Assembly: GCA_010015585.1 (NCBI GenBank)
Contig: ML975161.1
Length of the DNA: 64,000 bases
From: Eremomyces bilateralis CBS 781.70
Taxonomy: Eukaryota
Direction: 5' to 3' (one strand)
Part shown: positions 1-64,000 of the stretch, in pieces
How positions within the stretch are numbered: position 1 is the first letter of the stretch
Layout: each line of letters begins with the position of its first letter
Notes under the pieces: generated by a model
Told to the model about the DNA's origin: nothing
What the model saw: only the letters and a program-made list of their open reading frames with translations
Databases searched by the model: none
Program-made: the position numbers and the translations under genes

Positions 1-160
1 AGGTCGATGTCGACTCGAAGGACAATGACGGCCGAACGCCGCTATCGTGGGCTGCCGAGAACGGGTACGAGGCCGTCGTCAAGCTACTGCTCGGGACCGG
101 TCAGGTCGACGTCGACTCGAAGGGAAATGACGGCCGAACGCCGCTATCATGGGTCGCCGT
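1..160 (+). repeat. 102-bp high-identity ankyrin-coding tandem repeat (about 1.5 copies visible)
   Basis: aggtcgatgtcgactcgaag at 1 recurs as aggtcgacgtcgactcgaag at 103. Confidence 0.85.
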
Positions 161-200
161 GGGCCGAGAGCCCAAGACTATGACAATTACACATTTCTGA
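1..200 (+). CDS. 3' end of an ankyrin-repeat protein (probably a NACHT/NB-ARC-ANK fungal NLR); begins outside the window and ends mid-repeat
   Basis: The frame starting at 3 reads VDVDSKDNDGRTPLSWAAENGYEAVVKLLLGTGQVDVDSKGNDGRTPLSWVAVGREPKTMTITHF* with TGA at 198-200. This is a 34-aa ankyrin unit typical of fungal NLRs. Confidence 0.85.
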   Translation, partial: VDVDSKDNDGRTPLSWAAENGYEAVVKLLLGTGQVDVDSKGNDGRTPLSWVAVGREPKTMTITHF

Positions 201-300
201 ACTTTATCTTTTATACCTATCAAGTAAAATATTCATTTCTGTTCTTGCTGTTACTCTAGAGTGAGCGTACAGCGCCCGGCGTCCTGTCAGACGATCCACG

Positions 301-511
301 TGTAACGGGGTAAGGTCACGAGACGGTTGTGGGCGTAGAGTGAGATGGTCACGAGTATGTATACTCTATAGCTCCGGATGGAAAGACTTTGGAGGAAATC
401 TGGCCATTGGGGACGACGGGCGGTGGAGGGACAGACCCGAAAGAAGGCCACCCGCCATTCGTCAACCTGCCGTCGTCGCTTTTACGTACTAATTACCACA
501 GTCTACTTACA
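301..511. mobile_element. possible solo-LTR remnant
   Basis: Begins TGTAACGGG and ends TTACA (5-bp inverted termini) and has two internal GGTCACGAG motifs. No target-site duplication is visible. Confidence 0.3.
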
Positions 512-1557
512 TTTACCATCTGCAGTAGAAGCAAGCAGCCAACACATCTTCAACTTCAATTTGAGCCTCCCTTTCAGTGGGGCATCTTGCTGTAATCTTC
601 GCTTTCATCGCCCATGTGTATAGTGTCTAATATCTCCGCTACGGTTCTGAATTCTCTAATCCATTATCTAGCGCCTTTTAATGGTTGTATTCACAGAGGC
701 CATGAAAAATGGGATGGGGTAGAGCGGGGCTAAGAGAGGAGCGTAGTGAGCTAGTAGTGTCGGTTTTGAAGAGGCTGTGGCGCGCCTGAAATGATTCATG
801 AGGGGAACAACAGCCAGCATCTGTAATACACGATGTTGCAGGATCAGTATTAGCGGCGCTATCTGCGTAAACCGCTCATTAGCTGTCAGTTCCTCGCCAC
901 TGCAATTGTGCTGTCCACTATGGTTCCATTCTGGTCACCCAAGCACTCCGAGTTAGCCTACCATCCCTTGGCTGATCGATATGATTGGTTGGTTCCTGGG
1001 AGTCCTTCGGATTTGGTTGAAGTTTTGGTGACTCTTCACCATCCAACTCTATACCGAAGATTACCCAGCCGCGACATGGAAAAGGGGTTGCGATGGCAAT
1101 GATTCCCAAGGATTCGGATCCGTGTCTACCCTCGCCGCAATCTCTGCGTTGTACGTTTGAGATGCAAGCAGGCGCTTGCTATCCACGCGTGCATTATCTG
1201 TTTCTGGTATACTCTAGGGGACTGTGGTGTAGCAAGAACGTGGCGTCATAGATCGACCTCAAGGGCTATACTATTAGGAGTATGGACATTGGACAGCCAG
1301 CTGGCTCAGTCCACATGCCCCTTCCTCTGGTCCGCGCGCGGGTCTCAGGACTGGGTTGATACCTCAACGTTTCAGTTCCGATTGCTGTGGCCGAATTGAC
1401 GGTATCGACACCGGCAAGCCCCTGAAACTCGAGTGTAGCACATGTGGAGGGCAGCCTTGAGCGACGTTTATATCAGAAGAAGCCAGTCCATGTTTAGGAA
1501 GTTCACTTGACACTGGAACTTACAATACTTCAATACCGGTGTCGTATCCTTGGCACC

Positions 1558-4500
1558 ATGTCTATCCCTAACAGGGAAGAAGCGAATGATCTGATCCGAA
1601 AACTAGCAACTGCGGCCGGATGGATTTCACCTAAACGTCGAGAAGAAGCTCAAAAAGATTTCGCCGATCTTGTGGCAATTAATGACGGGCTTAGACAAAC
1701 TGCCTGTAAATGTGCAGAAGCGTGGGTACATTCCGCTGTTTCGCTGCGTTTTACTGACCCTCGTAGAATCTCTCACAATATGCACTCCAATGCTATCCGG
1801 TTCGTGTACGAGTTAGTCCAGAACGCGGAGGACAGTAGCTACACTACTGCCGCTAAAATTGGGGAGTTTCCTCGTCTCTCACTCGCCGTTTCGGCCAGCA
1901 GAATTCAGATTGAGTCCAATGAGGATGGATTCACTGACAAGGACATTGAAGCAATCTGCGGGATTGGCCAAAGCACTAAGAAAGGGAAGATTGGTTATGT
2001 GGGAGAAAAAGGTATCGGGTTCAAATCAGTCTTTGGAGTTTCCCGCAAGGTCCATATCGAGTCTGGACACCTCTCGTTTTCCTTTGAGTATAACCAGGGG
2101 CTTCCGGATGCTGGGCTTGGAATGATAACTCCTCTCCTTGAACCCCCATCTGGATTGCCACCAGGCGTTCGGACCCGCATAATTCTTTATCTGAATGACG
2201 AGATTGACAAGGACGCGCTTCTTCGCGAGTTTGATGAGCTTCCGGACACTCTGATTCTGTTTCTAAAGAAGCTGAAGCAGCTTTCAATTTCCATTGATAG
2301 GTTGAACGCTCCTGTCAAGAAAACATACAGACTGGTGGCCAAAGAAAACGAGGCCCATATCATCCGAACCATTGGAAAGGAGACCGTTCATCTCAAATTC
2401 CTGTTTGCGAGGAAGAAGATCACCGATATGCCAGGAGAAGTAGCAAGACAAGGTATTACTAGTGCAATGATGCGTTTGGCCTTCCCGGTCAGTCAGGATG
2501 ATATACCAATCGTTGAAGATCAGTATACATTCGCTTTTCTTCCTCTCCAGAAAGAAGGTTTCAAGGTAATATTCCCTATCCTGTGTTGGCGAACATTCTG
2601 CTAACATCTGACCGTGCCAGTTTCTCATCCAATCCGATTTTGTCACACAGGCAAGCCGTGAAAACGCGGTTGATTGTCCTTGGAATCAGCGGCTTCTGGA
2701 TGAAGTTGTCAATGTATTCTTGGACGCAGTTCCCTCTCTCTTCCACAATCGGGGCCCCCTAAAGTATTCCTGGGTTCGCTATCTTGGCTCGAAAGGAGTG
2801 TCCGGCAAGTTTTGGGCCCGGCTTCAGAGCCAACTCTTCATCAGGTTTACGAATCGCCCTTGTTTCATTCCGTTGGGGGACAACGGTACCAGATTTGCTA
2901 GCTCCTTGAGGCTAGTACCGGCGGCTTTGAAGGACCTTTCAAATCAGCCTCTGTTATCCGAGTGCAACTGCTCTCCAGCTCACGTCGCGAGCCGCTATGT
3001 CTCTACAGGTTATGATTACGTTCTTGATATCCCGATTCTTCGAAGGCTCGGCCTCGAAACATTATCCCTCCGCGAGTTCGTTGCTCTCTTGCGTTGTGAC
3101 TTGGCATCCAAATGCAATTCCCGTCTGCGCACGACGCCAGCGGAATCACAATGGCATAAACTTCTCTCGAGGTCCTTGCTTAAAGCTATAGATACCTCAC
3201 AGGAACTTAAAAGCGTCCTAAAAGAACTCCCATTGCTACCGACTCTCAGTAGCGAGCGATGGGTTTCACCATCCAAAGGAGCGATATATTTTCCCGATTG
3301 TGGTGGCATCGATGTTCCACGGGATCTTCCATTGACTTTGATTAGCCCGCAGACTGTTATCGATGGCGAAAGGCGAAAGCTGTTCCGATGTCTAGGAGTA
3401 TTGGAATGCTGTCCTGCGGATATTTTCCCACTCCTCGAAGAGGCTTGTAAGAAGGTCCGCTGGACTCTTGACAATGCCGTCGACCACCTCAAGTTCATGT
3501 TTTGGCACCACAGAGACCTGCCGCTTTATGAAAAAAAGAAAACGAAGAAAATCGAGGTACTTGTGATGAGTACAGATTTGGCTAAGTCTGGCCTTGATCC
3601 CTTGACTGGATGGTGGTATAGCCCGAGCATCGAGGACCCATGCAGTGCGGCGAATGTCATCCGTCATCCTCTCCCGGAAAATTTGACTAGATATGTGCGC
3701 TTTTTACATCCCCGATACTATGAAGTATTTGGAGCTTGCGGACGGAGACATGAGAAGACAGGAGTCGAATGGTTGGAAGGATTTCTTCATGTCAAGTCGA
3801 TACCGCAGCCCAGGGCCCGAGGTCTTGAATCGATGTCTGAGGAGTTCAAATACCTAGCAAACGCGCATCCAAGCCTTCTCCGGGTGCTAGAGCGGCATCA
3901 AGCCGATGTTGCCCATGACGATGCTTGGAAAGCAGAGTTCATGAAGATCGCTCGAATTCCGATACCCTATTCGGATGACCTCCCACCTTTGACCTCAACA
4001 TATCTGCCTCTTCCTGGGTTAAAAGCCATTGTTGAAAGACTCGGACTGCAGAGCCGTTTCAGATTCATTAAAGAGCTTGATGGAAAGGAGGATGAGGACC
4101 TGGACCAATGGCGTTTCTTGTCTAATTTCGGTGTGCAACACCAAGAAGATTTTTACTTCTGGTTATTGTTATTGAGGAAAGCTCGCGAAAAGAAGAACCC
4201 GGGATACCTTGCAATGGCGGAGATATACTCTCGCCTGCAATATTTCGGCTGTGGAGAGAATTGTCGACTCAGCCTTCAGTTAGTACCCAAACACTCTTCC
4301 GAATACGGGCCATGGACTAACTATTATAGAGTAATCTTTGGCACTCGAGGCGAGGTCTTGGATTTGTCAGACAAGGTGAAAGAGACTCTCAGGGATTTAT
4401 CAGACCGGGATTATATCTTCGTCCGTGAGGGAAAATGGGCCCTCCCAAGTGCCTGCAGATGGACGACTCCAACTTGGTACCGGAATCGACACAACCTCTC

Positions 4501-6872
4501 CCAACTCCCAGGATATGCCTCCCTCAGGACGTTGTTCGTAGACTATCTTCAAGTTCAGACTGAGCCAGATATCAATGATATCCTGAGTTATATTCGCGCC
4601 CTGAAAAGCCGCGGTAGTCTGGAAAGAATCACTCAAATCCTCAAACTTCTATACGACCGGCTCCATCTGCTTAACCGAGAAGGGGACTTTACGGATACCA
4701 TTAGGTGGGCAAATTGTGCTTCCAGTACCCACGAAAGTCAGCATTAATCCATTTAGATCCCATTTTAAATCCGAGAAACTTGTCTACAACTTCCAAAACC
4801 AAGCATGGTATAGTCCATCGTCCTGCATCTGGGCTATCGGCACCATGCGTCTCCCTGAGAAGTTTTCTGTTGCCACAGAGTACTCAAATCAAGAATTTTT
4901 TTTCCGGATAGTTCTTGACGTTGAAGAACCTAATCTCGCGCTGTACATTGAAGCCTTGAAGTGGGATGCAGCTGGAGCACCGAATCGCGATTCGATGAAG
5001 CAGCTTATGCGGAACGTCTCTCAATTCAGTCCTACCAGTAGCGATTTGGCATCTCTCATTGATAGCAAATGCTTTCCCGTTCGTTATTCGCACGGAGCGC
5101 TGGCTTGGGTAAGTTCTAGAACGGACTTCGCCATCATTGATCGAGAAGAATACGAAACACTCTTCCGGAGACACCTTACAACTTTGGATTTTTCAAAAGA
5201 AGAAGTTCACGAACTGGAGGCCTTTCTCGTCGGCTTCGGTCTTCGAGTGCGATACCTCTCCACTACCGTCACAACTCAGACAACGGCTTCCAGAGGTTCG
5301 TTCGATCCCACAATGACCATAAGGCTGAGTCACAGGGCATACGCTATCTGTCGGTAAGTGATCATTATCGAGGTCGAGTTGCATATCCCCTCTTGTCTCA
5401 GTTTATATTAGCCCCCAACGCGGTGGATTGAGGTGTTTGAAGACTTGTGGCGCAGTTCTAGTGAACTGTTTAGACTGATGAGACTAGGTATGCTGCGCAT
5501 GCACGGTGCGCTGCAGTTCACAACAACCCAGCCGCATGCTTTGAGAAGCTTCGGAATATATCCGTGCTGACTAGTGAGCACTTCTCAAAGACACTCACTA
5601 CATACCAGGGTGATAATCCAATCACCGTCGATTCTGACAAGGCCTTTTGCCACTTGGAAGATGGAGATGAAAAGGATGCGAGAGCTAAAAACGACTGGGG
5701 AACTGGCTTTCGACAATCAATCGGTCTGAGAGTATACATCCCAAGCGATCCTCAGCTTCGGGCACGATGCCTTTTGACTCACCTCCCTCAAGCTATCTTA
5801 GGCCACTTCAAGGCACCGAATAGCGCGATTGGAGAATTTGGCAGCATAATCTCCGCTCTTACACTTGCAGATGTTGACGAAATTCTAGACTTCGCCGGAG
5901 TCATTTCACTCCCAGGAGTGAACCGGCCTGACGATATTGATTTAGATATCTCCCAATCAGATAACAACGACGTTCCGATGTCCCAGTTGCCCGAACATGC
6001 CGAATTCCTGAAGCCAGTTGCGTCCATTCGACCCGACTTCATCTCGACTAACCTAGGCAGCGGACGCTTAGCATCTCAAAGCAATCCTGGAAGCCTCCAA
6101 AATCCGACTTTGACCCCTCCGGCGTCAATCTCCAGTCCACCGGCTGCCGAACAAGATTCTCTCCACTACGCGAGTCTTCTTGGTGTAATCGTCGACCTCG
6201 CTCGTACCAAGTCGGAATTTCCACGTGTTGGCAACTGTTTGACTGTATCGGATGGGCATTATCTCTCCAAACCGGAGGTAGATGAGGCCGTGAGTGGTAC
6301 TCAGAGAGATTCCAAAGTTGGAGCGGCTGGAGAACTATTTGTAAGTCCATCGATAGCTTTACAAGCATTGCTAATTCCAGTAGGTGTATGAGTGGCTGAT
6401 GAGTTTTCCGTTGCTGGGATGTGATCTTGATGATTGGCAGTCAAAAATTCGAGATCTCGTTCAGCCACATGGCGATTACACAGCCATCAAGAAATGGAAA
6501 CACCTCGAAACCTCGGACATAGTCTACGAAGACCACACTGGGAGCCTTACCTTCTGTTTGATCAAATCTGGCTATCTTCGATCTGATGTATGGTCTGACA
6601 AGCGGCCAAGGTACCACATCGAAGTGAAGGCGACGACAAGCAGTCTCACCACACCTCTTTTCGTTAGCCGCAATCAGTACAAACTCATGGCAGACTGCGT
6701 ACTTCCAGAAAACTCAGCGTCTAGGAAAGTATACGTCCTCGCCCGAGTGTTCAACCTTGGCCAGTTGGACATGGGGATGAAGTTGTATGTTGATCCGACT
6801 CGGCTGGAGCGAGAAGGAAAACTGCGATTCAGGGTACATAAATATGAGATGACAGAAACATCCGGAACTTGA
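1558..6872 (+). CDS. NO VEIN (NOV)/sacsin-like protein: N-terminal GHKL (HATPase_c) domain plus C-terminal DUF3883/NOV_C-like restriction-endonuclease-fold domain, about 1,644 aa
   Basis: GHKL motifs FVYELVQNAEDS, NEDGF..DIEAICGIGQSTK and VGEKGIGFKSVF; NOV-type FLIQSDFVTQASRE..PWNQRLL; C-terminal VGAAGELF|VYEWL..SDIVY..YHIEVKATT..FVSRNQY. Six GT-AG introns (1722-1766, 2566-2620, 4279-4329, 4705-4756, 5354-5487, 6341-6383) join the ORF pieces in frame with no stop. Confidence 0.85.
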
Positions 6873-7139
6873 AGGGTTCTGTATAGTCTAGTTTAGTCTT
6901 TGAGTCTTTTCAGCATCGATAGATGGCCAACATATTTCTCATCAATGTCGGATCGGCCGGAGCGTAAACCAGTTTGTTTCGGGTAACGGCACCATTGTAC
7001 TTGCAATGATGATCTAATAGTTACGTTCTACCCGTGTCTAACAGCATCTCCAATTCCATATTCGCAGATCTTTGCGCAGGGGATTGCGTACTTCGTTTCA
7101 GAACTGCAACGACCCGACTCTCTTAGGGAATTGGCTCCA

Positions 7140-7403
7140 TGGAGTACGTACATCTAGGCGTTTGGAGACAGTGTCTTGGATTTGTGCATGTTGAAGAGAA
7201 CAGATCGAGCAATCGTCGTGGTAGCCGATGAGCATATCAGGAGCAAGACTATGGACGCGGCCTTATTATACACCATTGACATAGATGGCCTTCAAGTGCT
7301 ACAAGTGGGACTCCACTACCATGTACCATCGCGGCTCAACCCCACGAAACTTCCAGTGATCCACCTCACAGAAAGTGAGTTTTGTAGAAGTATGAATACG
7401 TGA
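7140..7403 (+). pseudogene. relic of a HAD-superfamily domain gene (resembles fungal HAD/uracil-phosphoribosyltransferase fusion proteins)
   Basis: Reads YI*AFGDSVLDLCMLKRTDRAIVVVADEHIRSKTMDAALL..PSRLNPTKLPVIHLTESEF. GDSxxD is HAD motif IV. In-frame TAG at 7155-7157 where W is expected. No start or flanking domains are visible. Confidence 0.55.
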
Positions 7404-7862
7404 TTGATTGATCTATCTAGGAATATGGGAGATCCGGAGGAATAGGAGGTGACTTATACGAGAAGTACTGAGACATTTCCACACTGTATTATTGCCGGAG
7501 GCATTAAGGCCAACGGCCCCTGTGACGCTGCTGACTGACAGAGTGATGCATAAATATCACAACATGGATAATGGTTTCCTTTTCTTTTCTTCTTCTATAA
7601 CTTTGGTTTGCCGTAGATAGGAAATCGAACTCAACTTCTTTCCAGAACGTGTCAGTTACCGAGTTTCTCCGACACCTTTGATGGCAACGCCAAACATAGC
7701 TTTGATTCCATTATTCAATGTCGCCTTGCGGTACGAGCTGATTTCAAAGTCTCTGCATTAATAACGAAGTATTACTCATTAGCTGTCGCCACTTGTGCTA
7801 TACATCAGCATATAAAGACACTATCTGCAACGGCAGTGGGCGGGGAGGAGGCTAGGAAAGGT

Positions 7863-10401
7863 TCAGAAAGCGAATATCATGATTGTAACTCTTCCAGTTC
7901 CGCAGCCGAGAGCAACAACGCTTCCATAGACTGCAACTTTGGCTAATCTATATTCAGGAGGAAGCCAAAGAATACGCTCGGTATCGTGACAAACCCATTC
8001 GTCGTTGACAAAGATAAGTGGTGGAACTTGTGGTTGAAATACAGGTCCATCGTCAGAGAGAGATAATGAAATAGGAATTGGCCCTCGGTTTGTTCGGAGA
8101 GAGGTGTTATCGTCGGAGAAAGAGAGAGTCTCGACAATATCGCCAACACCCAGAGACTTCAGCACCGCCCCTGACGCTGCGTCCCACAGCTTGACCGTCT
8201 TGTCGCGCGAGCCCGACGCCAGCGTCTTGCCGTCCGGCGAGAAGGCCACGGCCGCGACCAAGTCCAAATGGCCCTCAAGCGTCTGCCGCACCATACCTGA
8301 CGCAACGTCCCACAGTCTGACCGTCTTGTCGTGCGAGCCCGACGCCAGCGTATTGCCGCCCGGAGAGAAGGCCATGGCCGTGACCCCGTCCGAATGGCCC
8401 TCGAGCGTCTGCAGCACCGCATCCCATTTCTCTTCGACCTGTGGTAACCTTCGTATCCATCTAGGTATGCAATTTACGAATTGCTTTCTTATTATACTCA
8501 TTGTCGGTGCGAATACGAGGGCCCTACAGTATGTCCGAGGGGGAGCTAACCCGATAGTGTATTGATTGTAGACCACGAACCACTTCGCCTCATAGATGAT
8601 ATCCGAGAGGTTAGGGCAGTCACTTAACTAGTCGAATGCTTAGCGAGAACATATACTATGCTGGAGGTATACTAACGGAAGCAAACGACTCTAAAGACCC
8701 GATGGCATAAACTCCTTCCGATGCTTGCCCCATCCATCCGAGAGCTTCGAGCCAGTGAAGGAAATGCTCTTGTAGGAAACAGTGTACTTAGTCACCATCT
8801 TGAAGCTGGGCCTCGCTCCTCTGGAGGTGCTGGATCCAAAATAGACATGCATACCGAACACCAGGAGGGAGGCGCTGCTCTGCGAGACTGGTTTCAATAT
8901 CAGTCACCAATGCTCCTGGTCGGCCCACACCAAGAACATCTTGCTTAAGAGCACCAGATATGAGCTTGGTGCATCTTGTGGCGAATGATTGATGCGCTTG
9001 CCTCTCATCGATCCAGAAACTTGGATCTCCGCATCTCCTTTCATCGAGAAGGAAGTCTCGGAATGAAGGATGATGTAGACGCAATGGGCGGATTGGCTCG
9101 TTGGGAATGTCCAAAATGGCGTGCAGAACGTCTAGTGTCCGAACCACTTCATCTTGCGGGGTGCTGAGTAGCTTGCTCAAGGACTGGATAGAAAGGGGAG
9201 AGAGTAGTCACAATGCTTCCAAGCAAGGTTTTCAGCATCGACCGTAGCTTCTTGGCCTCTTCATCTGAATACTCTGAAGAAATGCAGTTGCGAAGAACAC
9301 TGCCATAGATTTCGTTGAGGACCTTCTCTGGGCCGCTGATCGCACTGCTGCTATGCTCCAGGATTATATTCAGTCTCTTTCCTGCAAACAATTTTCCTTC
9401 GCTGATAAAGCGACATGCAGTTGCCGCCCAGATGAATAGCCCATTTGCACTGTCAACGAGTTGCTTCACGATCTGCTCGCCAGGCCAACCAGCACCGAGA
9501 TAGTGCCTACGAGCAATGCGTTCGAGCTCGTGCCGTAAGAAAGTGCGGATATCATGACCGACAATCGACAACGATATTTTACGGAATATAAAATCCTGAT
9601 ACACAACATCTGGGATTTGAACGAAGCCATTTCGTATCGGAACCTCAGATCGGCTCGTCAGGAAGACTCGTAGTCGAACGGTCTTCAACGATCGAGCTTC
9701 GGCCAAGAGATGCAGGATGATCCGGATATCGTTATCATTGTCGCACTCATCGAGCGCATCAACGACAAGGACGTATGCGGATTGGCCATTGTTTTCGTCC
9801 AGCTTCGACAGCGGGCGTAGGACGAGTTGCTGCCACTAGTCACGAAGAGACTGGCTTATAATATCGCGGCGTTCTGTAAGAGCGTCGCATATATGTTGGC
9901 CAAGAGACGGCATACTGCTCGCTAGCTGCCATGCAATGCTTGTAACGAACTTGCCTACATGGCCAATATCTCCACCGCCGCGTGAGAAGTAGAAGATGGC
10001 ACTTAGGTGATTCTGGTCAGAGTAGGTACGGGCGGCAGTGCGAGCAATCGTCGACTTCCCCGTGCCGGCCAAGCCAGTAACCCAGAAGATGTGGCGCTCG
10101 TCTTGACCATCAGCCCAGTTATAGATCTCTTGAAGGAGGTCGACGGGGGTATCGGGAAGGCAGGTCGGGTCATGTTGTCGCTGGTATGCGTTGAACGGCG
10201 CGGCTGTAGCGGTAGGGAGTGAGTTAAGCATATCGTTCAGATCTGAGGTACTGGTCACTTTCCTGCTGCTTCGGGCCCATAGCCCGCAGAATGAGACTCA
10301 CTTTTGCTTTCGCCAATGGACACATCCCCAAATTGGCCAGCTAAAAGGATCAATTGGTTCCCAGGCAAATTGCTGATGGACTGGCCGCTGCGGTTTGACA
10401 T
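7863..10401 (-). pseudogene. NACHT + WD40 NLR (HET-E/NWD-like), disrupted
   Basis: Walker A GLAGTGKST, Walker B VVDALDEC, FLTSR, ANGLFIWAATAC, HPSFRDFL, HFLHWLEAL and C-terminal WD40 repeats (LEGHSDGVTAMAFSPGGNTLASGSHDKTVRLWD). In-frame stops at 9836-9838 (TAG) and 8788-8790 (TAA) and a frameshift near 9190. ATG at 10401, intron 10301-10243 and another near 8676-8628. Confidence 0.9.
8165..8420 (-). repeat. 126-bp high-identity WD40-coding tandem repeat, 2 copies
   Basis: gtcccacag..tgaccgtcttgtcg..cgagcccgacgccagcgt recurs with a 126-bp period. The segment is GC-rich relative to its flanks. Confidence 0.85.
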
Positions 10402-11753
10402 CACTTTGACTTCAGGTGCTAGTGCCGCTGTCCTATTGAGATACCCTAAATGGGTCTGAGGGTCTACAATATTACATTCGGAAACAGACTATGTATCATT
10501 CTCAAGTCGAAGTAGTTATAGTCTATAAGCAAATGCCTTGCTAGGCTCGATATAGTGGCATCGTCAAGACACGCGCGATGATTTGTTGCCACCCCTCAGT
10601 TGCAGTGCAGCCCTCTAGCCCTCGAACGCAGCTCGTTGTGTTCTTCGAATGAAGTACATGTACATGCCTTGCCAGAGTGACATTTCCAATGTGCTGCTGG
10701 AAACTCACCCCAAGCAATTGGGTATTAAGGCAATAGCAACCGTGATCGAAACCTCATTTGTGCTATTTGTAACGAGTCGAACTGCACGTCTTTGGGATGG
10801 ATATTTGAGGAGGAGAGATTAGTGACTTTATGGCCTGACGATTGGTAAAGTTGGTTAGTAGTGGCAGTTTCAAGGGCCGACCAACGGTGGATGGATGGTT
10901 GAATCTTGGATGACGTTACAGAAATGGTATAGGAAATACGGTAGATTCTGGTACACGAAGTTGAAAATCCCTTGAGGATTCCGATAAACCGTTGATCCAC
11001 TGTTAGGTACCAACCCATTGAGTGAGTTCTATGAAAGTCTCATTTTATTAGTAAGCCCATTCCACCATCTGTGTCGCCATCATCAAGCGCAGTTTAGAGA
11101 TTTCTGTAATTCTCTCTGTAATTATCGTAGAAAAATCTCCTTGCCATAGCTGCAGGAAATGTCTACTGGGCAGCAGAACTCAGTCTCAGGGGCGAAGGCT
11201 CCTTATATATCATCGTCTTGATTCTGAAGATGAGACTCCTTCTCGTCGGGAAGTGTCACTTCTCCACGTATAAGTTTACCCAAATTTATTCATCGTTGTT
11301 TTCAATGCCGGGGTCCTGGCAAGCAGCTTGGGCATTACCTAGTATATAGGAATTTGAGGCTACTGATTACATACATCATTCTGGATAGGAGAATAATGCT
11401 TTTCCGCTCTCCATGCTTTTGGGTTCACATTGAACCAACCAATCAGTGAGTAGTCCATATCCATATGGTACTGGTAGTTCCGCTATGCTTCAATGCTGTC
11501 CTTCAAGTGCTCTAGGATTATATATCATCAAAAGCTGGAAACAATCGCATAACTTAAAACAGCGGCATTGGATAGCTAGCGGAATATCTGTATCAGGAAA
11601 CCGAATAGGTACCTATCATGCTAATTATGGAAGCACAAAAATCGAGTCGAATACAGATATGGTACGCTAGCGATGACATCATGTTCCTCCATCGTCCAAT
11701 AATCTCCGATATCCGGAGTCGACCTCGTGTTCGATATCCCGCCAACCTAGAAA

Positions 11754-12958
11754 ATGTCCTCCAAACGTTCCGGTAGCACGGTTGGATCCCGGAACTTTGA
11801 CCCTGACGCGTTTTTCGACAGGTGGACGTCGAGCGCGCTTCCCGTCGGGAACGATCTTCGGTCCGCCATCATCAAAGCGTTCGGGCTTCCTGCGGACGAT
11901 AGCTATGTGTACCACGCGGTCGCGAGCGTCACGCTTGCTCAGGTGCAAAGTGCCATTAATGCGGGGCGTCAGCACGGGTTGCACGCGTGGTATATAGAGA
12001 AATCAGGAGACACCACCGAGGTATGCAGCGTAGCCCGATCGCTCTCGACCACCTCTAATCGCTCCAGGAACAATTCCCCGACCCAAAGGACATCGAGGCC
12101 TACATCGCCATCTTCTCCCCCGTTACTAGCACCACCAAAGCCCTCGCCGCCTTCGCCTCCAACGCCAAAAAAGGCACCCCCCGCGCCCATTCCGCCCCCC
12201 ACCTCCACGCCCACCTCCTCCTCCCACCCGACACCAACCTCCGCCTCCCCGCGAAGGCGAAACCCGCATCCCTCTACAACCCCGAGTACCGCAACCCCTA
12301 CCTCGACCTCTGGTCCTGGTCCGCCCGCACCCTTGACTGGTCCGGCCCCACCCCCGCCACCGCCCACGTGAAACAAAGCCACCACGTTCTCCCCGTCCTC
12401 TACCACCACTTCGGCTGCGTCTGCCCCTCGCACGACGCGCTCAGCCTGATCGCGCAGCTGTGCGGTTCGGCGGCGGGGCAACGGAAGGGGGCGACGCGGC
12501 CCGTGGTGGAGATCGGGTCAGGGAATGGGTATTGGGCGTTCGTGTTGCGGAGAAGGGGGGTGAGGGTGTGGGCGGTGGATAATGCGGTGTCGGCATGGCG
12601 GACGATGTGGATCGGGGATACGATCCGGGCGGATGGGCCAGGGTTCTTGCGGCGGCCGCCGGGGGAGGTTGCAGGTGAGGTGGGGGGTGCCGGGGCGCCC
12701 GGGGCGGTGCTGTTGATGGTGTATCCGCAGGTGTCCGGGGATTTTACGGCGCGGGTGGTCGAGGCGTATACAGGGGATACGATAGTGGTGGCCGGGACGC
12801 AGAATGAGAATAGGTTCACGGGGTTTGCGGGGGAGACGGTGGAGGAGTGGATGGCGAGAGAGAGGAAGAGATTCGAGAAGATCTGTCAGGTTCCGTTGCC
12901 GTCGTTTGCGGGGAAGGATGATGCGTTGTTTATCTTTAAGCGGATTGCGGGGGGATAG
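11754..12958 (+). CDS. conserved fungal hypothetical protein with a class I SAM-methyltransferase-like motif
   Basis: Intron 12021-12067 joins the ORF at 11754 to the frame of the 12368-12958 ORF. Motif VVEIGSGNGYWAFVL followed by AVDN. Confidence 0.7.
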
Positions 12959-13389
12959 TGTGTACGGGGGAGCGTGCGAGAGCGGAGAGCTTGCATGATT
13001 TCAGTGTAGGTGCAACTCCTTGTCAATTGCGGGAACGTTGCTAGGTACCAGTAGAAACGTATTTTTCTTGTCCTGCTCTAGATTCATGGTCGATCTGTTT
13101 TGTATAGGATGCGTCGCTGTTGATGTGCGTTGAAGAATCACCACAAGGAGCGATTCTCTTCGACTGTTGTACTCATGACCACAGACTCACGAGTAGAAAG
13201 TCTCGATAGGATGTTCGGTCGTGCATTTCTAACCAGATAGAGACGGAGGCCATCCGTCCATGTTCCTCGACACGGTATGTCTATCGGCCATCTCTAAGGA
13301 ATACACGGAAAATATAGTCTCTTGAATTCTGAATGCGGGTGGTACGGAAGAGAGTAGAAACCTCGCCGACCACTTGACCAGTGAGATCG

Positions 13390-14127
13390 TTAAGCATGCG
13401 CGACATGTCTCACGGTCACCTTGGACCCTCTACCGGAGCTCGCAGACGTGGTGCTGGAACCACTCATGCTCTTTCGGCGACCGTCGTCCTTCCCCTGCGC
13501 CGTCGAATGGACAGCTGCACCCGCCCGCTCATACGGTAGATACCCAAAATACCCCTCCGGCGACGCCGGATCAGTGACGCTCGGTGTCCGCGCCCGACTC
13601 TGCACCGGGCTCATCCTCATCGCTCCCGGGCTCCACGATAACCGCTGGCTCCCAGTCGTCAACGACCGCTGATGCCGCCGCGGCCGGTCGCCCGCGCTCG
13701 CGGGCAGCTCGAGCCGCGCGTTCATCCCCACCCACAGCGCCTCGTCCTCCCCGTCGCCGGACACCCGCCAGCCGCCCACGCCTTCGAAATCGCGGTTCGG
13801 GGCGCCGGCGAGGAGGGAGGCGGCGCTGTCGCTTTTACGAGGGGGGTGGCGGGGCGGGGGCAGGTCGTGGGGGGGTGCAGTGGTGGTGACGCTGGTGCGG
13901 CGGGGTTTACGGGGGGTTCGTTGACCAGGGAAGGGGACGGGATTCGTCGAGCGGTTAGCGAAGAGCCAGGAATGGGCGAGGGCGAGGGCGAGCTCGAGAT
14001 ATATGAAGGACACGCGGATGAACAGCAGCGAGAACGCGAGGGCGGTCGTCAGTAGGGCGAACACCGCGAGAGGGATCGAGATGAGGAGAAGGATCGGCGG
14101 ACCGAGGAGCTGCGTAATGCCCGTCAT
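13390..14127 (-). CDS. conserved hypothetical protein with an N-terminal hydrophobic hairpin
   Basis: 245-aa ORF with two hydrophobic segments, then a S/R/P-rich region with RDFEGVGGWR..EALWVGMNARLELP. Confidence 0.7.
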   Translation of the reverse strand: MTGITQLLGPPILLLISIPLAVFALLTTALAFSLLFIRVSFIYLELALALAHSWLFANRSTNPVPFPGQRTPRKPRRTSVTTTAPPHDLPPPRHPPRKSDSAASLLAGAPNRDFEGVGGWRVSGDGEDEALWVGMNARLELPASAGDRPRRHQRSLTTGSQRLSWSPGAMRMSPVQSRARTPSVTDPASPEGYFGYLPYERAGAAVHSTAQGKDDGRRKSMSGSSTTSASSGRGSKVTVRHVAHA

Positions 14128-14984
14128 GGTGGATGTGAGAATCCCGGGATGGTTTCATTCATTCTAGCGAGGAAGGTTCATGAAGAGAAACGCTGCAATG
14201 CGTTGTTCATCAGCTGTGGACATCTCACTGCGAGGGGAGTACAAGGTGCAGTCACCGAGAGTGGAGGGACGCTGGGTGTGTTGCTCAGCGAGAAAGTTTG
14301 TTGAGCTTCTTTGTATACGGCAGCTGCTTTGTGTGGCAAATACTTAAGTTAGTCCGTGAAGTACCTCAATACTAGAAACGCCTCATGGGTCTGCTGATCG
14401 CCGATGGCCATGGTTCCTCGGTCGGCAGGCGAACTGCTGGTCATTTCGCAGTCCGTCCTGTCGGAGTTCTTCCACTTGCGCCTGGTGGTAGGCGTTGTGA
14501 TCCCTATCCATTTGGGTACAGCACTTTGCATTCTCATGTCTTTGTACCAATCCGACGTCAGTACCTCTGCCATGACAATCACATGGAAAACCACTAGGAA
14601 ACACAGAAGCGCTAGGCATCGGTGATCGGAATGATTGGAACTCGCATAGTGGAGTCTTAGAATTCGGTGCTAACTGCTCTCAGCTCTGGTACAAGCAGCA
14701 CCCGCTGGCTGGGAGAGACGTGGCTGGTGGGACCGATGGTGGGCGCCAAAACGGGGATCAGCAACTGTGGCTTGAACGTAGGTGTTCGCAATTTGGTCCG
14801 GCGGTTACTCTAATATGACCTCAGCTCAGTCGTAGAAGTGATCAAGTAGTGTAGAAATCATTTCCCCAGTCGTAACTATGCATCTCAGTAGTTCTTCAAT
14901 GTACTTCGCATCCGTGCCATCGCATTTGACTGGTTCTTGAGCGCCTCTTCTGCAATCCTTTCCGTCAACGCATCATAGCGCATC

Positions 14985-16172
14985 ATGTCTGAATTCCCGT
15001 GGCATCTCGGGGTGTATGACGCCCATTGTCATCCAACCGACACCATGTCTTCCATCCCCGACATTCCCAATATGAAGGCGAAGGCGTTGACCATCATGGC
15101 AACGCGCGGGGACGATCAGCGCCTTGTGTCCGAGGTGACCGAGAAGTTTGGGGGAGAAGGACGCGTCGACGATGGTAATTTGCGCTCGAATTGTCGCGTC
15201 GTGCCTTCGTACGGCTGGCATCCATGGTTCTCCCATCAGATATATGATGACGCGGAATATGAAGGCTCCACGTGTTTGAACACCCAGCAAAAGGTCCAAC
15301 ACTATCAATCGGTGCTGAATCCCAAGCCGGAAGATGAGGCGTTCGTTACCGCGCTGCCAGATCCGGAGCCCCTGTCGCAATTGCTTGATAGGACTCGGGC
15401 ATATCTGGAGAGGGATCCTTCCGCTCTGCTCGGAGAAGTTGGGCTCGACAAATCATTCCGTCTGCCTGAAGCATGGTTCCCGGATGATCACCAACGGGAT
15501 GGATCGTTGACACCTGGAGGCAGGGAAGGGAGGAAATTGTCTCTTTACCGAGTAAGCATGGAGCACCAGCGTAGACTCCTGAAAGCGCAACTTGGACTTG
15601 CCGGTAGACTTGGTCGGGCGGCCTCAGTGCATGGGGTTCAAGCGCATGGTGTTTTGTATGAAACGTTCAAAGAGACATGGAAAGGTCACGAACGGAAGCA
15701 CATCAGCAAGCGGGAAAAGAAGAGGCAAACACGAGATCAAATCGTCCTTGATACTGTTGGCGACGATGACAGGAATCTATCTGAAGATGCGCGCGGAAGT
15801 CCCTCAGATGTTCCAGCTGGGAAGCCGTTTCCTCCTCGCGTCTGTCTGCATTCCTATTCCGGCAATCCACAGTCCATTTCTCCCTATCTCCATCCGTCCG
15901 TTCCCATTGATTTCTTCTTCTCTTTCTCTGCCGCCATCAACTTTTCTATGCGCGAGTCAAGCAAAACGGAAGACGCCATCCGCGCGGTGCCAGACGGCAG
16001 ACTCCTCGTGGAGAGCGACCTCCACACCGCCGGCAACCGCATGGACGATCACCTCGAGCAGATCGTGAGGATCGTGTGCAAGTGCAAGGGCTGGGAGCTG
16101 GAGCAAGGGATCGAACGGCTTGGGCGAAACTGGCAGCAATTCGTGTTTGGCTCGGATGAGAGCGAACCATGA
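14985..16172 (+). CDS. scn1: TatD-related metallo-hydrolase (Cut9-interacting protein Scn1-like)
   Basis: Motifs DAHCH, GWHPWF, GEVGLDK, SVHGVQAHG, CLHSYSG and VESD. Intronless, 395 aa. Confidence 0.85.
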   Translation: MSEFPWHLGVYDAHCHPTDTMSSIPDIPNMKAKALTIMATRGDDQRLVSEVTEKFGGEGRVDDGNLRSNCRVVPSYGWHPWFSHQIYDDAEYEGSTCLNTQQKVQHYQSVLNPKPEDEAFVTALPDPEPLSQLLDRTRAYLERDPSALLGEVGLDKSFRLPEAWFPDDHQRDGSLTPGGREGRKLSLYRVSMEHQRRLLKAQLGLAGRLGRAASVHGVQAHGVLYETFKETWKGHERKHISKREKKRQTRDQIVLDTVGDDDRNLSEDARGSPSDVPAGKPFPPRVCLHSYSGNPQSISPYLHPSVPIDFFFSFSAAINFSMRESSKTEDAIRAVPDGRLLVESDLHTAGNRMDDHLEQIVRIVCKCKGWELEQGIERLGRNWQQFVFGSDESEP

Positions 16173-16397
16173 TAGGCTGCTCTCTACCACGAATGCATTT
16201 GAAAACACCATCTCGTCCTTGGTATCTTCCTGTCGTGTGATTCATTCGAACCAGGACAACCATTGTTTATCCTTCGAGCTCTACCGATCTATGTCTCGTC
16301 AGGTCTTTGGTGTGGTTGAGTTATGGTTTGTTGTGGTTCAATCGTGGTCAGTTGCGGTATGGTGTGGTCTGGGTGGTTCGTTGCTATGCGTACCATC

Positions 16398-16530
16398 GGT
16401 ACTGCTCGCTGCTAAGCGTGATATGATATACCAACTCCTGCTACTACCGGTACTGCTCTACTGCTAAGCCTGATACAATATATCAACTACTACTACCATT
16501 GGTACTGATCGCTACTAAGCCTATTATGAA
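16398..16530. repeat. imperfect tandem repeat of about 51 bp, 2.5 copies
   Basis: ggtactgctcgctgctaagc at 16398, ggtactgctctactgctaagc at 16449 and ggtactgatcgctactaagc at 16501. Confidence 0.75.
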
Positions 16531-16985
16531 TTCACTCACGTCTCCGACTACTGGTTACTGCTGCACCGCTAACCCACATGTGAATCGACCAGTCTCTTTT
16601 TGTCAGTCGAGTGCCAGACTTTCACTCTCGAGTTGTTGTTGACATGGCGACACTTGTGTTGCGTTTCTGTTTATCCCTCTGGCTCGACCCGAATAATCTG
16701 GCCCATAAATACTTCTCTTCTCCTTTTCCTTCTCCCTTTCTCTTTTTCTTTTTCTTCCCTCTCTCAGCTTTTGTTCAGTGACAGTAAGTTTTTCCTTCAT
16801 CCCTTCCTGCCTTGATCTGCCTTGCCTTTGCCCTTCATGTACTGCAGCTAGATGTCCTTCATTTGGACTGTCCATTCCATGCTCACTGTCCTGATTTCGT
16901 TTCGATTTCAGTTGGCGGTTGCTTAGTTTACCATCACATCCACTATTGACATTGCCTCAAACTGACCGTCTCACAGGCTTTCAAC

Positions 16986-17924
16986 ATGATTGAAAATCTT
17001 TCTCCGGTCTTCAAGACTGCACTTCCCTGCGCCCTGCGCAGCTCGCCTCGGAAGTCCTTGTCACCGCAAGGGGGACGAAATACATTACTTGCGGTCGCCC
17101 TCTCCTCTCCTGCTCGTGTGATGACCGATTACTTCGGCAGATCGATTGCGGACACCGAGTCCCAAGAACGCCGAATCCAGCTCAACGCCTACCTGAAGGA
17201 TCAGCTGTCCCAGCTGAAACGCCCCGATGTTCGAGCGCTGCTCGACTCCCGTCGCGCCGCCGCCCTTCACGGAGCCTCTCCCGTCATCTCCTCCTTCTGC
17301 CATCCGGAACGTCCGCCTGCCAAGGAACTGGTCTCCAATGTCCGGATGTTGATGCCTTCTCCTGGCACCGTCAAGTCGATCTTGAAACCCTCCGGAACGT
17401 TCGCCCGCAAGGCTGCCGCTCGCGTAGCCCGCGTCGCTGACGCTTCCGCCGTGGACGTCATCACCGACATGATGGAGAAGCTCACCATCCAGGACTCCCC
17501 ACTGGTTCCTCGCCGCGCGTCCAGGGTCCGCTGGGCCGACCTGGCCTCCAAGGAGAAAAGGTTAGTTCAACAGCGTTTGATCACTAACTGGCAGACGAAG
17601 GTCGACGTTGTGCCGTGGGAGGTAAGTCAGTTGGGCTTGATTCGGCAGACCAAGATCGAAGAAGAACGGGGAGCTGAAATTGCTGCGGTGAGTTGTGGAT
17701 TTGTCGATGGCAAATGTGTCGCTGGCACTCCGGATGTAGACCTTGTTCGAGAGAACAAGCCTCAGGTCAAGTCTTCCAGGGTTCTGCGTCATGTCTTGCT
17801 CCGGGAAACCTCTGCACGCCGCTGGCATTCTCACCGGCCACCTACCTTCTTCGAGAAGATCCGTCCTTGGTGCATTGGCGCTGCCGCTGTTGTCGCCGTT
17901 GTTTCCGCCTTCACCTTGCTCTAG
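16986..17924 (+). CDS. orphan protein with SILK and RVxW motifs and a C-terminal hydrophobic tail
   Basis: 312-aa ORF. A candidate 5'UTR intron (GTAAGT 16784..CTGAC..CACAG 16976) ends 9 nt before the ATG. Contains KSILK, RVRW and the tail WCIGAAAVVAVVSAFTLL. Confidence 0.6.
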   Translation: MIENLSPVFKTALPCALRSSPRKSLSPQGGRNTLLAVALSSPARVMTDYFGRSIADTESQERRIQLNAYLKDQLSQLKRPDVRALLDSRRAAALHGASPVISSFCHPERPPAKELVSNVRMLMPSPGTVKSILKPSGTFARKAAARVARVADASAVDVITDMMEKLTIQDSPLVPRRASRVRWADLASKEKRLVQQRLITNWQTKVDVVPWEVSQLGLIRQTKIEEERGAEIAAVSCGFVDGKCVAGTPDVDLVRENKPQVKSSRVLRHVLLRETSARRWHSHRPPTFFEKIRPWCIGAAAVVAVVSAFTLL

Positions 17925-19155
17925 TGACATTTGTTTGTCCTCTTTCCCCTTTTTCTGGATGTGCTACCCATCTCTCACCATTCTCGCCTCGTGTTGGTTC
18001 GTCCCCCCTTCACAATTTTCCCCTTTTTTCTCTGCCCGTTTTCTTTTGTGCGCCATTGATGCGCCTGCCCATGAGCCCACTCCTTTGCACCTACACCGTC
18101 CGTCCCCCACAAAGGATAAAAAAAGGATAAAAAAAATCCCCTTCACTTCGGTCATCCACCGCGAGTGGCCGGTCCACCCGGTCTCGTTGTTTTTGGAGTT
18201 TTGGCTTTTTTGGTGTTGTGACGGCTAGGCTGGTTTTCTTGGTTCGTCACACACGATATGTCCTCCATCCCCCCGATGCCCAAGCCCAATTCACCACTCC
18301 GAGTCAAGCATACCAAAACACCGGCGACGGGCTTACTTCATCAGCAATAGGTTCGACTGGATCCGGGGTTCAACAGCCGATGGAACGTCTGGGGCGGCTG
18401 GTGTCGGGACCGATACCCGGTAAGTTTCTTCCCCTTCTTCTTTCACGCTTTCAGTTGCTAACATCTTGCGCCTTCCGTTCGGTGGGGGCATCTATGGCTT
18501 CTCACTAGGGATGGAAGAGGTGTCATGGTGGATGACAGGTGTCTGGACGGGCTTTGGAGCTGGTCGACAAGTTGGAGGTCTCTTCCCCATCCGCATGATC
18601 ACGTCTCCCCTTCGCCATTCAGAGAGCTTTTAGATAGTCTTCACCTGAACAGGCCTAGTCGTCAGGGCTGTTGGCGGCACTTGGACTTGACCTGTGCCTC
18701 TACGTGGCGTCCAAGACGAGTAGTCCTTGTGACGAAACCAAACAGATCATCATGTACACAGCGTGCTTCACCAATGAATTGGCTGTCTTCAAAATGTGTG
18801 CACTCTCTGTGTGACATCTTGATGTGACGATTTGGTGTTCGTACGCTTGACGTTTCAATTGACCTAGTGAATGGGCCGTTCAGATGCGTTCGACTCAGCA
18901 CTAAACGGCATGCAACAACAACAGGAACACCACCAATATGGGATGAATTGAAAATAAACAAATGTTGCCAACCTTGGCTCACTCAATTACTCCTGTATAG
19001 ATCCATAACCCGATCGAACGCGTGTCCCAAGGCCCCTGAAACCGAAACTCCAAGCTATGCACATCATGAAGGTAATCTGAATGCCCAGAAATTAAAAGAT
19101 ACAGCCCAGATTGTAAGTTGTCCACGACACGCCCGCTAAAACTGCAACGTCGACA

Positions 19156-21364
19156 CTAGGATGTCGCCGGGGGACTCGCCAGCCCCGCCTCATACACGGC
19201 CGCGAAGTCCAACTGCGCCAGCTGGGAGTTGATCTGGTCGATTTCCCGGCTCAGGTCCTCCAAGTTCAGCGCGAGCGAACTCACCTCGTCGAACTTCCGT
19301 CGCCGGTTGGCGTCCGCGACCATCTCGGACACGAAGAACTTCTGCTCCTCGAGCACGATCAGCCGTTCGCGCAGCTCCTTCTCTTCCGCTTCCATCTGGC
19401 TCATCGCCGTGCTGCCGGACATCTGGGAGCTGGTCTCGATGTCATTGAACTTGATGGCCGACAGCGCGGATGGAGGACGGCCGCTGTGGCTAGGTTTTTG
19501 ATGCCCTGCGCCGTGGGGAGAGGCGTGTTTGAGGATTTTGGGGAGGGACTTGAGAGGGAGCATGTGGAGGTGGAGGAAGTTGTACGCCTGCTGGTACACG
19601 GCTTTTTGGAGTCGGAGTTGGCCCGGGGAGGTCGAGGGGAGGTCACGAATGCGGCGGGCCGCGGTGTCGTACTGTGAAAATGCGTCCATTAATCGTTTCC
19701 GCACTTTGGTCGCATCGGAGATATGGTCATGTGAGGGAGGGTTCTCCGCATCCCTTTTGTAGCGTTAGATGGTCGTTTCATCGTAGATATTTCGAGGGAC
19801 GTACTGTAAGGCTACGAGCAACCGCTGGAACTTTGGCAGCAAGAGGCGGATGCCCCTTTGAAATTCGATCAAGTTCTCGTAACTTCTCTGATCGGGCGGT
19901 TTGTGGGCGAGTTCCCGTGCGAAATCGACTCGACTGAACAGTGTGTGGGAACAGTCTTTGCACATTCGAACATCAACACCCACTTTCCCCAGACGTTTCT
20001 CTGAAATGGCGTCAGTGACTAGATTCATTAGTGTCGTAACAGATATGAGATGTCGTGCCACTGAAAAGCTTACCGGTAGCAACGCTCAGCCCAATCTCCT
20101 TCGAGCAGCCCGTCCTCAGATCCCCGCATACGACTCGGCCGCAAAGCCGACAGTGGTGGCGTCGAAATGAGTACGTCGAGAAGTCTTGCTGACAAAAGGG
20201 GCACTTCATAACTTCGGCATCGTCCTCCCACGCAATCACGGATTGTTCTAGCGCCCTTTGTTGGGTCTTGGCCCCGGACATCGACCACAACCCGGTAGAC
20301 GTATTGGGGCTTTCCATCGGCGGAGGGTTGGCGAGTAGCTGCGTGAGCTTCGTCAACCGTGCCTCCAGCCTACTAACTTCGAGATACGCCTTGTCAACCG
20401 TTTTCCGCCGAAGGGTCATGAACTCTGAGGTATGGTCTCTTGCGAACCCTTCCCGAATGTCAGAGGATCACCCAGTCTCCATGTGGTATGAACTCACCTG
20501 TGTAGTCATTATAGCCTTCTCTTGACTTATAACACGTTTCACAAACGCGGCACCAGATGCCTCGTACTGGCTCGTGGGTGGCGGATCGCGATAGTTTCAT
20601 CTGATACATAGTATATTCCTCGCAGAACAGCTTGCCGCACTTGCGACAGTTGACACTGCCGTTCACACCCCCGAGGCGCTTATTGCACATCGGATCGGAG
20701 CATGAATCGTAGGACGTTGGTTTTTGCCAATGCGACCGTGTCACAAGTTCGTCGGGGTCAATAGGGTCTGGTTGAGGGGAAGTATGGCCTGAGGTGGGAG
20801 GAAGAGGTTGGGTGAGAGGAGGGGGCGTATTGTTCGACTCGAAGACATCCAGGCCCTTAAGCTTTTGATTGAGAGCGACAAGCGGTTGGAACTTCTTCGC
20901 TTTAACCATCTGTGTCCGGAACCATGTCTTCACCTCATCCGACTCCATCACCTCAAGGTTCGCATGGTTATCATCGAGGTGTCTGTATCCGTTAGGCTGC
21001 CGTCTGGTTGGATTGCGTGGTTAAACCATACCTATTAAGCTGGAGCAGAGTGACCTTTGGATATATCAGTATCAAACATATCCAACCAAGAGGGTGGGAA
21101 TCGTACCATTTCATCGTTACATATCGGACATACCATCCGCGAGCTCGCGGTTGCGGCGGCCGCATTGCTCAACGACACTTTCGAGGAGATATCCTGGGTT
21201 TCTGCGCTCGAGGCCGGGGACTCGGAGGCCTTCGAGATTACGGAGAGAGAGCTGCCGGACGGACTGATATTCCGTTTGATATGTTCGGCGGCAGCGCTGG
21301 CCGGAGTGAGGTTCCTCCCGCTCCCTAGGACTCTGCCTCCGCCTAGGGACCTTCGGGAGGCCAT
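19156..21364 (-). CDS. PEP7: vacuolar segregation protein Pep7/Vac1 (rabenosyn-5 family: C2H2, FYVE domains, Rab-binding C-terminus); multi-exon
   Basis: CPICNDEM C2H2 start, NCRKCGKLFC, WEDD..CPFCQQDFSTYSFRRHHCRLCGRVVCG, and C-terminal LIVLEEQKFFV..RRKFDEVSSL. Confidence 0.9.
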
Positions 21365-21774
21365 GGCGGTTTATTGGTGGTAATGAGCTCGTTCGAAGGG
21401 GAGACCGTTCAGCCGGAGCATGGAAGGTATGGACATGGTGGCTCTGACCTTGGAAATCTGGTTTACGGTGGGTTGGAGTGAAATTCGTAGTATGTGCAAG
21501 TATGAAGACTGCCTGACTTCCACCCAGTCGGTTCGTTCAATTCGAGATGTGGGGTGAGTGCCTGAGGCATTATTAAGGATACTCTAGTGATAGAACTCGG
21601 TGAACGACAAGAACCACAAGTGCATTTCGTTGGTGTTGCTGCTCGGACTTGGACTGATCAACTTGGGACATATAGAGTAATAATTGATACTGAACAGTGA
21701 CATCTCATTCGCGGCCTATGAGTAACACCAGCTACTCACATAGCTCTCAGCCCCACTAGCTAATTGTAAGGAGA

Positions 21775-23219
21775 ATGGAGGACATCGAGTTTGCTGCCCT
21801 CGCGAAGGACGACCCCGACTTCGCCAAAGTGCTAAAGGAGAATAATAAGATCGATTTCTGGGACCCATTGGCGGTACAGTACGTTGTTGTTTGAACTGTG
21901 TCTTTCAAAATATGGTGCTAAACTGCTGCGCTAGGCAGTTGACCAAGAGTGTCCTTAGACGGGACTTTAAGCTGGAAATCAACCTACCCGGGGATCGTCT
22001 GTGCCCTCCAGTTGGTTCTAAGCGATCCAATACTTGAAGACTGAGCTGATAGATTCTCTAGGTCCCTAACCGGTAGGTCTGAACTATTGTATATTGATGA
22101 ATGGACAGGATGCTTACAACATATAGCTTTGCCTATATCAAATGGCTACAGAAACTGATTGACTCGACTGGTGACAGCTATAGGGATGCGTACGAAGAAT
22201 CACGAGAAGTGATTGGAATCGATATGTAAGAAGACACTCTTGCTATTCGGTATCATGAGCTCATGAAGTATAGCGGAGTTGGAGCCAGTTGCATCTATCC
22301 ACTACTCGGATGTGCATCGAGACCGAACTGGCGTTTTGGAGGGACTGAGATCGATGCCCGAAACCTTGAGTTCGCACAGAAAAATGTCCGAACAAATGGA
22401 CTCGAATCACGGATCCGGATTTTGCCCGCAAAAGAAGGCCAGCCCCTGATCTCGCTGGCGCAACTCGGGACCGACCATGCGGACTTTGTCATGTGCAACC
22501 CTCCATTCTTCACCTCCCTGGAGGATATGGACGCGACATATGAGACGAAAACTAAGCCACCCTCCGCTGTATGCACTGGAGCCGCGGTCGAGATGATCAC
22601 CGACGGCGGAGACCTCGGCTTTGCGCTTCAGATATTCGCCCTCAGCCAGTCACTCAAAACGAAGATTCAGTGGTATTCGTGTCTGCTAGGCAAGCTCCAG
22701 AGCGCCAAAGATCTCGTCGCTCGTCTCAAGGAGTCGGAGATTACTAATTTCGCCGCACACTGCCTTCAGACCGGCGGTCGCACCAAGCGGTGGCTGGTTG
22801 CATGGTCCTATGACGACCTACGCCCTGAGGATAGCATTGCACGAGGCGATGGTTTGAGCAAAGAGCTACTTCCGCCATCCACGTCGGCCCAGATCCTCGT
22901 CAGGGACATGCCAGCTTCGAATTTGGGAGACGCCGTAAACCAGATTTTCGCCGACCTCCCGCTTCGCTGGATATGGAAAGCATCCAACCTCAAAGGTCTT
23001 GCTCTCGCTACAGAAAACGTCTGGTCACGATCTTACCGCCGGAAAATGAAGTTTCAGGGAGACTCGACGTCGAAGTCTGATGAGGACCGCCCGGTTGCGC
23101 TCGCTGTGCTAGTCCTGGTTCATTCCAACCAGGTCACCGTTCGGTGGATGAGAGGCGAAGACCATGTGCTCTACGAAAGCTTCTGCGGCATGCTGAGGCG
23201 CAGCCTTTTGGCAAAGTAA
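21775..23219 (+). CDS. METTL16/RlmF-family (DUF890) adenine-N6 methyltransferase, likely the U6 snRNA m6A methyltransferase; several short 5' exons
   Basis: IDFWDPLAVQ, DRLCPP|VPNR, GID(I)GVGASCIYPLLG, catalytic MCNPPFF and WYSCLLGK. The start is approximate. Confidence 0.85.
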
Positions 23220-23731
23220 AACACGCGATAAAATGCCCAATGCCCTCGATTCTCACGGTCGGATGTTCGACGCCAGCGACGCAGGGAACCCTTTCCTTTG
23301 GTGTTCAGCCACGCATCTCTTCTCAGAGTACGCCATGATGTCGCACACCTTGACTGGGGATCCGTCGTGTAAATCAAATGGTAAGAATTCGCCATTGCAT
23401 CTGGTACCTGTGCTAACAATGTGTTCAAGGGAGCTGGGATTCATAGCCCACTGAATCACACATCTTACGTTGCTTCCCTAGCTGCATACTCCATTCGATC
23501 CTATCGCTGTGGACTCTGCTATGGAATATTCCGTCCATTAGAGCAAAGCTGATGGATGTCGCATGAACTTCAGCCTTGGAAGCTTACATCTACAATGACG
23601 TATACGAAATGATGAATCTCGTCTTGATTTCAGGCGAGCTTAATTTACCTGAGCGGCAGTCTGCCAGCGAAGTTGAAACCGACCATACTCCATCACACCA
23701 CATCTCCAAAGCACCCAAAAATGGTAGATTC

Positions 23732-24349
23732 CTATTCCGAATGAATCCTGACGTCTTGCCCAAGTACTCGTTCCTCCTTTCCACTCGCCAACTTAACCAA
23801 CGCCTCTCCATCCACTCTCAACCCCACCCACTCCACCATCTTCGTCGCCCCAATCCCCTCATAGAACTTCAACGCATTCTCATTCCATGTCAAACACGCC
23901 CACTCCAACCTCCCCCCGTCCATCTCCACCGCCCTCCGCGCCAACTCCTTCAACAGCAACCCCGCATACCCCCGCCGCCGATACGCCGGCCGCACGTACA
24001 GGTCTTCCAGGTAAATCCCCGGGCGCGCGCGCCACGTGCTGTAGTTGAAGAAGTACAGAGCCATGCCCGCGACGTCGCCGTCCGGCGATTGAATCAGGAG
24101 CGTCTTCGCATACCCCGAGTTGCCGAGGCTCGTGCCGATGGAGTCCGTCTCTTCGAAGGACAGCGTCGTGAGGAGGGTGCCTTCGGTGGCTTCGACTTGG
24201 TCCTCACAGTTTTCGAAGGCGGCGAGCTCTTTGATGAGGTTGAGGACCGTAGTGACGTCTGCGGCCGTTAGCGGAGTCCCGGGTGCGAGACGGCATAGGA
24301 CGGGAGTACCGGCGCGTCGTGCGAGACGGATGGTTGGCTCCGTGGCCAT
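23732..24349 (-). CDS. ats1: GNAT-family N-acetyltransferase (Ats1/SSAT-like polyamine acetyltransferase)
   Basis: LIKELAAFE, YFFNYSTWRARPGIYLEDLYVRPAYRRRGYA and WNENALKFYEGIGA. 51-nt intron at 24309-24259. Confidence 0.85.
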   Translation of the reverse strand: MATEPTIRLARRAGTPVLCRLAPGTPLTAADVTTVLNLIKELAAFENCEDQVEATEGTLLTTLSFEETDSIGTSLGNSGYAKTLLIQSPDGDVAGMALYFFNYSTWRARPGIYLEDLYVRPAYRRRGYAGLLLKELARRAVEMDGGRLEWACLTWNENALKFYEGIGATKMVEWVGLRVDGEALVKLASGKEERVLGQDVRIHSE

Positions 24350-24960
24350 CTTCACATGAGTTCCCGATTTGAAATCTTCGGATAGATTCACTTGTCCTAC
24401 AATCTACATAATTTCAGAATTCAGAATCACCAATATTTATGATTCGGGAGGGCGTCGAACCTGCTCTGATGGGACGACATTCCAAATAGTGGACCCAGAC
24501 TCGGCGCTAAATCCCGAACAGGAAGTTATAATTCAAAGTTCGAACCGAAAGGGCAACATTATGACCGCCGTACGCATCTATCAGATTCAACTTGGAAGAC
24601 TCCGAATCAACTCTCGGTTTGTTCTAATATTATCTATCAGCCAGACTATATCGGCAAAGCGATATGGTGATCAAGCACTATCAAGGCATCTGGAAATGCG
24701 CGGAGCAACCTGGATCGATTCGGACTTCATTAGATCGATGACACCATTGACACGTCTGATATCTGGGATAGGATGCCCACACGGTTCTTAATTCCTCTCC
24801 AATGATTTCCATACATCCCACCTGTAGGAACTCGGTCCCAATCCGGGGCGCTGAATTGAATTCGATTCCCGGTTCGAAAGCACCGTTCAGCATACCCGTA
24901 GGTTGCACCTGTCCTTGCAACGATCGCTCACGCGGATGCGATATCAATGGACCTTTCGTC

Positions 24961-26121
24961 CTATCCTCCTATCTCTTCGGGAGAAGCGTGAGGTACCGAG
25001 ACCGTCTGTGCCTGGGAGCCCCACTGCACATCCCAATTTTTCCCCGCCTCGTTCCATTTCATCAGCGGACACAGGGAAAACGTATAGGCCCAGATCCGAC
25101 GCATGGTCCGAGCATCCAGCCGACTCGGAGGTACCCAAGCCCCCAGGTGGTTCAAGGGCCGAGCCAGCACGATGCGTTCGAGATACCGGCTGACGGTCTT
25201 TTCCAGAATTTCCGAGTTGTCCTCGGATGAGTGCTCCTCGCCATCTGCGGTCTCTGCTTTGAGTGCGTTGGCACCCTTCACCATTTCGTAAAGCTTTTGC
25301 CGATCGAACACCACGGGAAGTCCTTCAGGAGAAGCACGTCGCGGTCGGGGGCCTTCCCAGGGCACTTTTCCGGATGCAAGATCTCGCAAACGTTCCCACT
25401 CCGATTCGGGAAGCGGAGCCTCCAACTTGTGTAGAAACTCGGCATACAACTTGTATATGGCGTTCTGTTCTCGTTTGCGCGGCATCGGCTGGAGCCACAT
25501 ATTCGTGGACGGGATCGCGAGCTTGGTCGAGCGGAGCGTGCGTCGTTGTCGACGGCCGTTGAACGTGTGCTGGGCCTGGGACCGGGCCAGATCCCGGAGT
25601 CGCGAATATCGTGGGGAGATGGTATATGTGATGTGCTGTTTGTCGACCGTCCTCGTGCCCCATAGCTGTGCCGGAATGCTTTCGAGGCCGGGAAGCGGCG
25701 GTTCGAGAGGAGGCGCATCTCCGTCTCCAGAAGATGCGTCCGACAGATCATGGTCAGGCTGAACCAAAGTGTTTATAAGCTGACGCCTGGGTTTGCCAGT
25801 CCGGCCGTACGTCTCGAGGATAATGGTTGTTAATACCGACAGCTTTCCATGGTTGGCATTCTGCAGCCTCTCCAGGGCATGATGACCTGTGTGCAACCTC
25901 CTTAAGAGGACAGGATCCACCCACTCTTCCGGAGAGCTTTTCTTCTTCCGGCATATATACACTGCCTCTCGGATGTTTTCTCGCCCATTCCTAAACCGTT
26001 CCAGGGCATGCTGACGACAGTAGGCTCGTGCCGACGGATCAGGAAGGTAGGTGGACTCCCGCAGGATGGCACGAAGCAGATGGCGAGTTATTGGGCCATA
26101 TTTGGAACGGATTCTTTCCAT
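24961..26121 (-). CDS. mitochondrial LYR-motif protein (Cup1/LYRM2-like)
   Basis: N-terminal RHLLRAILRESTYLPDP..RFR, plus YGRTGKPRRQL, NMWLQPMPRKRE and RTMRRIWA. Confidence 0.7.
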   Translation of the reverse strand: MERIRSKYGPITRHLLRAILRESTYLPDPSARAYCRQHALERFRNGRENIREAVYICRKKKSSPEEWVDPVLLRRLHTGHHALERLQNANHGKLSVLTTIILETYGRTGKPRRQLINTLVQPDHDLSDASSGDGDAPPLEPPLPGLESIPAQLWGTRTVDKQHITYTISPRYSRLRDLARSQAQHTFNGRRQRRTLRSTKLAIPSTNMWLQPMPRKREQNAIYKLYAEFLHKLEAPLPESEWERLRDLASGKVPWEGPRPRRASPEGLPVVFDRQKLYEMVKGANALKAETADGEEHSSEDNSEILEKTVSRYLERIVLARPLNHLGAWVPPSRLDARTMRRIWAYTFSLCPLMKWNEAGKNWDVQWGSQAQTVSVPHASPEEIGG

Positions 26122-26711
26122 GAAAACCTCTTATCTCAACACCCACGAACCCCGAGTGGTGAGACGCGTGAAAACGCGATGCAGACGCGTCCTGTGGCTG
26201 GTTAAGGCTGATCTACTCATCTACAAAGAATCCTCTTGGAATTCTCTTGGAATGATATGAACAGGGAGGCACGGAGGCACGGAGGGAACAGATGAAGCCT
26301 GATGGTAATAAAGATTACCTAAACACTGGCGTCGGGCCGAAGCGCTCCGACAGCGCTGATTGGCGGTTGGCACGTCGCACACTTCCACTCCCACTTGCTC
26401 CTCCAACGCGTTTCTCCGCTGTGTCGCGCGTGTCCACGTCGGTCTTCATCCTCTACTCCTCCATACCAATCCATATCCATCCATCTGTCTGCGCTCCACG
26501 TAACCCACTATCAGTCTATCACCCCTCCTCTTTGGATCTCATCATCGAACACTCTTAGCCTGACATCCCTTTTCTCGTGTGCGCGCTCATTCCCATCCGA
26601 GTACGGAGTACGGAATACCTCTCGTCTTTGCGCACGCTCCACACTGCACGCTCCACCACCATCGAACCCGACGTGACATGCCTTGCATTTGGTGATCCGC
26701 TTCCTACAGGA

Positions 26712-29563
26712 ATGTCGGCCACGATCGAATCGGTAGTTCCACCACAGCCTCTCCCAATTGCATACTCTCGTGCGGCCAGCTCCGCTTCAAACCTTGAGGG
26801 AATGCAATATCAAGCCTCCTACGATGGCCGCCAGCCGTCCTTCTCCAGCTCGACCGGCCCCTCGTCGCAAATGAGCTTTAGCGCCTCACAGTCGGCTTCG
26901 CAACCGACGCAGCCAACGTCTCAATCGGCTCCGAATTCCTATCGAAATCACTCGCATGCAAATGGCCATCAGCAGGTCGCTGTCGAAGAGGGGCCAGCGA
27001 TCTATCGGGTATGTTCCGATGCTTCTCGCGTGCCGGGAATCCCGACTTACATCACCCAGGCGGTCTATTCAGGAGTGTCCGTGTATGAGATGGAGGTGAA
27101 CGGTATCGCCGTCATGAGGAGACGCCCGGACTCCTGGCTGAATGCGACCCAAGTGCTGAAAGTCGCGGGGGTGGACAAAGGCAAGCGCACCAAGGTTCTT
27201 GAGCGCGAGGTGCAAACCGGCGAACACGAGAAGGTTCAGGGAGGATATGGCAAGTATCAAGGGACCTGGATCAATTTCCGACGGGGTCGCGAATTCTGCC
27301 GACAGTATGGTGTTGAGGAACTGCTGCGCCCGTTGCTGGACTACGACATCACCATCGACGACAATCTCCCAGAGGGAAGTCAGATGGAGACTCCGACGAA
27401 AGAGCAGGCAATGGCGGCGCTTCGAAAACGATTCTATAACACGTCCATGGACGGACGAGTCCCGGTCCAGACCCCGAACGGGACGTTCTTTTCCAACATC
27501 TCACCCACCGCTTCCAATGCCCTCGCCGCCATGAACAAGGTTGCTCGGATCAATTCTCCCGCGCCTCGTCCCGGAAGCGCACAGAAACGGCCTGGAACCA
27601 ATTCGCATCGTTACTCCCAGCAGCACATGCCGGGAAGCCAGGAATCCTTCCGAAATGCGAGCCAACAAAGCATGCAGAGTTTCACATCCGAACGAAGTTT
27701 CAATGGACCGGTTCCCAACGAGCCCGTCTATCTCTCGCAAGGGAGCCACTATGGAATCGAGGCGGCCGTCGATCGCCAGAGCGACTTTCAAGAGCCACCA
27801 AGGAAACGAATGCGATCCAGTCAGGAAGACCCGTTCTCACAGCTTGACAACGGCGACGCCGACATGCTGGAAGGCACTCCGACGGAGCCGAATGAATCGT
27901 TTGTTTACCGCGATCTCGGTCAGCTGCGAGAAGAAGTGGAAGAGGTCGAGCTCCGTACGCCGATGCCGGCGATGCCGCATCCCGGTGACAAGATCGATGA
28001 GGATAAGCAGGCACTATTGATGGACCTTTTCGCCGACCTCAACCGGACCGATTATGTTCACCACGAGGCGTTAACGACGCTCTCCGGTACCGACTTCGAC
28101 ATTCCTCTGGACAACTCGGCGAACACCGCGCTACATTGGGCCGCGACCCTTGCGCGGGTTCCTCTTTTACGGCTCCTCATTTCCCAAGGAGCAAATATCT
28201 TCCGAGGCAACGTCATTGGCCAAACCCCTTTGATGTCGGCGGTGACGGTGAACAACTGCCTAGAACAGAGCTGTTTCCCCGAACTCCTGGAGACATTGAG
28301 CCCCTTGATCGAGTACCGAGATACTCAAGGTCGTACCATCCTCCATCACATCGCCGTCTCTTCAGGCATCAAAGGCCGCGCTACCTCCAGCAAGTACTAT
28401 CTCGAAGCCCTATTAGAGTACTTGGTGAGGAGTAGCAACACTCCTAACGGGCAGCCTGAGCCACCCCCGAGTTCGAGGAAACCGATTGGGTTGATGCGTT
28501 TCATGAGCGAGATGGTCAACGCGCGAGACAAGGGCGGAAACACAGCTCTCAACCTCGTTGCTCGAATCGGTAACCGCAGCATCATCCAGCAGCTTATCGA
28601 GGTGCAGGCCGATCCGACCATTCCCAATTTCAAAGGCTTGCGACCCATCGATTTCGGTGTCGGAACCGACTCGGAACGGACAAACTCACAAATCCCGATG
28701 AGCCAAACCAGTTCTCCCAGCAAATCCAGACTATCCTCCAGCCGTATCGATGAGAGCAGCCGGGAGATCTTGCCCTGTAGGCGTTCCCGCTCCAACATAT
28801 ATATGCCGTGTAACTAATAAATGTCCCAGCCTTATCCTCTTTCCTTTCGCAGACAGATTCCCAGTTTACGGCCGAGATCCAACTCAAGCAAGAGAAGGTC
28901 GACGAGACGAACGGGCAAATCCGCGATGTCTGCGCACGACAGCGCAGCGAAGGCGAGCACCTCGCACACATGCGTCGAAAGCTACGAGACCGGTCGAATC
29001 GCGAGCAGCGGATCGCGAACCTCAAACGCGCGCTCGCCGACCAGCGGGTGCGGCTGCAGAGCGGGTCCTTCGATCTCAACATGAACGACCTGGGCCCGGA
29101 AACTGTGGCCGCCATGCAGGGGCAACCCATCTCACGCCACGTGCGCATCGGCGACGCGGACGACATGCTCTACTACAACCAGGCGGTCGGCAATCTCCCT
29201 ATCAACCCAGCCCTCGAGTCGTACGAGGACTTCGCCGCGTACGCCGACCAGCTGGCGCGGAATGGCGTCGCGGAGCACGTAGCCGCCAGCCTGCCCGCGA
29301 CGACCGCCCTGCGCGCCATCCTCGCGGTGTACCACGCGGACAACCAGGAGCTGGCCGGGCGGGCGGCAGCGCTCAAGGCGCGCGACGGGGATCTGGAGGC
29401 GCGGTATCGCCGCGTCGTGTGCCTATGCACGGGCGTCGAGGAGGATCGCGTGGACGACATGCTAGCGAATCTCGTGGCGGCGGTGGAGAGCGAGCGGGAC
29501 GAGGTGGAGGTGAGCCGCGTGCGGGAGTTTCTAAGGAAAGTCAACGTGACGGTGACCGCATGA
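26712..29563 (+). CDS. SWI6: APSES/KilA-N + ankyrin G1/S transcription factor (Swi6/Cdc10-like)
   Basis: AVYSGVSVYEMEVNGIAVMRRRPDSWLNATQVLKVAG..HEKVQGGYGKYQGTW, ankyrin motifs NTALHWAATLAR and GNTALNLVAR, and a C-terminal coiled coil. Introns at 27009-27059 and about 28777-28829. Confidence 0.85.
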
Positions 29564-29861
29564 GTGGCGATTTACGAGCTGTATGATGATCCCGCGTCAA
29601 CTCTTGGTTAACGTCGCGTCTACGGCGACTGGATCCTTCGAAGCATCCGTATGAACCTCTGAGCAATGTACTGTTAATGATGGAGCCTAGTGATCGCAGT
29701 ATCGCGATTCGCCACTGATATCCCCTAACGTAGTGAATGAAATAGGCAATATGAACGGAAATGATCGATATTGAATTGTGATACAGAGCTGATCTACCAG
29801 ATCATATCGCGTGCTATGCCGATCTCTCGCAGCAATGATCCTATACTTCTAGCGACCGCGA

Positions 29862-31268
29862 TCAAGCCTCCGCATCAGCCCCAGCATCGAAAGACTTCGG
29901 CTGCTGCGCTGCTCGCGACGGATTCGTGCTCTCGCTCCCAACCGACACCGCATCACTCCCGTCGGTGCCCATACTCAGAGTGCTCGCTCTCTTGTGCAAA
30001 CTCTGCGTGCCCACCGGGAACTCGCTCCCTCCCGTCGTCGGCGTCCCCGGCCTTGACCCGGTCGGCGTCAGCCTCGGTGGGATCGGTTGCCCGGACGCAT
30101 ACTCCATCGTCGTCAGGGATATCCCGCCTTTTCGTCGTCGTCGATCGCCGCTAGGTCCGGCCGCGCTACTCGTGCTCCATCGTCGCTCCCGGTCGGCACC
30201 TACGCCACGCGGTGCAAGGTGGCCTCCGTTCTCGTCCACTTCGGGGGTCATTGACGTACTACTCCGCGACGACGAGCGAGAATGTGACCCTTCCGGCTCC
30301 CGTAACGTGCTCGGTCGTCGGCGGCGCTTCTCCTTCTCCTTATGCGACACCCCATGCGCTTGCGGCTTTTCCACGTCCGCTCCCCCCTTTGCCGCCCCTA
30401 GCTTCCGACTCGCCCGCGCCCACCCCCGCCATCCTGTCCACCAGAACCACCCGCCCTCCTGCCGCGCCACCTCCCGCTGCCGCGCGCGCACGCGCCGCCG
30501 CAATTCCGCCCGTCGCTCGTTCTCCTTCTCCCAGTACTCCTCGCGGAACTGCTCCCAGTGCTCGCGGAACTCCGGCGTGAACGGCTTCGGGAGGAGCAGC
30601 AGCTTCACGTAGTCGCCGCCCTGCGAGATGTCTTCCTCAGCCACCTCGACTCCCGCGGTGCTGCGGTGTCGCGCGTGCAGGTGCGCGGCGGCCTTCTTGT
30701 CGCCCGGGACGTATTCGACGCGCTGGTAGTCCGAGCCGGGGGAGGGGTAGAAGAAGTAGTAGGGGAGGAGGAAGGCGAAGTGCGAGAGCGATTCCCGCCA
30801 CCACGGACCCCGCAGGATCACCAGCTTGCAGTTGAAGCCGCGCAGCCCACGGTTGGTGATGGCGAGCCACCGGCGTGGCCACCGCACGCCGCGCTCCCAC
30901 TGCCCCGTGACCCAGAACAGCAGCGCCATGACGATGCCGCCGATGAGCGCGACCTTTTCCGCCGTGTCCACCACCCAGTACACCGACCCGCCGACCCCCG
31001 TGCCATCTTCCCGCGGCCGCAGCCACTGGCCCCAGAAGCAGTACGCGATCCACAGCGTCAGGACGGTCAGGGTGAAGGTGTTCTGGCGGCGCCGCGCCAG
31101 CAGATTGAGGTACTGCGCGCGCAGCGAGCATTCGAGGATCAGCAGGTTCAGGAAGATCTGCGACGGGGCGGACGGAAGGAGGGAGGTCGGGTCTGGTGGG
31201 GGTGGGTCGACGTCGACATCGGGAGGGGGAGTGCCTTTGACGAGGGCGTCGAGGTTGGAGGTGGACAT
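29862..31268 (-). CDS. SPO7: Spo7-like regulatory subunit of the Nem1-Spo7 phosphatase
   Basis: PSQIFLNLLILECSLRAQY, two TM segments, NRGLRGFNCKLV and VKLLLLPKPFTPEFREHWEQFREEYWEKE. Confidence 0.85.
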   Translation of the reverse strand: MSTSNLDALVKGTPPPDVDVDPPPPDPTSLLPSAPSQIFLNLLILECSLRAQYLNLLARRRQNTFTLTVLTLWIAYCFWGQWLRPREDGTGVGGSVYWVVDTAEKVALIGGIVMALLFWVTGQWERGVRWPRRWLAITNRGLRGFNCKLVILRGPWWRESLSHFAFLLPYYFFYPSPGSDYQRVEYVPGDKKAAAHLHARHRSTAGVEVAEEDISQGGDYVKLLLLPKPFTPEFREHWEQFREEYWEKENERRAELRRRVRARQREVARQEGGWFWWTGWRGWARASRKLGAAKGGADVEKPQAHGVSHKEKEKRRRRPSTLREPEGSHSRSSSRSSTSMTPEVDENGGHLAPRGVGADRERRWSTSSAAGPSGDRRRRKGGISLTTMEYASGQPIPPRLTPTGSRPGTPTTGGSEFPVGTQSLHKRASTLSMGTDGSDAVSVGSESTNPSRAAQQPKSFDAGADAEA

Positions 31269-32895
31269 GGTTTCGGGGGGATATATGAATGTCCCTTGTG
31301 TAAGGATGGACAGGAGCGCGAGGCTAGGACGCCTGTTGGAGGACTAGGCTACTTCATAATGCGAGGTACCGTAGGCAGTAGGCGAGGTCAATAACGTGAT
31401 AGTACTATAGCGTGGATTGAGCCAGTGACGGGACTTGAAAGGGTTGATACTACAGTTATTACTAGAGGGTATGACGAAGGTTCGGAGTATTCCTGGGAGC
31501 TGCACGTGGAAACTGGGAGCGAAAGCGAATAATACAGTAATCGCAAGTTCGTATACCATTGTCAAGGTTGATTGGCTATTTGTGTAATTAATTCCTGGTA
31601 ATATTTTCTGTATCAGAATAGGGCTGCCTGCTCCAGCTATCTGCGACTCGCTCTTCTCGCTTCATTCTTGACTCTTGACTCACAATTCCGTCGTATCCGC
31701 TCGCGCTTCAGCATTTCATTTCCATTGATTATTATTATCATTCATCATTTATTGTATTCCAATCTCAATGCCTTTCTCCTCGAATGCTGCGCGTGTGATC
31801 GTCATCATGGCTAGCATTAGCATCCTCCACTCATGCTTCGTCCGTGCCAGCTGTTGATTCCTAACCTCTGGCCCATCGACTAGAACCCTCAGTCATGAAA
31901 CCAGAAACATGGTCCAGCCAAGTCATTTGACTCATTTCGATTCCTTTGAAGCCTTTGTTAAATCCCAATTTCTTGCTAGACATATCTTCTCTTGAAAGTT
32001 TCCTTCACCAGGGGCTGTAGGCCTATAGCCAGCGAATGGGCACTCCTTCGAAGTCAGGCCTTTCCCTTCCTGTCCTAACACGAATGTCTACCTCCATATG
32101 TCTTGATGTATCAGGGTTGGCTAACCTATTTGTTTGCATTGCAACACCCCAAGTCCTTGATATGGCAGGGTTTCATATGAGTATTGGACCATGAATGGAA
32201 AGGATCTGTTTCATTGTTGCTCCTCGGCATTAGACATTACCTACTTACATTTAAGGGCTTGTTGTAGTACTTCTAGAACAGCCATTCGGACGCTCGGATG
32301 GTCGTGCTCCCTTCATCCTAGGGCTCGCTAAATTATTTGATCTCATATATCTTGTTAATTTCGACTTAAGCATGTAATTCAAGCTTGTCCTTTGGCTTCT
32401 CATCCATGTGGTTTCATCTATCTAACACTCCTTGCGCCATGGACCCATCGTCATCTTTCAATCTCGGAGGCAGAGGCGAGAAATATTTCTGAGACAAAGT
32501 ATTTATCGTCAATATACTACCCTCTCGGTTTACAGTAGCCTGCTAGTAAAAACAATCTATCTACTAGGCTAAAGATTTTGATGTGCCCTATCAATCGGCT
32601 TTTGAGTCGCCGACCTAAACATGAACTTCGCGATTAGAATGCTTCGCCGGACATTGATACATGGTACAGTCTTCTTTTCTTATTCAATCTACTTGTTTCA
32701 TCCGCAATAGTGTCCGATCGACAATGCGCAGCGGGTATGCCTTGGCCACTCTCTCGCCAGCGCCCGGGGTCGAGAGGTTTATATGTACCAGCCTCCTGAC
32801 CCTCGAACGCCGATATCCCGTGTGCACCTGTCTATCCCATCCGGAAATTTCACTCGTTTTTCTGTTTTCTTGAAAGTTCTCGTCCTTCATTCGCC

Positions 32896-34565
32896 ATGTT
32901 GCACGCCACCACTCTCTTGTTGCTGCCTTTGGCAGCGATTGCTGCACCACTCGAGTCCAGGCAGCACGATCACGGGGCGGCCACTGGCGGCACTGGTGCC
33001 ACCGGAGGTGCTGCGGGTGCTGGATCTGCTGGAGCTGCTGGAGGAAGCAGCGGCCTCGCTGGACTACTTGGAGGATCTGGAGGCGAGGGCGGAAGCAGTG
33101 GCCTCGCTGGACTTTTTGGAAAAGGCAGCGGCTCAGGTGGCAGCGGTGGTCTCGCCGGACTACTTGGGGGTGGGTCCAATGGATCCAGTCCCTTCGCTGG
33201 TTTGTTCGGTGGAGGCGATCCCTTGACGCCATTCAAGACGTACGAATTGGAGCCCAAGATTCGAAAGGACGCCAAGCGTGTCAAGTATGCATGGGGCCCG
33301 TATGAGCTGCTCGGTGCTAGTGTATGGTTCCTACGACTTGGACTATGGACAACAACTAACGTACATAACAGGCGGACAAACCCGCTGGAAGCTTCTCCAT
33401 GGATCCAAATGGTCAATCGTTCATGTCCTCAGTGACTGGAGTTGCCGGTCCAGCTGCAGTATTGGCTGGCAAGGTTGGCTTGATGTATGAAGATGGCTGT
33501 GAGGCGAACATTGAGACTGGGATGTGAGATTATCCTGTTTTCCCTATGATATACGTGCAGCTCACACCTTGAAAGTTACACCCATCACATCCTCACCCGG
33601 GCAACGGGCAAGAAAGATGTTCCTTTCGTTGGCCGATGCCCGACCGAGGATGGCAAGCCGGCTAACTCAAGCTCTGGCTTATCCAGCCTCCTTGCCGGCC
33701 TCAATATCGGGAGCGGCTTCATCGGCGCTGGAGAAGACAATGGCAATGAGCCGAACATGTACACGAATAGTGACGGAACCTATCCGTCCGCGTTCAACAT
33801 TGCTGCCGGGGAGAAATTCAGTGCCCAGCTTGACCTAGTCAACTACAAGGAGACCACACAAAAGCTTTACATAACCTTCGATATTGAGTATCTTGAGGGT
33901 TCGGCCGAAAACGATGCAACCTCGGCCCTACTGAGTGTTACAGGTGCGTACCCATATAGGATTCGCGCAGGTGGCGGCGATAGAAATGGACGCAAAATTT
34001 CTGGATTTCGGAACTGACCATGACCTAGGCTGTGGGGCTGACCCGATTGCCACGAGCAAAGACGGCCCGGCGTCCACCAAGAGCAAGAAATGGGGCATTC
34101 TTTCCGACGGATACATCGTCTCCGCCAAGGGCCATCTTCACGACGGAGGTGATAAGATGGTGTTATTCCTCAATGATAAGGAAGGTGAGCACTTCTTTCG
34201 ACAATCCTGTACGAGTCCATGCTCACAGTCGCAGTCTGCACATCCGAAGCCATCTACGGTGGCGCTGGAGGCACCACCACGATCAATGGGAAGGAATGGG
34301 AAATGCTCAATGGCATGAGCCAGTGTAGCAACTCCATCGCCGTCAAGGCAGGCGACTATATCTCCATGGAAGCTTTCTACGATCTTGCCAAGCACCCCCT
34401 GTAAGTCTCCAACCGTTTCAAGCGGGAGAAGGAAACTAACTCGGAATCAGTCGCGAGGACCAAGGTGGCGCGGGGCATGACGATGGACACAGCTTGGGCA
34501 TCATGGGAATGTTCTCGCTTTCGTATGCTGCAGGTGGCGCATCGTCCAACTCGACCGCAGCGTGA
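32896..34565 (+). CDS. secreted Gly-rich protein with a PHM/SURNod19-like (copper monooxygenase-like) domain; about 6 exons
   Basis: Signal peptide MLHATTLLLLPLAAIA and a Gly/Ser linker. The spliced product contains SMDPNGQ, GIYTHHIL, VNYKE, GHLHDGG, YDLAKHPL and IMGMF. TGA at 34563-34565. Confidence 0.7.
33040..33215 (+). repeat. coding repeat GGSSGLAGLLGG-type, 4 copies
   Basis: GGSSGLAGLLGG / GGSSGLAGLFGK / GGSGGLAGLLGG / GSSPFAGLFGG. Confidence 0.7.
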
Positions 34566-35205
34566 ACGGCTGGCTAGTTGTAGGAGTTGGGAGCGCGTCT
34601 TGTGTTCCAGTGTGAAGCAGCAGGCCTTCGAATCTGATAGAATGCTTTTGATCTTAAATATAGGCTCTCGAGGCTGGGTGTGATCAACCACTATTAGTGC
34701 AGTACAGAGTGCGCTATATTATTATGTCTGCCTCGATTTTTCCTCTCTCTTGATCTAAGACCAAGGGGCCAAGGCATAAACACTCATGATCTTCGCCCCA
34801 GCCTCGCTTTTATCACCATGCCAAACTCTTCTCTTTCATCCGTAGGCCGCTTCAATTTTTCAACCTACCCCAACTTGACGCTGCAGGTGAGAAACTGGAG
34901 ATCCGGGCGGTTCAACTCCTTTGGTCCCACTGAGACGTACCGCTCGTACTTCCTACCTACGCCTTAAACTAGGGAACCACCTTTGTCACCATATAGCTAG
35001 CCAGCATCAGATCTTCAGCTCCGAAGCATCGACATCACTAAAGGTCCGAAACGAATACATTAGATATATGACAAGTCGCTAAAGAAAGAAGGAAAAAGAA
35101 AAGGAAAGTAGATATCGTAGTATATCACTATACTCTGTGTTTATCACCAACTCCGTAGTTCTCTATGCATTCCTAACGGCCCATGAAGAGTCCTGAAATA
35201 GACTA

Positions 35206-36400
35206 TCAATTAGGAAAGGATTCGTTATCATAGTGTCCCTTCAGGAGTACAAACCATCTCATCGTCTCTGCATTCAGAGAGTGTCTCCTAAGATCTAGCA
35301 CGTCTCGCGCACCACTAAAAAGACGTTCCACGCCTACCTCAGCAGAGGGAACTGGGAGATAGTCGCGTGCCGCTTGAGCCATGCAAGGAAAGTCAGGTGC
35401 ATTTGCTTTCCACCATTTCAATACCCAGTCAGGGTCACCGTCCGCAAACGAGGGATGCGACCAGCTAGCCGGAGCAGAATCCAGGTATCGGTCGACGTCC
35501 GAGGCCTGCGCACATGGATATGGCTGAACCCGTTTAAGTGTCTTCCACAGTAACTCGGGCATACCTGATGGGCGTTCCGTCTCTAATGGTAGACTAGGGT
35601 AAAATGGATATTTTTGCCTGAAGAATTCGCGCACTTCGGAAACGATCAGCTCAGCACCCTCTTTGTTCATCTGTGCTTCGATCAGGGATGTCTTAATACG
35701 CGGATCGAGGACAGCCGCCATGTAATAGGATATTATCGTCCATCATCTTCGTAAACTTATCCATCTTCCTCTCGCTCCTCTTACCGCCTCTCTAAGGTTG
35801 ACACCCACGTCTTCAAACCCGCCTTTCGCCGTGTGAACATCGTCCAGAAGGTTATTAAGGGCCTAATAGATTGGGAGGCAGTCTATAAGGCTCGGACAAC
35901 TCCTTAAAACGTGGTTGGTATGCTCCCAAAACGGTTTTAGAATCCTCTCAATTTGCTCCAGGGTGGACCATTCTGCATCTATAAGATGTAATGTTCTCAC
36001 GTCGGGATGAGTGCGTATAAACTGTATAAGCTCTCTTCGGAGGCGGATCGCCTCGGTGATCATGATATATGTTGAGTTCCATCGATTATCGACGTCGTAG
36101 TTAATTTGCTTAGTCGGAGAGACGAGCTTCCAATCTTGGCGGCGCTGTGGACTTCGGGCAACCCAGAGGACGAGAAGGCGGATCTTAGCAATAGCACTTT
36201 TCTCCTCACTCGTGGTTAGGAGGGGCTTTTCGTGTACTTCGGGAGAAGTCGATGCTAGATTGAGCCATGCTGTGTAGGAAATCAGGATCATGCTCGTTAC
36301 CACGATCCCAGACTTCATAGATGTTAAGTAAATCGATAGTGTTGTTTATTGAATAGGATTAAACGGCAGCATATGTAGGATCGTTAACGCGATAGGCGTG
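35206..36400 (-). mobile_element. degenerate hAT-superfamily DNA transposase (Restless/Tfo1-like)
   Basis: DVDNRWNST, LKPFWEHT, YYMAAVLDPRIK and dimerisation domain WWKANAPDFPCMAQAARDYLPVPSAEVGVERLFSGARD. In-frame TAG at 35863-35865 and frameshifts at about 35720-35790. The 5' extent is unclear. Confidence 0.85.
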
Positions 36401-37327
36401 TCATAACAATCAAGGATTCGCGGCTTGAAGTAAACAAACCGCCATTCTCTAATTATCACTAAAAGTCGAATACGGTACATAATTTGACGCGTCATTAACT
36501 TGTCAACTCATGTAACTTATTCCCAGTGCAAACTTAATGGTTATTCATTTCGGAGCTCTAGACATCACTGACAATAGTCTCCTGTTTCCCATGTGGGCCA
36601 TTTCGCTGCCACTCAACACGTGGATTCTGAACACGCTCATCGATGAAGTACGGGGATTGGAACCCGACTTCAATCCCAGCGTACCCTGTCCCGAAAGTTG
36701 GTCCGTTGAAGAGTTGCTGGACCATGATACGGTGGTCAAAAACACTTGGCTCTTCTATTAATGCCATTGGCTGTCCAATAACCCATGCATTTCTGGATCA
36801 AGATTTGTTTCTTGTTCTCCTTGGCTGGTCGTGCTAAGGGAGTTTCAGCGCCGCGACAAGGGGTGAGCACTTTATATTTGACTCACCCCCGCCGTAACTT
36901 AACGCCTGTTCTGCTGAATCGGTGCGCTAGGAACGCTGGACGGATCATGGCCGGTGATATGCCACAGAATCCCCACGGAATCCCTCCCTCCGGCGTAGCA
37001 ATATTACATGACCTCGTCTTCTAATAACGAAGGGTCTTGGAAACGAAGCATAAGCCAGAGTGGTGCGCTGTTCTAATATGGTAGTCGGATTACCACCAAT
37101 GATGTGTCGCGCGTTTGTTTAACCCAGTCTCGCGATATTATATTGTACCCTCCGCTAATGAAACTGGTCATAATGGAAGTATATCCCGGAGTGGTGCTCA
37201 TCTGGCAATCACTGTTCCTGTTTCTTCAAAAATGTTATATATCGGCTGCCTTATCATTCTTCGAAGCGCAAGGGAAACCTAACCACGGTCCGATTCCCCA
37301 TCCCAACGAAGAGCAGGGAAACACATC

Positions 37328-38395
37328 ATGGTTCAATTCTTTACTCTCACGGCAGTGCTAACACTTGTCTCCATCGTCCACGCCCAGTGCGGCGCGGGCA
37401 CGCCGGACGCCAAGGTAACCGGCAGTGGCGGGTCTTTCACGGCCACCAGAGGCGCAAACAGAGTGTACTCCGGCTCAAACTACCATGCTGCAATCCAGGC
37501 TGCGCTCGACTCCATTCAGAGCGGTCAGCGCGTTTCCGTCATCGCATCGGGGTCCATCGGTACCAGCACCATCTCCATCGGCAGCGGGAAAATCTTCGAG
37601 GGTTGCGGTACCATCAATGCGGCCCTTAAGAACGGAAGGGGTGCCATCGAGTCGCTGAACACCCAAGGAACGCAAATCCCGTACCTCACTATGACCGGCG
37701 ATCCGTACTTTGGTCTGCGGTTCTACGGCACCCGCGATCTGGTCCTGGGCCAAATCACCATGAACATGGGCGGCAAAACCATCGGTATCCGCTTCGACCG
37801 CGACCAAGCCGCGAACTCCAACGTGAAAATGGACGTCATCCGCGTGACCGGTGCGGGTGGTCACGCCGTCGAGACCTGGAACATCGACGGCCTCGAGATC
37901 AACCAGGTCATCGCCCGGAACGTCGGCGAGTCCGCCCTGCTGCTCCAGAAGACCACCAATGCGAAGGTAAAGCTCGTCGATGGGGAGAACGTCGGGAAAG
38001 GGACCGGGTATGCGACCTTCCGCATGGCGAACAACAACGGCCAGAACAAGAACGGCGACTACAAAACCAACATTTACATCGACAAGGTCGTCTCCCGCGG
38101 CGGTGGACGCGGCGTCTTCTGCGTCTCGCAATCCGGAGCGGTCGTCATCGAGAGCGTCGACCTCGCGAACAACGGCAACAACGCCATTCTCATCGAGAAC
38201 TGCTACAACGTTGCGATCCGCGGTGGGACCGTCAACGGAGGAGGAGAGGTTCGCCTCTCGGCCCGCACCGAGTTCCCCAAGAACCGGGACATCTCGCTCA
38301 CTTTGACGGTGAACAACAACTCCGTCCGGGAGTCCCCTTGCGGTGACAACACCACCTTCAACATCAAGGGTAATGCGAAAAAGACCGTTTGCTGA
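37328..38395 (+). CDS. secreted right-handed parallel beta-helix (pectin-lyase-fold) protein
   Basis: Signal peptide and repeated Asn/Gly/Ile beta-strand stacks (GGGRGVFCVSQSG, NNAILIENCYNV). Intronless with strong GC3 bias. Confidence 0.75.
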   Translation: MVQFFTLTAVLTLVSIVHAQCGAGTPDAKVTGSGGSFTATRGANRVYSGSNYHAAIQAALDSIQSGQRVSVIASGSIGTSTISIGSGKIFEGCGTINAALKNGRGAIESLNTQGTQIPYLTMTGDPYFGLRFYGTRDLVLGQITMNMGGKTIGIRFDRDQAANSNVKMDVIRVTGAGGHAVETWNIDGLEINQVIARNVGESALLLQKTTNAKVKLVDGENVGKGTGYATFRMANNNGQNKNGDYKTNIYIDKVVSRGGGRGVFCVSQSGAVVIESVDLANNGNNAILIENCYNVAIRGGTVNGGGEVRLSARTEFPKNRDISLTLTVNNNSVRESPCGDNTTFNIKGNAKKTVC

Positions 38396-38991
38396 GCGTG
38401 AAGATCGCCCATGGTCAACGGCATCAGCGAGATCTTGAATGTTTTTGTAAATGACAGGCAAGAATAAGGGATTATGCTCTAAATTCTCAGTACCTTATTC
38501 ATACGACGAATTGCTCGGAATGGTGAACATGAACTCTACAAATAGAAGCGTATTCATACCGGTCAACGTATATTAGGTGGGGCCTGGCGTACCTGTCCCA
38601 GCGCCATGTACGCTTATCCGAGCTTTCCCACCCAGCTATGGCTTCTTCAACCTCTGGAATAGAGCGGCGATAAACGAGCATCGATAGGTCATACTCTAAT
38701 GTCTCGAAGTTAAGGTATCGGATTGGGGGAGGGATGGAACCAGGGTGTTAAGCAAGGGCGGTTATTGACGGCAAGATTCCGTACAACACCTGGGTGCCAT
38801 CATTCCCCGCATAGCTCCTCATCTTCGCTCTTCTATCAACAATGTGTGATTAAAGTATTGCTCACCTTTGCAAATAAATTGATCTTGACAAACATTATCG
38901 AAAGTCTCAATCACCCGTCGCGGCCACCATCGAGCATCAATCACGACGACCTACCAGAATAATAGACCACATCGCTATAATCAACAGCAAA

Positions 38992-41204
38992 ATGTAATAC
39001 ATCCAAATCTTCCATCATATAAGCCATGGCTGATCACTTTGGATAGGGTTTACACCGCATCCTTCGCGTTTTTCGAGGCGCTGTGGGAGGCTGGGGTATC
39101 CCACTGCTTCGGTGCGTACTGTCCTATGTTAATGCTTCTCTGCATCCTCCTAACCGGTCTCATTAGTCAATTTGGGTTCCGACCATCCAAGTATCATCGA
39201 AGCGATGGTCAAGGGGCAGAAAGAGAAGAAAGACCGGTTCCCACGGATTATTACGTGCCCCAATGAGGTACGGCTGCATTCCTTGTCCGATTGTAGTTAG
39301 CCAAATTAAAACTTGCTAGATGGTGGCATTGTCTATGGCGGACGGTTACGCAAGGCTCACCAACAAACCGCAAGCAGTCATTGTCCATGTTGATGTGGGA
39401 ACCCAAGGACTCGGCGCTGCCGTCCACAATGCATCGACGGGGCGCTGCCCCGTCCTCATCTTTGCCGGCCTCAGTCCATACACCATCGAGGGAGAGCTAC
39501 GGGGCAGTAGGACCGAGTACATCCACTGGATTCAAGATGTTCCTGATCAAAAACAAATCCTGGCGCAGTACTGCCGGTACACTGGGGAAATCAAACGCGG
39601 GGTCAATGTCAAACAGATGGTCTTTCGTGGTACGTATATGCGTCTGCTATGATTGAGCTTAAATAAAACTAAGGGCACTGAATCAGCGCTTTCATTTGCC
39701 ATGTCTGAACCCAAAGGACCGGTTTACCTCTATGGCTCCAGAGAAGCGATGGAAGAAGAAATAACTCCATATCAATTGAATCCCGATGTCTGGCGGCCAG
39801 TCGAGCCCGCCGCCCTGCCGCCCCATGGGGTCAAGACAATATCTGAAGCACTTGTGAACGCCAAGGAGCCCTTGTTAGTCACTGGATACAGTGGGCGGAA
39901 CCACTCAACCGTTGAACAATTGGTCAAGCTCGCCGATCTCGTCAAAGGGATCCGTGTTCTTGACACTGGCGGGAGTGACATGTGCTTTCCAGCGGACCAT
40001 CCTGCGTGGCTAGGACTCCGATATGCGGTTGAGGATGCAATTACAACTGCAGACGTGATCCTCGTGGTCGATTGCGATGTACCATGGTAAGCCTCCTGGT
40101 TTTGGTCGTCCTGCTTCGTGAAAAGAACTTGCTAAGTCACGCCTAGGATCAACACGCAATGTCTCCCGTCCAGAGACGCGAAAATCTACCACATCGATGT
40201 GGACCCATTGAAACAGCAGATGCCTGTCTTCTATATTGACGCCCTTTTGCGCTTTAGGGCAGATGCTGCTACTTCAATCAGCCAGTTAATCGAATTCATT
40301 AGTGCAACATCTGCTCTACAAACGAAGGCCAAGGCACTTGAAAATCGCGCTGAGGCTCTGCAGAAGTCGTATCAACAGCGGCTGCAGACGATCGCAAGCC
40401 TTGTGAAAACCGATGAACAAGGCCACTTCGCAACCAGTTACTTGACAAACAAACTCCGACAAGCCTGTCCGGAGGACACAATCTGGATCATCGAGGCGGT
40501 GACTCAAACAGTGTTTGTCGCTGATCAAATCCAAGCCAATCTCCCTGGGTCATGGCTCAATTGCGGTGGAGGAGGGTTGGGTTGGAGTGGAGGCGGTGAG
40601 TCCGGAGGCATCCGCAATGTAAATGATGTTTCGTGCTGATGGAACCAGCGGCACTAGGAGCCAAGCTCGCGACAGATACCGAAGGATCAAAGCGATTCGT
40701 TTGCCAGATCGTAGGGGGTTAGTACATCCTGTTGAATCTTTCATCCACATGCTTACCCAATTCAGACGGAACGTACTTGTTCACGATCCCCGGGAGCGTC
40801 TACTGGATCTGCCAGCGATACAACATCCCAATCCTTACAATTGTCCTCAACAACAAGGGATGGAATGCGCCCCGCCGGTCACTCCTCCTGGTTCACCCCG
40901 ACGGGCTCGGATCTAAAGCGACCAACGAGGAAATGAACATCAGCCTCGCGCCAACTCCCGACTACTCTGGAATCGCAAAGGCCGCATCCGGTGGGGAGAT
41001 CTGGGCTGCTCACGCTTCCACCGCCAGTGATCTCGAGAGACTGCTCCCGGAAGCAATTGAATCAGTGAAGAACGGACGTGCTGCAGTTCTGGATGCGCAT
41101 CTAGAGGGACCAGAGGGGAAGTAAGTGCCATCTTCTGACATATATTTCCACTCTTGCTTATATACCGTAGGTTTGGAGGTGGTAAAGCCGCGTTGAGCGG
41201 TTGA
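38992..41204 (+). CDS. thiamine-pyrophosphate-dependent enzyme (acetolactate synthase large-subunit-like); multi-exon
   Basis: VYTASFAFFEALWEAGVSHCF|VNLGSDHP, CPNE|MVALSMADGYAR, HVDVGTQ and TPP-binding IVG|DGTYLF..IVLNNKGW. Last exon ends FGGGKAALSG* at 41204. Confidence 0.85.
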
Positions 41205-42363
41205 CGGCCATTGGGCCTCACAGGGACCATCACTAGGGCTTATTCCCTGGAAACAAGCATTGAAGAATGTCTCATACTCCCCCATTAGACGGTTTGCTAG
41301 GGCAAGTATCGGTACCAGTTACGCCATGCAGCATTTGCTTGTGCAGGGAAACCTAAAAACAATAAATAATAGGTACTATACGACATGCAATTGACCAGGA
41401 ATTCACCCGGAACTTGTCCTGGAGCATATTTGCTTTATATGCACTCGGTCCTTTCCCGTGCGTTCGTCGTTCCCCACAGATATTGATAGTCCTAGGATTT
41501 GCCTTCTTGAGCTCGACAAAGTCGAAATTCGTGGTGTTTTTCTTCTCGTTCAGAATGTAAGCCGCTCGCCTCGAATGTTCTCCTACATCTGTGATTTATT
41601 CTTCGACCGGTATCTTATCCGGAGGCACATTTCCTGCAAGGTTATAATCTCATTGCATACGCATCTATGAAGCTGAGAACATATCAAGGCCCGGGACCCG
41701 GCTCTCTGCTCTTCGAACCAACTCATACATTCAATTCAGTGTTGCGCAACGCTCGACCACATATCACCAAATCCTCGGGGGAGCGACCAAGGATGTGATT
41801 CAGATTTTGAAGATCCAACTGCAATTCGATGAACTCTACGACTATGCCGAATTGCCGATCTTATCTGCTGGATGCCTGGATCGCAATTCGAAGAACATCA
41901 CAAGAGGGAGACGGAATCATTCCGCACTGACTTCCGGTCAGGCGACAAGGCGACGGGGCGACAACATGACGCCCTTTCAAAGTTCACACACCACGATGAC
42001 ACCGATCTTGGGCTTGAATGATAATCCATAATTATAATGTTTCATTTCGGTACTCGGATACGGAGTACTGGTAGTGTATCTCGAGATCTCCTGCCGAACG
42101 CATTCCCAGCCGATTTAAGCGTCGTTGCTCTTGATTGATTCTGCCGCCCTATCTCATATGTCATAACGTCCTGCGTAACTCCACTGATAAGGAAACACAG
42201 TGGATAGAAGCTAGTAACGTAACGGCGATCAATTTCATTTCTAAATTCATTGGTTACTTGGTTTGATCTTTGATAGTATATAAATGGTTCGGCACTCTCT
42301 TCTATCTCGAGTTACAATGCCCACGGATATACCCTTCCCCTCAAATCCAGCCGAAGATTCAAC

Positions 42364-44004
42364 ATGTTGGCTCCCCTACTCCTCCTTGCCGCTTCACTTG
42401 CGGCCGGCACTCCCTTCGATCCAAGAGAAGCGACCATAGGCTCAGTCCATCATGCGCTGCATTTCGGCCGTTCGACGTGTCGAGAAGTGGTGTCGTCCTT
42501 CATCGTCCGCGTCGAAGCGTTGAACAACAATACCAATGCGGTCCTTACCTTGAACCCGCGTGCGCTTGAAATCGCCGACGAGCTCGACCAGGCCCTGCTC
42601 TCCGGGAACGCGACCGGTTCGCTCTTCTGTGTCCCGGTGCTTGTGAAGGATAACTACGATACCTTTGACATGAAGACGACTGGTGGCAGTCTTGCGTTCC
42701 GGGACTCCCAGCCCAGCACCGACGCGCCCTCCGTGGCAGCGCTCCGCCGGGAAGGGGCGGTGATTCTGGGCAAAGCGAATCTCCACGAGATTGCTCTCGA
42801 GGGGATCTCCGTCTCTTCGTTTGGAGGTCAAACGATCAACCCGTATGACTCGACCCGAACGCCCGGAGGCAGTTCCGGTGGATCCGGGGCGAGCGTCGCC
42901 TCCTCGTTCTGCGTGTTCGCCTTGGGATCCGATACGGTGAACTCTTTACGGAGCCCCGCGTCCGCAAACAGTATCTTCAGCGTCAGGCCGACCCGAGGTC
43001 TGATATCCAGAAGCGGTGTGATTCCGCTCAGCTATACTCAGGATACGGTTGGCCCGATGGCGAGATCGGTTGAAGACCTTGCCATTGCGTTGTCAGTAAT
43101 GGCAAGCGTAGGATACGATCCGTCGGACAATACCACCGCCTTAAGTCCACCCGGGTTTCAGGAAACCAACTTTGCGAGCGGCCTATCTCTTGGGACGCTC
43201 CAAGGAAAACGTCTGGGGCTTTTGGAGCCATTCTTCAACCGGACAGCCAGTGACGAGACGACTCCGGTCAACGAGGCGATGAACGCTGCCATCGGCCGGC
43301 TCGAAGCCGCTGGAGCCACCATCGTCCCGATTCGAGAGAGCGTGTACAATCCGACTACGATTGCGGCAGAGCTGGATACTCAACGGTTTGAGTACCGAGA
43401 ACTCCTCAACGCCTACCTTTCGCGCCCGGAGTTGGGTGGTCGGCATCCCCGGGACTTTGCCGAGTTCTATACTACCAAAGCGGAGGGTGGAAAGGGAGAG
43501 TTCCTCGTCATGCCGTCAGGATACGAGTATGTTCGTAATTCCTCCGTGTCGTCGACCGGCAATGCGACATATGCGTCAGTGCAACAGGGGGTCGCCAACC
43601 TGACCCTCACCCTTGCGTCCACCTTCGCCACCCATTCTCTGGACGCCATCATCTACCCCGAACAACGGAACCTCGTAGTGAAGATCGGATCGCCATCCCA
43701 GTCCGGCCGCAACGGGATCCTCGCGGCCCTGACCGGGCATCCCGTCGTGACCGTGCCTGCGGGCTTCAGCCCCAGCACAGCGGACGCGCCTCGAGGCGTC
43801 CCGATCGGAATGGAGATCTTGGGTCCGAAATGGAGCGAAAAAGAGCTTCTCGCCATCGCGCACGCGTACGACAAGGTCGGCGCAACCCGAAGATCGCCGG
43901 AATGGGCGGACCGACACGTCGAAAGTCAGGATCTGACCCAGGTACCAGTGATTGTTCCGGACCGCGCGAACATTCCTGCGGTGTATCCGATCGGTGTTTT
44001 GTGA
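42364..44004 (+). CDS. secreted amidase-signature-family enzyme
   Basis: Catalytic motifs VKDN, PGGSSGGSG and GSDTVNSLRSPAS. Signal peptide; intronless, 546 aa. Confidence 0.9.
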   Translation: MLAPLLLLAASLAAGTPFDPREATIGSVHHALHFGRSTCREVVSSFIVRVEALNNNTNAVLTLNPRALEIADELDQALLSGNATGSLFCVPVLVKDNYDTFDMKTTGGSLAFRDSQPSTDAPSVAALRREGAVILGKANLHEIALEGISVSSFGGQTINPYDSTRTPGGSSGGSGASVASSFCVFALGSDTVNSLRSPASANSIFSVRPTRGLISRSGVIPLSYTQDTVGPMARSVEDLAIALSVMASVGYDPSDNTTALSPPGFQETNFASGLSLGTLQGKRLGLLEPFFNRTASDETTPVNEAMNAAIGRLEAAGATIVPIRESVYNPTTIAAELDTQRFEYRELLNAYLSRPELGGRHPRDFAEFYTTKAEGGKGEFLVMPSGYEYVRNSSVSSTGNATYASVQQGVANLTLTLASTFATHSLDAIIYPEQRNLVVKIGSPSQSGRNGILAALTGHPVVTVPAGFSPSTADAPRGVPIGMEILGPKWSEKELLAIAHAYDKVGATRRSPEWADRHVESQDLTQVPVIVPDRANIPAVYPIGVL

Positions 44005-44752
44005 GAGGTTGTTTGGCCATTTTGCCAATGATATGAATTACTATTTAGACGAATACCTAGACCGTGTTTCCTGCGCGAGCATCACTCATCCATGCAGTCA
44101 GCTTGTGTCAGATTGCAGCACCCCATTCATCCCAACCTCCAAGCGACATTAATTCCCGAGATTAGATCATTACACAGCACATGTTGCCAACTCGCCATGC
44201 TAGTGGCGTTTTCGCTGACCGTTCCCTGGGTCCACGCGGCCTGGATGGTGATTGGTGATGGGTGAGATCTGCGTTGGGGTCTCTTCCGAACGGTAGATTT
44301 GGCCCCCATTATTCGGCTCGATCCTCCAATCACCCGCCTGTAAACTCTCAGAGACCCACTCCTCCGCTTCCAACTTTTCCAGTTTCGGAAGTTTCTTCAT
44401 CGCCTCAATTTCCGGTTTAACTACGCCGACTTTATTACTATTATCATCGCGCGACACTGCCATCTTTTCCAGCACTTGTCCCTAAGCCTTGAATGCTGCG
44501 CCACGCCGTCATCATCCGTGTGATGTTTCGTGTCGCTCGGTTGGGTTTGGCTCCGGGCCCGGGGTTGCCCTACGGTGGTGATATGTACCCCTTTCCCGCC
44601 CGTCGCTATATAAAGATGCTGTTCTAGACTTTCAAGTTTGAACATCTCTGTTTCGCATTTCAAAAATCTGTCTACTAGCGTCTAATCTGTTCTGCTCTAC
44701 TTCCAATTCAAAGCCACATACTCAACCTTCCATCACTACTCTAATCACCAAG

Positions 44753-45205
44753 ATGCATATCAAGCACCTCCTCCTCCCCGTCCTCGCCGGCCTCGCCGCC
44801 GCCCAACTCGACCTCGGCAACGTCGCCAACTCCATCATCTCCGAAGGCAGCAGCGTCCTCAACGCCGTCACCTCCGACGTTCCGGGCGCCTTCAGCTCCA
44901 TCACCGATCGCGTGGCCTCCGGCGCCACCGACCTGGCCTCCGCGGCCGAAAGCCTGAACTCGCAAATCACCAGCGGCGCTGCGTCGATCGGCTCCGGTGT
45001 GAGCTCAAACATCGCCACCAAGGCCAGCAGCGTCCGCTCGGACATCACGGACGCCGCGTCGAGCGTGCGGTCGCAGGCGGGCGAGGCGAGCAGCTCGCTG
45101 AACGCCGCGGCGGGGAGCACGGGTGGCGCGCCAGTCCCGACGGCGGGATTGCATGCCATGGCTGGATTGGTGGGCGCGGGAATTGTCGCGGTGGGATTGT
45201 TGTGA
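44753..45205 (+). CDS. small Ser/Ala-rich GPI-anchored cell-surface protein
   Basis: Signal peptide, S/A/T-rich body and C-terminal hydrophobic GPI signal AGLVGAGIVAVGLL. Confidence 0.75.
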   Translation: MHIKHLLLPVLAGLAAAQLDLGNVANSIISEGSSVLNAVTSDVPGAFSSITDRVASGATDLASAAESLNSQITSGAASIGSGVSSNIATKASSVRSDITDAASSVRSQAGEASSSLNAAAGSTGGAPVPTAGLHAMAGLVGAGIVAVGLL

Positions 45206-45745
45206 GGGGTTCTCGGTGATGGGTGCTGTTGATCGTCCGGAAGTTGACCTCCATATCATCTACCGCTCGGGATATTCGGCGCTGTCAGGCCTTACTTAGA
45301 GTTTCAAAGTCGTGAGGCGCTTGCTCGCGTTATGGAGCTTTTGTATGTCTATATTTTTCTTCTGGCTGGGGCTAGAGGCGCGTCAGTTCGACCATCAAAA
45401 TTGTGTGATATGGATGTGGATATCTACTGGATCGCTGGGGACGAAACGTCAGACTGCACAGCTGGTTACTATACCCATATCGAGGCATATAGCCCAAACG
45501 ATGTCTTTAGAGACCCGAATTTTAGACGACTAATTACTGCCAATTCTATGACATTTCATATCACCTGGACTCTCGTAGTGTCGTGATGCATTCATGGCTA
45601 CATGATGCCTTGGAATTTCGTGTCTGAGTATCGACCTGTTTCAAGGTGCGAATTCTCCATCGTAATCCCATCCCATACCAAACGCCTCATCGAGCCAAAC
45701 TCAATGGCAATATCGTTGAACTTCATCTCCACAGTGAATGTGAAT

Positions 45746-46706
45746 TCACCTTTTGCTCGGCTCGCCCTCATCTACGTCGTCGCCTGCCGTCTCCTGTGCG
45801 CTTATTCGCTCCACGGCGACCCACCCCTGATCTATATCCTCGAACCCAGACGTTGACTTCTGACGCTTGGGTTTGGGTTGTCCCTCCAGATCAGGCTCAT
45901 TCTTGGGTGGATCTGGAAGTTTCGATGCAAGAGATGATGCGGGTTGTTCCTCTTTGGAGTCGGATGGCGCAGTCGGGGCATTCTCCTCGCTTGTTGGGGG
46001 AAAAAAGGTGCTAGTAGATGGTGAGCATGCCGCGTCCGATATTGAGAACAGATAGAGTTTGGCCTCGGTCGTACCTTGCGTTTTCATGGTACGCCTTCTC
46101 GTCCTTCTCCAAGAAGCTGCAGAAAATAACGTTCAAGATCTTCGAGCCATCCTTCCCCTCCAAGAAGTCTCTCACTTCGCTCAGGGCAGTTCGGCACGCA
46201 TCAACACTGGGGTATCCATACACACCAGTGCTGATGCACGGGAAGGCGACACTCTTTAAGCCCCTTTCCACCGCCAGCTCCAGACTGCGCCGGTAACATC
46301 CGCGGAGGAGCTTCTCATGCAGCCCCTGCCCCTTCGTCAGATAATAGATGGGACCAACGGCGTGGATCACGGCTTTGCACGGCAAGTCGTAGGCCCCGGT
46401 AATCTTCGCGCTTCCCGTTTCGCAGCCGTGTAAGGTCCTGCACTCCTCGACAAGCTCGAATCCTGCGGCGCGGTGGATGGCTCCATCAACGCCGCCGCCG
46501 CCGAGCAATGAATCGTTCGCGGCATTGACAATGGCATCGACCGAGAGGGCTGTGATGTCGTTTCGAATGAGCCCGATTTTCGCGTTCAGGTCGGCGTTGG
46601 GTGGGTAGGCGATGGACGGCTTGGGGTCAATGGGAAGGCGATGGATCTGGTAGAGGAGCGAAAGGTTGGGGATGGTGGAGAGCGAGAGCGGTTTGGGTGG
46701 TGCCAT
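45746..46706 (-). CDS. macrodomain protein (MacroD/LRP16-like ADP-ribose hydrolase)
   Basis: [38 protein letters not shown] and [13 protein letters not shown]. Intron at about 46072-46012 precedes an acidic tail exon. Confidence 0.9.
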
Positions 46707-47686
46707 GGTTGAGAATAAGATCCGAGGGATTGGAGGAGTAGAATGATTATCTTCTAGAGTGAAAGTACTACACACTCGTGGTTAGCTATATACTTCGGCG
46801 AAGCAGAATGATGCTGCCTACACTCCCGAGAGTACCTTGCTGTCCAGTCTCCACTACTGGTATCCCGGCTGGGTAGCTCACCAGTACATGCGGAGGAGAT
46901 GGTCAGGGATCGGGTTCCCTACAAATCAATTCCGTGCACACACTGGCAATGTGTGTGAATGGATGGAAGGAGGAATTGTACGGAGGATTCTGATTGCTGG
47001 GAGCGGAATGTGGAGTTGCTCAGGTCGTTCCTAGTCTCAGGCTCCAACACAACGGAAGTTGGGGAAGTCGTGACCGGAGGTTGGTGTTGCCGCACTGTGA
47101 CTGGTTCCAGGACAGAGGTGTGTGGCGCAACATGTGGCGCTTGGAACATTATAGTCCCTAGTCAGGTGATATTTGTTGTTTCATTTCAAGCCACATGTTG
47201 ACGTCAGCAATATTGCCAAGACCCAATCCAAACATTCCGCTTCCGCACTGTGGCGCTCGCATTGATTTCCAATCGCTGATTAACGCCAGACAGGCGTCTG
47301 AGTCTCTGAGCAAACATTCCAACAGCACTCGAACGTCCTGTTCCGCGATTTGGAAATGGTATTCAAGTATCTTAGGTAAATAATTACATAATACATTGGT
47401 ACTGCATGCATAATTAGGTACTGCTTACTGAATCCCCATCTGTCCATCACGAAATGGAACTAAGGGTTCGAGAACCAGCTACTCCTCGCGAGCCCCGTCG
47501 AGCAGTTCTATCCATCTAGGGGTATATATATGTCTCTGAATGCCTCCTCCTCTTGAGATCGCCACATCAAATATCAATCCGTAGAAATCACAGTTCAACT
47601 GTATTACTACCGTCAAGCTGGCTTCACGACTCCTCCGTTCATCACTGCCTCGAGTCACCCCCCGCCTGTCTCAAACTTCTCGAGCA

Positions 47687-48490
47687 ATGTCTACAGCTAC
47701 ACAGAACTTAACAGTTACTACCCGCCCGTGGAACACGCGAGGACACGCTGACCACGGCTGGCTCCACACCTACCACACCTTCTCCTTCGCATCATACTAT
47801 GACGCATCCTACACCTCGTATGGACCGTTGCGCGTCATCAACGAGGACCGCGTAGCCCCTTCGAAGGGCTTCGGTGCCCACCCCCATGCCGAACACCTCA
47901 TCTGGACCTACGTCGTGTCCGGGGAACTGTCCCACAAAGACAGTCTCGGCAACGTCGAGACCCTCACTCGCGGCGACGTCCAGTTCACGAGCGCCGGAAC
48001 CGGCGTGCGCCACAGCGAATGGAACGGTCATACGGAGCGCGAGGTGCACTTCCTCCAGATCTGGGCCAAGCCGAGCACGAAAGGCCTCGCCCCGGAATAT
48101 GTCACGCGCCGCTTCGAGGAGGCGGAGAAGCAGGACCGCTTGGCGAGGATCATCGACTCGGTCGACCGAGTGGGGGAGAACGCGGACAATGCGGAGGGTC
48201 CGATCGCCTTGCACGCCGACTTGACTATGGATACCACGGTTCTTTCGCCTGGTAAAAAAGTGGTGCACGACCTCGTGGCCAAAGGGCCGAGGAAGGTCTA
48301 TGTCCACGTGGTTATGAAGGGTCGGCTTCAGCCGAAGCAGGGCGGCTCTCAGATCAAGATCGGAGATAAGGTTTTGGGAGAAGGAGACGGTGCCTTTGTC
48401 GAGGGAGCGGAAGGGCCAGGAACGGTTGAAATAGGGAATATCGGGGATTCGGAGGCTGAGGTGTTGGTTTTCGACATGGGACAAAAATAG
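47687..48490 (+). CDS. pirin-family cupin (YhhW/quercetin 2,3-dioxygenase-like)
   Basis: RGHADHGWLHTYHTFSFASYYD, LRVINEDRV, GFGAHPH, SAGTGVRHSE and FLQIW. Confidence 0.9.
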   Translation: MSTATQNLTVTTRPWNTRGHADHGWLHTYHTFSFASYYDASYTSYGPLRVINEDRVAPSKGFGAHPHAEHLIWTYVVSGELSHKDSLGNVETLTRGDVQFTSAGTGVRHSEWNGHTEREVHFLQIWAKPSTKGLAPEYVTRRFEEAEKQDRLARIIDSVDRVGENADNAEGPIALHADLTMDTTVLSPGKKVVHDLVAKGPRKVYVHVVMKGRLQPKQGGSQIKIGDKVLGEGDGAFVEGAEGPGTVEIGNIGDSEAEVLVFDMGQK

Positions 48491-48817
48491 TGATATTGAA
48501 ATCGATCCCAGGCAACATCTTGCTTCATCCAAATGAATGTATCTAGCATGGCGTTAAGGGATATGGAAAAGTCACAAATCGAAGAAGTCAAAAAAGCTGT
48601 TGGGGAAATATGCTCCGTACTGCAGGTCTCATAGGAAGCCCTAGTACTTCCTGATAATTAATCGCCATACCTATACGGTCCGTCCAAACATGCAATTGTG
48701 TAGCAACAATTGTCCGTTCAGTTGCCCTAACGCCTCGCTCTTATGGATATCTCAAAACACAAAAAGAAAAAGGCAAAGTAAATGCATGAGAAGGTTAAGG
48801 ATGGTAAGAGGCTACCT

Positions 48818-51800
48818 CTAGCCCGGTTGCCCTGCAATGCGAACATCCTCCACGCCCTGCTGACGTTCAATCTCCATACCGATCGCTAGCACCCATCGAT
48901 CTCTTTCCGCGCGGCTCCTCGTCCGGAACACCTCGTTTCGCCCCGTCACGCCCAGCTGACTGACCCTCTTCAGCCGTGATCGCATTCGGGTTTCCAGTCC
49001 GCTGCGCGAGCCGGATCCGGTTGAGCCGGCCGATTCACGCCTTGCATCGATCTGTGGATCCGCCGGAGTCTTTTTGGATTCCTCCAGCTCCTGACTGCGG
49101 AAGAAGCTCTTCCGCTTGCTGTGCCAAATCACGAAGCTCGTCATCAGATCATCGTCTTGGCTGGTCCAGCCGTCTTCCCGATAGAGCCGCGGCAGCGCCG
49201 TTCGGCCGGGGCGGTTGCTGTCGAACGTTCGATTCTGATACAGCAGCTCTGGCTCGGTCAAGGGCCCCGAATAGATGTAACACTCGCTCAAATCGATGGC
49301 CTGCACTTTTTCGTGGTGAATCTGTGGCACTTGGATGCCGGACTGCGTGCGAAGGCTGGACGAAAAGATGAGGAGCTTGCCTTGGGTTAGGATGACCGAG
49401 ACGCGGATGAAATTGGTGTGCTTCCGGGGCTTGCGGAACAAGGAGCCGGACAGGTGGATCGCTCGACAACACGACGGGCCGCACATGTTGTATATGTCCG
49501 AAGAGGCGAACGAATTCGTGACTTCCCACTTCCGTGCATATTGACCGACGATGGCTTCCGCAGCCTCGTCGATGCGTAGCTGTTCGAGATTTTGTTTCCG
49601 AACCAGCTGCAGAAGGGTGACGTCCATCTTCGTGCGGGCCTTCCAATACCGCACAAGATCACGGAGGCAGCGTTTCCACTCGTTTTTCGTGACTTTATCG
49701 TACGCCTGCAAGCGGATGATCAAACCGTTTCGGAGGACCAGTTCGAACGTCCGGTCGTCGTCGAAGTTTCCGGACATCCCATCTTCTCTATATGTATCCG
49801 GAACTTCTTCATCATAATCCGCATCAGGACCCTCATCGACGTTGTCGTCAGCGACGGTGTCACCGCGCACCACGTTTCGCACCTTGGTCACATTGCAGAG
49901 GTTGATGCACCCGTCGCATTCCGCAAGGATATTGACCTTCCTCTGCATCTCAGCATAGGCCCCTCGATCGTGATGAGAGGCTGTGGTTTCCGATGCTCTT
50001 GACCCCAGCCACTGTATTCTATCATCCTTGACCGGGAATGGATCGATGTTGTACATGAGCGGCGGTGGTTCCACGATCTCCTCACTCGCTGGGACTTCGG
50101 TGCTCCTAGATTCCGCAAGGGTGGGAGGAGGCGGCGGCACTACCTTCGCTGGGCGGTTGAAGACGAGAAATTCATCATGGGTCGAGAAATACAACCGTTT
50201 GTGGAACAGTTTGCCCATTCTCTGATGAACACCCCGCTGCGAAGTCAGTCGAACCAAGAAACCTTCGACAGGCAGAGGTTCCGTGATGAATTCGCCGCCG
50301 TTCACTCGCACTGTGGTCGCGTAATGTCGTTTTTGTCGGAGTTCCAGGTCATGAGACTTGATCATTGCCAGCGTGCCGTACATCTTGCGTTCATTCGCGC
50401 CATGGATCCATTCCAAACGATCATACCGTCTCCACGCTAGACCAAACGACCGGTCTTCTCCTGCAAGCACTTCCATGACGTCGCGAAACTGGGAGGATTC
50501 TTTCAGAAGGATAAGACATCGCGAAACGATTTGGCTTGCGACCGCCTGCTCTTGCTCCAACGTCTTAGTGATAGCAGTGTCATCCCCCTCCGCAGCCGGC
50601 AGAAGATCCCGAGACTCCTCGAGATCCTGGAAGGGATTGTCAAGCAGCAAGTTGACGTTTAGGTCGGGGACGTTCACCTGGAGTTCTGCCGCTCGCCTCC
50701 AGCCTAGGATGTTTCGCAGAAACGTATGCCACTCCACCCCAGCGATTCCCGATCGTGTTCGCAGCAAGAATATCCTCGTGCCTCGTGGAAAAGACTCCCA
50801 GAGCACCAAGGTCTTGTCCAAACTGCTGAAGAGGTTGACGCGAACGCGTTTCAGGTCCAGGTTCAACTCAAACTTGAATCGCTTTTTCAGCTCGGGCGTC
50901 TCAACCTCCGGGATCACTCGCGTCTCATAGATCTGCAGCACGAACCCAGCGCCGTCCTCCCCGCCTTCTCGACACACCACCATGTACTCCCGCCACTTCT
51001 CGAGAGTCCGTGTGATTATCTTCTCGCTGCAGTTCTCATCGTAGTCTGCCGGCAGCTTCGTGTCCGGTGACAAGTCCACGCGGATCAGCATTTTCTCCAT
51101 CTTTACGATTTGGCCTTCTTGACGTCGACGACGGAATAGCGCCCCTGCACGGGTTTGCATGGAAACCTGTCCCGCCCGAGCTTTGGCTAAAAGATGTGCG
51201 CGACGGGAATCTTCCGCTATATCGAAGTGAACTACTCCACGGCTTTTCCTACGAGCTGACCGTTTGGAACCGGTCACTTGTTCGGCATCAGGTTCAATAC
51301 GCGCTTCCTCGTCATCGCCATGGACTAGATGGAGGCCCGGCCCGTTAGTTGGATCCTGGTCGCGGGTATATGCTCCGTCGAGACCATGTCGTAGAAGAGA
51401 GACATTGGACGAAGTGGGCTCGAGAGGACCGGTATCCGACCCAGGAACACCCAATAGGCTTGACACCCTGCGAGTTTCTGTTGCATCTGAATTGGCTTGC
51501 TCCTCGTCTCCAGCTGGACCTGGGTCATTGTCAGACTGCGCATTTGTCCTTGGCTCTCCGTTCGGCTGGTCGGTCATGAGCACCTCCTCCTGCGCCGACC
51601 TCGTCCTGCTACTGGACTGCGAGGATTGTATTGACTCTGCATCTGAAGACATTTCGGCTTCTCGTAACGGTCTCGATTCCTCTATGATGTCCTCCATTTG
51701 CTCCCCAGAAACATCTCGTTCCAGCGATCCGGCTCCATCATCGTCGGGCGATCGTTCTCCTGGCGCGGGCGATGCCGATGGGGCAGCAATCGTGGCATCA

Positions 51801-52216
51801 GCATCCCCATCGTCATCTTCCGAGTCCGCTTCCGTAAGATCCCCAGGCTGTGGAAAGCTCGCGGCAAACGAAGCCGATGCGCTCGGGCCCACAAGACCAA
51901 GCAATCGTCGCTGTCGTGCCGTTTCTGGGTTGGCTGAGAAGGTGACGGCTCGGGAGGAGTAGTTGATGTGTAAACGATGCTGATACCGCTCGCGTCGATG
52001 GGTCTTCAGCCAGCCCTCGGGAATGGGTCCGATGAAGTGGCGCCTGGCGGTGATGTGGAGGTGGTTGGGAGTCGCATGTTGCTGCGATCAATGAGTCTGA
52101 GTTCACCACTACAATCAGAAAAGCCGACGTACAAGTCGTTGAGCGGTATAGGACTTGGAGTCAAGCTTCGGGGCCGAAGGTTGGGTAGGATCAACGTGTG
52201 ATGGCTGGGGATTCAT
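48818..52216 (-). CDS. SPO71: Spo71/Mug56-like multi-PH-domain prospore-membrane protein
   Basis: Exon 1 (52216-52133) and intron 52132-52082 lead into HATPNHLHITARRHFIGPIPEGWL, in frame with the 1028-aa ORF. Motifs LFSSLDKTLVLW, WRRYDRLEWI and FRTRSRAERDRWVLAI. Confidence 0.85.
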
Positions 52217-52481
52217 CTGCCATGAAACAGCCTTTACGCGGATGGACCACGACGCGGGCGGTTGGAAAGGAACAATAGATTAGAAATTAGTCATTTAGGC
52301 GCGATCAAACAATACGAAGCACAATACTAAGAAGAAGTGAATAATGATGCATGGAGAGGAAGTGGTCGACTTCAAGCCTTCGAATGCAGTGGTGTAGATA
52401 TAGTTCCCATCCCTGCTGCCCTTGCTGATAACTGGGCCGACGTCATCCATCACGACCAAAGCGCGAGCCTCTACTCTCAAG

Positions 52482-52645
52482 GCACAACTATGATTGACAG
52501 ATTGAGAGCTCTTTCTTGATCTTGTGGGTGGTGGTGCATGGCCGTTCTTAGTTGGTGGAGTGATTTATTGGCCGTTTAACTGTTCGAACGAACGACAGAC
52601 CAAGGCCGTAACCGACTGATAAATGGTAACCAGGCTAGCTGTGGG
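52482..52645 (+). rRNA. isolated 18S rRNA gene fragment (not a functional rDNA unit)
   Basis: 52492-52566 GATTGACAGATTGAGAGCTCTTTCTTGATCTTGTGGGTGGTGGTGCATGGCCGTTCTTAGTTGGTGGAGTGATTT matches the conserved eukaryotic SSU segment I recall almost exactly. Degenerate similarity continues on both sides (AACGAACGAcaGACC, TAAAT..CCAGGCTAGCT). Confidence 0.9.
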
Positions 52646-52763
52646 GGCCTCCAGCGTCAGAGAAGCCTCTCCTGATTTATGAACAGGTACTATAAGAGCC
52701 GCATTCACCCAAAGAGCTACCTAACGGACGCTGCAATCGCAAAGCAAAGGAACTCGTCATCAC

Positions 52764-54944
52764 TCAACCACCGCCATGACCGTGCCCTGTCCCTTTCTGA
52801 CTCACCAACTCCCTAAGCTCCTTGATCTCCGCCCTCAACTCCCGAATCTCGAGAATCGCCGCATCCGTCTCGACGTTCGGCCTAGAGTCCTCCACCTTCT
52901 TATGCCATCCCTCTCCCTCGAAATCGAGCTCGCCGTCCATCTGCTCCCACTCCTCGATCACGTCGTCGTACTCCTCGCCCCGCTTCCGGTTCTTCCGGAC
53001 GAGGTGCGCCTGCTGCGTCTCCAAGATCGCCGTGATCAGTAGCAGGGGGGAGTAGATGACCAGCATGATGTAATCGTTCAGCTTCGCGTAGGTCGCGTCC
53101 GGCAGCCACCATTCGAATGGGAGGATGAGGCAGACGATCTCGATCACGTTGAGTGCTAGGGTCCTCGGTGAGCTAGTGGCGGCAGTTCTAGGGGGATTAC
53201 GGAACTTACGAGCGATGAAAACATTCTCATCCGGGGCGCGAACAAATTGCATGGTCTTCTGCGCAAACTGCAATGGTATTAGGGTGCATCTGGGAAATGT
53301 GGGAGCTTATTGATGTTTACCAACGCCATATACTCATCCACTGCATTGTCCGTAATATCCTCATATGCGCTGTTGTATAGGGCGATGAGAATATTCAAAA
53401 GCACTGTAGACGTCAGTAATCTGCACTCGATGGATGGCTCACAACGGTTGTACTTACCGACCATGATTACGAAGGTATAAATGTAATAGAGAATGATGCC
53501 GAACGGAGGCTGGTCCGGTTAGTCTAGTCATGGAGCGACTGGGAGCATCCTTACCGCATAGTTATCGAAGCCACTGAAATCTGGAGACTGCATGATCGCA
53601 TTCGCCATCGCTTGAAGGATGAAGGTCGTGGCAGTCAATTTGTTATCAACCTGGTCCAGCCCGACGAACGCCTGCAAGAAGCCGACCAGGATGAAAATCA
53701 ACAGCGCAAAGAAGATAAGAGACTCCTTCATCATGACCTTGAGCACCACAAGCATGGCGCCGAAGAACCGGAACGAATCGAGGTACAGCACGAGTCTTCC
53801 CCAGAACATGGGAGCCGTGAAGGCCAAAAAGTTGTAGCTCAATTCGTTAAAGTGGCCTCGTTTGACGTCGCCCATAGGGTGCGCCAGCGCAACCATTCTC
53901 AAGACGAAGCTTACCGTGAGCAGGGTGTAGAGGGTACTGTTAAAAGCATTCCAAAACCCAAAGTAATAGCGGCCAATTTTCCAGAATTTCGACACTTCTT
54001 CGCAGATGAACCCCAGCGTGGAGAGGTACAGAAGCCCTTCCACGATATCCAGGTCGCCTGACGGATTGATGGTGTTGACGGCAGCTGTGTACAGCGCCAG
54101 GTAAATGAACGAGAAGGCAATCTGGACGTTGTTCTGATAGCGCGGCACTCTCAGGCGATCCGGATTGAAGTGTGCCCAGTAGTTGGTGTTCGTTTTCTCA
54201 TGATAATCGACAAACCGGGACGGATCGTCGTCATCTTGGACCAACCAACCCCTCCAGAGATATGCTATGCACTTTTGGTACCCAGACGAGCCGATCACAG
54301 TTAAGGCATGGAGGTCGACGGCTCGCTCCACAGCATTGGCTGGTAGCGTATCTTCTTCGTTGACATATATCGAATATCGTTTGAGGAGGACCTGTTCGAG
54401 GAGGTACTGCTGGTCTTCCTCTTCTTCGATTCTGTCGATATATTAGCATGAACGCGTGCCGGAGGATAATCGAATAGGACGACAACCTACATTCGCTTGG
54501 CAATGATTTCGCATGCCACACTTCGGACGCGATGCATGTCCGCATCCCAGAGCTCGTGATGCGCCTGGATGGTGAACCATTTCTTCGCCACCAGCAGGCA
54601 GTACACCACGCACGCAGCGTATTCCTCGCCCCCCGCCTGCTTCGCGGTGTTCACGACGGCATGTGTAATGATCGAGCTGTGTGGTTTCGTGACCGTGCAC
54701 TCGTCCAATTCGCAGGGGATGACCTGTTCGATCTGGTGCTTGAGGCGGAGGGCGACTTTGGTTACCTCTTTGGCGGGGAAAGGAGAGGGCACGACATTGT
54801 TTCGCCGGGTCGGTAGCACTAACTAGGATCAGTGACCGTCATCTCCAGGCAAGGGGCGTACGGGATCGCACGAGCTTGGAATTCATGGTGAAGATGGCGA
54901 CGGTCTCGGCCATCCCAATCGAAGAGACGGCCCCAGCGGACCAT
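52764..54944 (-). CDS. YVC1: vacuolar TRP-family cation channel Yvc1/TRPY1; multi-exon
   Basis: VTKVALRLKHQIEQVIPCE, SSGYQKCIAYLWRGW, RLRVPRYQN, FFGAMLVVLKVMMKES, LLNILIALYNSAYEDIT and FVRAPDENVFI. Confidence 0.9.
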
Positions 54945-55644
54945 TGTCGAGGGGGTTGGGAGGACGCGGCGGCGATTGGAGTTGGGGAATGAACCAAACA
55001 ACAAACACGCTGTAGTAAACCTAAACCGACTTCAATAATTTACAACTGAGCTCATGGAACACGTCGAAAGTAGTGAATGCATGGCAATGTTTTGGGAGGG
55101 GAAAGTTGGAATCGGCTGGACTGGAGTTTGGACTGATAGCTCCAAGCTTCGCGCCCAGGGAGAACGTCACTCAGCAACAAGGGGGAACCCCTGTTGGATC
55201 TTACTCAGTTCCTAATGCGATCGTCATAATAAATGCGGGGTGGCTCCCTGAACGTGAAGTGTGCCGAATCGTATTGAATAGAATACCATATAGGTACCTA
55301 GGAGATGGCGGATGGGAATACTATAGGATTCGGAGAATAGTGAGGTACCGGTATTCATATTTGCATTGCTGAAATACGTTGGTACGACTGGGAGAACAGA
55401 GTAGCCATGCAATACATTCATTCATTTAGAGTGCATCCGAATTCGTCACTGTGTCCAGGAGATGGACGCCCTGTTGAGAACACAGCAACTCACGATGCCT
55501 TCATCGTCTTCACTCTGCGATCCCGTAGCTACGGCCCGAAGCCTTCCACTAGGGACAATTCCAGGGACTGCCTCTCTGTGACCGGTAGACCCGTGCTCCC
55601 CTAAGACCTCTGCGCACGAAAACACATCAAGGAGACTGGGAGTC

Positions 55645-56680
55645 TCACTCCGGGATGGCTTCGTCTGAATCGCTCTCGTCCTCATCTCCGCTAACCTCCT
55701 GGTTTTCTCTCTCCTTCTTCTCCATGAGCGCCTCCAACTCGGCATCGTCGTTCTCCGTAACCGCCTTGGGTGCCATCTTCACGGTACACGACCCTCCCGC
55801 CGCCACGATGTTCTTCTCGATCTCCTTGATCGAGCTCTCCAACATCGCGATCCCCACGTTCTTATCCAAGCACGTGCTGGTCAGGACGTAGAGCGGCGGC
55901 GACACCAGCTTCACCTTGACCGAATTCTCCTCGGTGTTGTTCGCCTCGGCGCATCGCAACGCCGCCTTGACCGCGTCGATCCCATCATACCCGAAACAGG
56001 TGACCTCGACATCGGCGCGGACCTTGGTCGGTTGCGGCGTCAGGCGCTTCGCGATGAACGCGACCAGCTCGCTTCGCACCGTGTCGCTCGGGAATGTGAC
56101 GTCTTTCCAGACGTCGGGGTTGGTGATGGAGATCTTAAAGGCGTCTAGGGCGTGGCCGTATTTCTTGTTCAAGGGCCACCCGAAACCCTGGTAGAGCTCC
56201 TCGATGGGCGTGTTGGTTTTCTCGGCGACGTGGCGCATGATGGAATGAACCATCTTGCTTTTGTTGTATCGTTCCTCGCATTTCACGATGTCTTCGGGCG
56301 ATACTCGACGCTTCGATAAATCGATATAACCTGCAGTGCGCCGGGGAGATCAGTATTCTGCGGTAACGTCGTCCTTGCGGGTGTCCATACCTTTGTCGGG
56401 ATCCACACGGAGAACCACGACGACCTCGTTGCGGCCCACGCGGATGAGCTTCTGGATGGATCGGATACGCCGCCGGGACAGCTCGCTGAGCAGGATCATG
56501 CCATCGATGTTATCGTATTCGAGGAGCTTGACGTAAGCACCCATCTCGGCGATCTATCGCGCGTCAGTTCGCCGTCGTGCGCGGCATCGGAAGGACACGA
56601 ACCTGCTTGACATTGACCATGACAAAGCTGTCCACCTCCGGGTACTTCTCCTCGTAGTACCGACAATTGGTGAGCGACAT
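55645..56680 (-). CDS. SUI2: translation initiation factor eIF2 alpha
   Basis: [66 protein letters not shown]. Two introns. Confidence 0.97.
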
Positions 56681-57441
56681 GGTGGCGGACGGTGTGTGAT
56701 GATGGAAGGAATTTCGGTGTCGTCGTGGATCGAGGGGAATTCTGGTGGGTGGAAGGGCAGTGTGGAGGAAATTGGGGAATTATCGAAGTTGAGTCAACTG
56801 TATTGAAATATCGAAAGTTCTCTTTCGCCTCCCCCACTTTCGATCTGATTGGCCCAAGCCCCAAACGCCGATGTGGTGTTGTGTCCACCACGACTTCACC
56901 ATCAGTGATCAGGCCGAAACCGACATCTTCCACAGTAAGAATGAATGCAAGCTTTTTTTGGAAGAGAGATTCTATTTCATAGCTGAGAGTCTAGATCTGG
57001 AAATACCGTACGGGTCCAGTCTTAATCTCGGGAAGATATGCTCCCTTCAAGGAAACTGCTCAGCTGGTAATATCTCCCTACGATCGGAGCCCCATCATAC
57101 AAATGCGAGTCTAGTCGGAAAGAATGTTCATATATTAACGGTTACGAATGGTCGTTATCCTACCCCTCGATCTCTTCCCCGCCATCCAGAGTTTCCGCCA
57201 GCCAGGCCGAATATCGTCCCATCCAAAACTCCTCAACACCAATCTGTCGTCCACACGACGTAGGAATGGAGCCCCCTAGGGTGGCACGCCAAAGCTCAAA
57301 AACCTTTCAAAACCCAAAAGTTCGCCTCCAACCAAGGAATCCCATAGCAACATCGCGAAACAAAAGTGAGCTGCAATCTTCTTCAGGCAGCATGCCTCAC
57401 AGAAAACCCATCAGTACCACCGCCCGTCCACCGTAACACGT

Positions 57442-58573
57442 TCAGGATCGGCGCCCGACTGAAGAGCTGCCTCGAAGAATCGCATCGTATACGCTCGCGA
57501 CCATACCGATGGCGGAGCCGAGCAATAGGAACTGGTATCCTCCAAAGAAGGCGGAATTGACTTGACGGATCGTCAAGGAGTTGGCCAGACCAAGGGTGAT
57601 GCCCTGGCCGAAGACGAGCCACGCAACCATCGCCTTGACCACATGGAAGGTGAAGGGGTCAAACTTCTTCTCGAACGACGCCTTGGCGCCGAGGGTCATG
57701 TTGCAGAAATAGGCAGCGAGGAGGGGGAGACCGACACTGGTAGTCAACCACACCGTGATCCACGACCAATATTCCTGCGACGCGAGCATGTACACGTTCG
57801 GCCCGTAGATCGGGGTCTGGGGGAATCGCAGAGACGGGTTCGCGGGAATGTCGAACCAATTCACCCACGGCAGCACCAGTGGCTGGATCGCCAGGCCTTC
57901 CAGGACGAGGAGGATCAAGCTGATCGAGTGAACGTTGCTCAGTTGATGTCGGAACGCGTCGACGTTCTCGCTGACGCCCGCCTCGTCCATGGCCTTGGAT
58001 ACCTGGCCGGTGAACTCCTGAACCCGCTGCTTGGCCGCGCTGGCCGGTGATCGGGGGAGAGGGACACCGGACGCGACGCGCTGGATGGCGCGTGGAGTCT
58101 TCGCAACGACCTTTTTGATGGGCGTATCGGCGCTGTGATTGGGAGCATGTCAGCATTGGCCATATGCGACGCGTCATGGCGGGGTGGATTGCACATACTC
58201 GTCCTCTTCGCTTTTGATCGTCTTCCTGCGCTGGCGCGCCGGTTTGGGTTCCCTGTCGCCCTCGGAACCTCCGACGGAGACCAAGACGCGGTCGCGTTTC
58301 GTGGGCGACAAGCGACCGTAGAAATCGCTGAAGGCGGACTTGGTTCCCAGCGAGGATTGATGGTCGCGTAGGTGCTTCTCTAACGATTCAATCAAATCGT
58401 CTTTCAGCAACCCATCCGTGCTACAGGCGATCGACGCGTCAGCATCTTGCGCGGCAACAGATCTAGGAGGCGCATCTCTTGGATGGATGCGGCGCCACTC
58501 ACTTTCGGAGCCCAGCTTCTTTGGCAAGGTCAAGGAGCTCGCCCTTCTTTTGTTTCTGTAACCAGGCGGCCAT
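57442..58573 (-). CDS. conserved fungal membrane protein, GTT3-like
   Basis: MAAWLQKQKKGELLDLAKEAGL|..DGLLKDDLIESLEKHLR..FYGRLSPTKR, and C-terminal TM region LPLLAAYFCN..DPFTFHVVKAMVAWLV..VYDAIL. Confidence 0.65.
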
Positions 58574-59764
58574 GGTGGCAAGTGGTAGCGATGCGGTGGG
58601 ACCAAATACGCGAAGCCAATAAACACGCAGTCGGCGTGTGGAAATAGATTATGCAAAAAGCGCAATTGGGAGATCGGAGGTTGAGGACGGTGCAAGGACA
58701 AGGCGCGTTGAGAAGTGAACGGGATGATGGGGTTGATGATGCAAGTGCGAAATGGAGACGAGACCAGGAGGGAGAGCGGGAGGGCGGTGGCTGGACGTGT
58801 AAACTGTAAACAAAAGCCGGTGGCTGGGAATGGGATGGAGGAGTACTGGTCAGTCACGTGCGAGGGGCATGGTCAATGAATTCCTAGTCGATCAATAGAA
58901 AGGACCTGTGTCGAGTTGTCGATGAAGCTATTGTTGATTCCACAATAGGGGATGGATGAGAGGATGAATACAGCTGCCACTGAAGTACTCGGATCATTGC
59001 ATCTGGTTGTGCAACACCTGACACTGTACTCTGCTGTGCAAAGATACTGCTGCATGTACTGGCGGGGTTACCAGTCAATTCTGAGAAGGAGCTGGAGACA
59101 TGAGACCGTGAGACGAGACCGTCTAATAGGTCTGATGATGTTGACATCCAATACCATGGACTTGCCACAGTATGCTTACCTTGGTTATGGGCAATCAAGG
59201 TGAAGCAGGAGTTAGACAAACCTTGAACCTCATAAATGATGAAGCTGTCGTGGTTTGGAAAAGAAGAATCTCCAGAATCCAGACGACAGGGGGGCGCATC
59301 GGTCCACCCCCCACGTGATCTCGATCCACCCCGGCAAGCTGACCGATGCTGGCAGGTGGAGCAGTCACTGCAGCCTGAGGCCATAAGGCACTCAAGAGTT
59401 GTGCTCCAGCTCTAATGCCTCAGGTGTAAACATTCTCTTTGCACAGTTGGTCTATCCGACGCGCCGAGCTAACTCCCGAATCCAAAATATCTTCAATGGA
59501 CAATTGTCGAATTCGACGAAAGACCGAACACTGCACCTGATCTGCGGCTCAGATTCGTTACAACCCCTTCTCTCCCATCGTAGGAAGTGATCTAGGTGGC
59601 CAGCCCCTTCCGTTCCATGTTCAATGGTCTTTCTTGGCCAACTGGCCAAGTGCTTCCGCGCTCCGGACAGGACGGCCGCCACTGTCACCGATAATGCTGA
59701 TTCGAACCACCCGTTCACCGCTGTGGCCGAGCCCGCCGTGGCATCGCATGGCGCGGCGGCAGCT

Positions 59765-60987
59765 ATGGACAATGAGCTAGCCATGGAAACGGCGAGGCCG
59801 CAATATCTCCATGTACGACCACCCCATCTGACCTCCACCGCACATCTAATGGATTTCCATGACAGGCTATGCTCGCCGGCGGACTCGGGGGGACCACGGG
59901 CGATATGCTGATGCATTCGCTGGACACGGTGAAGACGCGCCAGCAAGGCGACCCGCATATGCCGCCAAAATACACCTCCATGGGTGGCAGTTACTATACC
60001 ATTTTCCGGCAAGAAGGCTTCCGAGGCCTGTATGGAGGAGTGGCTCCGGCGTTTCTGGGCTCGTTCTCGGGGACCGTCATCTTCTTCGGCACGTACGAAT
60101 GGAGCAAACGACTCCTGTTAGACAGCGGCATGAATGCATCGTTGGCATACTTGAGCGCAGGTTGGTAGAGGATGAACGCCTTGTCTCAGCTCCCACTGAC
60201 GGGTGATATCGCAGGCTTCATCGCAGACTTGGCGGCGTCACCCCTCTACGTCCCGTCCGAAGTGCTGAAGACCCGCCTCCAGCTCCAAGGACGACATAAC
60301 AATCCGTATTTTAAGTCGGGTTATAACTATCGGTCCATGCGGGACGCTGTGCGCACCATTTACAGAGGGGAGGGACTTCCCGCGTTGTTTTACGGCTATA
60401 AGGCTACCTTGATCCGAGATCTTCCCTTCTCAGCATTGCAGTTCGCATTCTACGAGCAAGAGCGCGCGTTCGCCCAACGATGGATGGGCTCGAAAAAGAT
60501 CGGTCTACCCCTGGAGCTCCTGACCGGCGCGTCAGCGGGTGGCATGGCGGGGGTTTTGACATGCCCGTTAGATGTGGTCAAAACCCGAATCCAAACCCAG
60601 CATAACCCCTCGTCCAGCGCAACCGCAACTTCGGGGAGCGCCGTTCTCAAATCGACCGCACCATTACCGAATACTCTCCAACACCCGTCGTCAAAACACC
60701 CCACCTCCCATGTCTCCCCGCCGACGCAGGAGACCAGCCAGCGATCTAACCGCCCCATATCCACCTCCTCGCCATCGACGACACTACGAAATCCCTCCGC
60801 AGTCACTTTGGATACCTCATCGGTCATGACCGGCCTGAGAATCATCTACCGGACCGAAGGATTCGCAGGCTGGTTCCGCGGTGTGGGCCCTCGGTTCGTT
60901 TGGACGAGCGTCCAGAGCGGCACGATGCTCGTCATGTACCAAGTGCTTCTCCGATGGTTCGAACAACATCCGCTCATGGATCGATAA
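59765..60987 (+). CDS. MME1: mitochondrial carrier family protein (Mme1/YMR166C-like)
   Basis: Carrier signatures HSLDTVKTRQQ, PSEVLKTRLQ and PLDVVKTRIQ, plus GRHNNPYFKSGYNY. Two introns. Confidence 0.85.
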
Positions 60988-63900
60988 CCTGGGCTTTTCA
61001 GTGGCCTTTGCGCGACTCTGTACTGTTGTCAGGTTCGGGGATCTGCCGCATTTCTTGGAGTTACGGCTACGGAGTATCGCACCGCCCTCGAGATTCGAAG
61101 GACGAAGGTGCGTTGGATTTGGTGATGATATGGCTGATCAATAGAGTTGGAAAACGCCCGCGCCTCTCCGTGTATAACAACTGTCGAATAGATATTTGTA
61201 ATAGGAAGCAATCATGTTCTTCCATCCTTTTCGCTCCACTCGATCCTGTTCTCTCAAATTCGCCTCTCACGTCGTGTTTCACTCCCTAGACTTCGGGAGG
61301 CTGATACCTTCAGTTCCAAAGATGGACGGAGCAGCGTCGAGATTTCAAATACTTGCATTCCGATAGGACTAACGGGGATTTCTCCTCCCCCCTTGCTTTC
61401 TCCCTGGGTCAGGCGCCAGTTATCGGGCCGTCCCGGTACACGCCGCTCCAAGTCGCGATCACGCTCACGGCTAGGAGGAGTGTGGAGTTAGGCTCGTATT
61501 TGTAATTCTTCACCGCATGGCCCGTTTCAGGCCGACCTTCGAGTTTCGTCTGTCACCGCAAGGAAGTCGATGGGTCGTGCAGGCGTGTCTAGCACTCTAG
61601 ATTGATGGAAGACTACATGCAAGGTGAGCGCACCCCAACTCTTAGAAAGCGCTGATGCAACTCTAGCGTTCCTCGCATTCTCCTGGGAGCTTCAAGAATA
61701 GATGTTATATCATGGCTCTTGCAAAATTCTGTCCTGTTGCAAGGTGATGCGCGGCGGTGTAGGCCCCTTGGGTGAAGGTTCCTCTTACTTCGTAGAATGC
61801 GTGTGCGACCACGACCATGACTCGAGCGACGGCACGATTGGACGTAACATCGACATCGACACCATTTGAAATGGACAATTGGGCACGTTCACGCCCAGAC
61901 GATGCAAACGACGCCCAAAGGCGGATCTTGCCGTTGTCGGTCAACAATGCAACTCCTGGTCATGGAGACCGGAGCTGCAGACGCAACGAGGCGAGCGCAC
62001 GTCGACATCATGAGGCTTCCGGGGTGACGCTACACCTGGAATTTGGATGGATCGAAATCGATGTTGAGGCGACGACTCGCGAGAGGCCTGACATGGCCCA
62101 CGATTGATCATCGTGTATATTCTCCCGTCGACAATAATTGACAGCTTGACAGCAGAAAGCAAGAATCGCTGGGTATTCCAACATCTGGAAACCTGAGGCG
62201 CTTACCCCTTGCAATTGGTCCGTACAGGCAACCAACGGCGGAGGAGGGATGACAGATACGGCACTTCCATCATCAGTGGTTGGAATCAAAGCTCACCTAT
62301 CCGGAATTACTTGCCAACGGAAAGAATCCCTCCCAGCGAAGCCGTCTCTCAACCCACCTACATTTGAATAGCGGCTGGAAGATGTGTCATCGATCCAGAT
62401 AACAGTCACAGAAGTATCAACGGTCAGGCCACAGACGGGATGACGGGAGGCTTTAGAGCGGAACTATCCTGGCGCTGTGGCGCGGCCCGAAATGGCCGCC
62501 CCTCGGGCTTGATGGGTTAGCGTATCCATCCATACCAAAGATCCATCGGAATTCTGACTATGTTAAATCTTTTACGAACTGAATTCAATATTCATTGATT
62601 CCGAAATTCTACGAGCCAATTTCTCGATTTCTACGGGATTAGGACCTGATTCATGGCGATATTACGTAGTAGGTCTACCGGACTGGCCAACTGGTACGAT
62701 TCGTAAACCTCGAATTCTATGCTCAGGGAGCGACTCAGGGACAGTCGGACGTTGGGCCGAAAGGGGTGAGTTTGTACTCTGTCACTAATTATGCTTCATG
62801 AAACTGGGTAATTACACGATATTATATACTTTTTTGTTAACAACGACTTCTCTCCATGTTCTAGACTTCTATCACAGTCCCCTTGGTCCCTCGTCAGCAT
62901 ATATTTTCCGATTCACAACAGTCCAGGGTATCACTCACCACCTTGCCATCAAACATTAATCTTACCAGTGGGATATGATTCGCATGTCTCCTAGATTCCT
63001 TTGTCAATTGCGTAGCCTTTGGGATGGATAAATTGAATGCGTCGGTCAATGCCCAGCTACGATGCCGATTTATTGGCAATTTTGCATGGCATCATAGCCG
63101 GACCATTTCCCCTTAATCTCGACTCGTTTGAACCAGGTGGCGCTTGGTGGCGCGGATCTAGGGAGCGTGGCATGGGATCGACGCTGGTCCAATTCGTCGG
63201 GACCTGGACCCCCGATGGCAATGCCACAAGCCCACAACACTGCGTTGAAGCCTGTCAGCTTGCCCGCTTCCCGCAGTTGGAGACCCATGGGTTCGGGACT
63301 TGAGGGAGCATGGATCGATATTATTACTGCTACTGCTACTGATCATCTTGCTTCCGAAACGACTAGCTAAACAAGGTCAGTATTTTGAAGGTAATGCAGC
63401 ATCAGCCAGGGCACATTCACGAGAGCAGCAAGCCGCGCAACCGCGGCGTCCGCAGTCTCATAGCGTCAACATCCAATTCGAACTTGTGGATACCAACGGA
63501 TGGGGTTGCGACGGCCTTTCAGAGTGAGTTACGGCCATCTGATCTCACGATTGGAGGATGTATTTAGCTGAATCGTTGTCGGAGCGGAGGAGATGTGGAG
63601 TCAATATTTCTCAGCTTGGAGCCTTGGACGCCGGATTTTGCTGCGATAGTACTACTAAGTAATTGCCCCTTAGGAGGCTAGGACCGGCCCATTTTGTTCC
63701 AATAGACCCTGCATATCATTCCCTCACTGCTAAACCTGGGCAAGGGCGGAAATGATCGACCCTCAGGTTCATGGTCCACCACGGGATGGGATTGAAGTTG
63801 ACAAGAGGAAGTACCGGTGGCAACGCAATCACACATCAGACACAGCCCGCCGAAGAGATGTTGGTTGAATTTGTTGCGTTGGCAGACTTGCCGATCAGAT

Positions 63901-64000
63901 CGTGACTTTCGTGAGCCAGTAAGCGATCCAGAAGTCTGAATATTACAGAGGTTTCCATAAATATCCATAAATAGACGTTGTATGGGACTACATGCTGACT

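What the first reader, a model, noticed from the sequence alone, without database searches (positions are those of the whole stretch)
1558..6872. Intact giant GHKL-ATPase/DUF3883-nuclease (NOV/sacsin-like) gene between two fungal NLR genes: candidate undescribed fungal defence nuclease
Seen: six introns splice cleanly into one ~1,644-aa stop-free ORF with GHKL motifs at the N-terminus and a D..(x)n..EVK restriction-endonuclease-type signature (SDIVY..IEVKATT..FVSRNQY) at the C-terminus, while both neighbouring NLR-type genes are damaged. Established: GHKL + DUF3883 architectures occur in plant NO VEIN and in bacterial defence-associated restriction-like modules, and NACHT-ANK/WD genes are fungal non-self receptors. 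Inference: this may be an ATP-gated nuclease effector of fungal immunity or allorecognition that sits in NLR islands. I know of no characterised fungal member.
Basis: partly seen in the sequence, partly recalled or inferred. Interest (0 to 1): 0.75.

Follow-up and report, generated by a model that had tools for sequence, protein, structure and literature searches.

The report
Fungal Tiamat-type ATPase-nuclease between NLRs
This is an intact, spliced fungal gene for a large ATP-driven DNA-cutting protein of the family of the bacterial anti-phage protein Tiamat and plant NO VEIN; fungal members were reported in 2026 but not tested, and its place between two immune-receptor genes looks like a local accident of a mobile gene region rather than a family rule.

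Summary
The gene is real. Six GT..AG introns give a stop-free 1,644-aa protein. One contig of a probable RNA run skips all six, and an identical public model exists, already named 'NO VEIN C-terminal domain-containing'. It is a Tiamat/TmtA homologue: best TmtA HMM E 1e-72, GHKL motifs and nuclease residues E1480/D1527/E1562/K1564 kept in 38-40 of 40 fungal relatives, and the last exon folds like PD-(D/E)xK nucleases. The family is not undescribed: two October 2026 preprints report fungal Tiamats, some HET-fused, with no fungal experiment in the parts I read. This scan also found it on other DNA. The NLR link does not generalise: 1 of 4 other loci in this genome (P about 0.35) and 1 of 23 metagenome loci have a NACHT/NB-ARC gene nearby. 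Only the downstream NLR is shown broken. The genome has six copies, three broken; two sit in a Starship and one beside a second captain, but this copy does not. Best reading: an ATP-gated DNase acting in genetic conflict, sitting in an accessory island. New member of a known kind.

The parts
1558..6872 (+). Tiamat/TmtA-type gene, 7 exons, 1,644 aa (public model P0001)
859..6920 (+). Span of the spliced contig from run X1 (minimum transcript, if the run is RNA)
1767..2565 (+). Exon 2: GHKL (sacsin/Hsp90-like) ATPase and its extension; E70 at 1810-1812, N74, NEDG 106-109, GEKGIGFK at 2002-2025
   Evidence: NCBIfam P_loop_sacsin 67.4 bits over cut-off 50; Pfam SACS 44.7 over 32.8; TmtA E 1e-47; conservation
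2621..5911 (+). Middle region (aa 322 to about 1340), mostly helical with small strand motifs; DUF3684/DUF8348-like; probable sensor
   Evidence: TmtA hits on exons 3-5; exon 3 model pLDDT 89.4 with no clear PDB match; atlas look-alikes DUF3684 and DUF8348; sensor role is inference
5912..6154 (+). Low-complexity, poorly conserved linker (about aa 1340-1420) that tethers the nuclease
   Evidence: S+P+D+N 37% in aa 1301-1400; mean identity to relatives 0.22 in that block
6300..6869 (+). NOV_C/DUF3883 PD-(D/E)xK nuclease: E1480 (6332-6334), D1527 (6516-6518), E1562 (6621-6623), K1564 (6627-6629), Q1580
   Evidence: Pfam NOV_C 22.2 bits, cut-off 22.1; conserved in 38-40 of 40; model pLDDT 88.1, nearest folds 1y1o Z 5.8 and Hjc Z 5.7
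1722..1766 (+). intron 1 (45 nt, in frame, no stop)
2566..2620 (+). intron 2 (55 nt)
4279..4329 (+). intron 3 (51 nt, in frame, no stop)
4705..4756 (+). intron 4 (52 nt)
5354..5487 (+). intron 5 (134 nt)
6341..6383 (+). intron 6 (43 nt), splits the nuclease between E1480 and D1527
1..200 (+). 3' end (last ankyrin repeats) of the upstream PigL_N-NACHT-ANK NLR; not shown to be damaged
7863..10401 (-). NACHT-WD40 NLR pseudogene: two premature stops, probable frameshift near 9200; two of its introns are spliced in run X1

Best explanation
An intact fungal member of the Tiamat/NO VEIN family. Shown here: the gene model, splicing, the GHKL ATPase and PD-(D/E)xK active-site residues, purifying selection, and gene turnover. 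Taken from the bacterial member (Yuan et al. preprint): ATP hydrolysis, ssDNA cutting, weak dsDNA nicking, no ssRNA cutting. Inferred: the protein works as a dimeric GHL clamp; the helical middle region catches a trigger (foreign protein or DNA), ATP turnover closes and reopens the clamp, and this switches on the nuclease held on a flexible linker. Its most likely job is genetic conflict: destroying invading DNA (DNA virus, mobile element, non-self nucleus) or killing the affected hyphal cell. It lies between NLRs because both are accessory genes that collect in the same unstable islands, partly through Starships, not because it is their partner.
For: Ten PADLOC models hit P0001, nine of them TmtA, best E 1e-72; every exon tested except exon 6 hits TmtA at E up to 0.1. 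Catalytic residues nearly invariant in 40 full-length fungal proteins. dN/dS 0.12-0.38 over five exons against the nearest paralogue, 0.18 for the nuclease exon. Six copies at five loci; three carry stops, frameshifts or a lost ExK, a birth-and-death pattern. Two copies lie in a 33-kb element with a DUF3435 captain, TTACA direct repeats and a 17-bp terminal inverted repeat, whose 16-kb sister on C7 lacks them. Captains within 10 kb at 2 of 5 loci, background 1.9%, P = 0.0035. In this genome 6 of 21 captains also have an NLR domain within 10 kb, background 6%, and NLRs are described Starship cargo. Both preprints report HET-fused fungal Tiamats.
Against: No fungal member has a measured activity or phenotype in what I read. 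The eukaryotic relatives NOV and sacsin have non-defence roles. In most of the 23 metagenome loci the neighbours are ordinary housekeeping genes and none has a captain (0 of 23), so mobility is not general. This copy is 328 kb from the nearest captain and has no such inverted repeat nearby. The bacterial enzyme does not cut ssRNA, while most known mycoviruses have RNA genomes (recalled). The fold match is modest (best Z 5.8) and the Pfam NOV_C score only just passes its cut-off. The Starship statistic rests on five loci in one genome.
Confidence: 0.58

Rival explanations
1. Exapted housekeeping role, as proposed for plant NOV and animal sacsin: a nuclear ATPase-nuclease or chaperone-like factor in DNA repair, chromatin or transcription; extra copies are tolerated by-products.
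For: Purifying selection; present as spliced RNA in the one run found; housekeeping neighbours at most metagenome loci and at the C2 paralogue; NOV is essential in Arabidopsis.
Against: Three of six copies broken; copies on five non-syntenic loci, two in a Starship; fungal homologues are 'sparsely detected' and lack the NOV N-terminal half; HET fusions exist.
Confidence: 0.2
2. Selfish cargo: the nuclease serves mobile elements (addiction, spore killing or exclusion of competing elements), and this copy is a stranded but still useful passenger.
For: Captain proximity at 2 of 5 loci; the C15 and C31 copies are 91% identical over 6.1 kb including flanks, so a gene-sized segment moved recently; these two are the sister group of the focal gene (support 0.97).
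Against: No captain near 23 of 23 metagenome loci; the mobile copies in this subclade are the broken ones while the non-Starship copy is intact; no antidote domain or partner seen.
Confidence: 0.12
3. Dedicated executor of the flanking NLRs: the upstream NACHT-ANK receptor senses non-self and activates the nuclease in trans.
For: NACHT domains on both sides, 2.8 kb and about 4 kb away; upstream receptor looks intact and its N-terminal hit is only a weak PigL_N match, E 3.4e-5; one metagenome locus, L094, has a NACHT piece 0.5 kb downstream on the same strand.
Against: No enrichment once this locus is set aside (1 of 4, P = 0.35; 1 of 23 elsewhere); the two sister paralogues have no NLR within 20 kb scanned; the genome holds at least 88 NACHT/NB-ARC loci; the downstream receptor is a pseudogene; bacterial Tiamat defends as a single gene.
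Confidence: 0.06

Closest known systems
Tiamat (TmtA), single-gene antiphage protein of Bacillus cereus (PADLOC TmtA models; preprint 10.64898/2026.09.30.754977)
   Same: GHKL ATPase near the N-terminus after a short leader (about 55 aa), long helical middle, linker, C-terminal PD-(D/E)xK nuclease; similar size; HMM E 1e-72.
   Different: Eukaryotic, six introns; about 31-38% identity in the ATPase region to nine long single-ORF (bacterial-like) metagenome homologues, which form a separate clade (support 1.00); no activity or defence shown.
Fungal Tiamat-like proteins of the two 2026 preprints (Ascomycota; some with HET/het-6 fusions, type VII)
   Same: Tiamat core without the NOV N-terminal region, as described for fungi; 28-41% full-length identity to relatives in other Dothideomycetes, Leotiomycetes, Eurotiomycetes and lichens.
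   Different: No HET fusion here. The NLR neighbours and Starship-borne paralogues are not mentioned in either main text (word counts). Their supplements, which I could not see, may list this very protein.
Plant and animal NO VEIN (AtNOV, AT4G13750; preprint 10.64898/2026.09.30.755639)
   Same: SACS ATPase (PF25794), solenoid, NOV_C nuclease (PF13020) in the same order.
   Different: Lacks the roughly 1,150-aa N-terminal half with three conserved motifs; no LOTUS domain.
Sacsin (SACS)
   Same: Related GHKL domain; sacsin structures 5v44-5v47 are among the best sequence hits, E 0.002-0.03.
   Different: One ATPase unit only; no ubiquitin-like, DnaJ or HEPN hit on any exon scanned (sacsin's domain list is recalled); ends in a PD-(D/E)xK nuclease.

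Membership tests
Tiamat (strict definition of Yuan et al.: both catalytic domains) | N-terminal Hsp90-like/GHKL ATPase with the catalytic Glu | tested here: met
   P_loop_sacsin and SACS over cut-off; E70 in 38 of 40, N74, G109 and G134-K141 glycines in 40 of 40. That E70 equals B. cereus E44 is inferred from the ExxxN motif, not from a direct alignment.
Tiamat (strict definition of Yuan et al.: both catalytic domains) | C-terminal NOV_C/DUF3883 PD-(D/E)xK nuclease with D...ExK | tested here: met
   PF13020 22.2 bits vs 22.1; D1527 39 of 40, E1562 and K1564 40 of 40; model pLDDT 88.1; top structural rows are Holliday-junction resolvases and restriction enzymes, best Z 5.8, rmsd 4.3, 113 aligned. 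No Foldseek row reached E 0.001.
Tiamat (strict definition of Yuan et al.: both catalytic domains) | Similarity to TmtA profiles beyond the ATPase, through the core | tested here: met
   PDLC03972 matches aa 51-619 (profile 28-597 of 1302) and the nuclease exon; PDLC03969 matches aa 886-967. Exon 6 has no hit.
Tiamat (strict definition of Yuan et al.: both catalytic domains) | [quoted passage not shown] | tested here: inconclusive
   Exon 3 (aa 322-873) models confidently as mostly helical, but PDB matches are short helical pieces only (best Z 5.4). aa 1000-1345 resemble DUF3684/DUF8348 clusters at score 0.95-0.96. The metalloprotease-like part was not folded.
Tiamat (strict definition of Yuan et al.: both catalytic domains) | Arginine from the ATPase extension (transducer) reaching the gamma-phosphate | not tested
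   R192 is invariant and R282 nearly so; neither was placed on a model.
Tiamat (strict definition of Yuan et al.: both catalytic domains) | ATPase and ssDNase activity; protection against a virus | not testable with these tools
   Shown for B. cereus Tiamat only.
Plant/animal NO VEIN (full architecture) | Long N-terminal region with three conserved motifs before the ATPase | tested here: not met
   ATPase begins at about aa 55; the spliced contig covers the start with no further upstream joint.
HET-fused fungal Tiamat-like proteins (type VII) | C-terminal HET/het-6-like domain | tested here: not met
   ORF stops 80 aa after the ExK motif; no HET hit on any exon scanned and no PF06985 match at this locus.
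Sacsin | Repeated ATPase-like units with ubiquitin-like, DnaJ and HEPN domains (recalled) | tested here: not met
   One SACS hit; none of the other domains on exons 2-7.
Starship cargo | Lies between element ends (direct repeat, inverted repeat) downstream of a DUF3435 captain | tested here: not met
   For this copy: nearest captain 328 kb away; the 17-bp terminal repeat has no match near it. Met for the two C15 paralogues. A fully decayed element or another Starship family is not excluded.

The most novel reading that the evidence does not exclude
The gene is the nuclease executor of a fungal NLR cluster: the intact upstream NACHT-ankyrin receptor triggers a bacterial-type ATP-gated DNase in trans to kill the cell or destroy incoming DNA, and Starships shuttle such Tiamat and NLR genes as defence islands, as mobile elements do in bacteria.
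Probability: 0.07. Interest if true: 0.85.

Novelty: new member of a known kind. Interest (0 to 1): 0.32.

Why it matters
Fungal Tiamat homologues are an untested branch of an immune protein shared by bacteria, plants and animals. This copy is a clean test object: full length, splice-confirmed, all catalytic residues present, no fusion. If it proves to be a defence DNase it would add a nucleic-acid-destroying arm to fungal immunity, which is known mainly through RNA silencing, RIP and NLR/HET cell death (recalled). The comparative result is useful too: the NLR neighbourhood is not a family trait, whereas some copies ride Starships.

Tried and rejected
Bacterial relatives by pattern scan of genome contigs: none confirmed with exon 2 (0 of 27 stretches) or P0035 (0 of 108); this scan finds close relatives only. 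The 75 hits of 800-950 aa among the 120 listed first looked bacterial; rejected: 62 of 75 are at least 60% identical to the long first ORF of split-frame metagenome loci and P0035 is 99.7% identical to that of L044, so they are mostly first-exon fragments of fungal genes. A stand-alone nuclease of 89-284 aa: none among 8 candidates, weak evidence. No holder on record as RNA was listed; X1 is RNA by guess, supported by its spliced joints; contig depth cannot rank expression. Exon 3 fold search gave no informative match. RIP: TpA/ApT and (CpA+TpG)/(ApC+GpT) indices over the gene are unremarkable, and C>T changes between the C15 and C31 copies show no dinucleotide preference (94/91/86/72). dS was saturated against the C2 copy in 3 of 4 exons. 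Starship end near this locus: none. Direction of horizontal transfer: not addressed; the tree is a midpoint-rooted FastTree of 43 ATPase segments, 265 columns. One literature search on fungal NLR plus GHKL nuclease timed out. The search of earlier findings by place and by sequence returned nothing. No complex prediction was run.
Full report
1. Observation. The window is G000:C13:535652-599651. Exons 1558-1721, 1767-2565, 2621-4278, 4330-4704, 4757-5353, 5488-6340 and 6384-6872 join into 1,644 codons plus a stop, with six GT..AG introns of 43-134 nt. Introns 1 and 3 are in frame and stop-free, so sequence alone could not fix them. A single 5,682-nt contig from run X1 covers 859-6920 and skips all six; the run is RNA by the tool's guess, and the spliced joints fit that. 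The public protein P0001 is identical to my model. NCBI calls it a hypothetical protein of Eremomyces bilateralis and UniRef names it 'Protein NO VEIN C-terminal domain-containing protein'.

2. Neighbours. Downstream, on the minus strand, is a NACHT-WD40 gene with a TAG at 9836-9838 and a TAA at 8788-8790. Paralogues have C where it has T (2 of 2 and 3 of 3 paralogues covering the sites), and a 2-nt gap near 9208 shows against 1 of the 2 paralogue alignments that span it, in line with a frame switch between its ORFs. Upstream is a PigL_N-NACHT-ANK gene that splices into 822 aa without a stop until the fetched DNA reads N in the ankyrin repeats. So only one neighbour is shown to be broken. The three genes form an island between Med21/Hsp70/Sec7 genes on the left and TatD, rabenosyn and others on the right.

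3. What the protein is. Exon 2 passes the curated cut-offs of NCBIfam P_loop_sacsin and Pfam SACS; exon 7 just passes NOV_C. PADLOC gives the family: 5 of 6 exons scanned hit TmtA (Tiamat) models, and the whole protein scores E 1e-72. A search with the first 336 aa found 484 proteins at E up to 1e-20 among 6,626 candidates, 120 listed. In the 40 listed proteins of 1,400 aa or more, all from ascomycetes by their labels, E70 is kept in 38, N74 and the G134-K141 glycines in 40, E1480 in 38, D1527 in 39, E1562 and K1564 in 40 and Q1580 in 39. The last exon folds with pLDDT 88.1 (33 rows). Its nearest solved folds are 1y1o (Z 5.8, rmsd 4.3, 113 aligned), archaeal Hjc resolvases (Z 5.7-5.0) and SwaI; Foldseek ranks Hjc first at E 0.025, none below 0.001. 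The model lacks the helix with E1480, which lies in exon 6. Exon 3 folds confidently (pLDDT 89.4) as a mostly helical region without a clear PDB match. Residues 1000-1345 resemble DUF3684 and DUF8348 clusters. dN/dS against the nearest paralogue is 0.27, 0.24, 0.12, 0.38 and 0.18 for exons 2, 3, 5, 6 and 7 (Nei-Gojobori, dS near or above 1, so rough).

4. Copies in this genome. Both ends of the gene are found at five loci, six copies: C13 (this one), a tandem pair on C15, C2, C31 and C12. One C15 copy has a TAG in the nuclease exon, C31 has frameshifts and stops, and C12 shows no ExK in the pieces that align; the other C15 copy and C2 look whole by tblastn, which I did not confirm by splicing. 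The focal gene, that broken C15 copy and C31 form a clade (support 0.97) in which only the focal gene is intact.

5. Is it tied to NLRs? I took 88 NACHT/NB-ARC loci (lower bounds) and 21 DUF3435 loci. An NLR domain lies within 15 kb of 2 of 5 loci (background 10%, P = 0.086). Without the focal locus, which was chosen for this very feature, it is 1 of 4 (P = 0.35). No HET match lies within 70 kb of any locus except as judged from the list (nearest, C12, about 75 kb). Outside this genome, a metagenome scan kept the best 80 of 508 matching stretches; these collapse to 59 distinct loci, 28 with at least 7 kb of flank, of which I set aside 5 with one long unsplit ORF and bacterial-type neighbours. 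All 145 flanking ORFs of 170 aa or more from the other 23 were scanned: one NACHT (L094), one HET (L085), no DUF3435. A tblastn of NACHT and captain queries over all 80 loci agreed: one weak hit, L094. There is no matched background for these loci, short-read assemblies under-represent mobile regions, and their fungal origin is inferred from split frames and neighbours. Still, the family does not sit in NLR islands as a rule.

6. Starships. A captain lies within 10 kb of 2 of 5 loci (background 1.9%, P = 0.0035). On C15 the pair lies inside a 33-kb element (204123-237103) whose two ends match an element on C7 at 97% and 93%, with TTACA direct repeats and a 17-bp terminal inverted repeat; the C7 sister is about 16 kb and has no Tiamat gene. 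TTAC target sites with short inverted repeats are Starship features (PMC10104507, passages). NLRs are conserved Starship cargo and outlast decayed elements (10.1101/2021.12.13.472469, passages); here 6 of 21 captains have an NLR domain within 10 kb (background 6%). The focal gene is 328 kb from a captain and has no such end nearby. The simplest account is a shared vehicle or a shared accessory hotspot, not a functional pair. I found the C15 element before looking at earlier notes; note e1-7705741 reports the same pair.

7. What is in print. Yuan et al. (10.64898/2026.09.30.754977; seen: abstract, passages, Methods section 8, Results parts 1-3 of 5, Discussion part 1 of 2) define Tiamat by both catalytic domains, list Ascomycota among its holders, describe het-6 fusions in filamentous fungi, and show that the B. 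cereus protein hydrolyses ATP, cuts ssDNA, nicks dsDNA weakly and spares ssRNA; E44A abolishes defence. Lageide et al. (10.64898/2026.09.30.755639; seen: abstract, passages, section 5) report sparse fungal Tiamat-like proteins without the NOV N-terminal region, some with HET domains, and link N. benthamiana NOV to antiviral responses. Neither main text contains 'Starship'; Yuan has no 'NLR' or 'NACHT', and Lageide's three 'NLR' uses concern plants. Searches listed no paper joining Tiamat/NOV_C with Starships or fungal NLRs; the library lacks most subscription papers and the preprints' supplements were closed. Millman et al. 2022 I know only as cited there.

8. Mechanism and odds. Shown: gene, splicing, residues, fold class, selection, turnover. 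Borrowed: the biochemistry. Inferred: dimeric clamp, trigger capture by the middle region, gating of the nuclease, and the biological role. Conflict/defence DNase acting on its own 0.58; housekeeping exaptation 0.20; selfish cargo 0.12; NLR-paired executor 0.06. That this is a Tiamat-family member is far more certain than any of these roles (about 0.97).

9. Verdict. Real and well formed, but a new member of a family described in fungi in 2026 and already met twice elsewhere in this scan. The feature that made the locus stand out, the NLR neighbourhood, did not survive a test. Interest 0.32, kept above ordinary because no fungal member is tested in what I read and this one is a clean candidate.

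Noticed in passing
G000:C15:204123-237103 (L011:124 to L014:4604) and G000:C7:196268-212105 (L031, L032): Two copies of one Starship family with TTACA direct repeats and a 17-bp inverted repeat; the C15 copy carries a SET gene and two Tiamat genes, the C7 copy does not; both captains have stops. The repeat occurs exactly 10 times in the genome, including a convergent pair on C5 (839960/855819).
   Followed up: partly
G000:C12:208000-246500 (L026-L029): Decayed mobile region: NB-ARC, IS4-like transposase, RNase H, NACHT-ANK, DUF6589, two HNH_2 genes, broken DUF3435 captain and a degenerate Tiamat copy flanked by a 200-bp inverted repeat (L028:1852-2050 and 9005-9205, 86%).
   Followed up: partly
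L013:805-6912 versus L023:1466-7569: A 6.1-kb segment holding a whole Tiamat gene is 91% identical between the C15 Starship and C31, where it lies beside a ferric reductase gene, a frequent Starship passenger.
   Followed up: partly
L055:14998-17259; P0009, P0061: Some fungal Tiamat genes run on into FG-nucleoporin-like tails (Nucleoporin_FG E 1.6e-11); P0009 and P0061 carry an extra precomputed domain PF21240.
   Followed up: no
L094:294-5671: A Tiamat match is followed 0.5 kb downstream, same strand, by a NACHT piece; fusion or adjacent gene not resolved.
   Followed up: partly
P0002, P0003, P0006: Public models of the paralogues hide breaks or skip sequence: P0002 lacks the stretch with the catalytic Asp motif where the genome has a TAG; P0006 lacks about 180 aa that the DNA encodes in an open frame.
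   Followed up: partly
window 35209-36345 (-): Pieces of a hAT-family transposase (dimerisation domain E 6e-11).
   Followed up: no
window 11751-12958 (+): GC-rich gene with no Pfam hit, covered by a 2,714-nt contig of X1; contains an EIGSGNGYW stretch that looks like a methyltransferase motif (label recalled).
   Followed up: no
window 7611-8126 and 11037-11279: The 3' end and flank of the NACHT-WD40 pseudogene match several other loci at 83-88%, and a 240-bp piece upstream of it matches C24:302282-302514 at 78%.
   Followed up: no
L101, L110, L113, L116: Bacterial-like Tiamat homologues lie next to a DNA methylase, GmrSD, Schlafen/AlbA_2 and a helicase, as the preprint describes for prokaryotes (12 of their 33 flanking ORFs scanned, with L096).
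   Followed up: no
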